A stretch of DNA of 61,886 bases, counting the filler, from Perkinsus olseni (taxonomy: Eukaryota): the NCBI GenBank assembly GCA_013115125.1. It is 2 parts of 2 records of this genome, joined end to end, with 100 filler letters (N's around TTAATTAATTAA, not from the genome) between each part and the next. Parts side by side here need not be neighbours in the genome. Positions count along the whole stretch, not along the records: positions 31,185 to 61,886 come from JABANN010000418.1; 1 more part is not named here. The stretch is one strand, 5' to 3'. Below, piece by piece: positions 1-61,886 of this stretch. A program made the position numbers and the translations under genes. Position 1 is the first letter of the stretch; every line of letters begins with the position of its first letter. The notes beneath the pieces are model-generated. The model ran no database searches and was not told where the DNA came from. It saw only the letters and a program-made list of their open reading frames with translations.

Positions 1-605
1 CACGATATCCAGCACTTCTGTCCGACCATACTCGAATATTCCCGTACTACTTCATCCAATAATCTCTGACCCCACTCCCCCTGGACAATGTTGATGGCGG
101 CAATGGTCGGGCAGCTCCCAGAACTGGCCTTGCGGTCAGTTGGGCGGTAGAAGTGAAAGGGACAAACATTGTCCAAGGGGCCCGGGGTGACAGTTCAGAC
201 GAAGTTCAGTTGCAGTCTACTGTCACCACCAGTGGGCGAAATTGGGGTGCAGAAAATTCCACAAATGCTGCTGGGAGCTAGTGGCTCCCAGGTGAAGTCT
301 AGGTAGGGTTGGTCGACCGAGAATCGAACCTGAGTGGGAAGGCACAAGGTTCCACGACCAGATACCGGCCAGGGATGAGTCGGATCAAGCTGGAGCAGGC
401 CGGCATTCGAGTGCGCCATCGGAAGTTGTCGGGGCTTGGGATCGATCCAGGGTGGGACGTACGATGCTAGACCGAAAGAGAGCGGGGAGGATGGATTATG
501 GGACCCTGCGTACCAACAGAGATACAGAGATTAACAAGTATGAAAGATGTAGACGCATGGGATTGAACCTGCAATTGAGCCTATAAATAGACTACAAGGA
601 ATAAA

Positions 606-678
606 TGGAGAACCCGGGCATCGATCCCGGTGCCTCTCGCTTGCTAAGCGAGCGCTCTACCATTTGAGCTAGTCCCCC
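606..678 (-). tRNA. tRNA-Ala(AGC)
   Basis: Reverse complement GGGGGACTAGCTCAAATGGTAGAGCGCTCGCTTAGCAAGCGAGAGGCACCGGGATCGATGCCCGGGTTCTCCA (73 nt) folds as a cloverleaf. Anticodon arm CTCGC-TT-AGC-AA-GCGAG, with the G3:U70 Ala identity pair. Confidence 0.96.
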
Positions 679-1059
679 TCACACATGTGCTGAGAAGTTG
701 CGAAGTAGCCGAGAAGTAGCCTATCCCAATGTATGTGGCTGCTGCGCATTTCGCCTCACAGCAGTCATGAACTTTCACCAGACATCATCTGCACGGACGA
801 TTCGCGTTCCGATCGGCCTGCACCGGTTTTTCACTCCGTCACAGTGCAATCACAGACTGTCACAGTCCATCACGAAAAGACGCCTGCAAAACGAGTTCGG
901 TTTCGTCACTCACACTCCCTCACGGCCTGCATAACGATTTCGTTTTCGCCTCTCAGACACTTTCACACGCTGCAACCAAATTTCGCCCATCACAGCGCAT
1001 CACACCACCCGGACTCACTAGCACTCACATCCTATCAGTCATCGAACGAGGGTCTTTCT

Positions 1060-1195
1060 CAGACGAAGTTCGGAAGAAGTGGTACGAAGTTCGTACTACG
1101 AACCATGGGATCGAACCATATACGAACCGGGATCTTGGGATCGAACCATATACGTTCGGGTTCGGGTCCAGGGACTACACCATATACGTTCTTCA
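1060..1195. repeat. short imperfect repeats (GGATCGAACCATATACG / ACGAAGTTCG), possibly a subterminal remnant of a DNA transposon
   Basis: GGGATCGAACCATATACG occurs twice, ACCATATACG three times, ACGAAGTTCG twice. Confidence 0.45.
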
Positions 1196-1699
1196 AGCAA
1201 TCCAAGGTACCAACGAGTCTTGAAATAGCATCTGATCGCCCTGCCCGGCGCTCACCACCTTTTCCTCCCTCTCCTCGGCTCGGCTCCGGTGATGCCTTCC
1301 TCTTCATCCTTCTTGCGCAGCTTCTCCGGACTGAGATCAAATAATGAGAGATAAGCTTATGCGATATCTCATGTTTGTTTCGACGGAGTGGTCAGGTTGC
1401 CCCCACCTGTTCTGCAACAACACGGGCATTCCGCCATTTCCCTAAAGGGGTTTACCGCCTCTTTGCACCTCGTGCTGGTGCTGTTGCGTTCTCCAAGCTC
1501 CTCAGTGCACCCTCACTGGGATCTATCGATACATACATACCTTCTGTAAGTACAATGGATCAAGAACTACTCGCAGAGGGCTCACCCAATCAATATGATA
1601 TCCCGGTGCTTCTTCTCTAACGTGCCTTGCCTCTCTAGGGCATTCGATCTCATCCGGGATCTATCGAGAAAGTAGGTGTACCTCTAGCCTCCTCTCCCA

Positions 1700-4611
1700 G
1701 TGGGGCTACAGACACCATTCCCAAAAATTGAGTTCGCACCATCCTTTCAGCGACGAGAACATCGAAGTCCTTGTGGCATCGCGGGCTCCCCGACACCTCT
1801 GAGAAGGCGGAAGTGACAGGATGATAGGAGTGACGAGAGATGGTAGCAACAACAGGAGTAGCCTAACGTGAATAGCCCTTCCCCCCAGGTCTCTCGTACT
1901 GAGAAGTAAGCGGCATCGGCATCCCCTGTTCCCTGCGGATCCATAGTAAAAGGGTAGAGGATCGTAATGTAACAGCAGTCCATCACCTGCATTTCTTCTC
2001 CATAATATGCCTGCATGCATCTCTTATGGCTGAGCCGATAGATAGAGTCAACCACTGGTACACTGACAGTGACTTGGCTGGAACCTTTTGTCCGCAATCT
2101 CGATCGTAGCCGATCCCTTCAGAGTCGTATGACGCCTGAATGTTCCACAGTAACGCCAAGAGGGCTAACAATCCAGGAGCATGATGCCGTTGCCGGCGGT
2201 CCACCGTAGCCGACCTCTCGGGGGGCAGTCTCTCATCCGTCCTAAGGGTGGGTAAACGCCGGGTTTACAGGTCCTCTGGAAAGAAATATACCGCATCAAT
2301 CGAGTTGCCTGCAAACAGCTGTGCGGCAGGCGAATAGAGTAGACACCTCACTCTTGCCACCCCCATTCGGGCGAATGGATTCCGCCGGAGCGGAAGGCAC
2401 CCTCCCCGCCTCGGAGAATGTGTCGTCACTAGTTGATAATCTGTGTGTGACGGTGGGCTATTGTGTTACGGCCAGTGGTGCGCTGAGATCGTGGAGGAGG
2501 TATATGATGCCCAACGCTAGGGAATAAATATCCATCTTCAGGCGAATATGACTACTTGAAGTAGCTCATTCCGGTCTCAGTGGCGTAACATCTCTAAAAA
2601 TCGTTTACCTGTATCGACCCTCAGATACCCTAAAATCAAAAAGCTCGGACGGACCATGCGGATGCCTCGGGACACCTCCCCTTCCAGACGGCGTATTTAG
2701 GCTCATCTGCCTGGTTTACTGCCTTACAGCCCCCAGCTGGCATATCCGTCGCGAGCTGAGGATCTCTCATGCTTAATGGAACGAACTCGTCATGAGAAGA
2801 AACTCAGTCGGGACTACCCCGAACTAATAGCAGAGTCATCGGTGTAACGCAGCTCCCCCAAGTTGTTCTCAGTAGTAGTAGCAATACTCCAACGGCAAGA
2901 GGGGGCGACTGTGGGTCTACATGCTCAATCACAATAGTAGCTCACAACTCCCACCGGAGCCAGTCGATACACGAGTCCCATCACAGAAAATGATTCACAT
3001 GGTTGAGCCTGCAACTTGGTTGATGTTGACCAGTCTGCCTCGTGCACGGGCATTGTACACTGCCCGCACTCCCAGTGGGGATATCGCCAACTTTACCAGG
3101 AGATAGCCACCTTGTTATACTTCGTGCGAGCGCCGTTCCTGATACAGTAAGAGTGCTGTAGACGGAGGCCGTGGAGTCCCCAATAAATGGCACCATTGAA
3201 GCGTGTGCCACCTGAGATAAAGGCTCGAATATGGTGCTCGTTGAGTCGATCAAGGGGCCACAGGGGCCCGATGAGCAGGAGCCTGTTACCAGGAGGGTCA
3301 ACAGCGAGACGCTGACAGGCAGCCGGACCATTTTTATACAATACTCCCCCTTATCACTTGTCTATCCAAGTAGCCACCATGCATCCAAGGATGCTCGCTG
3401 ATCAAGTGCGGAGGCATCATCGGCAGAGGAGCGACCCTGAGTTGTAACAGCAGCACAAGCTCTCTCTCAGGTAGAACTTCATGCGAGAGAGAGTCACTTG
3501 TCTGTCCAAGAGAGAGGATAGTTGAGATAGGGATAGCTGGGGTATTTAGCAATGGTTGCAGGCGGCATCGGTGTTACGACCGGTGGTACAGTGGATACAG
3601 GAGACCCAAACACGTATCTGACTTCAACCACCGAGTGCAGCACAGCCTCTACAAGCAAATCGAGTGCTAAGACTGACTTCTCCAAATTAGCCTGTGCCTG
3701 CATTGCTTCAGAGCTAGCGAGGTTGGTATTCTGTGCCATGGCCACCGCGTTGGCTGCTGCCTGCTTAGCCGCAGCTGCCGCCGCCTTAGCTGCTGCCAAT
3801 GCCTTCAGCCCGGATGCTCCCGCAATTGTTAGCTCTACTGCCATAGCGACAGGGACGGGTTGCGAAAGCGAAGCGTACACCTCTGCCTCCGGCGACAACG
3901 GAAAAATCAGGTCAACGAAAGGTTCTGCCTATGTCGCAACTTTAAAGTCTCCAAGGTTCGGAGTCCAAACATGCTTGAAGCATGAAACAGACACGTACCA
4001 AGTTACAACTGATGAGGAGAGAGGCGTGCATCACATGGCATCCACGCTTGGACAATCGGTTGATTCAACTACAAGAGGAGCAACTCGTTGGGTAGGGAGC
4101 TGTACGGTTCATCGGGGCGAGGGTGCCGGCCTAGCTCGAGCACGCAGCTCCGAACAGGCTCGCCCGCCTGCACACGGGAGCTCACCTTCATCGCATGGTG
4201 TAGTCGTTGAGCGTGATTCACTCACGGCCTGAAACTCGTAGTCTGTGTACAACCCGGCTCCAGCTAATCGATTATTCCGAGGTTCACCGTCGTTGGGTCA
4301 GCCGGGCGGGTCGATCTCTGGTAGTCTGATATGGGGATGGGGTAGACGATAATGGTGCTTCTTCTGAGACGACCCCACAAGAAATGTTATACTACATTGA
4401 AACTTGAGGCGCAACAAGGGAGGATCTGCATTTCACAACAAACACATCATTAACAGGATCATCGTAGTCATGGAGGGGGATCATCGTTGGGCATGAGAAT
4501 CACAGAGTATCTTAGGGAGTAAGAATGTTGTAGTGTTCATAGAATAGTGAAAATATGAATCGGTAAGTGGGAGTAGAAGTATTATCCGAGAGTAGTTGTT
4601 CTACTCCCGTC
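1700..4611 (-). mobile_element. putative decayed LTR-retroelement remnant (LTR-like segment 4386-4611 plus broken gag-like ORF fragments)
   Basis: Intronless minus-strand ORF pieces (3494-3898, 3334-3552, 2981-3331, 1747-2097) broken by stops and frameshifts. Upstream is a TG...CA-bounded segment of about 226 nt. No RT or integrase motif is recognisable. Confidence 0.3.
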
Positions 4612-5503
4612 AGAGGCGGTGTATCTCATAATGATACGGCGAGGTTTCCGGCATCGGCCAGTGCGCGGCTAGAGTAGCGTTAATGGCTTCCTCGGCAGAA
4701 GCATAGTAGGACTCGCATAGATCGAATATATTGCCCGATTGCGCCTCGAGAGCAGTGCGCACGGCGGAGCAAAGTCCTGTAGCCCGTCGCAGAACGTTTC
4801 TCCTGGCCTGACCCTGTGCAGTCCTTCTCCGAACGATGCGGTTAAATTTTCCAAACTGAACATCGCGGGAGGCGAAGGTCAGCGCACGGGATCGATTATG
4901 AATCATTCATGGTCGCTCCATCCAGGTTACGGAGTGGATCCATGCCAGTATCCTCAGGAGGGCCAGTTCCAACGAAAGTGTAGGAGACTGTGGCATCGTG
5001 ACGACGAATCTTATAATTCTTCACGGCAATATACTCCACATCAGCACGCCAGACGTATCTATAAAGTAAGAATCACGTTCATTGTAACGTCGACACTTAC
5101 TCTAGTGTGATAGGCGTACGGATGCTGGGTACGTAGCATTTGGCTTTCTGTGTGATCACCCTGTAATCTGTCACTTGAACGTGTAGTGACCCCGTGATAT
5201 TCGAATTAATTCTGTCGCCGAAAAAACAGTCAGTCACATCCGTAAGACCATCATATCTAGTGCTATTAGTCCGTCGAGGAAAGCCCTGAAAGAGAAATGT
5301 GCCCGAGTGATGACCGATAGGAAGCGACGCCCGCGGAGTCTGGTCGATTCTACTATCGCGATTACAGACAGCCCCCCCGACGAGCTTACATTATTCGGGA
5401 TGTGAGGGCCGACTGCGCCGATCGCGTTGCCAGGAGGTAGACTTGAAAACAATGCAACAACGGAGATAGCTGCGGCTCCGAGGGTAAACTGTGTAGACGA
5501 CAT
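4610..5503 (-). CDS. lineage-specific secreted protein family, copy A (3 exons; apparent frameshift, possibly a pseudogene)
   Basis: Signal-peptide exon MSSTQFTLGAAAISVVALFSSLPPGNAIGA. Exon 3 GPPEDTGMDPLR ... GNIFDLCESYY matches the other four copies. The reading frame shifts near 4900. Confidence 0.65.
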
Positions 5504-6389
5504 TTGGGTGAAAGGGTTTGGCACTGCATGTAAGAATGGCGGGCAATATCTCCCATGACCTCGAATCGGTGACGGTCGACGTTCCGAGGTACTTCCTTTA
5601 GACGCTTCCTCCACCTTAGTCATGCTGCTCCACATTACCCGAAAGGAAAAGGAGCTAGTAGCTCCTTGGGCGGAATTCTTTCCACCCGTACCCGTCTCTG
5701 CTCCCCTGTCCTCCGCCTTGGACAGTGTCTAGTAGACTCTCCAACACACATGCCCCATTCCACAGATTCTTGAGGACATAACCCCTCCTCACCTGCATGA
5801 GCTCCCCAGGATTCCGGTACATCTATGCTATCATACTCATTATCTTGATCTTCTTAGAAGCTTCTCGGGCTGGAACTCGCTACACGCACAGCCAACTCAT
5901 CAGCCCGAGCTCGCTATGCTTCGGAGACGACGTACGGTTCGCCTGGCCTATCGTCGTCGCCTCTACGAGCCGCCAATCTGCCGTCCTATATGTACTCTCT
6001 CCCGATGAATTCATCTGAGAGCCGCATTCCGGATCGTTCTGCCGAGCAGTGACAGCCTGTCACTGACAGTAGGAGCACTGTGTAGGAGCCGCTGTTCGGC
6101 TAGTTTGCTGAGTACGGCAAGTCGATGCTATACGGAATCGTGCTCGTCTGGAGGACCCAAACACCACCTTGATAAATATTAACGGTAAGAACTCATCACG
6201 ATAGGACTCATCCGATCACAACAACAGAGGACAACAACAGAAGAAGGGAAGTTCCAGCCGTCCAATGCACTTTTGAGAGAGGTACAATAGCAACAAGCAT
6301 GACCATCCACAAACATCACATGGCGGAGGGCGTTGCATGAATACAGTACGTTCATATTAAGCTGATTGACCAAGACTTCCTCACACCTG

Positions 6390-7329
6390 TTATTGCTGAG
6401 GATGTGTCTCGAAGGAGAGGCTGTTGATGAACCAGAAGGTTGTACGACCAAAAGAGTCGGTTACCTGCTCCGAGATCGCGTAATAATCGACACATAAATC
6501 CTTGAAGGATCCAAACTGATTCTTGATAGCCGAGAGCAGAAGCCCGCAGACATCTCTACAGGTGGCAATCATCTCAGCTTCAGGCTGTGACAAATACGCT
6601 AAGTCCTCTTCATAAAGTGTGTCGTCATCCCCTGAGTACGTCATGTTCTTCGCAGCGAGGTAAACCCTAGCCTGCTTGTCGCGGAGCGTTGATATATCCA
6701 GCTTCGCTATTGGATCCCACCCAGCCTTCTGAGGAAGGTAATGGCCCGGCAATTCATACACGGCTGGCCTTAGAGCACCATCAGGCCTATACGCTAGAGC
6801 AGTGGCATACTCTGAGTACCTGCGATAGAGGGGCAGCTAGTAACGAGAGAATGGCATAATCCATCATGTATGCCTTACTCTGTCATGGGCTCGTGCAGTA
6901 CATCAGGCCTCGGACAGGTGATGTGGTTTGTTTGAACAGAGTTGTCAAACACATACATGTCCAAATCTGCACTGGTGTCTGCTACGTGCCCAAGACCGCG
7001 GCCATAACGGCACTGAGTAGCGTTCATGAGGATATCGAAGCGTGTGGGTTGCTGGGGAGGGTAATCCTAAGACCAGGTCGAATGAGTTGATAAGAGCGAG
7101 TATCATGCAACAACACTCTTGTCAAGGTGAGGTTAGTGCATGTGAATGGACTCCATTCAATGGAGTGTCTCAATCCCACTGCGACATTTGAGAGATTGAG
7201 CATGCCTACGTCGGAGGCCGTGGGGGCGACTGCGCCGATTGCATCGCTGATGGGTATGCTCGAAAGGAATACAGCAGCGACAGCAAAAGCAGCCGCTGCG
7301 GCTTCGATCATGAAGCGCTGAGTCGACAT
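6390..7329 (-). CDS. lineage-specific secreted protein family, copy B (3 exons)
   Basis: MSTQRFMIEAAAAAFAVAAVFLSSIPISDAIGA followed by a GT donor. Last exon AGWDPIAKL ... KNQFGSFKDLCVDYY is homologous to copies A and C-E. Confidence 0.7.
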
Positions 7330-9138
7330 GTGCATACTCGAAATTCTCCCTGCGTAAAAGCACCGCTGAGATCATTGGAGTCAGGGATGAGCGGTAGCGC
7401 CGGCCGCTAATGCTGTCACTTGAAAGCTGAGGCTATAACGAGTTCTGTCCGGTGAGACAGAATCTCCCCGGACTTCTTTTCACGAATTCTGAGTAATTCA
7501 CGTGTGGTAAGAGAAATCAGTGCAGAGCGGGAAATAATTACCGCTCGAAGGAAGGAGTCGTCGCTCGCCTCACCGGGCGATTCCAACGGCTGGGAGTTGA
7601 GGTACAGACTCGAAGTGACGCCCATCTCCACAATAGGGCGAAGATGGTCGCTAGGAAGCATTCACAAGTTGTGAATCACGAAGTCCCGTGCTCCTTCCTC
7701 GAAGGAGACGTTGCATTAGTCGAATATAAGAAAGCGTCTGCAGATCGCATGCCCCGTTAATGGGAATAGAAGGGGATGAGTAATGGATGCATCCGGGCTG
7801 CCATGCTACGAGAGATGTTTCAATAACGCTGTGACAAGAAATGAGGACTATGGTCCACAGACAACAATGAGTTGTATGAGTCTGCTGGAGTTGTGTTGAT
7901 CGTCTGCCTGGTTTTCGCAACGTAACGAAGACTGACGCCCACTCGATGCACGACAGAAAGGAGCCACGCTCTAAGCGCAGCCTTCCTGACCACCTTCATT
8001 CAACTTCTACGAACGCAACAGATTTTGGAGATAGATTATCCCAAGCAGTATTCGAAAATACGGTCCCTCGCCCCCTGACGTTGCCGCGTGCTCCGCACTC
8101 TGTTCCTATCCCTCGCCAGCTAGGTAAGACACTGCAGTCGTCCCATCATAGGTACCCATCGGCGTATCTCCATCTTTGTAAAAGCCTGCTTGATCGGCAC
8201 TGAGTCATCGGCATACCGAGCCGTTGCCTAAGTGTGATCAATACTCCACAATGAGCCAAACAAGCGAGAAAAATGAGCCTTCATTACTCTCTTTTGGGAC
8301 TACAGTAGCTCTCAGGAAATATTGAGCCGTCACAACAGTGGGTGGTCACATCCAGCCCTATATTACCGGCATTTATTCTCTATAGTGCAGAGCCAAATGA
8401 GCATCTCCTTATTGGACGCTACCCGTGGTCGCGACCTCTGTATCTCATCCTCAATCATACCACCAACGATCGGATGCTCACACCGATCGATAAAACCATC
8501 GAAGAAGTCCGTATACACCTTCTGTTGAGATGAAGATAGCCTGTCCGGTGCGTAGGCTGCCGCGGTATACAACTGACGACGAGGAGCCGGGTCAAGCTGT
8601 ATGGAGTGCAGTGTGATGATGAACTACTACCATCATCCACTGAGCATTGCAGATATCCGTTGTATCATTCGTATCCTCGCAGAAGTGTATCTCTCCTCCC
8701 TCCTTCCCAGGTCGTCCTAGAGTATCGACCCCAAGCTTTGCCTCGGTACCTGCTACAACAACTACCCAGCTGAACATCCTCAGCTCAACATTGCGATCTA
8801 CTTACCTCCGTCTACCCGAAATGGTGACGCCTTCTCCTGATGAGGTGTTGCATCTACTGGTGGAGACGATGCAGCAGAGGACGGATCCTGTGAGCCTGGA
8901 CGGCTGGAGAACGATCCCATGTTGTTAAGGGAGGATACTTACACAAGATACCCGCCCTAATCAATACGCTTCGATCTGTGTAACAACCTCACCACCCCAG
9001 CCGAATATTAACCACTGAACATCATATTCACGATCAGTTTGGGCGTCAATATAACAATGAACACTAACACACTGGTGAAACTATGTCTACCTGATGGCTC
9101 TACGAGCGGCCCCTGATTATCACCATCATAACCATTTC

Positions 9139-11241
9139 TCAATGATGCTTCTCCTCACCATGTATGGATGTGCAGGTATTTAGTAGGCGCAACATAGCAT
9201 CCAAGGGAACATGACCAGCGGCAGAGGAGGAAGACTCCGATCGACCACTCGGTACCAGCTCATATATCTTATCCATCGTTTGGGTCACACTCCCCGCTTC
9301 CAAGAAATGCCTCAAACGCTGGCCCGCTAGAGGGTCCTTATCGGCGAACCCTCCGCGTGACCATACATCAGCAGCTACCGCTTTGCAGAGCAGATAGCAG
9401 TAGTAATTACCACCATAGTGCACCAGATGAGAGAACTGTGCTTGTCCGGGAGGACTTAACAACTCTATCAAACGGTGATTGCTCATTATGGCGTCTTGAG
9501 ACACAGGCAAGAACTGTGCAAGATCATCAGCGACATTACCATACGCATAGAAGACCTGGTCGACTAAGGCATAGATGAGCTGCTGGGCTGCCTCAATATG
9601 CCCAAAGGCCATACGAAAGTTACTGTAATCCTCGACAGCCTTGGACGATAGGTTGGGTAGCACTAGAGAGCTCAGTGCGTTAGGATCTAGTACAAAATAC
9701 TCAAACAAATGGCTAGGGAACTCCACAAAATCAATGCAGCCTCTCGAACCGCTGAAATGCTGTAATGTAGTACGGGATAGTATCGAATGGGCCGCATGAC
9801 CAAATTCATGCATATAGGTGGTGGCTGCCCCTTGGCCCAAAGCTCCAGGAAGCTCAGATAGGGATAATACCATGGCCGTACGAGGGAGCTGCCTACTACC
9901 ATCGGGTAATACACAGCTGCCGGCAATAGTAAACTGGGCCGACTGAACCTTCTTCCACGCCCTCTCACACGGGTCCAAATACAATACACCATAAGGGTCT
10001 GATGTAGTGGCATCATTAAACTCGAACCTTCTAACATCATCACTCCAAGCCTCTCCTTTAATGTTATGCTCTTTCATGTCCACACCCAATACAGTTGAAG
10101 ATACTCTCTGAGATCCCTCGATCAGGGCATTTATGGAGAGGTTTGCACCCAGCTCCTGAAGCGACGGTGGCTGATTCATCTGCTTCCAAAGGGATACATA
10201 GAAGTCGATATCCCATGGCTGCAAGGTAGCATTTGGGTCACTCGTATGAAGCCTCTTGGTGGACTCGAGTACATTGAGCTCACGACCAAGACCAGGCAAT
10301 AGAGCCAACCATAATTCCGATAAGAAATCCTTCACAGCTGCACTACCCGAGAGCACCGACTCCCTCATAACATATTCATTCCATGTGTTGTATCCTCTGA
10401 TCTTAGCTAGCTTCTGCCTGATACTCACTAGATCCCTCAGAGCAGCTTCCTTCTTAGGTTCACCTCTATGGTTTAACTTCCATACCTTCTGCCGGACCGT
10501 AGGATCTTCACAAGCCTTTAATAAGTACCCGATAGCAGCGTGGTCCTTGGGTAAGAAGACCTCTGTAACGTCTTTATGGACAGTCCTCTTCGGTAGCAGT
10601 CTGAGTATACTCATCCACTGTTGAGGTACATTCAACCATTGTCCATCATCTGATGGATCGTCATTATCCTGCTGACTAACGATCTCAAAGCTCTTAATAG
10701 CATCCTCCTCTTGTAGTGCTATCAATTCTTTTTTCCTATCATCATCAAGATGGACCCCTTCATTCTCCATAGCATCCCTCATAGCCTTTATCACATCTTG
10801 CTCCTCCTTGCTGCAGCCGCTATCCTCAGCACTTGCTCTCTCGGCAGCAGGGACGCACTTATCGTATAGTGTACTATCAACATTGGCTTCACTCATATAC
10901 TGAGCTACAATATTCACAGCCTCACTGGCTTCATTAACCCAGTGATCATCGGAATGGACGTTACGTGTTAGCTCAGCAGCATCAGCAATTCTACATAATG
11001 AATTAGACACACCATCTATCATATTCACTACCTTGTGAGGGGAATCATCCTTCTTCCATGCCCCTAGAGTATCTCTCGCATCAGCAACGGCCCTCGTTGC
11101 TAGCTGTGGGAAGTCTTTAGGCCTCCTCAGGCCCGGCACTCCTAGGTAGTCTACTGCAGTAGAGAGGGTGGCTTTGGGCCATGCAAGCCTCCGCCAGAGA
11201 GACGCCGCAGCTGACTTGGGTATGTCCCGAAGTAACATCAT
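9139..11241 (-). CDS. MIPEP: mitochondrial intermediate peptidase (peptidase family M3), intronless
   Basis: About 700-aa ORF with the HEFGH zinc motif, DFVEFPSHLFEYF, QFSHLVHYGGNYYCYL and an Arg-rich presequence-like N terminus (MMLLRDIPKSAAASLWRRL). Confidence 0.9.
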   Translation of the reverse strand: MMLLRDIPKSAAASLWRRLAWPKATLSTAVDYLGVPGLRRPKDFPQLATRAVADARDTLGAWKKDDSPHKVVNMIDGVSNSLCRIADAAELTRNVHSDDHWVNEASEAVNIVAQYMSEANVDSTLYDKCVPAAERASAEDSGCSKEEQDVIKAMRDAMENEGVHLDDDRKKELIALQEEDAIKSFEIVSQQDNDDPSDDGQWLNVPQQWMSILRLLPKRTVHKDVTEVFLPKDHAAIGYLLKACEDPTVRQKVWKLNHRGEPKKEAALRDLVSIRQKLAKIRGYNTWNEYVMRESVLSGSAAVKDFLSELWLALLPGLGRELNVLESTKRLHTSDPNATLQPWDIDFYVSLWKQMNQPPSLQELGANLSINALIEGSQRVSSTVLGVDMKEHNIKGEAWSDDVRRFEFNDATTSDPYGVLYLDPCERAWKKVQSAQFTIAGSCVLPDGSRQLPRTAMVLSLSELPGALGQGAATTYMHEFGHAAHSILSRTTLQHFSGSRGCIDFVEFPSHLFEYFVLDPNALSSLVLPNLSSKAVEDYSNFRMAFGHIEAAQQLIYALVDQVFYAYGNVADDLAQFLPVSQDAIMSNHRLIELLSPPGQAQFSHLVHYGGNYYCYLLCKAVAADVWSRGGFADKDPLAGQRLRHFLEAGSVTQTMDKIYELVPSGRSESSSSAAGHVPLDAMLRLLNTCTSIHGEEKHH

Positions 11242-12295
11242 GGTATTAATGAACGTCGAGTTGAAGAAAGAAAAACTAAAGTATCGCAGCGCAACTATAC
11301 TCGGCAACCCATACTCGAGACACCATACTCAATGATGCCTTCACGATGACGATCATGGCAAAGTCTAGCCCTCAAATTATCCAACTTAGAGCGTATTGTG
11401 ATAGAGGGAGTGAATGCTTCAAGCCATGCTTCAAGCCCCCTTCACACCTGGGCCTCACGATACTCTTGTCGAAGATGATCCCGCAGGGTTTGTCTGGGCC
11501 GCAGTAAACTCGAGCCACAATCGAATGAGGGAAGCAGTACAAAAACAACAGACTGGGCGGGGAACATCCAGTGTTACTCATCATCTGGGACTGAGCGGTC
11601 GATTATGGATCGGCTGCAAATCATACACACACGCAGCGTGACACGGATTGTCCGAAAAAGCTAGTATAATACAGGACAACTAATGACCGACTTTTGCCAC
11701 CGATAGCCATCAGATTAATAGAGGCGATGAGAGGCATACAAGTAAATCGACCAGTTACCCATTCTCACGCCCCATGCCAATGACAGCAGCGACAGAGCGA
11801 AAAAGTCAGAAGGGTTGCTAGGCATCATCGCCTGGCAACGGATTGGTCGCTAGCGGTCCTCTATGAGGTAGGTGGACTGACTCGGAGACTAATACAACAA
11901 CAATAACCCTACTACGGTAAAAACACTGCTACCACTATTCCTACTGCTGCTTATACAAACGTATGGGTGGTTGGGGTGATGTCCAACCATCCTTATGGGC
12001 GTCACAGGTAACGACAACAACAACATGAAGACTTCTGATTTCCACACTACAATTGAGAAAGTAGTCATGTTGTTGCTTGCCGTAGAGTAGTCGGCGACTT
12101 ATACACGCATTTCTCAGCTGTCCGCGCAAAAATGAGAGAACAGCAGCAGCCTGCTGGTTCTCAAGTTGGGTAGTAGCCGGAGTTCAGCAACAGCAACAGT
12201 ACTACAAGACTGATAACTGAACCTCATGACTACTAGTACAAACATAATACAAAAATCGGCATCATCACCTTCGCTATGCTGTCATAGGACCAGTA

Positions 12296-14936
12296 TTAGA
12301 GCTCAACCCTCGACAACCCAACTCTCCTCATTGCTGCTGCTGCTGTGGCGGCAGCCTCTGTTGTCGTTGTTGTTGTCTTCTTCTTCGCCCGATCTCGCGG
12401 TGACGGAAGTGTGGTTTTAATGGGTATGTACACTGGTAGGGTGTGTATAACACTCGAAGAACAAAAAGGGCATACCATACGACGCATGACGACCTTCTCT
12501 GCACATTGGGCACACACAGTACCATGACCACAAGGATAGAATACCTAATAATAACAATACACCTGAACACTCTCTCACAGGGCCGCTGAATGGCCGGACA
12601 GCCTCAACAAGGCCGCAGGAGGGGACAGCCTCAACAACAATAATACTTACTTTGCGATTTTCAGGGTCCGCTGCCATCTGCACTCCTGATTGGCACATTT
12701 CGCATAAAAAGTGCTGGTCGGAATTATTGGGTAGTGGTGAGAACTCTGATGATGCTGCGGTTGCAAAGGAAGCACCGGAGTGTTTTACGCTATTGGCGGA
12801 CTCCCCCTTTAGAGGGAGGGAATTACGGCCACACTGTGCCCCAGGGAACGAGAGATCCGCAGTATCGTTGTTGTTATTGATACTCTTGTTGCTCGTGTCG
12901 ATATTGTTCTCGGAAGACAAAAAAATAGAACCTGCATGGACAAAAGTACACGACAGCGAATATCCTATAATAAGATGGAGGCGAGTCACGGGAGGCTAGT
13001 CCAGCACACGTGCCTGCTGCTCACCGAGATCAACTAAGCCTTGCTGACTCGTATGGTCTGGGCTGAACGAGGACTGACTGTTAGCATGATGGCTATCCGT
13101 CGTGGGGACGAGGGGAATCAACAACGAGGGAGGAGAGGCATCCTGACAGGAACATGGAATTAGGTCTGTAGAAGCGGAATTTCACAGAGCATGACTCACC
13201 TTCTCCTCCTCCTGCTGCTGCTGTTGCTGCTGCTGCTGTTTTATCTCCTTCCGGGTTATCCTACTCCTTGCGGGAGATATTACACCATTCACCAACTGCA
13301 AATCACTTTCATCCACACTATAACGTGTTCCGCCGCCGCCTGCTCTTCCAGCGCCTGCTGCTGCTTGGTTGTCATTAACATCACTGGTCAATGGAGTTGC
13401 AAGCAAACCCTCATCATTAACGGATGCAGGTAAATGATCGGGGTGGTGATGATGATGTTGATGTTGACCATTCCTTCTTGGGGAAGTATTCCGCGAAGCA
13501 GCTGGACTACTAGAGTTAGATCTGCATAGCTCCTGCTCGCCGTGTGCAAACCTGTGAACGTAGACGGGCTCACTACCCTCTTCATAGTAACGCTACTTAC
13601 CGACATCTCGACCCGTACTGACAGTGACCCTGCTTCCACCAATTACAAATAACCGTCTTATAGATGCCTTCAGTCGCTCGGAGCTCCTTCGATCCGTGCG
13701 CATACTTACAGTTCTCACCAAGCGTACCTGAGAAGCCAGGATGGTCAGGTTCGCAATTGGATGGAATGCTGGCAGGCACTACATTTGCCTTGAGCATACA
13801 GCCGACAGAGGGTGGTCTTCCTAAAGTTAGGGGGCTCTCTGAGTTCATCCGCGTTGTGAGCAAAATAACACCTGAGCAAATACCAAGTCCTTACTCTCCA
13901 TCAACCCTTGAAGAGCGGCGGTAATTTATGAAGGGAGATGGGGTAACGGATGGTATCGCCTTCTTGATGACTACTTCTTGCCATATTTGCATTTACCCTC
14001 CAAGTACAGTTTACATACCCGAGTCTTGAGCAGCTGCTTGCTAACATCCACTTTGGCTGAGGAGCAACAACTGTCATCGGAGTAGACTGATAGAGCTACA
14101 AATACCCCCAGCAGTACAGAGCCATCAAACGATAACGATTGTATCCCCCGTCATACTCCCTTCACATAATTCACTGGTGTCTTCCATTGCTAGATGATGT
14201 CTAGATTGATGTTGTTTTCTACGACGACTCGATGGTCCCATCCCATGAATAGGGGATACTGGCGCGGACGCGGCGACCATACGATGCTGACATGACATCT
14301 CGCTGAGCGATGCTTGGTTACGGCAGTATCCCCACTCGAGTTCCAGATTTCATAACACAATGGTCATGGGCTGCTGCTGCTGCCCCCAATGGCAGGTTGA
14401 GGGGGATATCGAATAATACCGGTTCGTAATCATTTTCGCCTATGCCCGGTATAACATGTCCGTCTCCCTTTAGATATCCCTTCGAGCCAACTCTGTCCCC
14501 ATCCTCCATAGATGATCGTCTTGGAAGGCGTGGGAACTCAGGTACTGCCGACTCAGCTGCTGCTGCTGGCGTTGAATATCGATTAACCGGTGAGCATGGA
14601 GCAGATATCGATACCTGATATGGGCTCCTTCTCTTATGTAGAGGATCCACCGCATTACTAATGCGTTTGCTAGGGCATCTCCAAATGCCCTGTAGTCATC
14701 CTCAGTCCAAATGTATTTGCCAGCAGCATTCTCAGGAGCTGATGTCATCGGAGTACCGAAAGCTCCTGACACTGACTCATGATAATACTCTCATCACTTA
14801 TTGTAATGTTATTACTACCCGATACTTCACCTTCGCCCACAGAAGCACCCCGAGGCGATTTGCCCATCCCATGCCCGCTACCACCCATTGCACTCGGTGA
14901 GCGGCTGCCGCTCCGAGTTGGCAGCATACCCGACAT
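12296..14936 (-). CDS. multi-exon tandem CCCH zinc-finger protein with a C-terminal C3HC4 RING
   Basis: Spliced reading gives KTRVCKLYLEGKCKYGKK/CYFAH, KTTLCRLYAQGKC...CKYAHG and YKTVICNWWKQGHCQYGSRCRFAHG. C terminus CEMC...PCGHGTVCAQC...CPFC. Confidence 0.85.
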
Positions 14937-16250
14937 ATAGGTCTCGAAACCCTATGCTGATGATGATGGCGTTAATAATGCACTGCACGCAACTCCTCAC
15001 CAAGCAACTCACAACTTGCTAGCGGACCGATCAGTATGGGACGGGCGTAATAGGCAGAGGATAAGCATTGTTGGTGATCTGCACTCACTATTGATGTCGA
15101 CTTCGCACAAGACGTCCCCATACAAGCTTGAGCTCATTCTTACACCGTGCGGGTATTCATCAGTGGGCAGTACATCCTTAGTCATCCATCAGCAGCACGG
15201 ACAGTGTATATACATGCATAATGCATGAAATGCGCATGATGATTTCCAAGGTGATGATCATCCATGATGATGATCGCAACTTGATCTTGTAGATAATACT
15301 AGTCTTATACTCCTAATAACTATGTCGACATACATTGGCACATTACTCCTGCTCACATGCAACTGGATGGGGATTATATCGTCATCATCATCATCAGATG
15401 TGACCATGCCACCAGCACCAATGGCCTTGGATGATGATGATTACCCTTATCAATGTGTGTAAGTAGAAGAGTAATGAATATAGATATGACCCACATTGGT
15501 AACATATCTCAGATGCCATTGCCCCGAGAAACGGAAAATCAATGAAGATAATGTAAGTGGTGATGGCAGCTGGACGTGTTCGACCTCGTCGCGGTATGAT
15601 CCGTGTCTTTCATTGTTGTTCGTTTGTTGTTAGCCTAGAGAAACAGTATGGGAGGTAGATCCAATCGGCGGGTGTGAATATGATAGCGGTATTACACCAT
15701 GCTATTGTATGACGGATACTATAGCTAGTGATGCTAATATATTACATACCGTGGAAGCAACATTGACGAGGTTAATAAGACGAGGGAATACAAGGAGAAC
15801 AACAAGGTGGTGATATTCATGAATAGTGGTGATGCAGTGAGATCATGGTGATGCGGGCTATTGGAGAGTGTTGTTGTGAAGTTGATGCATTATCAATACA
15901 CTATGCATGATACGAAACAGTGAAGAGCATTCGTATGTATATAGTTATTATTGATTAGTGATGGGGATTATTGGGGAGTGATGGGAAAGGCATGTTCTTC
16001 ATAGCGTAATTATCTTAATTCTCCTTTCGTGACCCACTAATAAACAGGCAGTGCAAGGGAGAGCTATTATGCATCTCAATTCAGCAATCCGAATGTCTGC
16101 GGGCACTGCCTGCAATGAGAGGGATGCGTTGATGTAATCCTCGATGATGCGCCCAAGAGTTAAATTGCATCCGGATAGAACGATTCACACCTGTAACAAC
16201 GAAGCCAAGCGTGTGTGATGAGAAACTGTAATCGTTGCGATAACCACACT

Positions 16251-17059
16251 CTAAGCAGTCTTAGCAGCCTTCGTCTTATTTGTCGTTGCTTTTTTCGTAC
16301 CCTTCTTTGACACTGCTGCCGCTGGGCCCTCTGTGGTAGTAGATGTTGTGGTCTTGGTTATTTGAAGAGTTCGACGATAAATGGTATTGCAATAAAAGCT
16401 AGCCAAGAATTGGCCTATAGAAACGGCGAGATCCACTAAGAAGGCATTGAAACCTGAAGGAAGGTGGACAACAATCTGATTACTCCTTTGCAAGTGGAGC
16501 TGAACTAGAGGCGAAAGGAGCGGTATGGGAAGTATCCTACCGGTCTCCACAGCTTCGTTGAAGAGGTACTGATAAACGATAAAGGCAGAGTTGAGCCCAT
16601 GGAAGATGGTCATCACCAGGGTACTCTCTCGCTTTACGATATCGGAAGGGCTCAACGCACCTCTCGCGATTACGAAGGCGATCACCAACCAACTCAGCCC
16701 CAATGACCTGAAGGGGGCAAAGGCTGATGATGCCCATACGTTTACAGGGGATGCTCACGAGGCAGTGGCAGCATTCATGACTGATCATGACCACTTACCC
16801 GTTGAGATCCATCTCCTCTGCCTTGGACCTGGATAGAATGGTCACCGCCATGTAGACGAAGAGCACAGCTTCTAACAGCATCGTGTTGAGGCAGAAGAAA
16901 TAAGCCCAAGCGCCGGGAGCTCGGGTATCCTTATCGGTGGTGGAGTGGGAAGCCATAGATCTAGTAATAAAGAGGAGAACAACTGATAGGCACATCTGTG
17001 ACAAAGCAGCATACAACAACGACAACAGTGTTCCTTCGCACTACCTCAAGAAGAAACAT
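16251..17059 (-). CDS. multi-pass membrane protein of unknown function (multi-exon)
   Basis: Several hydrophobic segments in ORF pieces 16795-17025 and 16251-16703, and a Lys-rich C-terminal tail. Confidence 0.6.
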
Positions 17060-17142
17060 TACACAAAAAGGAATGACAAAATAAAAAATGATCTTGGGGT
17101 TGCATGCATAGCAACGCTATGGATGGTGTGCCTCTTACACAG

Positions 17143-18743
17143 TCATCTGCTGTAAAGACTTTCGCAATATTTCTCCACACCCGCCGGCTCTTCAGAGTTC
17201 CTCGATAGAATGATAGACGCGAAACTGGCAGTGATTGCGGCTGCCAGCTGAGGGGCAAGATCGTGAACACTTGCGTGTAGTGAGAAAGGTAGCTTACCGT
17301 GACCCCTCCGATGAGTCTAGCCATCTTCACCCGGGACTCGTCATGGGCCTAATATGGAACAGGAACTCTACGACTGCTGTTATAAATTGTGTGTGGGATT
17401 ATCAGTACCGCATTAGGATGCGTCAGGATGAGAGGCATGATGAGCAGGCCTCCTATCAACCCTCCAAGGTGGCCAAAGTGATCTACGGACCCGTGCAGCA
17501 GCACCTATATCAGTCATGCCTTGACGACCAACAATAGCGGCATCAACTACCTCCCACATTATCAAACCAACCGCCATAGCCTTCAGCTGCTGCATTGACC
17601 TAGCCTTCGTCTCTTGGTCAAGGCTGGGCCAAACTATCCAACTCGAGGCTAGATCAGCTCCAATAAGGCCATAACAGGCAGTACTAGCCCCAACACCTGA
17701 TACACGATACAGAAGGAGAGGAGGGATTATTGGGGGTTACCTGACACACGGCACGCTGACGAAAGGAGGTTACCGCAGAGGCCGGACCCCAAGAACAGTA
17801 TACTAAACCTGAAGTAATGATGAGTAGGATGAGTTGTTATGGAGGGGGGGGGTAGCAACATCCATACTACCACTACCTAAGCTTCCCGAGCTGATCCTCC
17901 AACCTCACACCAGACGAGACCTCGAATGAAGCGTTGAAGAGTAAATGGGGTATCGACAGATGCAGCAGTAGGGGCATGAAGAAGCGGCGTACCTATTGAG
18001 TGGTAGTGTTAGCAATGAATGCAGGAGAGCTTACCTCCCAAAGGTAGGGTAGACCGTAAAGCAGAAGGCATCGCTCGGCCTTGTAATTACTAGCACCCAG
18101 ACGTTGCAGAACGGACGGGCCTGTGCGGTACATGCAGGGATTGATCTCAGCAGCCCTCCCCAAGGATACTACTCGGAGCAATCCATCCTCTTGGAGACAT
18201 GATGGCACTGGCGACTATATACAGAGCTACTTGGACGGCTATTATGATAAGAGTCAATGACCACCGAGGACGGATAGGCCCGCCAATATACCCCTGAAAA
18301 CCTTGGTACCACTTCATACCCTACTACAACAACCTCCCTACTCCCACTAGTACCTTAATTCTTTGCCATGTGCTGAAGGCATGATGCTGTATAGAAGCTT
18401 CGTCTAAGTCACTATCCCTCTGCATCGCTTCCCTGACCAAGTTGAGTTCTACCTCAGAAAAAGCTAATGCACGAAAGGCAGGAAGCAGTACCCGGCCCCG
18501 GCGGTGGTATCCTGAGTGATGACAACGTTGCCGCCCATCTCGATCCATCTACCTGCAGTAAGTATCACAGTAGGACATGATGCAGGCATGAGTGTGAGAT
18601 AATGTTAAGGGAACACACCCCATATGTCGGATCGGATGCTCTCACCGACCTCCATTCGGACAGCCTGTGCTGTCCTGTGATGGTGTTTGCTGATAGGCTG
18701 GTACTGCTGCTACTTGGGAGGGGTCCGATGTCGCAATACCCAT
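17143..18743 (-). CDS. rhomboid serine protease (multi-exon)
   Basis: Exons read HLSIPHLLFN, GSGLCGNLLS, GASTACYGLIG (catalytic Ser) and DHFGHLGGLIGG (catalytic His). Confidence 0.88.
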
Positions 18744-18912
18744 GGACAACAGTAGAAAATCAAGCTATCAGAAGACCGACGGTCGACCCTTAACCATCAA
18801 AATATAACACAACAGCGGGAGCTTGAGAAATGTAACGTTCCCACTACCATTGCTAGGGTACTACCGATATGCACCATAGTGCTGCCGCTGCTAGTGGTGG
18901 CATTACCCATCA

Positions 18913-21900
18913 CTACACGTCAACACTCTTGTCTCTAAAACGGGCCAACATATCCCAGTAGTGCTCAGCATGGTATTCTCGTAGAGTACGACGAGCAAAG
19001 CTTTCGCCTGGTGCCTAAGAGGGATAGTCACATCGGATAAGGAGGGAGCGTCCCGGACCTGTATCAACTTCCATGATGGCTGCCCGCTCCTCTCCATGGG
19101 GAAGAGCCTCTTGGGAACCACTCCATGCCACATACGTACGCATCCATCCGAGTGCCGGGCCGTCACACCCTCTGTATCAGAATCATAGTCGGAATCTGCA
19201 TAATGAGGTGCATCGTAGTGGCACTGGAAACGATGGGCTTACACTCCTCCTCCTCTGCAGCAGCGGCAGCAGCCTCTGCATCTTCCGCATCCTCCTCCCC
19301 GGGCCTTCGACGATTACCCAAACGAGCCTCATTCCAGTTGATACGTCGTAGCATGAGCTTATCGTATCGGCGCCTGACGGACATCACTGCGTGACGATGA
19401 CGCCCTCCTCTGCAATCATTCCTACACAGCCTTCCTGCTCCCCTCTACAACTATAACATTACCAACCTCTGGGCCAGCTATTATACCCATACCAGACAAA
19501 TGCAGTTGCTCGGCATTCTTAGAAACCTGTAAAAAGCCGGATGGTGCGGTAAGCAGCGACCACCATGCCTGTGCCGGTGGCTACTTTAAACTGGTGTCGT
19601 TTGGAAGACAAGTCCTTCACCTTATACACTGATACATGTACCTGACGACGAGAATATTCCGGTCATATTTCTACTCCCCCCACATCGCGCTATACCTGTG
19701 TCTCAGTCTCGGGAGCATTGATCCACTTCCCGGCCTTTTTCAACTTCTTCTCTTCAGGCGGTAATTTACGTTCCTCATTCCTCTTCTCATGAGCTTCCCG
19801 TCTAGCAGCCACCTGAATAAGCCAGCAGTCAACATGCGAACACACAGGACAGCGGCAGAGGCTGATGCAATATACAGGCCCCTCCGCAACATGGTCTTAC
19901 CTCAGCCCTCACACGTTTTTCAACAGCAGTTGGGTCCTGTACAGCCTCATCGCCCAACACCATCATCAGGTTCTTCATGCGGACCTTGGGTGGTGGTGGC
20001 GGTATCAGACCCTACAATACACCCTCAATAATAACAGCAGCAGCAGCAGGTACGAGCAGAGGGTGCAGTGTTATAATACCATTCTGATCTTGTCCTGCAT
20101 AGTAGTGGCCTTCTCCTTCCTCCGCAACCTCCTCAACTTCTTACGCTCAGCTGGCGTTAATGACGCCATACCCTGCATTTGGATGGCATAGATGGATATT
20201 TACAGGAAGCTCCGCCCTGACCTCACTACCTCTTGTTTGTGGGGTTGAGCAGCCGAGCGAGCCGGCGGAGGATGCTCAACATAAGCTGATACGACCTTGC
20301 CCGGTCCTCCAGCATCAATGACTATCTGGTCCCACCACTCCTGTACAACATAACATGATAGTAAGATCATCCAGTCACACGGACCTTACCGCGGTAGGTG
20401 GAGCCTCTCTCGGATGAATCTTAACCGACACACCCAAAGATACTACTGGGGCCGCTGGAACACCACCATCTGGAGGTGATTGATCGGCGATATGGTAACA
20501 AGCTATAGTATCTACCACCTGCCGCTGCATCCCCCGCCTTCTCATCCTTCGCAACGGCCGTAGCAACAGGTGACTCTACACCCTGCTGCTTTTGCATCTC
20601 GATCTCCTTTTTCGTCCACGTTCCACTCTCATTCTGAGCATAAACACCATCTCTCCGCTAATCTGCTGCCCTTACCAACGTGTGTTAGGCAGTAGGACGA
20701 GAGGACTTACGAAGTTGAATCCCATCCTAGGCTTCCTTACAGCACCGGCAACATGTACTGATGGGTCGAAGAAGCGATCGCGCGTAGCGCCAGACCGAGT
20801 CTTGCCTGACACAAGGCTGGATGCCCTGCTGCTGCTGCTGCAACGTTCTCAATGGCATACACGTCTTACCGAGCTTCATCCCACTCACGACTGCCTCCTC
20901 GGGGTTCTTAGATTTACTCCTACGCATCATATCCAAGGCTGCACGATTCCTGCATACGAACCATCAGGTCCATCAGGCGCGCTGCCGACACGCCTGCCTA
21001 CTGATTGATCTTGAGTGTAGATAATGCCACTGGAGGCCGTAGCTGGGACATCGGGATCTGATGGACTATGAATACACCGCGGGTCGAGAGGCTTGGTAGA
21101 GTCTCACTAGTTTGCCATCAGCATCGAGTTCTCTACCGTACTGGTCCAACCTCAGAGCGACTGGCGCTGATACCGCCGCACCACCAGCAGGGCCTAACGA
21201 GGAGCTAGACGGGGACCACAGAGGTACGTGAATATCTCATTCCCAGTAGTACCGCTACTGAAACCCTTCATCTGCATTGCCTCCGCCTGTGCCACAGCCC
21301 TAGCTGCTGCCTCCGCCGCAATACGCCCATGTCTGACAGTTAGTGAGAGAAGCATTTGAGTCCACCGTTAGCCGTTCTCCAGCGTACCTCAATGCGTTCA
21401 GCTGCTCACTTTGCAGCTCCAGTGCGGACTTCTGTTGCTGAGCCACAGCCTACACAATATCAAAGTAGTGGTAGTAGTAGTAGTAGCATGAGAATGGAAT
21501 AGTCGCAAACACATCCACATGCCTCGTACCTGTGCTCGCTCCTTAGCCAGCCTAGCAGCGGCAGCGGCTGCAGCAATCTGGGCTGCATCCAATCGAATAG
21601 CAGGGGCCGTACCACCTGCAAGCACACATCATTATGAAGGGTTGTTTTCCTACTCCCAGGCTTACCCGGGCCAACAACCATTGCCGAAGGGGCGGTATCA
21701 AATCGTGACTTCCGTGCAGATTTCTTGCTACTATGACCCTCCTCGCTACCAGAGTCATGCTGAGTATCTCCAGCTGAGCGATCACGCCGTATTCACCACC
21801 GTTCTATACGAGAAAATCATCATTACTACCTGGTGCCGCACCCCATCTAGATTTGCGTTTCCGCTTCTCTTTGGTGGGGGCCGGCTGCTGCTGATCTTTG

Positions 21901-21986
21901 CCCTTCCTATCAGCCTTCTCCGCCTCCGGCTGATGCACTACTATTGTATCCGTCTTAGTTTTAGCCTCGGCAGTGCTCTCAGACAT
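18913..21986 (-). CDS. PRP3: U4/U6 snRNP protein Prp3 (multi-exon)
   Basis: Exons read [82 protein letters not shown] and EHYWD. Confidence 0.92.
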
Positions 21987-22800
21987 CAGGCTATCAACAC
22001 CGCTGTGGCAATCAAATCATCGTCCCGGAGTGTCCGCCTAGTCCCAGTCCTTTCAGCCACCCTTGCCAACCTGGCCTATCGAAGTACTCAAACACGACAG
22101 TACAACACTAACCGACCGAAACGATCCATCACACGTCGTGGCGTCCTCTACTGACTTCACGAAGCACATAAGGGCCCAGAAACCTACAGCGCTGTTAACG
22201 CTGCTGCTTCGTCAAGCATAAGCACAGCTGCTGCTTGTGACAAGCAGCTGGTGCCATTATCAGAGGACAGTAGAGGCTTCGTCTGGCGAGATCCCCGTAC
22301 CCACTTCAGTGAGTTAACATGGACCAGATGTACCACACAATAAGTACCACAGCAGCAGCACAAGTATAACAGGTAAATTTCAAAGACGACGACGACAATA
22401 ACGAACTCTACCACGATAATGGTAATTCAAGTAGTAATTCCTTAACGCTTGGAGAGTGATAGTAGCAGTATAGGTAAGAGCAGTGGAGACAGTTAACGGC
22501 TGTGGTACTTACGAGCAGGGCGATAGATGGTAAATAGTGGAGGGCGGTATTGGTAGCATTGTTATCATAGTCTAAAGTTCGTCATGAGTATTGCTATGTA
22601 TATACGTGTGTGGTTACTTTTACTAGTACAATAATAAGCGGGCAGTAATAGTAATAACCCTGCTGGTGCTAGTCGTCATTTAACTCGAGTGTCCCGACGA
22701 CAACGACAGCAACAACAGTGGCAGCGGGAAGAGCAGGAGCAGCAGACTGGAGTTAGAACCGAAAGAGTTCCTCCACCATCTCCACCTTCTGTGTATCTCC

Positions 22801-25291
22801 TTAGTTACCCCCGAACTGGAATCCACCGGGTGGAGCAGCCGTATTGGTAGCACCGCCAAAGTTGAAGCCTGTGACGGAGTAGAACAGTTACATACGTCCA
22901 AGAGAACTAAGTGTTGGTATTACCACCAGTAGGAGGTGCAGTTGCCGAGTCACTGCCTGATGCTTCCATTTCCTCAATATCATCCTCCCCTTCCAATGGG
23001 AAGTAGTTCTCAAGAATGCGCACAGCCTAATACATCATCATCATCCATCAACTAGAGTGGCCTGTGGCCCACCTTGAGATATATCTCATCACTGCTATCA
23101 GATTGTAGGTTCTCAATCTTCGTTAAACCATCAGCCTCCTCTACAAGCTGTAGATACCTGACATTACTATAATGCTCCTATACCGCCCATCACTCCCAAT
23201 ACACCTACGGGTTCTCAGTGAGATTGGGGTTCGCTTCCATCGCCTGCAGGCCCACCTGAGATGAATATCAGTTCGACATGCTTTAGAATGCTCCTTCAAT
23301 GCTGCTGGTCTTACCCTGAGTATATTCTCCAAGGCTTCCAAGCATACCCCCACTATACGAGTATCATTCACATCAAGCAGGGCACATAAAGGTTTGATAC
23401 ATCCAGCTTGGACAAAATGATCAACTTGCTCTGGTGTTCCCCCAGTGGTGGCATTCGATAGTGCCCTGAGCCATTATACGGTGATCAAACACTGCATGGT
23501 CGAGGTATAGACCCCAGTAGTACTACTACTACTACTACTACCATGCTGCCTCCTTCTTTATGTCAAATTCAGCGGTAGCCATCAACTCCACTATCTTGCT
23601 CGCTATCTGAATAATACACCATATGCCACACCTCCGTAAGCAACAGTATGCTGTACCCCAGCATTGATAATCTCCTGTATCTGCTCGCGATTCCCAGCTG
23701 TTATGTTAGATATTGTCCAGCAGGCCTCTTTGCGGATGTTCTAAGATACGACCACGCAGTATAGACAGCATCGACTACTCGAGAGAAACGATACCTTCTT
23801 TGGGCTGTATAGAAGCTGATACAGTTTTTCCGAAACACCGCATTGTATGATGACCTGAGTCTGCCTGTCATCACCGGTAACTATGTTACCAACTGTGCCT
23901 GAGGGGAGGGGCGGATATCCAATTCTGAGGCGTTGCCGCCGCCAGTAGATGCAGGGTGTTATTAGTATTACGGAGAGCTGGTGTCTGGACAAGGGTACTG
24001 TCATGGTTGAGTAGCTCTACCAGTCTACGACACACACCATGCTCTATCACAGCCTCAATACGCTCATTGGGGCCGTCAGAGATGTATGATAAAGCCCAGC
24101 ATGCATCAGTCAGCACTTCCACCTGATGAGGAGCGATGAATACTCGTTGGTCTGACAGCAGCAGCGACAACTACATCATGACTGTAGAGCAGGTTGCTGA
24201 GGGTGGGCAGAGCAGGGACGATCATCTCAATAGGTGGTTGAGGCTTCCCACGACATAAATTGGATAGGGCCCAGGTAGCATTACGTAATAGAGAGAACTT
24301 ATCATTCTCCCGAAGGAGGGCCAACAATGGTTGCATAACACCAGCTTGAAGGACTGTATCCCGGAGGGGTGGCGAGTCCCCAGCTATGTTACCAAGGGCC
24401 CACACCGCCTGCTCTTTAACATCCAAGCTAGGCGACGATAATAATGCAATAAAGACCGGTATAGTGCCTGGTCAACACGACCCCGTTACTATACTACCGT
24501 GCCTACATTGCTCAATGATTACCCGCAGCTACAACGGCCTCAGTCTGAGCTCTGGTACCACTGGCAATGTTGGTTAGAACCTAAAAGCAACAGATCGCGT
24601 ACAACTCTCCCTCTTCAGGTACTTCAAGAGGGTAATCTAGTACTACCCAAGCAGCCTCGAACTGTAAATCCGGACGGTTTATATCCTTGAGGAAGTCCAC
24701 CATGCGAGGTATAAGACCCGCCTCGATGACCTGATAATGTAGAGCTGGAAATCGCCGTATAACGAAGGAGGATGCGGTTACATATTCGATAGGTGGATTC
24801 TTCTCAATAGACAACAGCTTCCTAACATACTGAGTAGCTTTAAACTGGACCACTGGATCGGGGGAGTTGCACCCAGCTACAGCCTCGCTGAGCTCTTGAA
24901 GGTTAGGTACAGCAGCAGCCGCACCTATAACACGATACCATCATTGCCCTGGCAGCAGCAACTCCATTACCTCCGCCACTGGGCCCAGCAGCAGCAGCAG
25001 CAGTAGCATCACCACCAATACTCATCCTCCTCCGTTGAGCTAGCTGTTTTTCCTTCTCGGCCTTCCTGATCTGTACCGTCTCATCCTCTCTCCGACGTCG
25101 GGTATCATCAGTATCACCAGTCTACGTGGATGCAATAATTATACGAGTATCAGTAGTAGTAAAGTAGGAAGTAGTAAAGTGTACCAACTCCTAGTGGGGC
25201 CCACTAAAACCAGTACTACGAGCACCCTTAACCACCTCACCTTCTTGTAGTGCTTCCGACGAGCTGCGAGACGATCTTCTAGATTCGACAT
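22801..25291 (-). CDS. importin subunit alpha (karyopherin alpha; multi-exon)
   Basis: IBB-type start [20 protein letters not shown] repeats [51 protein letters not shown]. Ends GGFQFGGN. Confidence 0.96.
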
Positions 25292-25584
25292 ATTGACCAC
25301 CAAAGACAACAACTACAACAACTCGAACATATACTTCAAGACACGTCAGACGAGCACTAGATAGACCTGAATCGATTACCAGGGCGAGCGCGAGGGGCAC
25401 TGCGCAACTTATCCCGAGTAGCAATTGACTGAACCAAAATCTTCTGATCGTGTATATTGTTAGATGATAGGGCGGCCATAAAGGCGTGGACTGTACTAAG
25501 TCCGTTCTAAAGTGTCCGATATGCTCGGGGTGAGGGGATAAACTGCGACATCGTGAGAGGACGACGGAAACCTCGGGTGGGCTA

Positions 25585-27230
25585 TCAGGGATCCGTCGCC
25601 GCAGCCTTAGCGACATCCCCATCATGGGCTCTTATCAGAGGGGTCCTCATAGACTCTTCATTGGTGGATCTGCTGCTACTGTTGTTGTTGCCGTCGTGCT
25701 GAGCGTTGGATGGTGTTGACTCTTTCGGCCCAGGTGGTGGGACCACCGGTAGAGGGATGTGTTGCTCATCCTCTCTATTGGAAGGGCCTTCGACGACGTC
25801 ATAAGACGCAAGAGAGGCGTTCTCGTTCCCCTCGGTGTCTGATGGAAAACAAAATCAATGCGCTAATTCCGGTCATTCCTATCGCCGAGATTTGATGATC
25901 TGTTCTACCTTCTTGTGCGGCTTGATGATGGCCACCGGACTCGATATCGTCTGCAGTATGGCTCATCTCAGTACCAGCACCATCCGAGGAGTAGGAAGCG
26001 GAGCGTTCCACTGGTATGTATCTGTCTCGACCTCTATCATCATGCTCGGTATGCTCGGAGTATGGCGGTGGTCTTACTCTCCACCAAAGAGGGACACCGG
26101 CATGAACCAGTTACGTAGAAGATTGGTCTCTACTTTAACTAAGGTCTCGGTTGATGGTTCCAGTCTATCCAATGGAGCCAACCTGACAACATTAATGATC
26201 CCAGTAGGTCGATAGAATTACTCTCGCCATTGCTGTTTACCCAGTCCTCGTGTTGAGCAGGGCTAGTCCCGCCGCGACCACTAGGTCCAGACGGACACTC
26301 CAAGTAAATAGCGATATGATAACCATAAGTACACACGGGTACCTTACACCGCACTTGTTAAGAAGGAGAAGCAACGGCGGCGTCGTCCCATGTCGGGCTA
26401 TAGATGGGCTGTGCAGGATATCCCTCCCTGGACACTACCATCTGTTAGATATAGGCCATACACCTAGTAGGAGAGACTCCCCGCTATGATTCATGATGCA
26501 GTCTTTTGTAATCAAGAAAACCACCGAAGGGAAGAGCCCTGAAGTGGCAATGGAGTGGTATCGTTGAAAAAAAGAAAGACACGGCCCACCACTGATCTTA
26601 ATATTCTCCGAGATATGACGCAGCTGCCAGAAGAAAGGGAATAACCTGCAGGAGAACTACACTAACGACCGAAGTTTCCTTCTTTATCTCACCTATCGAT
26701 TCGACTGACTACTGTGGCGGCGACGAAGGACAGAACAACGATAGTGTAGACGAGGCCCACGAACCAGAACAGGAGACCTGTCGATCCCTGATTCCAGCTG
26801 GCATGAATCCAACCCAGTGATGTTACAGCACCTACTTACCTTCGACCTCTCCACGGCTGGTAGACGACACAAGAGGTAGAAGCCAACCGGGAGGCCCGCT
26901 AGCATCGTGATTACTAATGGATCAACACACAGTGCAATGATGCTCCCCTGATGATGAGAATACCCCACCGTTCTGCGAATAGAAGAATGGATTGGTGAGA
27001 AGCAACCAGTACTGGCAACGATACCAGAAGCTCCGCACTGAAAAGGGAGGAGGATAGGGCGATATATACCTGCAGACCTGCTCACCTGTTAGTTCGGCAA
27101 ATTCGAACATGGCGTAGGTCTGTGTGAGCTCGAGTAATAGTCCACATATGAGCAAGCCAACATAAATCGATACAATAGCCCTGGTCATGCCCGGGGCCGA
27201 GTCCCATGCCACTCTTAGAGCCTCAGCCAT
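25585..27230 (-). CDS. rhomboid-like/derlin-superfamily membrane protein, paralog 1 (multi-exon; 3' end approximate)
   Basis: MAEALRVAWDSAPGMTRAIV, QYWLLLTNPFF, LPAVERSK/GSTGLLFW and YPCVLMVIISLF. No catalytic GxSG motif was seen. Confidence 0.65.
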
Positions 27231-27327
27231 GATAGACACTACAACTAGCAATGGCAGTGGAGGTCGGAGGGATGAGTACTTGAATGGGATGCCATGACAA
27301 CGGCATCGATAACACAACAATCACACA

Positions 27328-29085
27328 ATGTACGCAGACGACTTATGCGTCGGAGTCAAAAGCGACAGCATCGAGGGACTGGTGTATGGAATTACGAGGG
27401 CAAGGCAGGCCGCGAAGGCGTGGGCGGAAAGAGAAGGTTTCAGCCTGGCGGAGGCCAAGGAAGAACTCTGGGTGGGCGGAGGGGATCTCACGAGAACCCT
27501 TATCGGCGATCGACTGCCCGAACTGCGAGGCAAGATTAAGGAGGAGGTCAAATGGCTAGGGCTGACCATGAGGAGCTCGCCGAAAGGGGGGATTTGTTTC
27601 AGGAGACAGGCCGAAAGGTCACTGGAGGAAGCTGGTAGGGCGCTGAAGAGGTACACGCCGCTCTGTCGGCGGCAGTTCGGCTTGTCCGAGGCAGTGCTGG
27701 AGGGACTCTGGCACAGGGTGATTATCCCGAAAGCCTGCTATGGAGCAGAACTATGGGGGCACCAGGCACGGTACGCCTGGTACACGAAGAAGGCCGAAAG
27801 CCTCAGGCATGCAGCGGGCAGACTGATGTGGCGGGCGCTCGGTTCAACGCCTGGAATACTGATGGCACGGGTGATGGAGTGGAAGAGGGTGGACCATGCG
27901 GTGGTGGAGAGACTCGCAAAGGCGACCCTGTACAAAAGGGGGTGGCGACTGGAGGAGAAGGATACTAAATGGCTCTCGCAGTATGCGGGCGACGTGCTCA
28001 GGAACCACCAGCCGGACAGGGAGCAGGTGGTACCAGAGGGCAGGGTTCTTGAGATAGACGGAGGAGGCAGCCCGACGCCAGAGGAAGGGTGCGTGCAGTA
28101 CTACACGGACGGGAGCCGTAAGGAGTGCACCAAGGGCCGGCCAAGGGGCGGACGCATTGCGACATGCGCCCGAGTAGGGTGCGGGGTGGCAGAGATCGGA
28201 CCGCAGGGAGAGTTGGTGTGGACACGTTCCCATCGACTGCCTGACTGGTGTACCGTGCATCAAAGCGAGTTGAAGGGGATTGAAAGAGCCTGCATCAGGG
28301 CGGAGACAACACTGCCGAAGGTGAGGGAAGGAAAGATAAGGAAGGTGGATATCTGTGTGGATAACATATCAGCCCTACGAGCAGCCGGCGGGCACATACA
28401 GTTGTTGGGGAGGACAGCTGCTAGCGCGCGAGCGGCGGTCATCCGGTTGACGGAGAAACTCGAGGAGGCTGGTGGGGAGCTCAGACTCAAGTGGGTCAAA
28501 TCCCACGTTGGGCATCGGCACAATGCCGTTGCCGACCTGCTGGCAGCGGACGGAGCGCACAGAGGAGGACTGCTGACGGTACCAGTTCCGTGGGTGCACA
28601 CAAGGGAGCAGATACAAAGGAGGTACGCGTCGAGAGGAGACAGGGACTGGGCAAGGAAGAGTAGTGGTCTGAGGGCTAGCTGGGCGGGCGTCAACCTTGG
28701 ACCGAGGCAGCGGAGGGTGATTAAGGCAGCGCATCTCTCGCCGGTTGACAGGCGGAGACTCATGGAGGTTATCAGCGGCCATTCGGTCACCAGGAGGCAC
28801 TGGTGCAAGATAGATCGGAATTTGGGTCCTGAGTGCCGGTTCTGTGGGGCGGAGATAGAGGATGAGAGACACATCATCTTCGAATGCAGACGCTTCGCGT
28901 TGGAGAGGATCAGACTGAAGCGCAGGCTCGGCTGGAGAAGTCTGCCATATCACATAGGGAACTTCCTATCTTCACCCTCGAGGCTGCGGGTGCTGATGGG
29001 CTTCTTGAGGAGGGTCTGGCCGGCCTTGGAGGGGCAAGATGCGGCTGCAACTCCAGCAGCAGCCAGAGGAGACTCCATGCATTGA
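27328..29085 (+). CDS. LINE ORF2 C-terminal fragment: end of RT, RNase H, CCHC zinc finger
   Basis: YADD; RNase H motifs YYTDGS, SELKGI, CVDNISAL, WVKSHVGHRHNAVADLLA; CRFC-x7-HIIFEC. The ATG is created by the TSD junction. Confidence 0.9.
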   Translation: MYADDLCVGVKSDSIEGLVYGITRARQAAKAWAEREGFSLAEAKEELWVGGGDLTRTLIGDRLPELRGKIKEEVKWLGLTMRSSPKGGICFRRQAERSLEEAGRALKRYTPLCRRQFGLSEAVLEGLWHRVIIPKACYGAELWGHQARYAWYTKKAESLRHAAGRLMWRALGSTPGILMARVMEWKRVDHAVVERLAKATLYKRGWRLEEKDTKWLSQYAGDVLRNHQPDREQVVPEGRVLEIDGGGSPTPEEGCVQYYTDGSRKECTKGRPRGGRIATCARVGCGVAEIGPQGELVWTRSHRLPDWCTVHQSELKGIERACIRAETTLPKVREGKIRKVDICVDNISALRAAGGHIQLLGRTAASARAAVIRLTEKLEEAGGELRLKWVKSHVGHRHNAVADLLAADGAHRGGLLTVPVPWVHTREQIQRRYASRGDRDWARKSSGLRASWAGVNLGPRQRRVIKAAHLSPVDRRRLMEVISGHSVTRRHWCKIDRNLGPECRFCGAEIEDERHIIFECRRFALERIRLKRRLGWRSLPYHIGNFLSSPSRLRVLMGFLRRVWPALEGQDAAATPAAARGDSMH

Positions 29086-29352
29086 TGGTGTATTAGGAAA
29101 CAAAAAAAAAGAAAAAAAAGAAAAAGAAAAAAAAAGAAAAAAAGAAAAAAAATGCGTGTATCATTTTGCACTATTGGCCTGTACGATTCTTCTATTTCTT
29201 GTACCGTTTTCCCCCTCTACACCTAATTAACTACCTCGGCAGAGCCCCAGCCGGAAGGGGGCTCACCAGGGGGACGAACCATCTACAGGCCCGAGGCCTG
29301 TGTGCCGCCAAGGCCGTATACTGCGCTCAGCGCGGTCGGCATAAGGGCACCC

Positions 29353-29405
<53 letters not shown>
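27329..29405 (+). mobile_element. 5'-truncated non-LTR retrotransposon (RNase H-containing LINE) with a (CAA)18 tail
   Basis: Begins at the RT YADD motif. Flanked by the direct repeat ACAACAATCACACAA (27314-27328 and 29399-29413). (CAA)18 at 29352-29405. Confidence 0.93.
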
Positions 29406-29406
<1 letters not shown>

Positions 29407-29561
29407 CACACAACATCAAGGATTGCCAGCAAATGCGCGGTAACGGAGGGGTACTAAACACTCAACACTCTAACCGTCGTCACACTTCCAGTTCCGTGAT
29501 GTTATCCCGTCGCGCTCGCATGGAAGAATCCCAAAGGTATATCCAAGGCCGGTGATGATCG

Positions 29562-30868
29562 CTATACTGAGTATGTTATCTCATCGGGAGCATCGTCTGC
29601 ATCGCGATGTTTGCCCCTCTTCCCATAGGACCTTGATAGGCTACGGCACCTGTGTTCCATGATAGAGGCTCGGGGGTAGAGAGTGAATGGGTTGGTTACC
29701 ATGATGGGCAGCATCGAAGCATCAAATATCGACACGTTCCACCACATACTCGAGTTGATGCCAGCATGGACACAAGACTGAAGGAACGGGATAGGGGCAG
29801 TAGAGGCACTAGCAAGGCGAGAATAGCGGCCCACTGCATCTCTGCGCCTTCTGATCACCGGACGCCCTTGTTCCACTACCGTGTATACCCCGAAGCCTAT
29901 CCCTGTTATCACCTCCATATTAAGGCCAGTAGTACACCACTGAGACAGTCCCATACTATTCGCATCTGGGCTACGGATAGGAATACTAATAAGAACACTG
30001 GGTACCTTAGAAAATTGAGGATGCTGGCGGACACGGCGATGGAAGTTTGGTGACATGCAGGGAGCGCCCCCATCTCTTACTTTACTACCATTTATTAGAT
30101 ATCTGCCACGCTCCCCAGAAGTCCACTCTCCCCCTAGGATGATCCATACACTGTCGGGTCACTATGAATATGGCAAAGGGCCACATACCTACAGCAACAC
30201 TACAGGTACACCAGCCTACTACCCATAACTTACCCCATAGGTATTGGTTACAGCCGAAGTAGGGATCAAAGGAGATGCCACTGAGGATGGAGGATAAGGC
30301 GACTCTACATTACGCCCCACGACTCACCTCGACAGACACGACGCTTCCATCACCCCAATGAAAATACCGTTGATCGCCATCAAACATGCCAGTGTTGATG
30401 CTAGGCACCTCCAGGAACCCTGGAAGGCAGGTGAATGAAGGCCATGCACCAGTCAGTGGTATTACATAACGTCGTTCAAATGCAGGGAGGCGATTGAGGA
30501 TAGTGATTGAAGCGAGCAGGGTTAGGAAGAGGGATAGCTCTGGGGAAGGCATGTTGTTAATAGGCAGGGTAGCCCGGTATTACCATGCTGGCCTCCTCCT
30601 GCCTTCCATGACATCCATGGGGCCATGAATAGACACAGTATATCACCGGAGTTGATGCTCCATACTGACAGCCACGTGATGCTAACACCAGTAGTTATAA
30701 TCATCTACTATTACCTGCTAGTACCTCAGGTGTACTTCTATAGTGGACCACTTCGGCCATCAACCATGCTGTACTCATCCCTATCAAGTGGACCACAGCT
30801 ACTGTCTTTGATACCCAGGGAGCGACCGCCCAGGCGTTTGATAATGAGTATTCGCCGCTGGCTGACAT
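29562..30868 (-). CDS. rhomboid-like/derlin-superfamily membrane protein, paralog 2 (multi-exon)
   Basis: MSASGEYSLSNAWAVAPWVSKTV, LNRLPAFERR/GSWRCL and YPVFLLVFLSV align by eye with paralog 1. Confidence 0.65.
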
Positions 30869-31084
30869 AAAGGTAAACCACGGTACCACTAGAGACGTCA
30901 CTCGACATAACTCTCAAATTGAAATCTCCAAATCGAGTTCGTCTATGCCCTTGTAGAGTTGGGTAAGCGAGGAGGTTGGACGTTATGGGGACCCGACGAG
31001 AGTTGGCCCGTACCTCACTATCAACAGGGACTCCTCCGTGGCTGGTGTAGCTAGAGGTGTCAGAGACAGCTACGTGCCCCGGCT

Positions 31085-31184
31085 NNNNNNNNNNNNNNNN
31101 NNNNNNNNNNNNNNNNNNNNNNNNNNNNTTAATTAATTAANNNNNNNNNNNNNNNNNNNNNNNNNNNNNNNNNNNNNNNNNNNN
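31085..31184. other. assembly gap / artificial contig linker
   Basis: 44 N + TTAATTAATTAA (stops in all six frames) + 44 N = 100 nt. Confidence 0.97.
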
Positions 31185-31254
31185 CCACCCCCCCCCCCCC
31201 CCCCATAATTTCTATTCAACCCGCACCCGGCATATCCGCTCTTGTACCGCCAAC

Positions 31255-31365
31255 GGCCATATAGGCTACGGCCCCCCTATATAGGCTACGGCCCCCTATC
31301 CCCCTATATAGGCTACGGCCCCCTATCCCCCATATAGGCTACGGCCCCCTATCCCCCATATGGGC
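31255..31365. repeat. minisatellite, ~27-bp unit (CCCCCTATATAGGCTACGGCCCCCTAT), about 4 copies
   Basis: ATAGGCTACGGCCCCC occurs four times next to the contig end. Confidence 0.85.
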
Positions 31366-32575
31366 TTCTGAATGGCATAGATGTTGAAAAGGTGCAGACT
31401 TTTCTCTCCCCATGAGCCTTTTATTCTATAATAGTAGTTGGCTCATGTGGAGAGGCTCAGCAAGATACTCGTCTCGCTAATATCGAAGTTCTTCGATGTG
31501 CACCATAGAGTAACCGTTGCGATCTCTTCGAAGAGATACTCTCTCCAATGTGCTGAGGGGGTCTCTGTGGCGAGTGATTAGCAGTGTGATCAGATGGTTT
31601 GCCGAGAAGGTATCCTCAAAGGGTGCATTCGAACAGAGATTCTCTGTCAGAGGAGCTCCCTTTTATTCCAGCGAGTGTTGCTATTGCTTCGATCGACAGT
31701 TAAATTGCCCACTGATGAGCGCCTCATCAGCTTATCTATCTCTCAGATCGCTTTTAACCATCACACGCCCCATCAACGATATCTCCTGTGCCATGCCTGG
31801 TACTTCCTTGATTTCTGTCGACGGGTTATCTGTCAGCGAGGCAGTCATAGATGCTCTGTCAATGATGACACAACCTGCTCCTTTCGAAAGTCTTTTCACG
31901 ATGGTACGCCTTGGTGAGAGCCCCTTCGGGCTGAACTCTCTCTCTCTAAGGACGTTTATAGGAAAATCATGTCGAGGAGGAAATCACGCTGAGAGCATCA
32001 TTTTTGGTTGTCAGCTCCCGTGACGGTGGAAACTTGTCCTCTGTTCCGTACGTACCGCGAAGCGAGTTGTCTTGAGCCTGCACTCCAACCACTCCGCTCT
32101 GGGTCTATGCAGGGCACCCTCGAGTGAGGATCTGCGCACTATCCGGAGTGGAATCTGAGGATGCCACGTCAACTCAGGTGTGTCAACTTGATAATAACCT
32201 CACAGTGAACGACAAAGCGAAAAGCCAAACCACTCGAATGTGACCACGCATCCAGTGGGAGGACTGAGACTAAAAAATATCGATTCGGTAAGTTAAGAGC
32301 GACTGCGTCCGCAGATGTGGCCGAGAAAAAATCATCGTCTGCTCATACATGTACGGGTAGGCCCTACCTTGGTAACTCTACCGTCTATCGGAGGGTAGGA
32401 GTAGCTCAGGAAGCCGCTTTGCGCTGTTCCAGACCTCAGCAGGAGAAGACGGACTAAAGAGATTCGTGTGCCTGATTGGGAGCCCGAAGAACCACATAGT
32501 CAAAACGACAAGCTCACGCTCACCGCTTCACATGAGGGCTGAAATCAAATTATACACGCGGGTGGAATGTATGGT

Positions 32576-32776
32576 TCAACACACGCAATGCCAGTAGATA
32601 TTGACCGGGGATATCGGAGTGCATTTGCAGCCTGGCGAGCAAGTACCAGAACAGAAACCCGAGTTCAGTTCGTCATCCTTCGTCATGGGCCTAGGGGCGG
32701 AGGGCTCGGCCTTGATACCAGAGCACTGCATCAAGCAGTATACAGCGCAAACAAGGAGGACAGCGAGGCAGCGCAG
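32576..32776 (-). CDS. small Cys-rich secreted peptide (CTG at the expected start; non-AUG start or pseudogene)
   Basis: LRCLAVLLVCAVYCLMQCSG signal-like segment, a charged spacer, then CSGTCSPGCKCTPISPVNIYWHCVC-stop. The N terminus resembles that of 33724-33906. Confidence 0.55.
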   Translation of the reverse strand: MRCLAVLLVCAVYCLMQCSGIKAEPSAPRPMTKDDELNSGFCSGTCSPGCKCTPISPVNIYWHCVC

Positions 32777-33723
32777 GCGATTTACGACAGTGATTGCCGG
32801 CTTTAGAGGCGCTAAAGGACTTGTTGCACGCACGCTCCATGAAGCATCAAAGAGCTCAAGCCGAGCCGGTTCGGCGGGGGTTCTGGTGAGCATGTTCCGA
32901 GTGTGCTCCGCGGTGGATGTCATTGGGAGTTCGTCGTGGTGGGTGTGAAGATTTGAGGCAGTTATACAGCAATGGGCTAGCAGCATGAACCAGCTGTCAT
33001 ATCCTGAGCGAGTCGCAAAGCGCGAGGGACATCGCGCGCCCAACAGCTGTCAAGAAACCGAACCCCCGTAAGTCAGTCTGCAGGGACTCAGCGGAGGTTG
33101 GTTTGGGCATGACTTTGCCCCAGCTGCAGCGGACGGCCTGACGGATGCACTGTTCTGGAGGGGGACAGGGATGATTCATCTGCCATTCTATCCGGCCCTC
33201 TGTGCGGAGAAGATGAATGACTCTGTTTGTGATGAGCAGTCGTACATCCGATTTCCTCATCGCCGAGAAATATCAAAAATCTGATCGCCGATTTGCCGTC
33301 GCAAGGGCTCTACAGTCTCGCTTGGTCTGTTATTGTCGTGGACAGGCCTCAGCCCGTGTCAGCCGGAACTTTCATTAGGACCTTCGTTGCGATGGATTCT
33401 GTGTGGAAGAGTTCGAGGCCAGTGCCCATATTCTACCATGTTACTCGGCAACAGGAAACGAAAGAGAAAAATCTTGCACCGAGAATTGACTGATTGATCG
33501 TCCGACTCGATGACAGAATGATAGCGGACCGGAAATTCATCGACTTATAGCTTCTCGGGAGGCCGTACCAGAGCCACGCGAGAGCCCACTGACGGAAATC
33601 GCGGGAAGGGATTATGGTGGTCCCGGGGGAAGGCTATATGATCCGCACGAGCCGAAAGGACTGTAGGACAATAGGCTAGATTACTCTGAGACTAATACTC
33701 CCTACTCCCCATTGATGAGGCGT

Positions 33724-33906
33724 TCAACAATCGCAGCATATCGCTATCCCCGTGGGCAGGGTGCAGCATTGACAGCCGGCGATCGGACATACCATACCAG
33801 GGAGACACAACACGACTCCTCCCACACTCGGGTCAGCAATATGTTCCTTCATACTGGAACTTTGCTGAATGGCGCACACAGCGATGAGCAGCGCGAGGAA
33901 GCGCAT
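33724..33906 (-). CDS. small Cys-rich secreted peptide (60 aa)
   Basis: MRFLALLIAVCAIQQSSS signal peptide. Eight Cys in the last 27 aa (CLPGMVCPIAGCQCCTLPTGIAICCDC). Confidence 0.65.
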   Translation of the reverse strand: MRFLALLIAVCAIQQSSSMKEHIADPSVGGVVLCLPGMVCPIAGCQCCTLPTGIAICCDC

Positions 33907-34996
33907 TAACGTTGAGAGACCAACGCTGAAAGCGTCATTTTTTCCTGTGTGAGAGCCTATTGCCGGTGCCAGTTGGCCTGAGAGTCGGAAATGAGCGTCA
34001 TGGCCACTCTGAAGGCAATACGGTCGATTACGTCATGATCATGTCTCTCTCACCTCTATGATTCGGGATCGATTCCCCCGTAGCCCTACCACGCGTGCGC
34101 TGAGCTTGTTGTAGGGTTCGCGTCGGGTATGAACTAGTGGTGACTCTAGAGCTCAGATTCAGTTAACACAACCGTAAGGGGCCTTAGGTTGAGTGGTTAG
34201 TGAGAGGGGTGACCACACAGGGCGATTGGAGCTGGGACGACGACCAACTACACCAGCCGCGCCGATTCGCTATAGATCTGAATCAGATCTATAGCGAATC
34301 AGATCATCTGATAAAGCACACATGCACACGAAGTCCGCAACATCCCACTACAAGCTTAACTACAGGCATCGATGGGAAGGCAAATCACATATTCGAAGGC
34401 ACATGAACAGAGAACCCAGCGCTACAAAAAACCATGAATGGGGGAGGAAAGGGGGGAAGAGAACCTCGAAACCTGTCCCGAAACCCGAGGCGGCAACCAG
34501 ATCTCTAAACTGTAGCCGATGGCAGCCGAAGCTAAGCGGTAGTTTACACCAAACTAGCTTCCCGAAAACGTACGACTCGTTTCCCCCAACAGAAGACTGC
34601 CTCGGAAATGCTAGAAGTACGTCGTCGCCTTCTCGACTGGCGAGCGATGTTATCTCTCTTTGCACGAAATATCTATTTCCCCCTGCTGTGTTGCGTTTAA
34701 TAATTGTGGATCTTCGCTGACACAGTCCGAAGAGCTTACTATCATGAGCAGTATCCCGGGTTGATAGCGGCAAGAGTGTGTGAGTGTCTAGCCTAATACC
34801 GGGACCGGCTCGGTTGCACTCTCACCGACGACATGCTCACCTCCTGGGAACTTTCGTGGCTCAGACCGATTATTGGTCACCGATACGAAGTGATCATCGA
34901 TCGGTTTGTGAAGAGCCCCCCCCTCCGCGCTGTTGGCAACGACAGTGACCGTGCTTCTCGATGGTGCATTCATGCAGTATTCATCAGGTCACTGTT

Positions 34997-35884
34997 ATGT
35001 TGACTAAACCTTCCATCGCCGAAGCCCTATCGGCTGCTACCGCTTTGCTGCTGTCGAGCCTGCCCCTCTCCGACGCGACCAAAGCAGCAGCCCGATCCAT
35101 TCCCGCCTATGATGTAAGGACAGTGTCGGTGTGCTTGACGCTCGTGGCTTACCATCCAGCGTGTTGCCCCTGTACATTCTCAAGAAGCAAATAATTTGCT
35201 GCAAATTCATTTTCCCCATCGGCGTAGACTGGGAACGACACGCCTGTTTCGTTTCCCTCAGGACTATCCGCTTGCCAGATCTGCAGTCTTCGACGAGAGG
35301 GGCAACGCCCTTCATTGCAAATACAGCAACGACCAGTTTCGGAAGCGCAATGAATATTCAGCGGCACTGGACTTCTATATCGCCGGTAGCAGCGTGATGA
35401 CAGGAACCATCACCTGCCCTAAGGCGGGTGACGAGGAGGCCTTTCAAGCTTCGTAAGACGCAAGGATGAACTGCCTTTCTTCCCAGCCGTGCTTCCCGTT
35501 CGTAGTTACCAGAGAAGCCCCACTCTCAAGATGTATAACCCGGACTTCATCCGAGGAGACGCCGGCTTCACATTCAACGATTCTCCTCCCCCAGACGGGA
35601 CCGGTTCGGATCCGCTCAGACAAGTCACTTTATCGACCCGTCGCTTTCGTAGAAGAAAACCGTCGCAGATGGACGCTGACTTGAGGAAGGCTTTCTGCTC
35701 CGCTGCGATTGAGACTTCCAAGGTTAAAATCGGTAGTTTCGCGGAGTTGTGCACCAAGGTACGCGAGTTCTCCGAAGCCGCCGTCAAAGAAACTCTCAAA
35801 GCTGCCCGCGAAGCTGCCAATCGTGAAGAGTGGACGCCCGCGCCTGATAACAGTGGTTCAAATAAGATCGTTCTTCAGAAATAG
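34997..35884 (+). CDS. lineage-specific secreted protein family, copy C (3 exons)
   Basis: MLTKPSIAEALSAATALLLSSLPLSDA; exon 2 SAALDFYIAGS; exon 3 LKMYNPD...PPPDGTGSDPLR...GSFAELC. Confidence 0.75.
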
Positions 35885-36955
35885 TGGGAGCAGCTACGTT
35901 GGGACTCTCCAGGCCGGGCACCCCCCTATGAGTTACTATTTATCAATTTCGCTCTATTGTTATTAGGAAGAGCTTGGATAGTATCGAACGTGAAAGAGGA
36001 TGCGTGAATAAGATTATCATGATGATGATGATGTTGCTGTTCCGTGCTCTCATTTTGTGTTGGCCTGTATCTTAATGAAGCCTTCGCTGTGATTCTGGCC
36101 TCCGTTCCGTCCACCCGTACTGTAGGGGACCGCGGGGGAGCAGGGCTACGATTGTTGGGTAAGAATCTTTAGCCTTGGGCGTCATTCTACCGATAAGAGT
36201 ACTTCGTTAACAACCGGCTCAGTAGCACTTACGGACACTAGAAGATAGAAGCGAAACCCACGCGAACAATTGGCACTCTTCGGGTAGATGGGGCAGGTAA
36301 GTTACTGTGAGTTAGCGCTATCGTATTCTTACCATCCCATCGTGACGCAGTTTGACTGACCCCGACACTCGAAGAGGAGATAATTTCGACGCGCCCTTGA
36401 AGTTCTCCGTTGCTGGGAGAAATAATCTCCCGAGGGCAGCATACGCAAAGGGTACGCGGCACAAAGTCGGGAACCCCGCTCAGCGGAAGTTGCGGAGGAA
36501 GTCAGCTGGGAAGGAAAATTTTTCAGGAGCTTTCTGATAATTAGTTCATCTACCAAGCAAGCGCTTCCTTCGATTGATACGCAATTTATAGGGTTATGGT
36601 CTCTACCAGTATGACTGATGCAGAACTGTAGTGACAACAACAGGCCGGGTTTGACGACGTTTCCGCCGCTCGAAGTCTGACGCGGTAACGCCTAGAGGCG
36701 AGCGATACCGCTGTCTTACGCGCGAGAGACATATTCCTTCACAGGCCTTCATTGAGGGCCCTTCAGCTTAGAGTGAAGTCCGGGGCAAGTTGTGAGAATC
36801 GGCCTTCCTCGCGTTCTATGAAGTGGCACAGACGGACTAGAGCCAGTGTCAAAACTGAGGAGCGTATCTTAGGGTTCCACCATCAAAAGGGTCGCGGCAA
36901 CAGCGAGCACTCGGATTATCGATAGTTTTATGCAGTTTTCTTGCTGATCAATTAA

Positions 36956-37805
36956 ATGCCGGCTAAGAAGTTCATCATCGGGGCCTCAGCAGCTGCAGCA
37001 GCAGTGTTTTCAAACTTACCCTTCTGTGCCGCGATCGGAGCAACCGCCTCTGCCGACGTAAGAACCTCTAACACACAGACAGCGGTCAGTAGGCGTTGAT
37101 CGAACCACTGATGGCGGGCAGCAATGGGAGTAGATGTCTATGCATATGATGAGTTTTATTAACCGTTTTTACGGGACGATGAAGTTTGTCGTTCTCAGGA
37201 CTACCCTGGGGAGATATCTTCGACCTTCGACGATAGGAAGAACGCCCTTCGTTGTTCATACGGCCATGGCAAGAAACGCACTGAGCTATCGGCGTCTTTC
37301 GACTTCTACATTACCGGGAGCACCATGAAAACAGAGTCCATCACCTGTCCTAGGGCTGGTCGTCGGAAGGCGTTCCGAACAGCGTAAGAAGTTGATGAAA
37401 GGCAGCGTATCTTTCGCCGAACCTTGCTTTCTGTATGACAGTTACTACATGCACCCCGCTCTGAGGATGTATAATCCCGACCCGGCAAGTGGCCGGCGTA
37501 GTTACGTTTTCAGGGTGTCCCCTCCTCCTAGAAACACCGGTTTGGATCCCCTCAGGAAGCTCAGCATACCGGATCCTCGTTTCCACGATAAGGATGAACT
37601 TCTCACCGCAGCCAAGGAGAGACCGTCCAGTTGCTCCGTTGCGATTGAGGTTATCAAGAAGGAATTTGGCTACACCTTCCCGGAGCTGTGCAGTGCGTAT
37701 CGTGAAGAGTCTAGAGAGGCGATCAGAGCTGCGAAGCGCGAGGGATGGGACTTCACCAATAATACACTTGGTTCAACAGACGTGATGCCGAGGTCCCCGA
37801 AGTGA
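36956..37805 (+). CDS. lineage-specific secreted protein family, copy D (3 exons)
   Basis: MPAKKFIIGASAAAAAVFSNLPFCAAIGA; exon 2 ASFDFYITGS; exon 3 LRMYNPD...PPPRNTGLDPLR...FPELC. Confidence 0.75.
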
Positions 37806-38090
37806 GCGCGTAGCGATGGCGGGGGAGTACTTGAATCTGCGAACCTGGTGTTTTTGTTTTTTTATTTCCCGACGAAGGGGTTATGACGATGGAATTGGCT
37901 GTATTGTGATGATACTTTGAACCATGGTGATGGGCATGCAGATGTTATTGTTCAAAGCAACTTAGATTTCGCGTTCGATTCAGTCCGTTGGTGGAGGGAA
38001 TATTATAACCGTCGATGTCATAGACTTTTCCCACAGCTTTCCATCGCGAAGGTCTGGATTTGAACTCTAGGCAGAGATGAAGGTCACCTG

Positions 38091-38785
38091 GAGCCCGTTC
38101 AAGTGCTCCAATATCCGAGTCTTAGTTCTCGGAAAGAGCACCCTTCCGAGCTCAGAGAAAAATTGTCCGTTCAAGTGCAAACTTTACCCGAGTTCACTTC
38201 CCGAGAGCTAAGAAATTCTCTGCGGCCTGGAAATCCGAGCTCTCGGATAACTCGAGCCGAGTTCTTAGTTCAAGTGCCGCCCACTCGGCTCGCTAAAGGT
38301 GAATCCGAGTCCGAGTGGAGAGGGCTAGTGTTTCCGAGTCCTTTCGAAACCCGAACTTCCTGCGAACGCAACGCTTACGTTCCCTTGGATCATACTATGC
38401 TATGGAATGATTACTACCAGTAATGTAGCTACTCGGAATAGCCTATTCCTCACTGTGAGGGCCTCATAGTGCAAACTCATATTGTATTGACGAGAACGAA
38501 GTAAAGAAGTTGCGTTGTGTTTCTGTCCCGCAGCGCGTTTCGTCGCAGGAATTAGTTCACCGAGTAAGGCTACTTTTCCGAGTCGGAGACATTCCTCACA
38601 GCAATGACTTGAACACGAGAAAAATTAACTCGGGATTCGTACTTTGCAAAACAGCTCAGAAATGCGACCAAACCAGCGGCCGGACTTGAACAGACGATTA
38701 CTCGGAACTCGTTCACTAGGAGTACTGACTCGGAGGGAAGTACTCAGACTCGGAACTCGGAAGTGCTTTGCACTTGAACGGGCTC
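38091..38785. mobile_element. non-autonomous DNA transposon (MITE, PIF/Harbinger-like)
   Basis: Perfect 16-bp TIRs GAGCCCGTTCAAGTGC / GCACTTGAACGGGCTC, a 3-bp CTG duplication on both sides, and internal GTTCAAGT and CCGAGT/ACTCGG repeats. Confidence 0.88.
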
Positions 38786-39555
38786 CTGGTGATGGAACTT
38801 GCTTGGGGCTGCTTCAACTGATGATCCCACATGTAGGGGCACAATGTGTTCGGAATCTTGCTTCGATCTCGCATTGTTGGGAGATTCACGATTTATAAGT
38901 TCACCAGAATCTGGTGACCAGATGGACGCGAAAATGTTGCGGCTCGATCGGAGCAGAACGCCGATGCTCCCTGTAGCAACACAACACAGCCCGACTATCA
39001 GTCATCCTTCACCAAAACCACATTGGGGGCAAAGAAAAGGCCAACCCAGTCCGATACAACCTACGTGGTAACATTACTTTACGGCAGGGGAATGGGGCAG
39101 TCCGACAGAATGTTGATAGTAGTTTGCATTTCTAGTAGGAAGCTACTTGACCGTCCGGCTGGGCTTGAGCTTCTCCATGCCAACCAAAAGAGACCGCGAG
39201 GACCAGCGAGTTATTCTGGGTTCTGGGTGATCCTAGTTTACAGCATCTCCTAGCGGGAGATCTACGGTTTATGTTGCTTAACAGTCCGTATTGGAGATGG
39301 TCCCTACGCTCGAGCACCGGAAAGGCGAGCGATATCTCCCTCCGTTGCGCGAGCTCCTTTTTCCAGTACATATCGCAACTCGGCATTGGACCGCGTGAGG
39401 TTCTGGATGTCAGTCTAGACCCATGCATCATCGGTTGACGGTGAATTCGGAAGCTGCTTTGGAAGGCCGCGCGGTGACAAACACCACAGATGGCTTCTCT
39501 GCGATGGGCATCGAGAGTGATGCAGATCTGCGCAGTTTCGGAGCTAGAAATAATA

Positions 39556-40369
39556 ATGTCGACCAACCAGCTGATCATCGCATCGTTGGCGACAGCAGTT
39601 GCACTGCTCTCGAGCTTACCCTTCTCTACTGCGATCGGGGCAGCAGCCCTGTTCGACCCGGCTGGTGATGTAGGTTAGCCCACCGATTCTCGTAACCGCA
39701 CTCACAGCGGTCACTGAACCGTGAAGGATAGTCGTTTCTCCGCACAGGTCCGATAGAAACTGTTACTCACTCTTAGGGGCCCTAAGTTAGGGCTACCCCG
39801 AGAGGAAGAAAGCATCATTCGACGAGACAAGAAACGCCACTCACTGTTCCTACAGTAACGACAGGAGAAACTCAGAGCAGTGGGCATCATTGGACTTCTA
39901 CATCACGGGAAGTAGCATCCGAACAGGATCGATCGTTTGTTCCGAGACCAACCGTTGGGATACTTTCCGAGCCGCGTAAGTGATGCATGCAGGATGATAT
40001 AGAATCGAAGAGCCTCTCTACGTTGTAGTTACTGGACTAGCAACGTCCTCAGACTGTACAATCCCGACGTCTTGAGACTTCGCCGTAGCTATTTTTTCCC
40101 ATCGCCCTCCTCCTGAGAACGCCGGCCGGGATCCGCTCAGAGAGGTGCACCTCTCAGCGCCTCGTTTCTACAACATAGGTCGCTGTTCCGACGCCATCAA
40201 GGCTATCAAGCAAAAGTTCGGCGGAACTTTCTCTGACTTGTGCGCGCAGTTCTCCAGAGTTTCTCAGGGAACCGTCAACGCTGCTGTACGGAATGAGTGG
40301 CTGTTTGTTGATGAATTAGAGACACTCACGATGGTATTTCCTCGTCGCGGTCCAGCACCGTCGAGTTGA
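39556..40369 (+). CDS. lineage-specific secreted protein family, copy E (3 exons; frameshift near 40095, possibly a pseudogene)
   Basis: MSTNQLIIASLATAVALLSSLPFSTAIGA; ASLDFYITGS; LRLYNPD. PPENAGRDPLR...FSDLC continues in a shifted frame. Confidence 0.7.
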
Positions 40370-40936
40370 CGCCGTGCCTCAAAAGTTTTATCATATTCAC
40401 CCGGTTCAATCGCTATAACATCGCCGCCTGACCAGACTTATTCGAAAATTGCACGCCGGCATGTCACAGTGATGATTCGGTGGTTGTCCTTGTTTACCCG
40501 ATTTTTGTGTTCACAGAAGTTCCTATGAAAAAGATGTCATCGCGCTGGCACTAGGAAGGTTTCTCACACTACCCATCGTCGTTGATATCGGCTGCCAGTA
40601 AACTCCCCTCGATTTAAAAGGCGCACGATGGCTAGTGCGGCAATTGCGCACAAATCGCAGCGTGTGCGCGCTGTTGACCACCCTTGTATTATAGCTCCCC
40701 TCTTCATCACAACTCACACATGTCTGTCGGTGTCGAAAAACTCATGAGTTCCGAGCCTTGTACGACTCGTACAGGTATGGTGGTTGGCCATGGCTCGGCC
40801 CGAGCAAACAACGCGTGCTTCAGGGAGCAGCGCAGATGAAAGGATGTCACCCCGGTGTCAACTATCATCATCAAAACCACATTGAAGGGTGAGTAAAAAT
40901 CCGCAAGACCCCGGAAGCCAGCACATAACTCTCGCT

Positions 40937-42526
40937 CTAATACGATCCGCCCGAGAGCTGGTCGGCGTGCCCGATCTCCTTTGACGGGCTCTTGACCTCC
41001 GCTTGTGGTTGGTCTGGTAGATAGCGGCCTTGAGCCAGGAAGCCCTCAGTGCGGGGAAAGAGCTTACGCTGCACTATCGACACCGCTAGAGTGACCACGA
41101 CACTTCCCGCCATCACAACAAGGAAGACAATCATCGCCGTTGACGAGTACAGGCCGCCTGGCAACGTATACATTATGAAACCGCCAACGAAGGTGCCGGA
41201 CGAAGCCCAGCCGTAGATCAATATCGCGAGGTTGGCGGCGATAATACCACAGACGGCGCCGAAGGTCGTGACTGTCGAGTAGAGACCGCAGTAAGCCGGC
41301 ATGCAGATCGTAGCAGCGACGAGGTCAGCGACGAGGAAGAGGTTGATAACGGAGATCTCCCTCATGGCCACGACTATCGCCGGGACGTTCATCAGGACCA
41401 ACAGCAGCCGTCCCCAGTTGAGGCTCCACCCACGCTTAACGAACTCTGCAGCGAACACCGACAGGAAGGCCGACTGCAGAGAGTCGACACTTGAGGTTGT
41501 TAGACAGATCGCGAGAACCACAACCGCACCGACTGCCGCGTTCGGCAGAACTCCCAGAAGGTCGAAGAAGGCCAAGGACTTCGTGTACGGGTCCAACGTG
41601 AGGTGGGGTACTGGGCGGGCGCGGTCCTGAGCCTCGGCTAGCATGCCCAGCACGCCAAAGGCGATCATAGTGAGGAATATGAGAGTACCTCCGAGGAGCA
41701 AACCCATCCTCAAGTTGAAGTCATTCTTGGCCGCCCAGACCCTCTGCCAGATGACCATGTCGAGCAGCTGGAAGCCGAGGATAGCTAAGACAAGGGCGAT
41801 GAGGCTTTGGAACCCCAGAGTGCTCCAATTGGCGACGGCATTCCAGTCAGCTGCGGTGATCGTGACGTTGGTAGAAGTGGCGACCACGGCGAAGACGATC
41901 AGACCAACTGCTGCCACACCCTGGGCCATATCGGTCAGAATAGAGACGGGAAGACCGGCGACCAGAGTGTAGCTGAGCGTGATGACCGCTACTGAGAGCG
42001 TCGACAACCACACCGGTATGCCGCTGAACATCCTGATAACTTGTCCAACGGCAGTGTACTCGGCGGTGGTGCTGATCCACATGAGGAAGATGGACACGAG
42101 GACAGCGTAGGCTTGGACGAGGCGGCCGAATCTAGCGAGAATCCAGTCCGTAGCAGCGTACCCTTCACTACCCCCAGCTGCCATATATGAGTTCATCTTC
42201 CTCCTGATCTTCACTCCCAAGACCCAGATGATCGCCATGGGAACGACACAGGCCAGGGCGTATCCAAGAACTCCCCACCAGCCGAGGAACGTGCCAACTT
42301 CGGGCGCGGCGTAGATAACCCAGGTGCCCATACCGCTGGCAAAATAGGAGGCTCCAATCCAAGCCCAACTGAAGCGCTTCCTTGCAGCATAGAAGTCCTG
42401 CGCGGCATCAGCGTTCGACTGCGCCATAACACGACCGCGGAAGACCAGCAGAAGGTAGGCGACGGCCGCGAAGACGCCCAGGGTGATGTAGAGGATGAGG
42501 TAGCCAGAGAGGTTGGAGAGACGCAT
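40937..42526 (-). CDS. sodium:solute symporter family transporter, intronless
   Basis: About 529 aa with many TM segments. QDFYAARKRFSW, GASYFASGMGTW, YTLVAGLPVSILTDMAQG, WQRVWAAK and SSVDS are typical SSF motifs. Confidence 0.88.
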   Translation of the reverse strand: MRLSNLSGYLILYITLGVFAAVAYLLLVFRGRVMAQSNADAAQDFYAARKRFSWAWIGASYFASGMGTWVIYAAPEVGTFLGWWGVLGYALACVVPMAIIWVLGVKIRRKMNSYMAAGGSEGYAATDWILARFGRLVQAYAVLVSIFLMWISTTAEYTAVGQVIRMFSGIPVWLSTLSVAVITLSYTLVAGLPVSILTDMAQGVAAVGLIVFAVVATSTNVTITAADWNAVANWSTLGFQSLIALVLAILGFQLLDMVIWQRVWAAKNDFNLRMGLLLGGTLIFLTMIAFGVLGMLAEAQDRARPVPHLTLDPYTKSLAFFDLLGVLPNAAVGAVVVLAICLTTSSVDSLQSAFLSVFAAEFVKRGWSLNWGRLLLVLMNVPAIVVAMREISVINLFLVADLVAATICMPAYCGLYSTVTTFGAVCGIIAANLAILIYGWASSGTFVGGFIMYTLPGGLYSSTAMIVFLVVMAGSVVVTLAVSIVQRKLFPRTEGFLAQGRYLPDQPQAEVKSPSKEIGHADQLSGGSY

Positions 42527-42748
42527 GTTGGTGAACTCGCTTCCTACGCAGGTATTGTCCTGATCAGGTGGTGACGGTTTGATCTCAGCAAGTACCGAAG
42601 GGATGGTACGAGCACCCGTGCGAGTGCGAAAGTGAAGAGTAAACCTGGAAATGGAAAACGGCAAAGGAAGGCGAAAGTAAAAACTCAGAAACTCTGACGA
42701 TGGAAAAGAAACTTTGCTAGACACTCAAGTATTCGGGTGTGTTTTGGC

Positions 42749-44505
42749 TCACCTACTATGCTGAATCAACAATTTGGACATAACAAACGCTACAAGTGGC
42801 ACGAAGAGGAGTAGAGTACTTCCCCAAAGGAGCGATCGAGGAACGGGAGTGCCGAGGCTGAAGGCAGTGTCTTGGGAGTAGGGCTTGCCGGCCATACCAG
42901 CCACTATCTCGCGCTTGAAGATTTCCCTTGTTTCGGATTGAATCTGACAAGACGAAAAAATCGAGAAAGACCGACAAAATTTATTTCCAGATTCTGAAAA
43001 TGAAATTTTTCGACTCTGAAATTCGGAATTTCCTTTCTGAAAATCGAAATCCGAGAATTTCGGAGGAGAAATACGACACAGTACGCAAGAAAAGCGCAAC
43101 CTCGAGCACCGAATACTGGAGCTGCCTGCCACTTGATGAGAACAGAAAGTGCGAGCCTTCTACTACCTCGGCCACATCCTTCGAGGCGTCCACTGTGATT
43201 GGGTCGCCGAATCTGACGGTCACCTTGGCTCCCGGTATCGGGAAGAGACTTCCCGGCGGCCAGGCAGCGTTGGCGCCGAAGAGGGTCTGAGGGGACAGCC
43301 AGGAGGAGAGTCATCACAACGAGCAATTGAGTGAAAAGCGTACAGCTGGCAGGAATGTCTTGCTCTTGATTTGCTTGACCATGTGAAAGGGGCCTTTTTT
43401 GAACGGCTTCAACTGGTCCGGGCCCCAGGATGGCGCTGAGAATGAACTACTCCAGGCGAGAGAATGGTCGAATAGAACTACTTCTCCTCCGGGTTCCCTC
43501 TGGGGAGATTCCTACCACGTAGCCGCTGTCGATGTGTGCAACAGCAGAATCGAGCTGACTGATCGCCTGGTTGTGCTTTGCCCCTGAGGAAAACAAAGTG
43601 GCAAAGCGGGACGAAAGGGGCCCTACTGTCGATGGCCACGACACCAGTGAGTCGGAAGAGTGTGCCGATAATCGGTATTTTGAATAGACTCTTCTTCGCT
43701 ACGACTCCCATGGGAAGCTGCTTCTGAAAGAGGAAAGAAATGCTCTCTCGACGATGACATTCAGGAAATTTTTTTCTGAGTGAAAGATTTTTTCGTAAAC
43801 CTCTCACATGGTAGATTATAGAAGTCACAAGTGGAACGTTCATCAATCCCAACCAGCCGACCAGAAAAGCAAGAACAGGCTAGAGCACCTTCGAGAAGAT
43901 ATCAAAGCAGGCGGAGACGGCGAAACCGTCCAAGTTGCTGCCGTGAGTGAAGAGCATCAACACACCGTTATCGTCCATCGAGGGAAGCTTGCTGAGAGCC
44001 TGAGAGACAACACTGTGCTAAGTTGGCGAGTCCCTGGAAGCGACTACCTCTCTGTTTTGAACGGACAGTTGCACGCCGGTGGCAGCCATGGCCATGCGCC
44101 CCACACCGACACAACAGTAGGTGCGAGTACGCTTCTTTAGATGACTGTCTTCGGGAAAGAAGTAAACCTGGCATGAGTTGATCGATTAGGACGTGATGGA
44201 ACTGAGGTTGACCAATTCCGTATCCTGTATGGTCAACCTAGTATCTTTCCGTTTCAAAAGATACCCCCTCCCAGCACTACCAGAGCCAGCAGTGTGAATA
44301 TAAAAGGTGCCGAGGCGGCGAAGAGGGCCACGAACAGCAAAGACCGCACTATCTGATCGACCTTCTGGTAGAGCGTCAAGTGCAGCATTTTGTTCGTCGT
44401 TCGACCATCAGCAGGTTTATGATACTCCTCCTCTTCCGAGCTCCCCTCGTCCGAAGACGATACCTTCTGCGTCGTGCTCGCTGACGGTGGTGGTGGCGGT
44501 GGCAT
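42749..44505 (-). CDS. 1-acyl-sn-glycerol-3-phosphate acyltransferase (PlsC family; multi-exon)
   Basis: HGSNLD (HX4D), VAKKSLFKIPIIG, ISPEGTR, FKKGPFH and VRFGDPI. Confidence 0.88.
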
Positions 44506-47500
44506 TGCAACTACTTCAATAGTACTGACGATACGACGCCTATGACGTTTAATTGTGAGTTTGTCTTTCCCGAAGGCCCCCACCACGTAAAGTGAGACTG
44601 GATTTTGGAGACTATCCGATCAACAGGCCTTCCGCGACCGCCGTCAGCGTCCACTCCTTCCTCGAGTAGCTCTCGACGTACACGTGAGCTCCATTCGAGG
44701 ATCGCCCTGAACTCGCTGGATACCCCATGCGAGTCCTGATCAGGCAAGTAGGCCTGTGGCCACGCCGATGGCGGAGGGCATGGCATGAGGAACCTATCTT
44801 ATCCATAAATTCGCTCTGTTGATCATAACCCATGCTCTTCGGCCCAGATTTCACTGGTCCAACTGTTAAGAGTTGATCGCTGATCGCGCGTCATAGCGGA
44901 GCGAAGCGATAATTTTTCCGCAGTTTTCAAGCGCAATATCTTTTGTCTCCACGACTAGCGCCTTCGAACAGTCTCCGACAGGTTTTCTCTCAGTATTATG
45001 TTCTTCCAACTATGACTGAATCGTATCAATACTCCAAACCTTCTCCCCGACTTGCTGCGGTACCGAGCAAATTGATAAGGCCTTACCCGGTTTTTTCGAA
45101 CCGCTATTTCAACCAGCTACTCGTATGGCAATTTCAATTGGTGTGGAAGGTCATCACGGCCATAGTGACCATTCTCAGTGCAGTAAGGTGCTCCGACCCT
45201 CCTCCTGCGTTCATGACTTTTCTCAGATTTTCACTTCTCGAATTCGACAAGAGCCGCTGCCGGCTAAGGAGAGCCTGCGCGGTGGATGTAAAATCAAGGC
45301 AAAGTTGTAAGTATCACACCAATCGGTTGCCGCTTAGTGGTCTGGATGACCATTCCTTACTGCTCACATCGGAGTGAGAGACTACCGTAGAACGTTGGAC
45401 TGAGGGAAAATCGGTAACTCGGGTAACGTAACTGTGGATCGAGGAAAATATACGAGGACGGTGGTCCTCAATTTCTTAGTAGGACTACTGATTCTAGGGT
45501 TTAATGAGTGTATTAACGAGTTGTTACTAGGTGGACGTCAGCGGTATGATCGGGATTTCACGAAATGAAATGGGCCATTTCAAATAGTCGTCTCGGTAAC
45601 GCGCTATGGTGAGTAAATGGACCGCATCTTCGTCTCAATGAGTGGCATGGAAACGCCAAGTGCGTGTCGTGTGCTTTAGTCGTTACTACCGACTCGGTAG
45701 TCGTTGATGCCATCAACTTGATGGGTTGTTATGCGGTCAACTGTGAGGGTTGAAGCAGTCAGCCCGGCGAGTAGTCTTATTATCGTCAGAACTACTGCCA
45801 CACACGTGAGCTTCGTGATAGTCCGCGGAGTTTGAAAGAACCGCGAAAGACTCGCCGGATCACCCAGCCTGGGTGAGATATCGACCTACCTGCAACCCGA
45901 ATTCAAGAATCGACCGTATATACGTCGATCTGGTGCCACACCGTTGCCGATCACTTCACTATCTCTAACCAGGCTGCCGCATTCGAGTAAGTCGTCATCT
46001 TTATCTCCTCTTGCAGAAGAGTTGGGAATGTCCCGCAATGACTCCGAAGACAGACCGCTGGATAGCAGTCAAGGTGTACCGCAGTAACTACGGGCAATGC
46101 ATCACCTTTGAAGAGCCAAGAGGACCCCTGCATATGTTTTGGTCCTCTTTTGCCGACCCGGGAACTTTCTTAACTTAGTAGCTAGCGCGGGTCATCGGAT
46201 TGAGTGGCGTGGTTGAAAGAATGTCGGAGGAAAGGGGCTCAAGAGTCGTGAGCCACGACTCCTGGGCCGGGAGAACCACGCCTGGCATACGAGCATGGGG
46301 ATGAGCCTGGCATTGCAGGCTTGATGCCGGCAGAACTGAACACCTAGGCCGGCTGCGTTGTGATACTGACAGGCTTCTTCACGATCTTGCCTGGTTCTCA
46401 AATGGTCGGTCGGTTCTCAAATGGCTGTTGAACAGCAGCATTCCTGTTTTTCATCTGCGTGATTCACCGAGTATGAAGTGGAAGATTGCTGGCCCTAGGA
46501 AGTTGCCTTTGTGGCTTTCTGTTGCCGGGATCACGTTGAAGTCTGCCTCCCGATGTTGTCACGGTGGAACTCCTGAGGTCCAATCGGGGAGATGAATTCG
46601 GAACGGAAAGCTTGCCGGAAGTCAACTGACATGAACGGCACTTAGATTGCTCAGTATCGCTCTCTAGGCACTGAGCATTTTTAAAGCTCAAGGTCACCCT
46701 TACACCTCGGAGAGGTGCAACCATGCGGTGCACCGAGTATGCGTCACGCATGAATCATGCGGCATGATGCGTGGTAATTAATTCGGGTCCCCTGAGTCAG
46801 GAGACTCAGAATTGCAGCGCAGCGTACCAACTAGATCAATTGCAGTAAACTCAGTTTCTGTCTCACTGTTCCAAGTTCGCTGTTTTTGGTTGTTTCCCTC
46901 TCACCGAAATCTGAAATTCCGACTCTGAATACAGTGCGAGCTGCATTGTGTTCAACCTGATTGCTGAGCCTCCTCCTGGGCCTCCTCCTCCTCTTCCTGA
47001 TTGCCTCACAAATTGTGAGGCAACCCGCATGCTGAGTCTGGTTGGGGCCCATCGTTTGGATTGAGTAGACCTATGCTCTCTTAGGTGCCACGACTTCTCC
47101 AAAGATGACCAACCGATGCCTCAGAATGCGTTTGCTGTGACTCCACCCAATAAGGTGGACCTCTCACACGAAGGATGCAACCCGACAAGGCTGCTACAGA
47201 GCGCTAAGGTACTAAATGGCGTTCGGAAACATTCCTGATAGTTCGAATGGTAGCCTGTCGGGTGATGCACCTCTCGAGCTGTCGCAGATACCACTGAGCT
47301 GAGCTCAGTGAGCTCATTCTCGCTCTTTCAGGTCTCCACCAGCTTGTCGTTGGCCAGCGGTCTGCGGCGCATCCCGGGTATAGGATTGGGGATAGCCTCT
47401 GGAAAGGATACTAACGCTCTATTGGAAGTGACAGTTTCACACAATACGATGGAGTCTATTAAACTCGTGCTGACCAAGCCGGTAGCGCTTTATGATATCA

Positions 47501-47577
47501 AGTAGGTCGGATAGGCGGAAAAGATTCCTTATGGAGAATCTTTCAGGCGAGCACTGCGCAACTACAACGACATTGCT

Positions 47578-49023
47578 GTGAGGCCTCAGCGGAAATCCTT
47601 CCGCGGTCGGATACTCAGCCTGGCCAGCTGGGGCTTTGAGCTGATGGAGCGCCTCGGCATTATCATCTGCCTATCATCAGCGAAGTCCCTGGCCGCGCCA
47701 AGTGCCCACGGGGCTTTGCGCCTCAGTTTCAATGGTTTCATATCATTCGCGGGAGGCCTCATCAGGCTGCCATTCCGTGACATTGTTGTTCCTGAGGAGA
47801 TTATCCCACTACCGCTGGCCCGCCTCGATCTGGTCGGCTATTTCGCAACCGCTGCGGGCAATCACACCTGTGTCCAGAGCAATAAGGGAATGGTCAGAAT
47901 CGATGAGAAGCCGGACGAATTTGCGCGAGTCCTGTCCGATTTGATAGTCGGAGCGAAGTTCTCGGTGGTCTCGAGATTCCTCATACCTGAGGTGGAGGTT
48001 GCTAACGTTTTGGGCGATCTATCTGTTATTACGACGACTATCACTCACAAGGCTGGCGGGTCGAAGGTCATGTACATGCGTGCAGCTGGGTCGTACCATA
48101 ATGATTGCGAAAAAGATGGTATGAGTCTTTCTCTGGATGATCTCAAGTTGAAGGAAGACTCCCCCTCTATTCTGAAGGCGAGATGGGTCGGCACTAAGCT
48201 GGGCAGCCTGAGGAAGGATGCTCCGTTGGAAGGTCGACTCTCGGTGGAAATGTTCGACACGCAGATTTTGTCGCAGTCGATCGAAGTGAGTGTGGACTAC
48301 TGCAATCCTGTAGTGAGGGGGTGCGTTCACAGTCCGGTAGAAGTTTCAAGTTTGGTGGTATGTGGCAAAGCCGAGATGACTGTGAAGGCCGCCTCGGTCG
48401 CCAAGCTGCTCGACAATGCGGCTGAGAACATCGAAATCGACTCGGATGTCTGCCTGGACTACTCTTCAATCATTTCTCTCACGAAGGGACTCATTGACGA
48501 CGGTCTTGCCAAGGTTTATGGCAATGCTAGAAATTTCGAAATTCGCGGAAAAGTTGTGGCTGATGGGAAAAAACAGGACGCCGTGGATCGCCTGAAAGTG
48601 ACTGCGGTAGCGAGGACGAACAACGCCTTCCCCCTCGCGGTTTCCACTGTGCTCCCTCTGCCGGTCTTCCCCGAGTTGAACATGTCCAGCAGCGACAAAG
48701 TTACTATCGCGGGCTCGGCAAGGCTGACAGCGAGTGGCGGTTTCAGATTTACGGAGAAGGGCGTGAGCTGTGATGATTCGGTTGTGGACGTGGAAGTATC
48801 GAATCCTGTGCGGGCGAAGTTCTTGCGGAGGGAAGTGGTCTTGCCGTCTCGTACCCATCTGAAGGCGGTTATCAATATGCTGCATGTGGGCTATGACGGC
48901 TTGGCGCAGACAGATATGATGGTCACGCTGGACGAAACTTATCTTCATTTTTCCGGCTGCAATGGTGGTGGTACTGCCGCCTTGCGACTCAGACCAGTCA
49001 CTCTACCGGTGAGCATCAGGTAG
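47578..49023 (+). CDS. hypothetical protein (long open exon; true start probably spliced)
   Basis: 481-codon uninterrupted ORF, Val/Ser-rich with beta-strand-like patterning. No recognised motif. Confidence 0.65.
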   Translation: MRPQRKSFRGRILSLASWGFELMERLGIIICLSSAKSLAAPSAHGALRLSFNGFISFAGGLIRLPFRDIVVPEEIIPLPLARLDLVGYFATAAGNHTCVQSNKGMVRIDEKPDEFARVLSDLIVGAKFSVVSRFLIPEVEVANVLGDLSVITTTITHKAGGSKVMYMRAAGSYHNDCEKDGMSLSLDDLKLKEDSPSILKARWVGTKLGSLRKDAPLEGRLSVEMFDTQILSQSIEVSVDYCNPVVRGCVHSPVEVSSLVVCGKAEMTVKAASVAKLLDNAAENIEIDSDVCLDYSSIISLTKGLIDDGLAKVYGNARNFEIRGKVVADGKKQDAVDRLKVTAVARTNNAFPLAVSTVLPLPVFPELNMSSSDKVTIAGSARLTASGGFRFTEKGVSCDDSVVDVEVSNPVRAKFLRREVVLPSRTHLKAVINMLHVGYDGLAQTDMMVTLDETYLHFSGCNGGGTAALRLRPVTLPVSIR

Positions 49024-49333
49024 TAAGCGGGGAGAGGCGACCATGCTGGTGGTCTGGGAACGGGCTCAGACATTGAGGGTTCTCTCGGGCCCTTGAGTCG
49101 GGAGTGGTTGATAGCATCCGTTTTCGTTATCCTATAGAGCTCAGTTGACATCAGTGTTCTTCGTATCGTTAATGATTTTCAGTGGTGTCATATCTGCATG
49201 ACAGATACTCATAAAAAGTATTTGAATGAATTTGATAAATGCTCTGTTCATAATAGTACATTCGGCAATCACAAAACTACTGATTTGATGAGTAGGTGAT
49301 CTCATGACCATACTCTCTTATATTGAACAATAG

Positions 49334-52300
49334 GTGAGGCACTATTCTCTGATTCGCCGAGAATCTGCATCGGGTGGTTCTATTTTCACTTTTAGTCCGG
49401 TCGGCGGCATCGACTGCGGGGAGACCATCATTGGTGCCATACTGAGACCGGATATCCGAGGCGCGGTCTTTTTAAATACGATGGAGAAGATCAGGGCTGG
49501 TGAAGAGGATGAATTCTTGAGGGGTCTCCGAGACGATATGGACGGGGTAGGTTGATGGGGAGTGTGCTGGTCGCGATGGTTGGGGTGTATGATGGAAAAG
49601 TTTTGCCTACATTAGAGCCGGGCAACCGCACTGGGGTCGAGGAAAGTACGGTACAGAGTAGGTTTCAAAATGTCAACCTAGTACGGGTACGGAGAACTAG
49701 TACGTATTAAATATATTAAACAACGATGCTATCAACCGTCTGGATATCCACGTGTATTAAATTACGCCGTACTTCAAGTACGGGAACTCACGCGAACTGC
49801 TGCGACGGGTAGTACGGTTAGTACGGAGCGGTATTCGTACCCGTACCGTACTAGACCGTACTACCCGTACTGTCGCCCACCTCTAGGCCCTGGAGGCAAG
49901 TTAGAGTGTCGAAAATGTCTGTTCTGTGATGGCTAGTTGAGGCCCTGTTTGACTACTCATCAGAAACGCTTCGTCCGTAATAGTGGAATTTTAACGTAAA
50001 ACTGATTGATATAAGATAGACGGCTGGTTACCCTGGCTGGTCTTAGGTTATCAAGGTTATGGTACCGTCTCTTCACTCCTTCGTCTGGCGTATCGTTGAT
50101 GAAGTCAAGCGCGCTAAGAGGGTGCTGGAGGAAGAGAAAGTAGTAGGGGGATTTGAGAGACTCTGTTGTGCTCTCGATGATGCTGGGGAGAGAACGGCGC
50201 GCCTCTGTCTTTCTTCGTAAATAAGATAATCCATCGTTACTAGAAGGCTCCTAGTAGAAGCAGTGATTGTTAAATGGGAATGAAGTGCAGGAATTATGTT
50301 TCGAAGGAAGTAAAGGAATGAGGAGAATAGAGGACATGGTTGAATGTCACGGGCTTCATTTTTTGGGATCATCTACCACGGCCCACGACCAATTTGGCCG
50401 TTAGAGTGAGGGTAGAAGCAATTTCTTCCTTTAATAGAATACGCAGACTGCGCGCTTTCGAATGGTATATGTCTCGCGAGTTCGGTCAACATAGTCGTGG
50501 AGGAATGATTTGAACGACCCCCCCAAGAAAACGTAGAAGTGATAGTATACGCTTTGCTCGCTCCGCAGTTTGGGTTGGCTAAGTCGTTCCAGTTAGTTGG
50601 TTGACCCTTGTCATAAAAACTCTGTTTTACGTTTTCTAACAATCGCTTCCCTAGGTAACAGCGCCGCTAGATGTGATACCCAACAGCAAGATGGGCCGCC
50701 TCGTCAGTCTTCTGTTCTTCAAGGACGACTCGAGAACGGAGAGGATCTCCAACATCTTCCACCAGGTGATGTTGATAATTTCGTGGCGCGCGGTAATTGG
50801 CTCGTTCAGGTTACCGAGGGTGATGGATTGGACAAGGCCGCGTGTCGTGAGCTTATTGATGAGTGGAAAGATATGTTCCTTCCCTTAAAAATTACCGACA
50901 AGTCCGTCGACGAGGAGAGTGGCAGTAACAATAGTGAAATAATTGACGAGACTGAGGACCCGACCAACCCGCTTTGGAAGCGCTATGAGTTGGATCCTAC
51001 AGAGTTCATCCTGTTTGTGTTGGGCAAGGTAAGACGGCAAGGCTGATGGTTGTCAGCCTCGACGAGGATTTGGTTATAGTGTTTACTGACCTCTGTATAC
51101 CGTTGTTGCCATTCATAAGGACTCGTTCTGAATTTGTGTATTGGTTGGAACCATGATCATTGGCAAGCTTTTTACCATTTTTCTATCAGATTCTTGCTCC
51201 AGCTAAACCCATAGAAGCTCCTGGATTGAAGCCACCGAAGTGGCAGGATCCGGTCTCCACGGATCCTTCCATCAAGGTTGAAGGATTGGACAGGTTGCCT
51301 AGTGCCAGCGATCTTTATACGTGAGCTGAGGGGATATCTTTGCTTGCCCTAGGAAAGATACGGAAAAGGTCAGGTGGAGTGCAACTTTTTCCTGCCGGTT
51401 TTTGATCCAGCTCTCAGTCGGAAAACCATCAATCGTGTTCATTTGCATTGATCTGTTTTTATTCTCTCGCGGAGGTTGGTGTTCTTTATTTCAGAGGGGA
51501 CCGCCGAGCTTCGGATGTGGCAACGTATCTTCGCACTGCGCAAGTTGCATGGTTGGTGGATCACGCTGATGAGTTTGGATACTCGGATGAGGAGAAGAGG
51601 AAACTACAGTAAGTAGTGGTCGGGAATTAGTACTTTTTTTCATGGTTAATATCTAGTGAAACCGTTGAGATGGACTATTGGTCATACAGCGTGAACGGGA
51701 GAGGTGCAACAGGACAAGTAAGGCCGCTGTGCCACGTGGCAGGCCGCCTGGTTGGCGTACTTCATCAACCCTACCTCGATTGTTCGACTACTCCAGTGCC
51801 TCGCATGCCATAGGGACCCCAGTCTTTCATGGAGCGTTGCGGCCACTCTTTTGCTTGTTGTATATGTTTCGTTACCGTCGAATGCAATGCCATTATAATA
51901 CGACTAATGACGATATTTCAGTGTGGAAGGAAAGCTCGCAATCTATAATCTTGGTAGGATGATTCGACCGCCGTTCTCGCGCCATTTGGCATAGTGGACC
52001 ACTATTAGTGGTCCTTGGATCTTTGCAGTCCTATCTCTTCCGTCACATCCAGCTCGTTTCATAGTGATCATCTTCCTCTGCTGCCGCTATGATTCATTAT
52101 ACGTTGCCTTACTGTACAGATGCTGTTACCTCAGATACGTCCTTTCCCTCAAGCGCTTTGCCTTTACCATCTTTGAGAATTACGGCGGTCTCGCCTTCGT
52201 GCCACAGTCTAGGGTGGTCGGGCTCTTCTTGGCCGACGTCGTCCGTGTCGAGCAAGAGCTTGCCAAACGCCAAGGGTTCGATTCGATGAAGGCAGCTGCA

Positions 52301-52411
52301 GAGTGGCAGCGGAAGGAGGCCGGTGTACGAGAGAGATCCACTGGTGCCGAGCTAGGTCGGTGATGCGACCTGATGGTGGTATCCTTTGGGCGAGCGCTTT
52401 TCACATCGCAG

Positions 52412-52451
<40 letters not shown>

Positions 52452-55400
52452 CGGATCTTTGGAGATGGTCTCGGCGAAGTCTGATGAGGGTACGAGTTTG
52501 TCGTCGGATACGTACAGCAGCTGCAGTAGCGGCGGAGCGGAGGAGTCGACGGGGGAAGAGCCGCAGTTCACTAAGGGAGGGTTCATACCCCAGGGGTTCT
52601 TGCATAGGATGACACTGCAGATGAAGCCGGATGATCATGAGGTAATCGGAAGGTCGTGGGTTCGATCCCCAGCGGTGTGTATGTTAACGATGCGCCTGCG
52701 TGTACTGCATGGGTCAACCTAAGATGCTATTTCACGGTCGTATTCTTTATCGTCAGGCTCTTCTACGCGGTAGTTTGCGCAGTAGTGCTCAACCCTTCGG
52801 ACTCTCTTCTCGGGGAGTCACCCCGCCGGAACCCACCCTGCCCGACTTCGCCGCCTGCCGGTGGTTGGGCATGCCCTTCACCCTACTCGGTGAGCTTATC
52901 GTCTATACTACCGCCGAAGATATCTTTGCTGTGCGCAGGACCTGGTGACGTGGCTTCGATGTTGGCCTCGTGTCTGGCGGCACCCTGGGCGGGCGCGGTC
53001 GTCCAGAGCAACACTCGGATGCTACTGGAAATGCTACTACAACAGCAGCAACCAAGAGAGTAGGGAAATCGATCTCGGAAGAACTGGCGGTGAGGGTATC
53101 TTTCATCAGGTATGTCATTGCAGTATTATGTGAATCGTCACAGAACGGCTCAGCTCGGGCGTTGACGAACATTCTAATGAGGCTGTTGGAGATTCCGCAG
53201 GACAGGACGGTTCATCGTATTGATGTTGCGGCTCTGCTGGAAGAAAAGTTAGAGTAAGTTGTGCGTGTTTTCTTGTTTGATGCACGAGTCAACCTCGGAT
53301 ACGCCAGGCCATGGAGAGTTTTTTTACGGCGGAATTTTCTTCTTTCTGACACCTCTAGCTTCTTGTCTTGTTAGGTACCCAGTTCCTCGCAGAAGCGATT
53401 ACATGGCTGGTGGAAGGAAGCCTCGGGACAGTTACTATCATGCTTGCAACGTATTGGCGAGTCGGATACTCCGAGAGAACATGGACCAGTATCTTGCGGT
53501 CAAGAACAGACTAACAGTGTGCTACAGGTAAATACGGAGGAAGTATCTTTGGTTGGCCATCGTCGCTCTCATAGTCAATTCAATTTTCGTGTAGTAGTGG
53601 TTGCCTTCGTCAGCTTAGTCGCATAGGGATAGGCTCCCACCATGAAGTTGTGGAATTATTCGAATTTTGTGCTACTGTACAGTGGAAGCTGCGGTACCTT
53701 CGTGTGGGCGTGTTAGTTGTACTGGAAGAGAATGGACCCCTTTAGGATACCCGCCACCGCGCCTTTCACTAAGGAGGTCCGAGAGTTGGAGGACAAGGCC
53801 ATCACTGCAATAGGGCCCACGAAGGACTTGAAGGCTACTAAGGAGGACTTTGGTACTACTGGGTGAGGCTGTGGGATGATACAATCGGTTCGGAGGAGAT
53901 ATTGGTTGCTCGTGTATCTCAACTCTACCTGTGTAGTTCATGGATGGCTAGAAGATTCCTCTTGTGTATTGGTATCTCTGGTTGACTCTGGGTGTTTACG
54001 AATCGGGTCACTTGCTCAGAGAAAGCCTTCGCAGCCTGCAGGGAGGCCATCAAAGCCGACCGTCGTATTGTGGATAGGGACTGGTGCAAGGAGTTTATGT
54101 TGAGGAGCTACGAAGCATTTATGGTGGGTCTGGTCTTAGCGGAGCGAAGCGTTTTTTATTTGTACGTTTTTTAGGTCTTGTCGATTTACGATGAAGTAGT
54201 TCCCGATATTGAGGAATCGAGAGAGTGGTTGATGGTTTTGGCGGGGACAGACACCCTCCCGAAGGATCCGGTGGCCCTAGTGGAGGTTATTGTTAAGTAG
54301 GTCAGGGGAGTATCTTTAGGTTACCCTGGCAAGACTCAGAAGATATGATACTCCCGATTGTGTTCGCCTCTGTGATGGATGATCAGATCAACAATATTGT
54401 TTATATGCGAATCCAAGGTCGACCAAAGAATTTTACATTTAGGTCGATTTATCGGTACGAAGAAGATAGGGAGAGAATCCTTAATGACCCTCTGACCAAG
54501 TTGATGTTGAGGAATCCCAAGGGTGAGCAAGAGTAGCAAGATTCCTATACATACCTCAACCCCTTGTAGGCCATGTTAAGCTAGCATTGGTCTCCGCGAT
54601 GGGCGTCATCTCTGAGGGGGCGGAAGGAACTGAGCTTGCCGAGACCTTTCACCGGATGCATGAGAAAAGGGGCCTGCAGATCGTCAGGTAGGATACTGCT
54701 GGTTCGCGCAGCGCGAAGATTTTTGTATCAATTAGCATATTTTTCCAGTATTCTACCGGTTTAGTCTTAGGGGAGATTTTTCCGGAAAAGGGATTATTTT
54801 CCCATTTATCAGGGCTGACACTGGCACTGGCCGATCGTTGGAGTACAACGCAAGGAGAGTTATCCAAGCCATAAGGAAGATAGATCCCGACACTGAGTGG
54901 GGATGGCTGGGCTATTCGCAGGGCTGTGCCAATGCATTGAGAGCGGAAACTACCGTCCAGACTGGTAGGGTGGAAGACGGTGGCAGGGCTGGTTACCATG
55001 ATGAGAGGGAATGAATAAGTCGGGGCGGGGTCGTGGCTGGTAACGGTTATTGATAGTAACATTAACATTCAGTGATTATCATTATTTAATATAATTGTAT
55101 TGTATTTGTCGTTGTCATGACCGAGGATCGAACCCGGGATCTATCGTAGGTACCCCTGAAGAATACGACCTGATCCACAATAGACTGGTTGGTCGTATGT
55201 TGATATTTAGTGCCTTCAACGGCTCTGTACACGGCAAGCTGGGAGACGATAAAGTCCAGGCTGTTATCATGGACTTGGAGTATTTCATGAAGTTACTACA
55301 GGTGAGATAACCCGCCGTCTCTGAGCATTACTCACCGTCGGAAGATATCCTTGTGAAAATCTTCGCTGTGCGCATCTCTATCCGGCTCCTTGATAGACTC

Positions 55401-56649
55401 TCGCAGATTCTCTGCTACTGAGGGCTGGATGAGGGCCTAGCAGCGGAGCGGCCTTTTGTGTTTCGCGCATCGTTGACCAGTGAAAACTTCCTGAATCGTT
55501 CTTCCTTCCCTCAGGCTCACTTCTCATCCCAGTTCGCTGGTTCGGCTCTGAACCTCTTCACCTCAGCGTTGGCCTCTCGTTTAGTGACGGACTTGTTGGT
55601 TGGTGAGTCCCGGGATGGATTTATCGATCGCATATAAACCTGAAGAGAATTTGACGTGCCAATATGTTGTTTCCTCAGTGATAGAAGAACTCCTGGAGCG
55701 CGCCCGTATTAGTTGGCTTCCGCCAAATCAGTTTTCCGCTAGCCTCTTTTCAAATTGCGTATGAAACTGAAATGAGGCCTGATCGTGCCCATTATACGGC
55801 TTCGTTTCACTACATAATTGTAATTTTTCACTACTTTTTACTAACTATCTTATACTTATTTTTACTACTAATCTACATGGTGTAATGTTATTGTAGTCCA
55901 CAGTAAAAATGAGCCGTACTTGCTGTATCAATTTATCGTATAGTGGGACTACATCAATACCAAAATGGCAATATAATATGTTGCGCTATCTCTCGACCTC
56001 GATCGACCTTTGAGGAAGATCTCCTCAGGAGTCCAATCCCTGACACATGAAGGGGTCTTTACGTTATGGCGGGATGGCCAGTTCAAACAGAGCACACCGA
56101 CAGTGGCGATGAGAGGGGCTGTGGAGGGAAATGTAGTAAAGATGCTCCGCACAGCGAAGATTTTTAGGGAATGGTATCTTGCTGAATTTAGGTGACTTTG
56201 CCAGAAGTATTGGAGCTGCTGAGTAATATGCTCACTAAACAGACACTTAATCATGAGCATCATGATACACAGGTAGCCCGAGGTCCCGGGTTCGATCCCG
56301 GCAACATGCATTCTTTCGCTCTGCAGGTTACCGTACATGAATGCGTATCTCACTCCATACATGTTCGCAACTCACACACGGACGTCTTCGCGCGGTCGGG
56401 CGTCGACGCAGCAGTTCAGCGGACGCACCATTGGAGCCCTCTTCTGAAAGTAAGCTTGGGCGAATTTCGTGGCGCGCGGTCATATCCTTCTGTTATCAGG
56501 AGTCGGCCTTCGTTACCACTCAGCGTGATCGCGAGAGGCACGTGTATGATACGGCAAAAGACAGGCATATCGAGCCTTGGCTGGAGAACATGATACGCTT
56601 CGGACTGGTCCCTTTCGTGAAGGATGAATCAGTTGCCGGTGGGAGCTGA
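49334..56649 (+). CDS. large multi-exon protein with a C-terminal alpha/beta-hydrolase (lipase-like) domain; 5' end uncertain
   Basis: Spliced exons give WGWLGYSQGCANAL (GxSxG), HDTQ/VTVHE and THHWSPL, with a stop at 56649. Intron phases were consistent at the junctions I checked. Confidence 0.7.
49613..49885. mobile_element. degenerate hAT-like MITE
   Basis: Right end CCGTACTGTCGCCCACCTCTA, imperfect left end TAGAGCCGGGCAA, and many GTACGG/CCGTAC subterminal repeats. No clear TSD. Confidence 0.5.
52412..52450. repeat. (GTA)n microsatellite, likely coding poly-Ser
   Basis: Run of gta units directly after an AG acceptor, in frame as SSSS. Confidence 0.85.
52643..52681 (+). pseudogene. tRNA 3'-half fragment (Lys-like) at the 5' end of intron 52642-52723
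   Basis: TAA-TCGGA-AGGTC-GTGGG-TTCGATC-CCCA(G)C-GGTGTGT-A. No 5' half upstream, which is exon. Confidence 0.75.
55113..55146 (-). pseudogene. tRNA 3'-half fragment (Val-like), antisense, at the 3' end of intron 54965-55149
   Basis: Minus strand CGAT-AGATC-CCGGG-TTCGATC-CTCGG-TCATGAC-A with a fully pairing T stem. No 5' half. Confidence 0.78.
56275..56310 (+). pseudogene. tRNA 3'-half fragment at the 5' end of intron 56273-56326
   Basis: A-GCCCG-AGGTC-CCGGG-TTCGATC-CCGGC-AACATGC-A followed by TTCTTT. No 5' half. Confidence 0.72.
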
Positions 56650-57172
56650 TTGTTGGTGATTGGATTGTTTTCACCCCTGTTTAACCAACTGTCGTTGAGT
56701 GCCATCGTGGACTCTCTCATTCACGATTGTGGCGTTGAGTTGTCAAGTGGGGGGGGCTCTCATCAGGGATTGAACATAGGATGAAATCATAGCTAATTCT
56801 AACTGGTAGCATCTACGGCAGTGGGGACGGCACCATCTTTGACTAGCGTGCAAGCCACAGAAGCCGGTGCCCTTTGCATGGAGGGGGCTGATCGTACCAT
56901 GGACGGTTCCGACTGAGATACAGTGTTTTCATGTATGTCCAGATTATGGGAAACTAAACCCGAGTTAGTGTCAATGTAGATATTTCCTTATGAGTGTCTC
57001 AGTAGTGCCATTTACGAGAATCGCCTCACAGACGGTTGTCGTCCTCCGTCGAGGGTCTGCATAGACGGTTCCAGAACTTGTCTGGTGGTCACCTTGTTAG
57101 TCATCGCATTGGCGCGTGGTTGATGATGGTGACATGTCTACCACTGCCGTAGGCGTACTATCTAACTGTCGG

Positions 57173-57216
<44 letters not shown>
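57173..57216. repeat. (GTA)n microsatellite
   Basis: Perfect trinucleotide run. Confidence 0.9.
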
Positions 57217-57218
<2 letters not shown>

Positions 57219-59298
57219 ATGTTGAGAGGCCCCTCTGTGGCTTCGATACAAGCTGGCTCTATGCCGATGATAATGGGTTGCAGGGAATTTGACCGCCGGA
57301 GTGGTCTCAGTTGATGAGATTGTTTACCACCTGATGGTGTCATCTCTGCTGTCTCTAAACCGAGACTTCTGCCAGGATGTCCGACTGGACCCCGGCATTA
57401 CTGTTAGGGTTGGAAGGAGACCTCCTCCACCCGGCCATGGACATGCATATAATGTAAGGGAGAGGAGGTATCTTAGGTTGAAGCTTGCTGGTTGCAGGTG
57501 ACCATTGAATCACCCTATGTTGCACGATTTCAGTTTGAATTATCATCAACTGCATCAACCCTTAACGGTGAGTATCTTAGGTCGACCCAAGGCAATCGCG
57601 AATTATTTCAGAAGTTTGGAGACTAACCAGCCGCAGCTGGGGCGGGACGCTCATCTCTCCAAGATTCTCCTCCATGCAGAAGGTCAACCAAAACGAGTCC
57701 GCAGATATCAGCCCCGGCGACACCATATACATTTCCAGTAGAAATATCTTCAATGATTTTGGAACATGCATCCCTGCTCAGCCTCTCCGCAGATCGGCTT
57801 TGTACTTTACTCGCCGAAGGCTGCTGCCGTGACGAAGCCGCCGAGGGCGAGCGAAGGAGAGGAAGAGCTTCCTGATGAGCATCGTTGCATCATCTGCTTG
57901 GTGAGATGAGTACTTCTCGGAGGATAGTGAGAAATTTCTCAAGATACGATGAAAGATCCTTCCACTGTGAAAGGCTGTCACCACACCTTTTGTGGTGAAT
58001 GTTTGGATGCTTGGCTGGAGAGGAGCGACCGGTGCCCCGTATGCTCATGCCCGGTCACTCGACACTGTAGGTTGTTGCGATGAAGGTGGAGAGTTCCTCG
58101 GTGGTAGTGTTATAATAATTTCAGAGTCGGCTGATCTGCTGAACTGCACTCCTCAATCTATGCCTTTACACGAACTAGTCTCACTTTACTAGCATACCTA
58201 TTGCGTTGTTGTGAGAGTCCATGGGAGAAAAGGAACGCTCGAAGGCAGATGGAACCACTTAAAGTGGTCCACTTTGGTGAGAACGTTCACATCACACTCG
58301 CCACGTTCCGTTGTGGTATAGTATGTTCGAAACTAAGATCGGAACTCTCAGCAGTCACGACGAAGTCCACTTTTCGGTATAAATTCCATAATACTTTAGA
58401 AGAGACCGAATGGCTGCTCCTCTGAAGACTCCCTCTCCGGTGCCTTCTTCAGTAGTGAACCCTGCATTCAAATATCCCCGTGTAGAGCCGTGAATGGTAC
58501 AACTGTGATAGTCGGCCGTCACTCTGCTCGAAGGACGCGTCGTGCAGCACACCGATGAGGAACAATAGTGTTTTCGACCTTCTGTGATGGTGTGGGCACA
58601 CAATCCACTTGTCTGCCAGCGCTAGTAGCGTTTGTTCCTGCTTTATTCATAAAAGATCGGGCTCATCAGTATCACTCATGCCGAGTTCGGGTGATAACAC
58701 CTTCCCAGCTGCTGCTGCTGATTCTTGTAAATCAGAACCGCATCTCTGATTGAGCGTCAATTTGCTCACCCATTTTCGGTCAGAAATATCGCGACCACTA
58801 TTTCAAGCCACTGTTACAAGCCACAGAAACTAGGTACAGGTTGCCGACTTGAGAAGGGCCAACCCCTCACGATTTATTCGTGCGAACAGGTTGAGAGTTG
58901 TAACGCACACCAATCGAAAGCTTTTGTCAAGCTCTACATAACCTCGTTCTCTTCGTCATCTCACTCGCAAGTTTCCCGAAAACGAAAACCCGAAAAATCA
59001 AACCAAACGCCAAAAAATCGCGAAAATTCGTTGGCAGAATCACCGAGGCCATGCTGACGCTGTGACGTGCCTAGGAGAGGGGCTGACGCTGTGAATCAAC
59101 ACATCATCGGAGATCCTGTTGTGAGTTGGTATCAGAATTCCCCCTCCATACCTCATAAGCAAGCCATCACGTTATTGGATGATAGGCATCCCGGAGACTA
59201 CCAACACAGCACACAATACACTCTTGCTAAGAAATAATCAAACTCTGATATTGAGCTAAAGAGAAAGAAGACCAGTTCATCGCGGTAGCGCCTCAATA

Positions 59299-60336
59299 TT
59301 ACTCATCGACGTACGGATGGAACCGCATAAAATGGAAATAACGACGGTGCAAATGATAATATTGGTTGAGGCATCCCAGGGTCCAACGACCGTCTACTAT
59401 GATGTAATCGGGTGGACGCGTTCCGAGGTCAAATTCAGCCAGCTTCCTCAGTTCATTCGCAGAGCGCAGATGACAAGTACCCCCATCACGGGGCCGGGAC
59501 ACATACAAAGGCGGCTTGCTGCCTAGGATAGGGATCAGACGCCCCTCAAATCCCTCAGCCTTCGCCCTCAAACTGCGAGATGCCTCGAACTTGATCAAGC
59601 GGTCAGATCTGACCATTGACAGCTTCACATGATGGCAGATGGAGTTAGTCATGTACAGGACGTCCACTGAAGATGGAGCTGACGAAAATGTGTACAGGCC
59701 ATGATACCTAGTAATGGGTGGTTCTCCGCTGGCAGGGATGGCGAGGGAGTAGGCTAACTTCGCCACCTTACTTTCAGCCCATCGAATGTAGTAGACGTCC
59801 ACGGCGACCGGACTGAGGAAGGTCAGGTAGAGGATGTCTTCGGCAGGACAAAACGAGCAATCTTCGAGGTCCCTCATCGAGAAGGTGTCCAAGTTCATCT
59901 CGAAGAAAACATGCGACTGAGGGAAGGAGTATCCGATAAGTTCATAGTGGAAGCCTCGGCCATGGCCGTAAGAGTAAGAGATGAATAGACGACGATGTTC
60001 AGAATCATAGCACCAAGCTCGGAGGTGGGTCTGACACGTATGGTCCTTCGTCATATAGAGACACTCGCGGGTGTGGCTTCCAACGGCACAAATATCGCCA
60101 TCGACGGCCACGATATGGTACAGTTCGCCATCGTCGATGAAAGCGTACTCGAGGTTAAAAGGGTCCAACTTGGTAGCAACTTCCTCGCTGGGACCATCCA
60201 GCCTCAGTATAGGTGTGCCACAGTAGCCCATAACCTCCCCGACTAACTCCGGTGGCATCACCCTCCCATCACCCCCTCCCTCAACCATCATACAGCGTAG
60301 GGCCCCAACATGTGGTGGTAGTTGGAAGTTGGCCAT
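59299..60336 (-). CDS. hypothetical protein with an N-terminal F-box-like motif, paralog 1 (intronless)
   Basis: MPPELVGEVMGYC followed by a beta-rich domain. Collinear similarity to 60919-61886 (CYDS, DILY, PPLY, AEFDLG, DGRWTLG, RF.PYV). Confidence 0.75.
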   Translation of the reverse strand: MANFQLPPHVGALRCMMVEGGGDGRVMPPELVGEVMGYCGTPILRLDGPSEEVATKLDPFNLEYAFIDDGELYHIVAVDGDICAVGSHTRECLYMTKDHTCQTHLRAWCYDSEHRRLFISYSYGHGRGFHYELIGYSFPQSHVFFEMNLDTFSMRDLEDCSFCPAEDILYLTFLSPVAVDVYYIRWAESKVAKLAYSLAIPASGEPPITRYHGLYTFSSAPSSVDVLYMTNSICHHVKLSMVRSDRLIKFEASRSLRAKAEGFEGRLIPILGSKPPLYVSRPRDGGTCHLRSANELRKLAEFDLGTRPPDYIIVDGRWTLGCLNQYYHLHRRYFHFMRFHPYVDE

Positions 60337-60918
60337 GGTGATACGAGGAAGAGGATACAACACTACTCAGTGTGATGAGTCAGCTCAACAACGGAAGGCG
60401 CACTCGTGAATCGACGAGCCACCACAAGCAGGGCGTCTCCACTTCTGAATCCCATCCGCATTCGAAGAGACCTTTGACCCTCGAGATGGACACATACTTA
60501 CCGTACAAAAGAATGCAAAAACCAGCAGGCCACTACGCCGCGCGGGCAGTGCAGCAGTCGAACATCAAGTGTGATGGTAGTAAACCACTGAGTGCTGTCC
60601 TGTGGTATAGCTACCTCGCTTCTCCACGCTCATTTTGCCCGCTAAAGCGCATTGGTGTTGGGAGATTCTGCTCATTCAAGTGTCGCTCTTTGAACGAAGT
60701 TCTAACAATTCCCCGCCGAGGTTGAGTAGCGCGAAGCGTGTGAGATATAAGAACCCTCCCAGCTTGTGGGCTGCCTTCACACAATGTGTCCCTTCGTAGT
60801 CGAACGATCAACTATGCGCAACACATTGTAATTCAAGTAAAATCAAGCAAAGTTGAACGCTAATTTCTGCGGAATTTGGTAATAAGAAAAATCTTCTGAT
60901 CGCGATGTTCACCGAGAG

Positions 60919-61886
60919 CTACTCGCAGACGTACGGCTGGAAGCGCACAAAATAAGAGGACCCGTTCAGAAAACGGTAGTATCCCAGCGTCCAACGACCA
61001 TCGGCCAGTATATCGGTTGGGGATGACTCCCCACCGAGATCAAATTCAGCTACCTTCTTCAGGCCATCTTGGGAGCGAAGGAAGCAAGTCGTCCCATCAG
61101 CGGACAGGGACAGATACAACGGCGGGCTGCTGCCTATGATAGGAGCGAGAAAGCCCTCAATTTTCTCAGCCTCCACTCTCATGTCCTTGATGGCCTCGAA
61201 ATTCATGAAGGGCTCACGCCTGACCATTCGTATTCTCACTTGATGCCAAACAGACTCCGACTTGAACTTGAGGTTGATGGACTGCGGGTCTCCCGGAACC
61301 GCATGGAGGAACATGCTTCCAGAGCTGCTCACACGCTGAAGGTCCGGGAGGAGAGCCAGTTTCAACTCCGTGCTTTCCCGCCATCGCACGAAATATAAAC
61401 CGATTCTAGATGAGCGCACTGCGATGTAAAGGATATCATCAACGACGGCCATCGCGTGGGTACATGCAGATTTCGAGAAAGGTAGTTCGATATTCAAGAA
61501 TATAGATCTGCTAGGCATTCGGTAGCCGACAAGGTGACTCCCGTCGCCGCTACGAGCCCAAAAAATGTAGCTGACGAAGAGGCAGCTGCGTGAAGAATCG
61601 TAACAACACGACTCGACACCAATGTAATGGGGCTCGATCGATGGTATCGGGAGACGCCCGATCACGCCCGTGGAGGCCTCCACAATCCTGGCACCCCTGA
61701 AGCCATTTCCGACGTGGAACGTCTCAATACCGTACAAAACTCTGTCGCGGTTAAAGGTGTTGTAACGGGGAGTATGCTTGGTGTAGACCATCTCGCTGGG
61801 ACCATCCAGTCTGAGCATAGGACTGCCACAGTAGCCCATAACCTCCCCGACTAACTCCGGGGGCATCACCCTCCCGTCACCCCCTC
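60919..61886 (-). CDS. hypothetical protein with an N-terminal F-box-like motif, paralog 2 (start lies beyond the window)
   Basis: Near-identical MPPELVGEVMGYCG.P.LRLDGPSE N terminus, with the remainder diverged. Confidence 0.75.
   Translation of the reverse strand, partial: GGDGRVMPPELVGEVMGYCGSPMLRLDGPSEMVYTKHTPRYNTFNRDRVLYGIETFHVGNGFRGARIVEASTGVIGRLPIPSIEPHYIGVESCCYDSSRSCLFVSYIFWARSGDGSHLVGYRMPSRSIFLNIELPFSKSACTHAMAVVDDILYIAVRSSRIGLYFVRWRESTELKLALLPDLQRVSSSGSMFLHAVPGDPQSINLKFKSESVWHQVRIRMVRREPFMNFEAIKDMRVEAEKIEGFLAPIIGSSPPLYLSLSADGTTCFLRSQDGLKKVAEFDLGGESSPTDILADGRWTLGYYRFLNGSSYFVRFQPYVCE

Follow-up and report, generated by a model that had tools for sequence, protein, structure and literature searches.

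tRNA 3'-half-like sequences flush with splice sites in three introns of a Perkinsus olseni gene: candidates for introns derived from tRNA-led insertions

The window considered here, that is, the whole 61,886-nucleotide stretch of Perkinsus olseni DNA that was analysed (assembly GCA_013115125.1), contains a gene for a large uncharacterised Perkinsus protein, whose ortholog in P. chesapeaki has 1626 aa and for which searches of Pfam and NCBIfam returned no family (Table 1). The 3' half of this gene has at least 17 introns; the exon at 54814-54963 matches a partial P. olseni protein with 100% identity, and the reading frame remains open over 786 codons and 16 spliced junctions. A reverse transcriptase/RNase H frame is present in the same window. 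Homologues of the protein come mostly from Myxococcota MAGs, and additionally from diatoms, Triparma and MMETSP transcripts. A metagenome scan recovered 144 relatives, the best 80 of which were kept as loci, and a single uninterrupted match was obtained in 34 of the best-scoring 40 of the 80 loci searched, these best 40 being about 34-42% identical; perkinsid genomic DNA, sought by the same scan, was not found in it. In a quick tree of 46 rows the Perkinsus sequences (with P0021) form a separate long branch, which lies within neither of the groups. Horizontal transfer was accordingly discarded as a date for the introns, as the tree gives neither direction nor date; because it does not show a bacterial origin of the gene, the introns need not be recent.

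Comparison of transcript contigs with the window showed that three introns of this gene, I1, I11 and I15, are spliced at GT..AG boundaries in contigs of all four runs used. One of these runs is recorded as RNA-Seq (X19), two were guessed to be RNA (X7 and X9) and one is unlabelled (X8), and the evidence on junctions pertains to the contig-covered parts of the stretch. All three introns are removed from the mRNA with the frame kept, and the open-frame listing shows I15 to keep the frame and to contain no stop codon. A preliminary description of this DNA had drawn two of them at 54965-55149 and 56273-56326, and both ends of each are reproduced exactly by the contigs; the third had been drawn at 52642-52723, of which the donor stands while the acceptor at 52723 is unused, the RNA running on to 52756 in accord with the P. 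chesapeaki protein. Colinearity with that protein holds at all three sites, and the spliced product aligns with intronless Myxococcota homologues in a gap-free manner across two of the three. The blocks interrupted by I11 and I15 (..|GTPEE and HDTQ|VTV, respectively) are gap-free, and their conservation extends from Myxococcota to diatoms. As every spliceosomal intron resembles a precise insertion, these conserved blocks exclude intronization of coding sequence without proving gain.

Table 1. Features of the window discussed in the text, with positions counted along the whole stretch
Feature	Position	Strand	Remarks
tRNA-Ala(AGC) gene	606..678	-	Only intact tRNA gene in the window, comparator; ARAGORN; Rfam 55 bits
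Host gene, large uncharacterised Perkinsus protein	47080..56616	+	tblastn of P0002, 20 colinear segments
Motif A-related copy	51528-51542	+	
Intron I1	52642..52756	+	115 nt, phase 0; joint 52639>52755, GT..AG after +2 shift; 4/4 runs
tRNA-like piece in I1	52644..52680	+	AA (anticodon loop), TCGGA, AGGTC, T arm GTGGG/TTCGATC/CCCAG, CGGTGTG, discriminator T; pattern, covariance model
Motif A-related copy in I2	52915-52937	+	
Motif A-related copy in I10	54705-54719	-	
Intron I11	54965..55149	+	185 nt, phase 1; joint 54963>55149, GT..AG; 4/4 runs
tRNA-like piece in I11	55113..55148	-	T38, ACGAT, AGATC, CCGGG/TTCGATC/CTCGG, TCATGAC, A; Rfam, pattern, covariance model
Motif A in I12	55340..55374	+	Related copies in I2, I14, I10 and at 51528-51542
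Motif A-related copy in I14	56146-56164	-	
Intron I15	56273..56326	+	54 nt, phase 0; joint 56269>56324, GT..AG; 4/4 runs
tRNA-like piece in I15	56275..56309	+	Starts directly after donor GT, at tRNA position 38; Rfam, pattern, covariance model
Intron I16	56450..56499	+	Motif B: 18-nt exact core common to predicted 44-nt intron 50766-50809

Each of the three introns contains one piece of 35-37 nt resembling the 3' half of a tRNA, in which a variable loop, a T arm with paired stem, a 7-nt acceptor strand and a discriminator follow one another in register. The T stem retains 4/5 pairs in I1 and 5/5 in I11 (one of them G-T), and the T loop of the I15 piece has 6 nt, i.e. it is 1 nt short. In all three cases the end at about tRNA position 36-38 is turned outward to the exon and lies no more than 2 nt from the splice dinucleotide, the I11 piece ending 1 nt from the exon; the GT of the I1 donor could itself represent anticodon positions 35-36. 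This agrees with the preliminary description, which had placed the tRNA breakpoint near the splice site, with two pieces in the sense orientation at the donor and one antisense at the acceptor. It had further held that the acceptor strands differ, as their sequences indeed do; these differing stem strands suggest, without proving, that the pieces stem from three different tRNAs, and the I1 piece may resemble tRNA-Thr. A discriminator A, claimed for all three, holds for I11, the base being T in I1 and, if the 1-nt T-loop deletion inferred from the Rfam alignment is accepted, C in I15.

The 18-nt core pattern AGRTCNNGGGTTCGATCC (16 specified bases) occurs exactly three times in the 62-kb window, and only in I1, I11 and I15; with up to two mismatches allowed, the mean over shuffled sequences is 0.10, and 0 of 100 shuffles reach three. 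All three pieces also keep an exact copy of the B-box-like GGTTCGATCC, which has exactly five occurrences in the window. Aligned with the Rfam tRNA model, the pieces of I11 and I15 are recovered as 5'-truncated matches to model positions 37-71 of 71, with weak scores of 10.8 bits (E 5.8) and 12.4 bits (E 2), respectively, which fall well short of the 29-bit gathering score and are obtained only when the searched stretch starts at the piece; in I1 the match covers the T arm only. An Rfam search of 51-58 kb with E up to 10 gave no tRNA match, and none of the three pieces was called a tRNA by ARAGORN. Searched over the window, a covariance model derived from the three pieces scores its own pieces at 44-50 bits (I1 at 49.5), as follows from its construction, and its next match is the 3' half of the tRNA-Ala gene (603-643, minus strand), recovered in register at 16.8 bits (E 0.029), the remaining 14 matches scoring 11.5 bits or less. 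A 3'-half profile from the 80 fetched metagenome loci was dropped, since ARAGORN found only 5 tRNAs in them, of which 1 was usable. The evidence for a tRNA origin of the I1 piece thus consists of T-stem pairing, the 18-nt pattern and the covariance model. The low Rfam scores and the silence of ARAGORN are in line with a chance resemblance of intron sequence to tRNA, but three exact matches where 0.10 are expected even with two mismatches, the continuation in register up to the discriminator and the complementarity of the T stems contradict it. We regard chance as effectively refuted by the pattern count and the covariance model; these, together with the Rfam register, bear out the earlier claim of 35-40 nt of tRNA-3'-half-like sequence in each intron.

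Several kinds of tRNA-related sequence were considered and set aside. A functional tRNA gene was rejected, as ARAGORN and Rfam (at its gathering threshold) report only the tRNA-Ala gene and a search near the pieces for a 5' half with D arm and complementary 5' acceptor strand found none. An A-box-like pattern has two matches in the window, neither of them near the gene, and in the absence of a 5' half and an A box the pieces would have no internal Pol III promoter. The pieces resemble split and circularly permuted tRNA genes in having a 3' half apart from its 5' half and a break in the anticodon loop; unlike these they have no matching 5' half nearby and are located inside spliceosomal introns of a protein-coding gene. 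With tRNA-derived SINEs they share a B-box tRNA module at the leading end, but this module starts at position 38, and the A box plus B box head and the 3' tail are lacking (no A-rich or repeat tail was found after the I1 and I15 pieces), on which grounds this class was rejected. CCA would be expected in a copy of a mature tRNA, whereas the discriminators are followed by ATG, ATT and ACG, consistent with the earlier observation that CCA and a nearby 5' half are absent; a retrocopy of this type was rejected for all three pieces. Mammalian tailless tRNA retropseudogenes are partial tRNA copies with breakpoints in loops, which arise via an RNA intermediate; their 3' fragments carry CCA and are not known to be tied to splice sites, in contrast to the Perkinsus pieces, which lack CCA and are splice-flush in 3/3 cases. 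The primer-binding site of an LTR-retrotransposon was likewise rejected, as two of the three pieces are sense and the antisense one is 36 nt long and has no TGG.

Beyond these pieces, the introns of the host gene are patchworks of short segments shared in both orientations: scores of at least 22 are reached in 9 of 272 intron-pair comparisons, versus 3 of 816 shuffles. I12 and I14 have a 17-nt exact match in opposite orientation, and the shared core of motif B scores 37, the highest of 816 shuffles reaching 26. The piece in I11, which is antisense, shows complementarity to 17/18 nt of I15, with an exact core of 15 nt, and to 11 nt of I1. Transcript contigs show loose ends directly after shared intron motifs, at 52725, 53305, 55355/55374, 56304 and 56481, and therefore the same segments would be present in other expressed loci; for example, one X7 contig shares the I15 sequence, including the 6-nt T loop, up to 56304 and then diverges. 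I3 may contain an 11-nt likeness to 5S rRNA. A likeness of I16 to the 3' end of U6 snRNA was rejected after Rfam gave 0 matches with E up to 10 on 56445-56505, and the tail of I15 was discarded as a homologue of motif A, being probably the general 3' signal RTATCTTT...YAG of most introns in the gene. As for spliced-leader relics, the available part of the Perkinsozoa SL paper gave no link.

The splice-proximal bases of the three introns match tRNA and not the local consensus: of 16 introns of the gene, 11 have G at donor position +5, where I1 has T and I15 has C, and the I11 acceptor is without the T-rich tract present in the other introns. Were a 37-nt piece placed and oriented at random in introns of 115, 185 and 54 nt, the observed arrangement would by our own arithmetic have a probability of about 0.027 x 0.014 x 0.14, i.e. 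about 5e-5. The junctions are flanked by direct repeats of CAGGT at I15 (5 nt), GGTA at I11 (4 nt) and AGG at I1 (3 nt). The AG|GT consensus by itself would lead one to expect repeats of nearly this length (3-5 nt), and the other 12 listed introns have 1-5 nt, with a mean of 2.5. If the longest of the junction repeats are target duplications, the inserts would start at tRNA position 38 in I15, 38 in I11 and 36 in I1.

Based on these observations we propose, with a probability of roughly 0.4, that insertions gave rise to the three introns, each insert being headed by a copy of a tRNA half. The tRNA-linked intron origin envisaged in the preliminary description is in this measure strengthened, by the breakpoint, the outward end, the flush position, the tRNA-matching edges and the precise splicing from conserved coding sequence. 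The patchwork make-up of other introns in the gene and the reverse transcriptase/RNase H frame in the window also speak for this origin, whereas the missing CCA, the 6-nt T loop shared with the diverging X7 contig and the near-expected length of the junction repeats speak against it. Splicing, tRNA likeness, layout and seamless excision are observed; the insertion, the RNA intermediate and the break repair are inferred from them. AG|G-type sites in uninterrupted coding sequence would have received the inserts, whose leading edges would each reproduce the 3' part of a tRNA, from roughly position 38 through the discriminator. The likeliest source of this edge would be a DNA copy of a tRNA, a tRNA 3' half or a 3' exon, with copying starting near the discriminator and stopping at position 37/38. 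This position is the canonical site of tRNA introns, and a modified bulky base 37 stops reverse transcriptases. A chromosomal break may then have taken up the end of this copy on one of its sides; this would account for the exon being met in every case by the position-38 end, with other filler lying beyond the position-73 end. Through duplication of a short target, the GT at one end of the insert and the AG at the opposite end would have been supplied or completed, and therefore the whole insert would be spliced out. In a broader version, which we consider unlikely, Perkinsus would recurrently gain introns throughout its genome by making DNA copies of tRNA 3' halves, or of 3' exons cut at 37/38, and attaching them to chromosomal breaks in coding sequence, with the stop at 37/38 setting the first bases of each new intron. 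On this version the G before the I1 donor could even be inosine-34 of a tRNA-Thr read as G, which would directly mark an RNA intermediate.

A somewhat doubtful, though by no means negligible, alternative is that the introns are diverged copies of an introner-like, self-propagating mobile family, which would carry or create its own splice signals and have a terminal module derived from a tRNA 3' half. The presence of both orientations, as in DNA-transposon introners, and the contig ends right after shared motifs point in this direction, and the 6-nt T loop of I15, being common to the diverging X7 contig, may reflect a self-copying repeat family or an allele and not a fresh capture. In addition, the review PMC11282704 describes introners as common among dinoflagellates, which form the sister group. 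Such a family is nevertheless difficult to reconcile with the bodies of I1, I11 and I15, which share nothing beyond the tRNA core, or with the other 52 kb of the window, which are devoid of the tRNA module and of motif A (at up to two mismatches, all 4 matches of motif A being inside the host gene). Moreover, the terminal inverted repeats and fixed-length target duplications of DNA-transposon introners are absent from 3/3 introns: the inverted repeats were sought at the ends of each and not found, and the junction repeats have three different lengths.

That the introns are old and either received tRNA-derived DNA at a later time or had their ends altered through gene conversion or repair appears quite improbable to us. 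The preliminary description had allowed for such remodelling, the colinearity of the P. chesapeaki protein at the three sites is compatible with introns predating the species split, and the mosaic nature of the introns of this gene would fit as well. The flush position would then be a tolerated site; however, an insertion immediately after the GT would overwrite donor positions +3 to +6 and one immediately before the AG would overwrite the pyrimidine tract, these being the least tolerant places of an intron, and the arrangement of all three pieces flush and with the same end outward is not expected under this scenario. It is hard to credit that the modules are kept for a function, be it as B-box (TFIIIC) sites, for intron-intron pairing that steers splicing of the long pre-mRNA or for release of tRNA-half mimics after splicing, the last of which the preliminary description had raised. 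The exact B-box-like sequence in all three, the complementarity of the I11 copy to I15 and I1, and the plus and minus copies of motif A in different introns would suit one or another of these roles, but the folds of the introns are no stabler than those of shuffles (z -0.44 to 0.84), and the T stems show mismatches (I1) or a deletion (I15).

The insertion with a tRNA-half leading edge that we favor has partial parallels in known modes of intron gain. Double-strand-break repair with filler DNA has given rise to introns in Daphnia and Drosophila, and the likeness extends to short direct junction repeats, to a mixed origin of the filler and to precise excision of the intron from coding sequence; we know of no report, and found none in the literature searched, of tRNA-derived filler with a fixed 37/38 breakpoint in this process. 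In introners, as described in the available parts of PMC11282704 and PMC7789003 (on Amoebophrya), inserted DNA becomes an intron, with one splice site coming from the element and the other being completed in the duplicated target, and copies in both orientations give sequence common to several introns of one genome. Introners of Micromonas, Aureococcus and dinoflagellates and the introner-like elements of fungi are alike to the present case in the conversion of insert to intron, the two orientations and the sequence common to introns. The Perkinsus introns differ from them in being without terminal inverted repeats, in the variable junction repeats and in their unrelated bodies, the shared part being the tRNA 3' half only. 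The literature searched contained no report combining introners with tRNA-derived sequence and, supplements aside, none of tRNA halves at the ends of spliceosomal introns.

The origin of new spliceosomal introns is a long-standing open question, for which transposon-like introners and filler DNA captured in break repair are the known sources. Our results suggest that tRNA-derived DNA helped create these introns of Perkinsus, a parasite of shellfish. If true, tRNA halves with a fixed breakpoint would be a third and mechanistically readable source of introns, and tRNA cleavage or modification would be linked to genome evolution. As Perkinsus belongs to the sister lineage of the introner-rich dinoflagellates, the result would bear on the intron richness of the whole group.

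Three introns of a single Perkinsus gene (I1, I11 and I15) carry pieces resembling tRNA 3' halves, and in all three the anticodon-loop end of the piece is turned toward the exon and the discriminator end toward the intron interior. The first base of the I15 piece, corresponding to tRNA position 38, directly follows the donor GT, and the I11 piece, read on the minus strand, starts at the same tRNA position, one base past the acceptor AG complement. The bases following the GT of I1 read as tRNA positions 37-38, and the donor GT itself could represent anticodon positions 35-36. The breakpoint is accordingly as close to the splice dinucleotide as the preliminary description had claimed. If a 37-nt piece were placed and oriented at random in introns of such lengths, this layout would, by our own arithmetic, arise with a probability of ~5e-5. 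Of the gene's 16 introns, 11 have G at donor +5, but I1 has T there and I15 has C; the T-rich tract present at the other acceptors is missing from that of I11. The splice-proximal bases are therefore dictated by the tRNA-like pieces rather than by spliceosomal preference.

The segment AGRTCNNGGGTTCGATCC, comprising variable loop and T arm, occurs exactly three times in the window, only inside these introns (0.10 matches in shuffled sequence with two mismatches permitted), and GGTTCGATCC occurs exactly five times in the 62 kb. When the searched stretch started at the piece, the Rfam tRNA model aligned weakly, 5'-truncated and over model positions 37-71 of 71, to the pieces in I11 (55113-55148, minus strand; 10.8 bits) and I15 (56275-56309, plus strand; 12.4 bits), the latter with one base of the T loop missing. 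Run unfiltered across the whole window, a covariance model derived from the three pieces recovered its own inputs at 44-50 bits, as expected from its construction; its next match was, in register, the 3' half of tRNA-Ala (603-643, minus strand; 16.8 bits, E 0.029), the only genuine tRNA gene in the window, and the remaining 14 matches in the window reached at most 11.5 bits. The T stem pairs at four of five positions in I1 and at all five in I11 and I15 (in I15 with a 6-nt loop), and the anticodon-stem and acceptor strands differ in each piece. The earlier identification of tRNA 3' halves thus holds for I11 and I15 by the weak Rfam scores, AGRTCNNGGGTTCGATCC and the covariance model, and for I1 by AGRTCNNGGGTTCGATCC, the T-stem pairing and the covariance model, its Rfam match being confined to the T arm. 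As also described previously, the pieces stand without CCA or a neighboring 5' half: CCA follows the discriminator in none of the three, neither a complementary 5' acceptor strand with D arm nor an A box was found near them, and ARAGORN called no tRNA at any. Around the tRNA-Ala gene (300-1150, minus strand) there are degenerate bits resembling tRNA 3' ends (423-462, 310-340, 550-575) and two tandem GGTTCGATCCC copies (1107-1147); this region has no clear coding frame, so the tRNA-like bits, along with the GGTTCGATCCC copies, are probably tRNA pseudogene debris.

The window is eukaryotic. The peptide of exon 54814-54963 matches a partial Perkinsus olseni protein at 100% identity and P0002, the P. 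chesapeaki ortholog (1626 aa), at 94%; with P0002 as query, tblastn recovered 20 colinear segments on the plus strand of the window at 47080-56616. The tRNA-bearing introns therefore belong to a single long gene, in its 3' half. Contigs from four public runs (X19, metatranscriptomic RNA-Seq according to its record; X7 and X9, guessed to be RNA; X8, unlabelled) were aligned to 51500-57500, and in this region the same stretches, at least 15, each with GT..AG ends, are absent from the contigs of all four; three joints come in addition to these. A sixteenth intron (53060-53109) was deduced from contig record coordinates and its GT..AG ends, and joining the exons over 16 junctions yields a single frame open for 786 codons. 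The three introns are thereby confirmed as genuinely spliced; the I1 acceptor originally placed at 52723 is not used, the contigs ending this intron at 52756. The 54 nt of I15 are in frame and stop-free, such that retention of this intron would add 18 residues with the frame unbroken. Most introns between 52.6 and 56.5 kb contain, 10-19 nt upstream of the acceptor AG, an RTATCTTT-like element, which is probably the branch site and pyrimidine tract of Perkinsus olseni. A coding (AGT)n microsatellite (52412-52452) encodes a serine run, at which the run contigs break.

Introns with tRNA-like pieces and segments shared among introns of the host gene
Feature	Position	Strand	Remark
I1	52642-52756	+	GT..AG, removed in 4/4 runs
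I11	54965-55149	+	GT..AG, removed in 4/4 runs
I15	56273-56326	+	GT..AG, removed in 4/4 runs
Shared 17-18 nt segments	50766-50809, 51528-51542, 52915-52937, 54705-54719, 55340-55374, 56146-56164, 56450-56499	both	

Pfam and NCBIfam contain no model for the host protein family, whose members are about 1300-2200 aa long. We recovered 144 relatives on metagenome contigs and 106 in species-representative prokaryote genomes, mostly Myxococcota MAGs, with others among diatom, Triparma and MMETSP transcriptome proteins. Among the 40 metagenome loci with the best scores, 34 align with the spliced Perkinsus protein uninterrupted over about 600-740 residues at 34-42% identity. In a multiple alignment no gap interrupts the spliced protein at I11 (../GTPEE) or I15 (HDTQ/VTV), two sites within blocks whose conservation extends from bacteria to diatoms; I1 falls in a region specific to Perkinsus, over which the P. 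chesapeaki protein is colinear. The three introns thus interrupt the coding sequence precisely instead of being intronized parts of it. In a 46-row quick tree Perkinsus sits, together with one further protein, on its own long branch outside the bacterial and stramenopile groups. An invariant GYSQGCAN motif characterizes the family and may represent a serine-hydrolase elbow.

Elsewhere in the gene, too, introns are mosaics of repeats. Pairwise local alignment of 17 introns in both orientations gave scores of at least 22 in 9 of 272 comparisons, as against 3 of 816 with shuffles. I12 and I14 have 17 exact bases in common in opposite orientation (motif A), beyond the tRNA core, with related copies at 51528 and in I2 and I10; a 15-mer of this segment has four matches with at most two mismatches, all inside the host gene. 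Similarly, I16 and a predicted 44-nt intron (50766-50809) have 18 exact bases in common. Base pairing in the pre-mRNA would be possible between plus and minus copies located in different introns. In several runs contigs have loose ends directly after the shared segments (52725, 53305, 55355/55374, 56304, 56481), and therefore the same segments are likely present in other expressed loci. Inverted GTACGG-rich arms around ~170 nt (about 49678-49853), read by eye inside the predicted intron 49547-50046, look like a MITE.

Elsewhere in the window, a 590-codon frame (27313-29085, plus strand) with weak matches to reverse transcriptase and RNase H, both below Pfam cut-offs, is probably a retroelement remnant. 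A TPP riboswitch aptamer (42524-42629, minus strand; 60.3 bits, above the Rfam gathering score) lies in the leader of an ORF (40937-42724, minus strand) with a weak sodium:solute symporter match, which may encode a thiamine-regulated transporter in a perkinsid.

Retrocopied tRNA fragments are known from mammals, and tRNA-derived SINEs are known too. Introners and break-repair filler are described as routes to new introns (PMC11282704, PMC7789003). None of these four is known to couple a splice site to a tRNA 3' half with its break at 37/38. The literature searched, with supplements and any intron-family tables in them outside its scope, held no report of tRNA halves at spliceosomal intron ends and no paper joining 'introners' with 'tRNA-derived'.

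With a tentative probability of about 0.4, we propose that I1, I11 and I15 arose from inserted DNA with a copy of a tRNA 3' half as its leading edge. The canonical tRNA-intron site is position 37/38, and the bulky modified base 37 next to it stops reverse transcriptases. If DNA were copied from a tRNA, a tRNA half or a 3' exon, the copy would stop at 37/38, and the constant outward position of this end would be explained by its joining to a chromosomal break. If the junction repeats CAGGT (5 nt, I15), GGTA (4 nt, I11) and AGG (3 nt, I1) are target duplications, the inserts would start at tRNA positions 38, 38 and 36 respectively, and the duplicated AG/GT would complete both splice sites; however, repeats of 3-5 nt are near what the splice consensus alone yields. 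Against insertion of a tRNA copy also stand the lack of CCA and the 6-nt T loop of I15, which recurs in a diverging contig that may represent a self-copying family or an allele. The latter favors an introner-like family whose terminal module derives from tRNA, a reading we regard as somewhat unlikely; terminal inverted repeats were found in none of the three introns. Later remodelling of old introns is less probable still. A selected function of the tRNA-like pieces seems improbable, and the folds of the three introns are no more stable than those of shuffles. Chance resemblance to tRNA is very improbable. Insertion of DNA led by a copy of a tRNA half is the most economical reading of how this Perkinsus gene would have gained the three introns.
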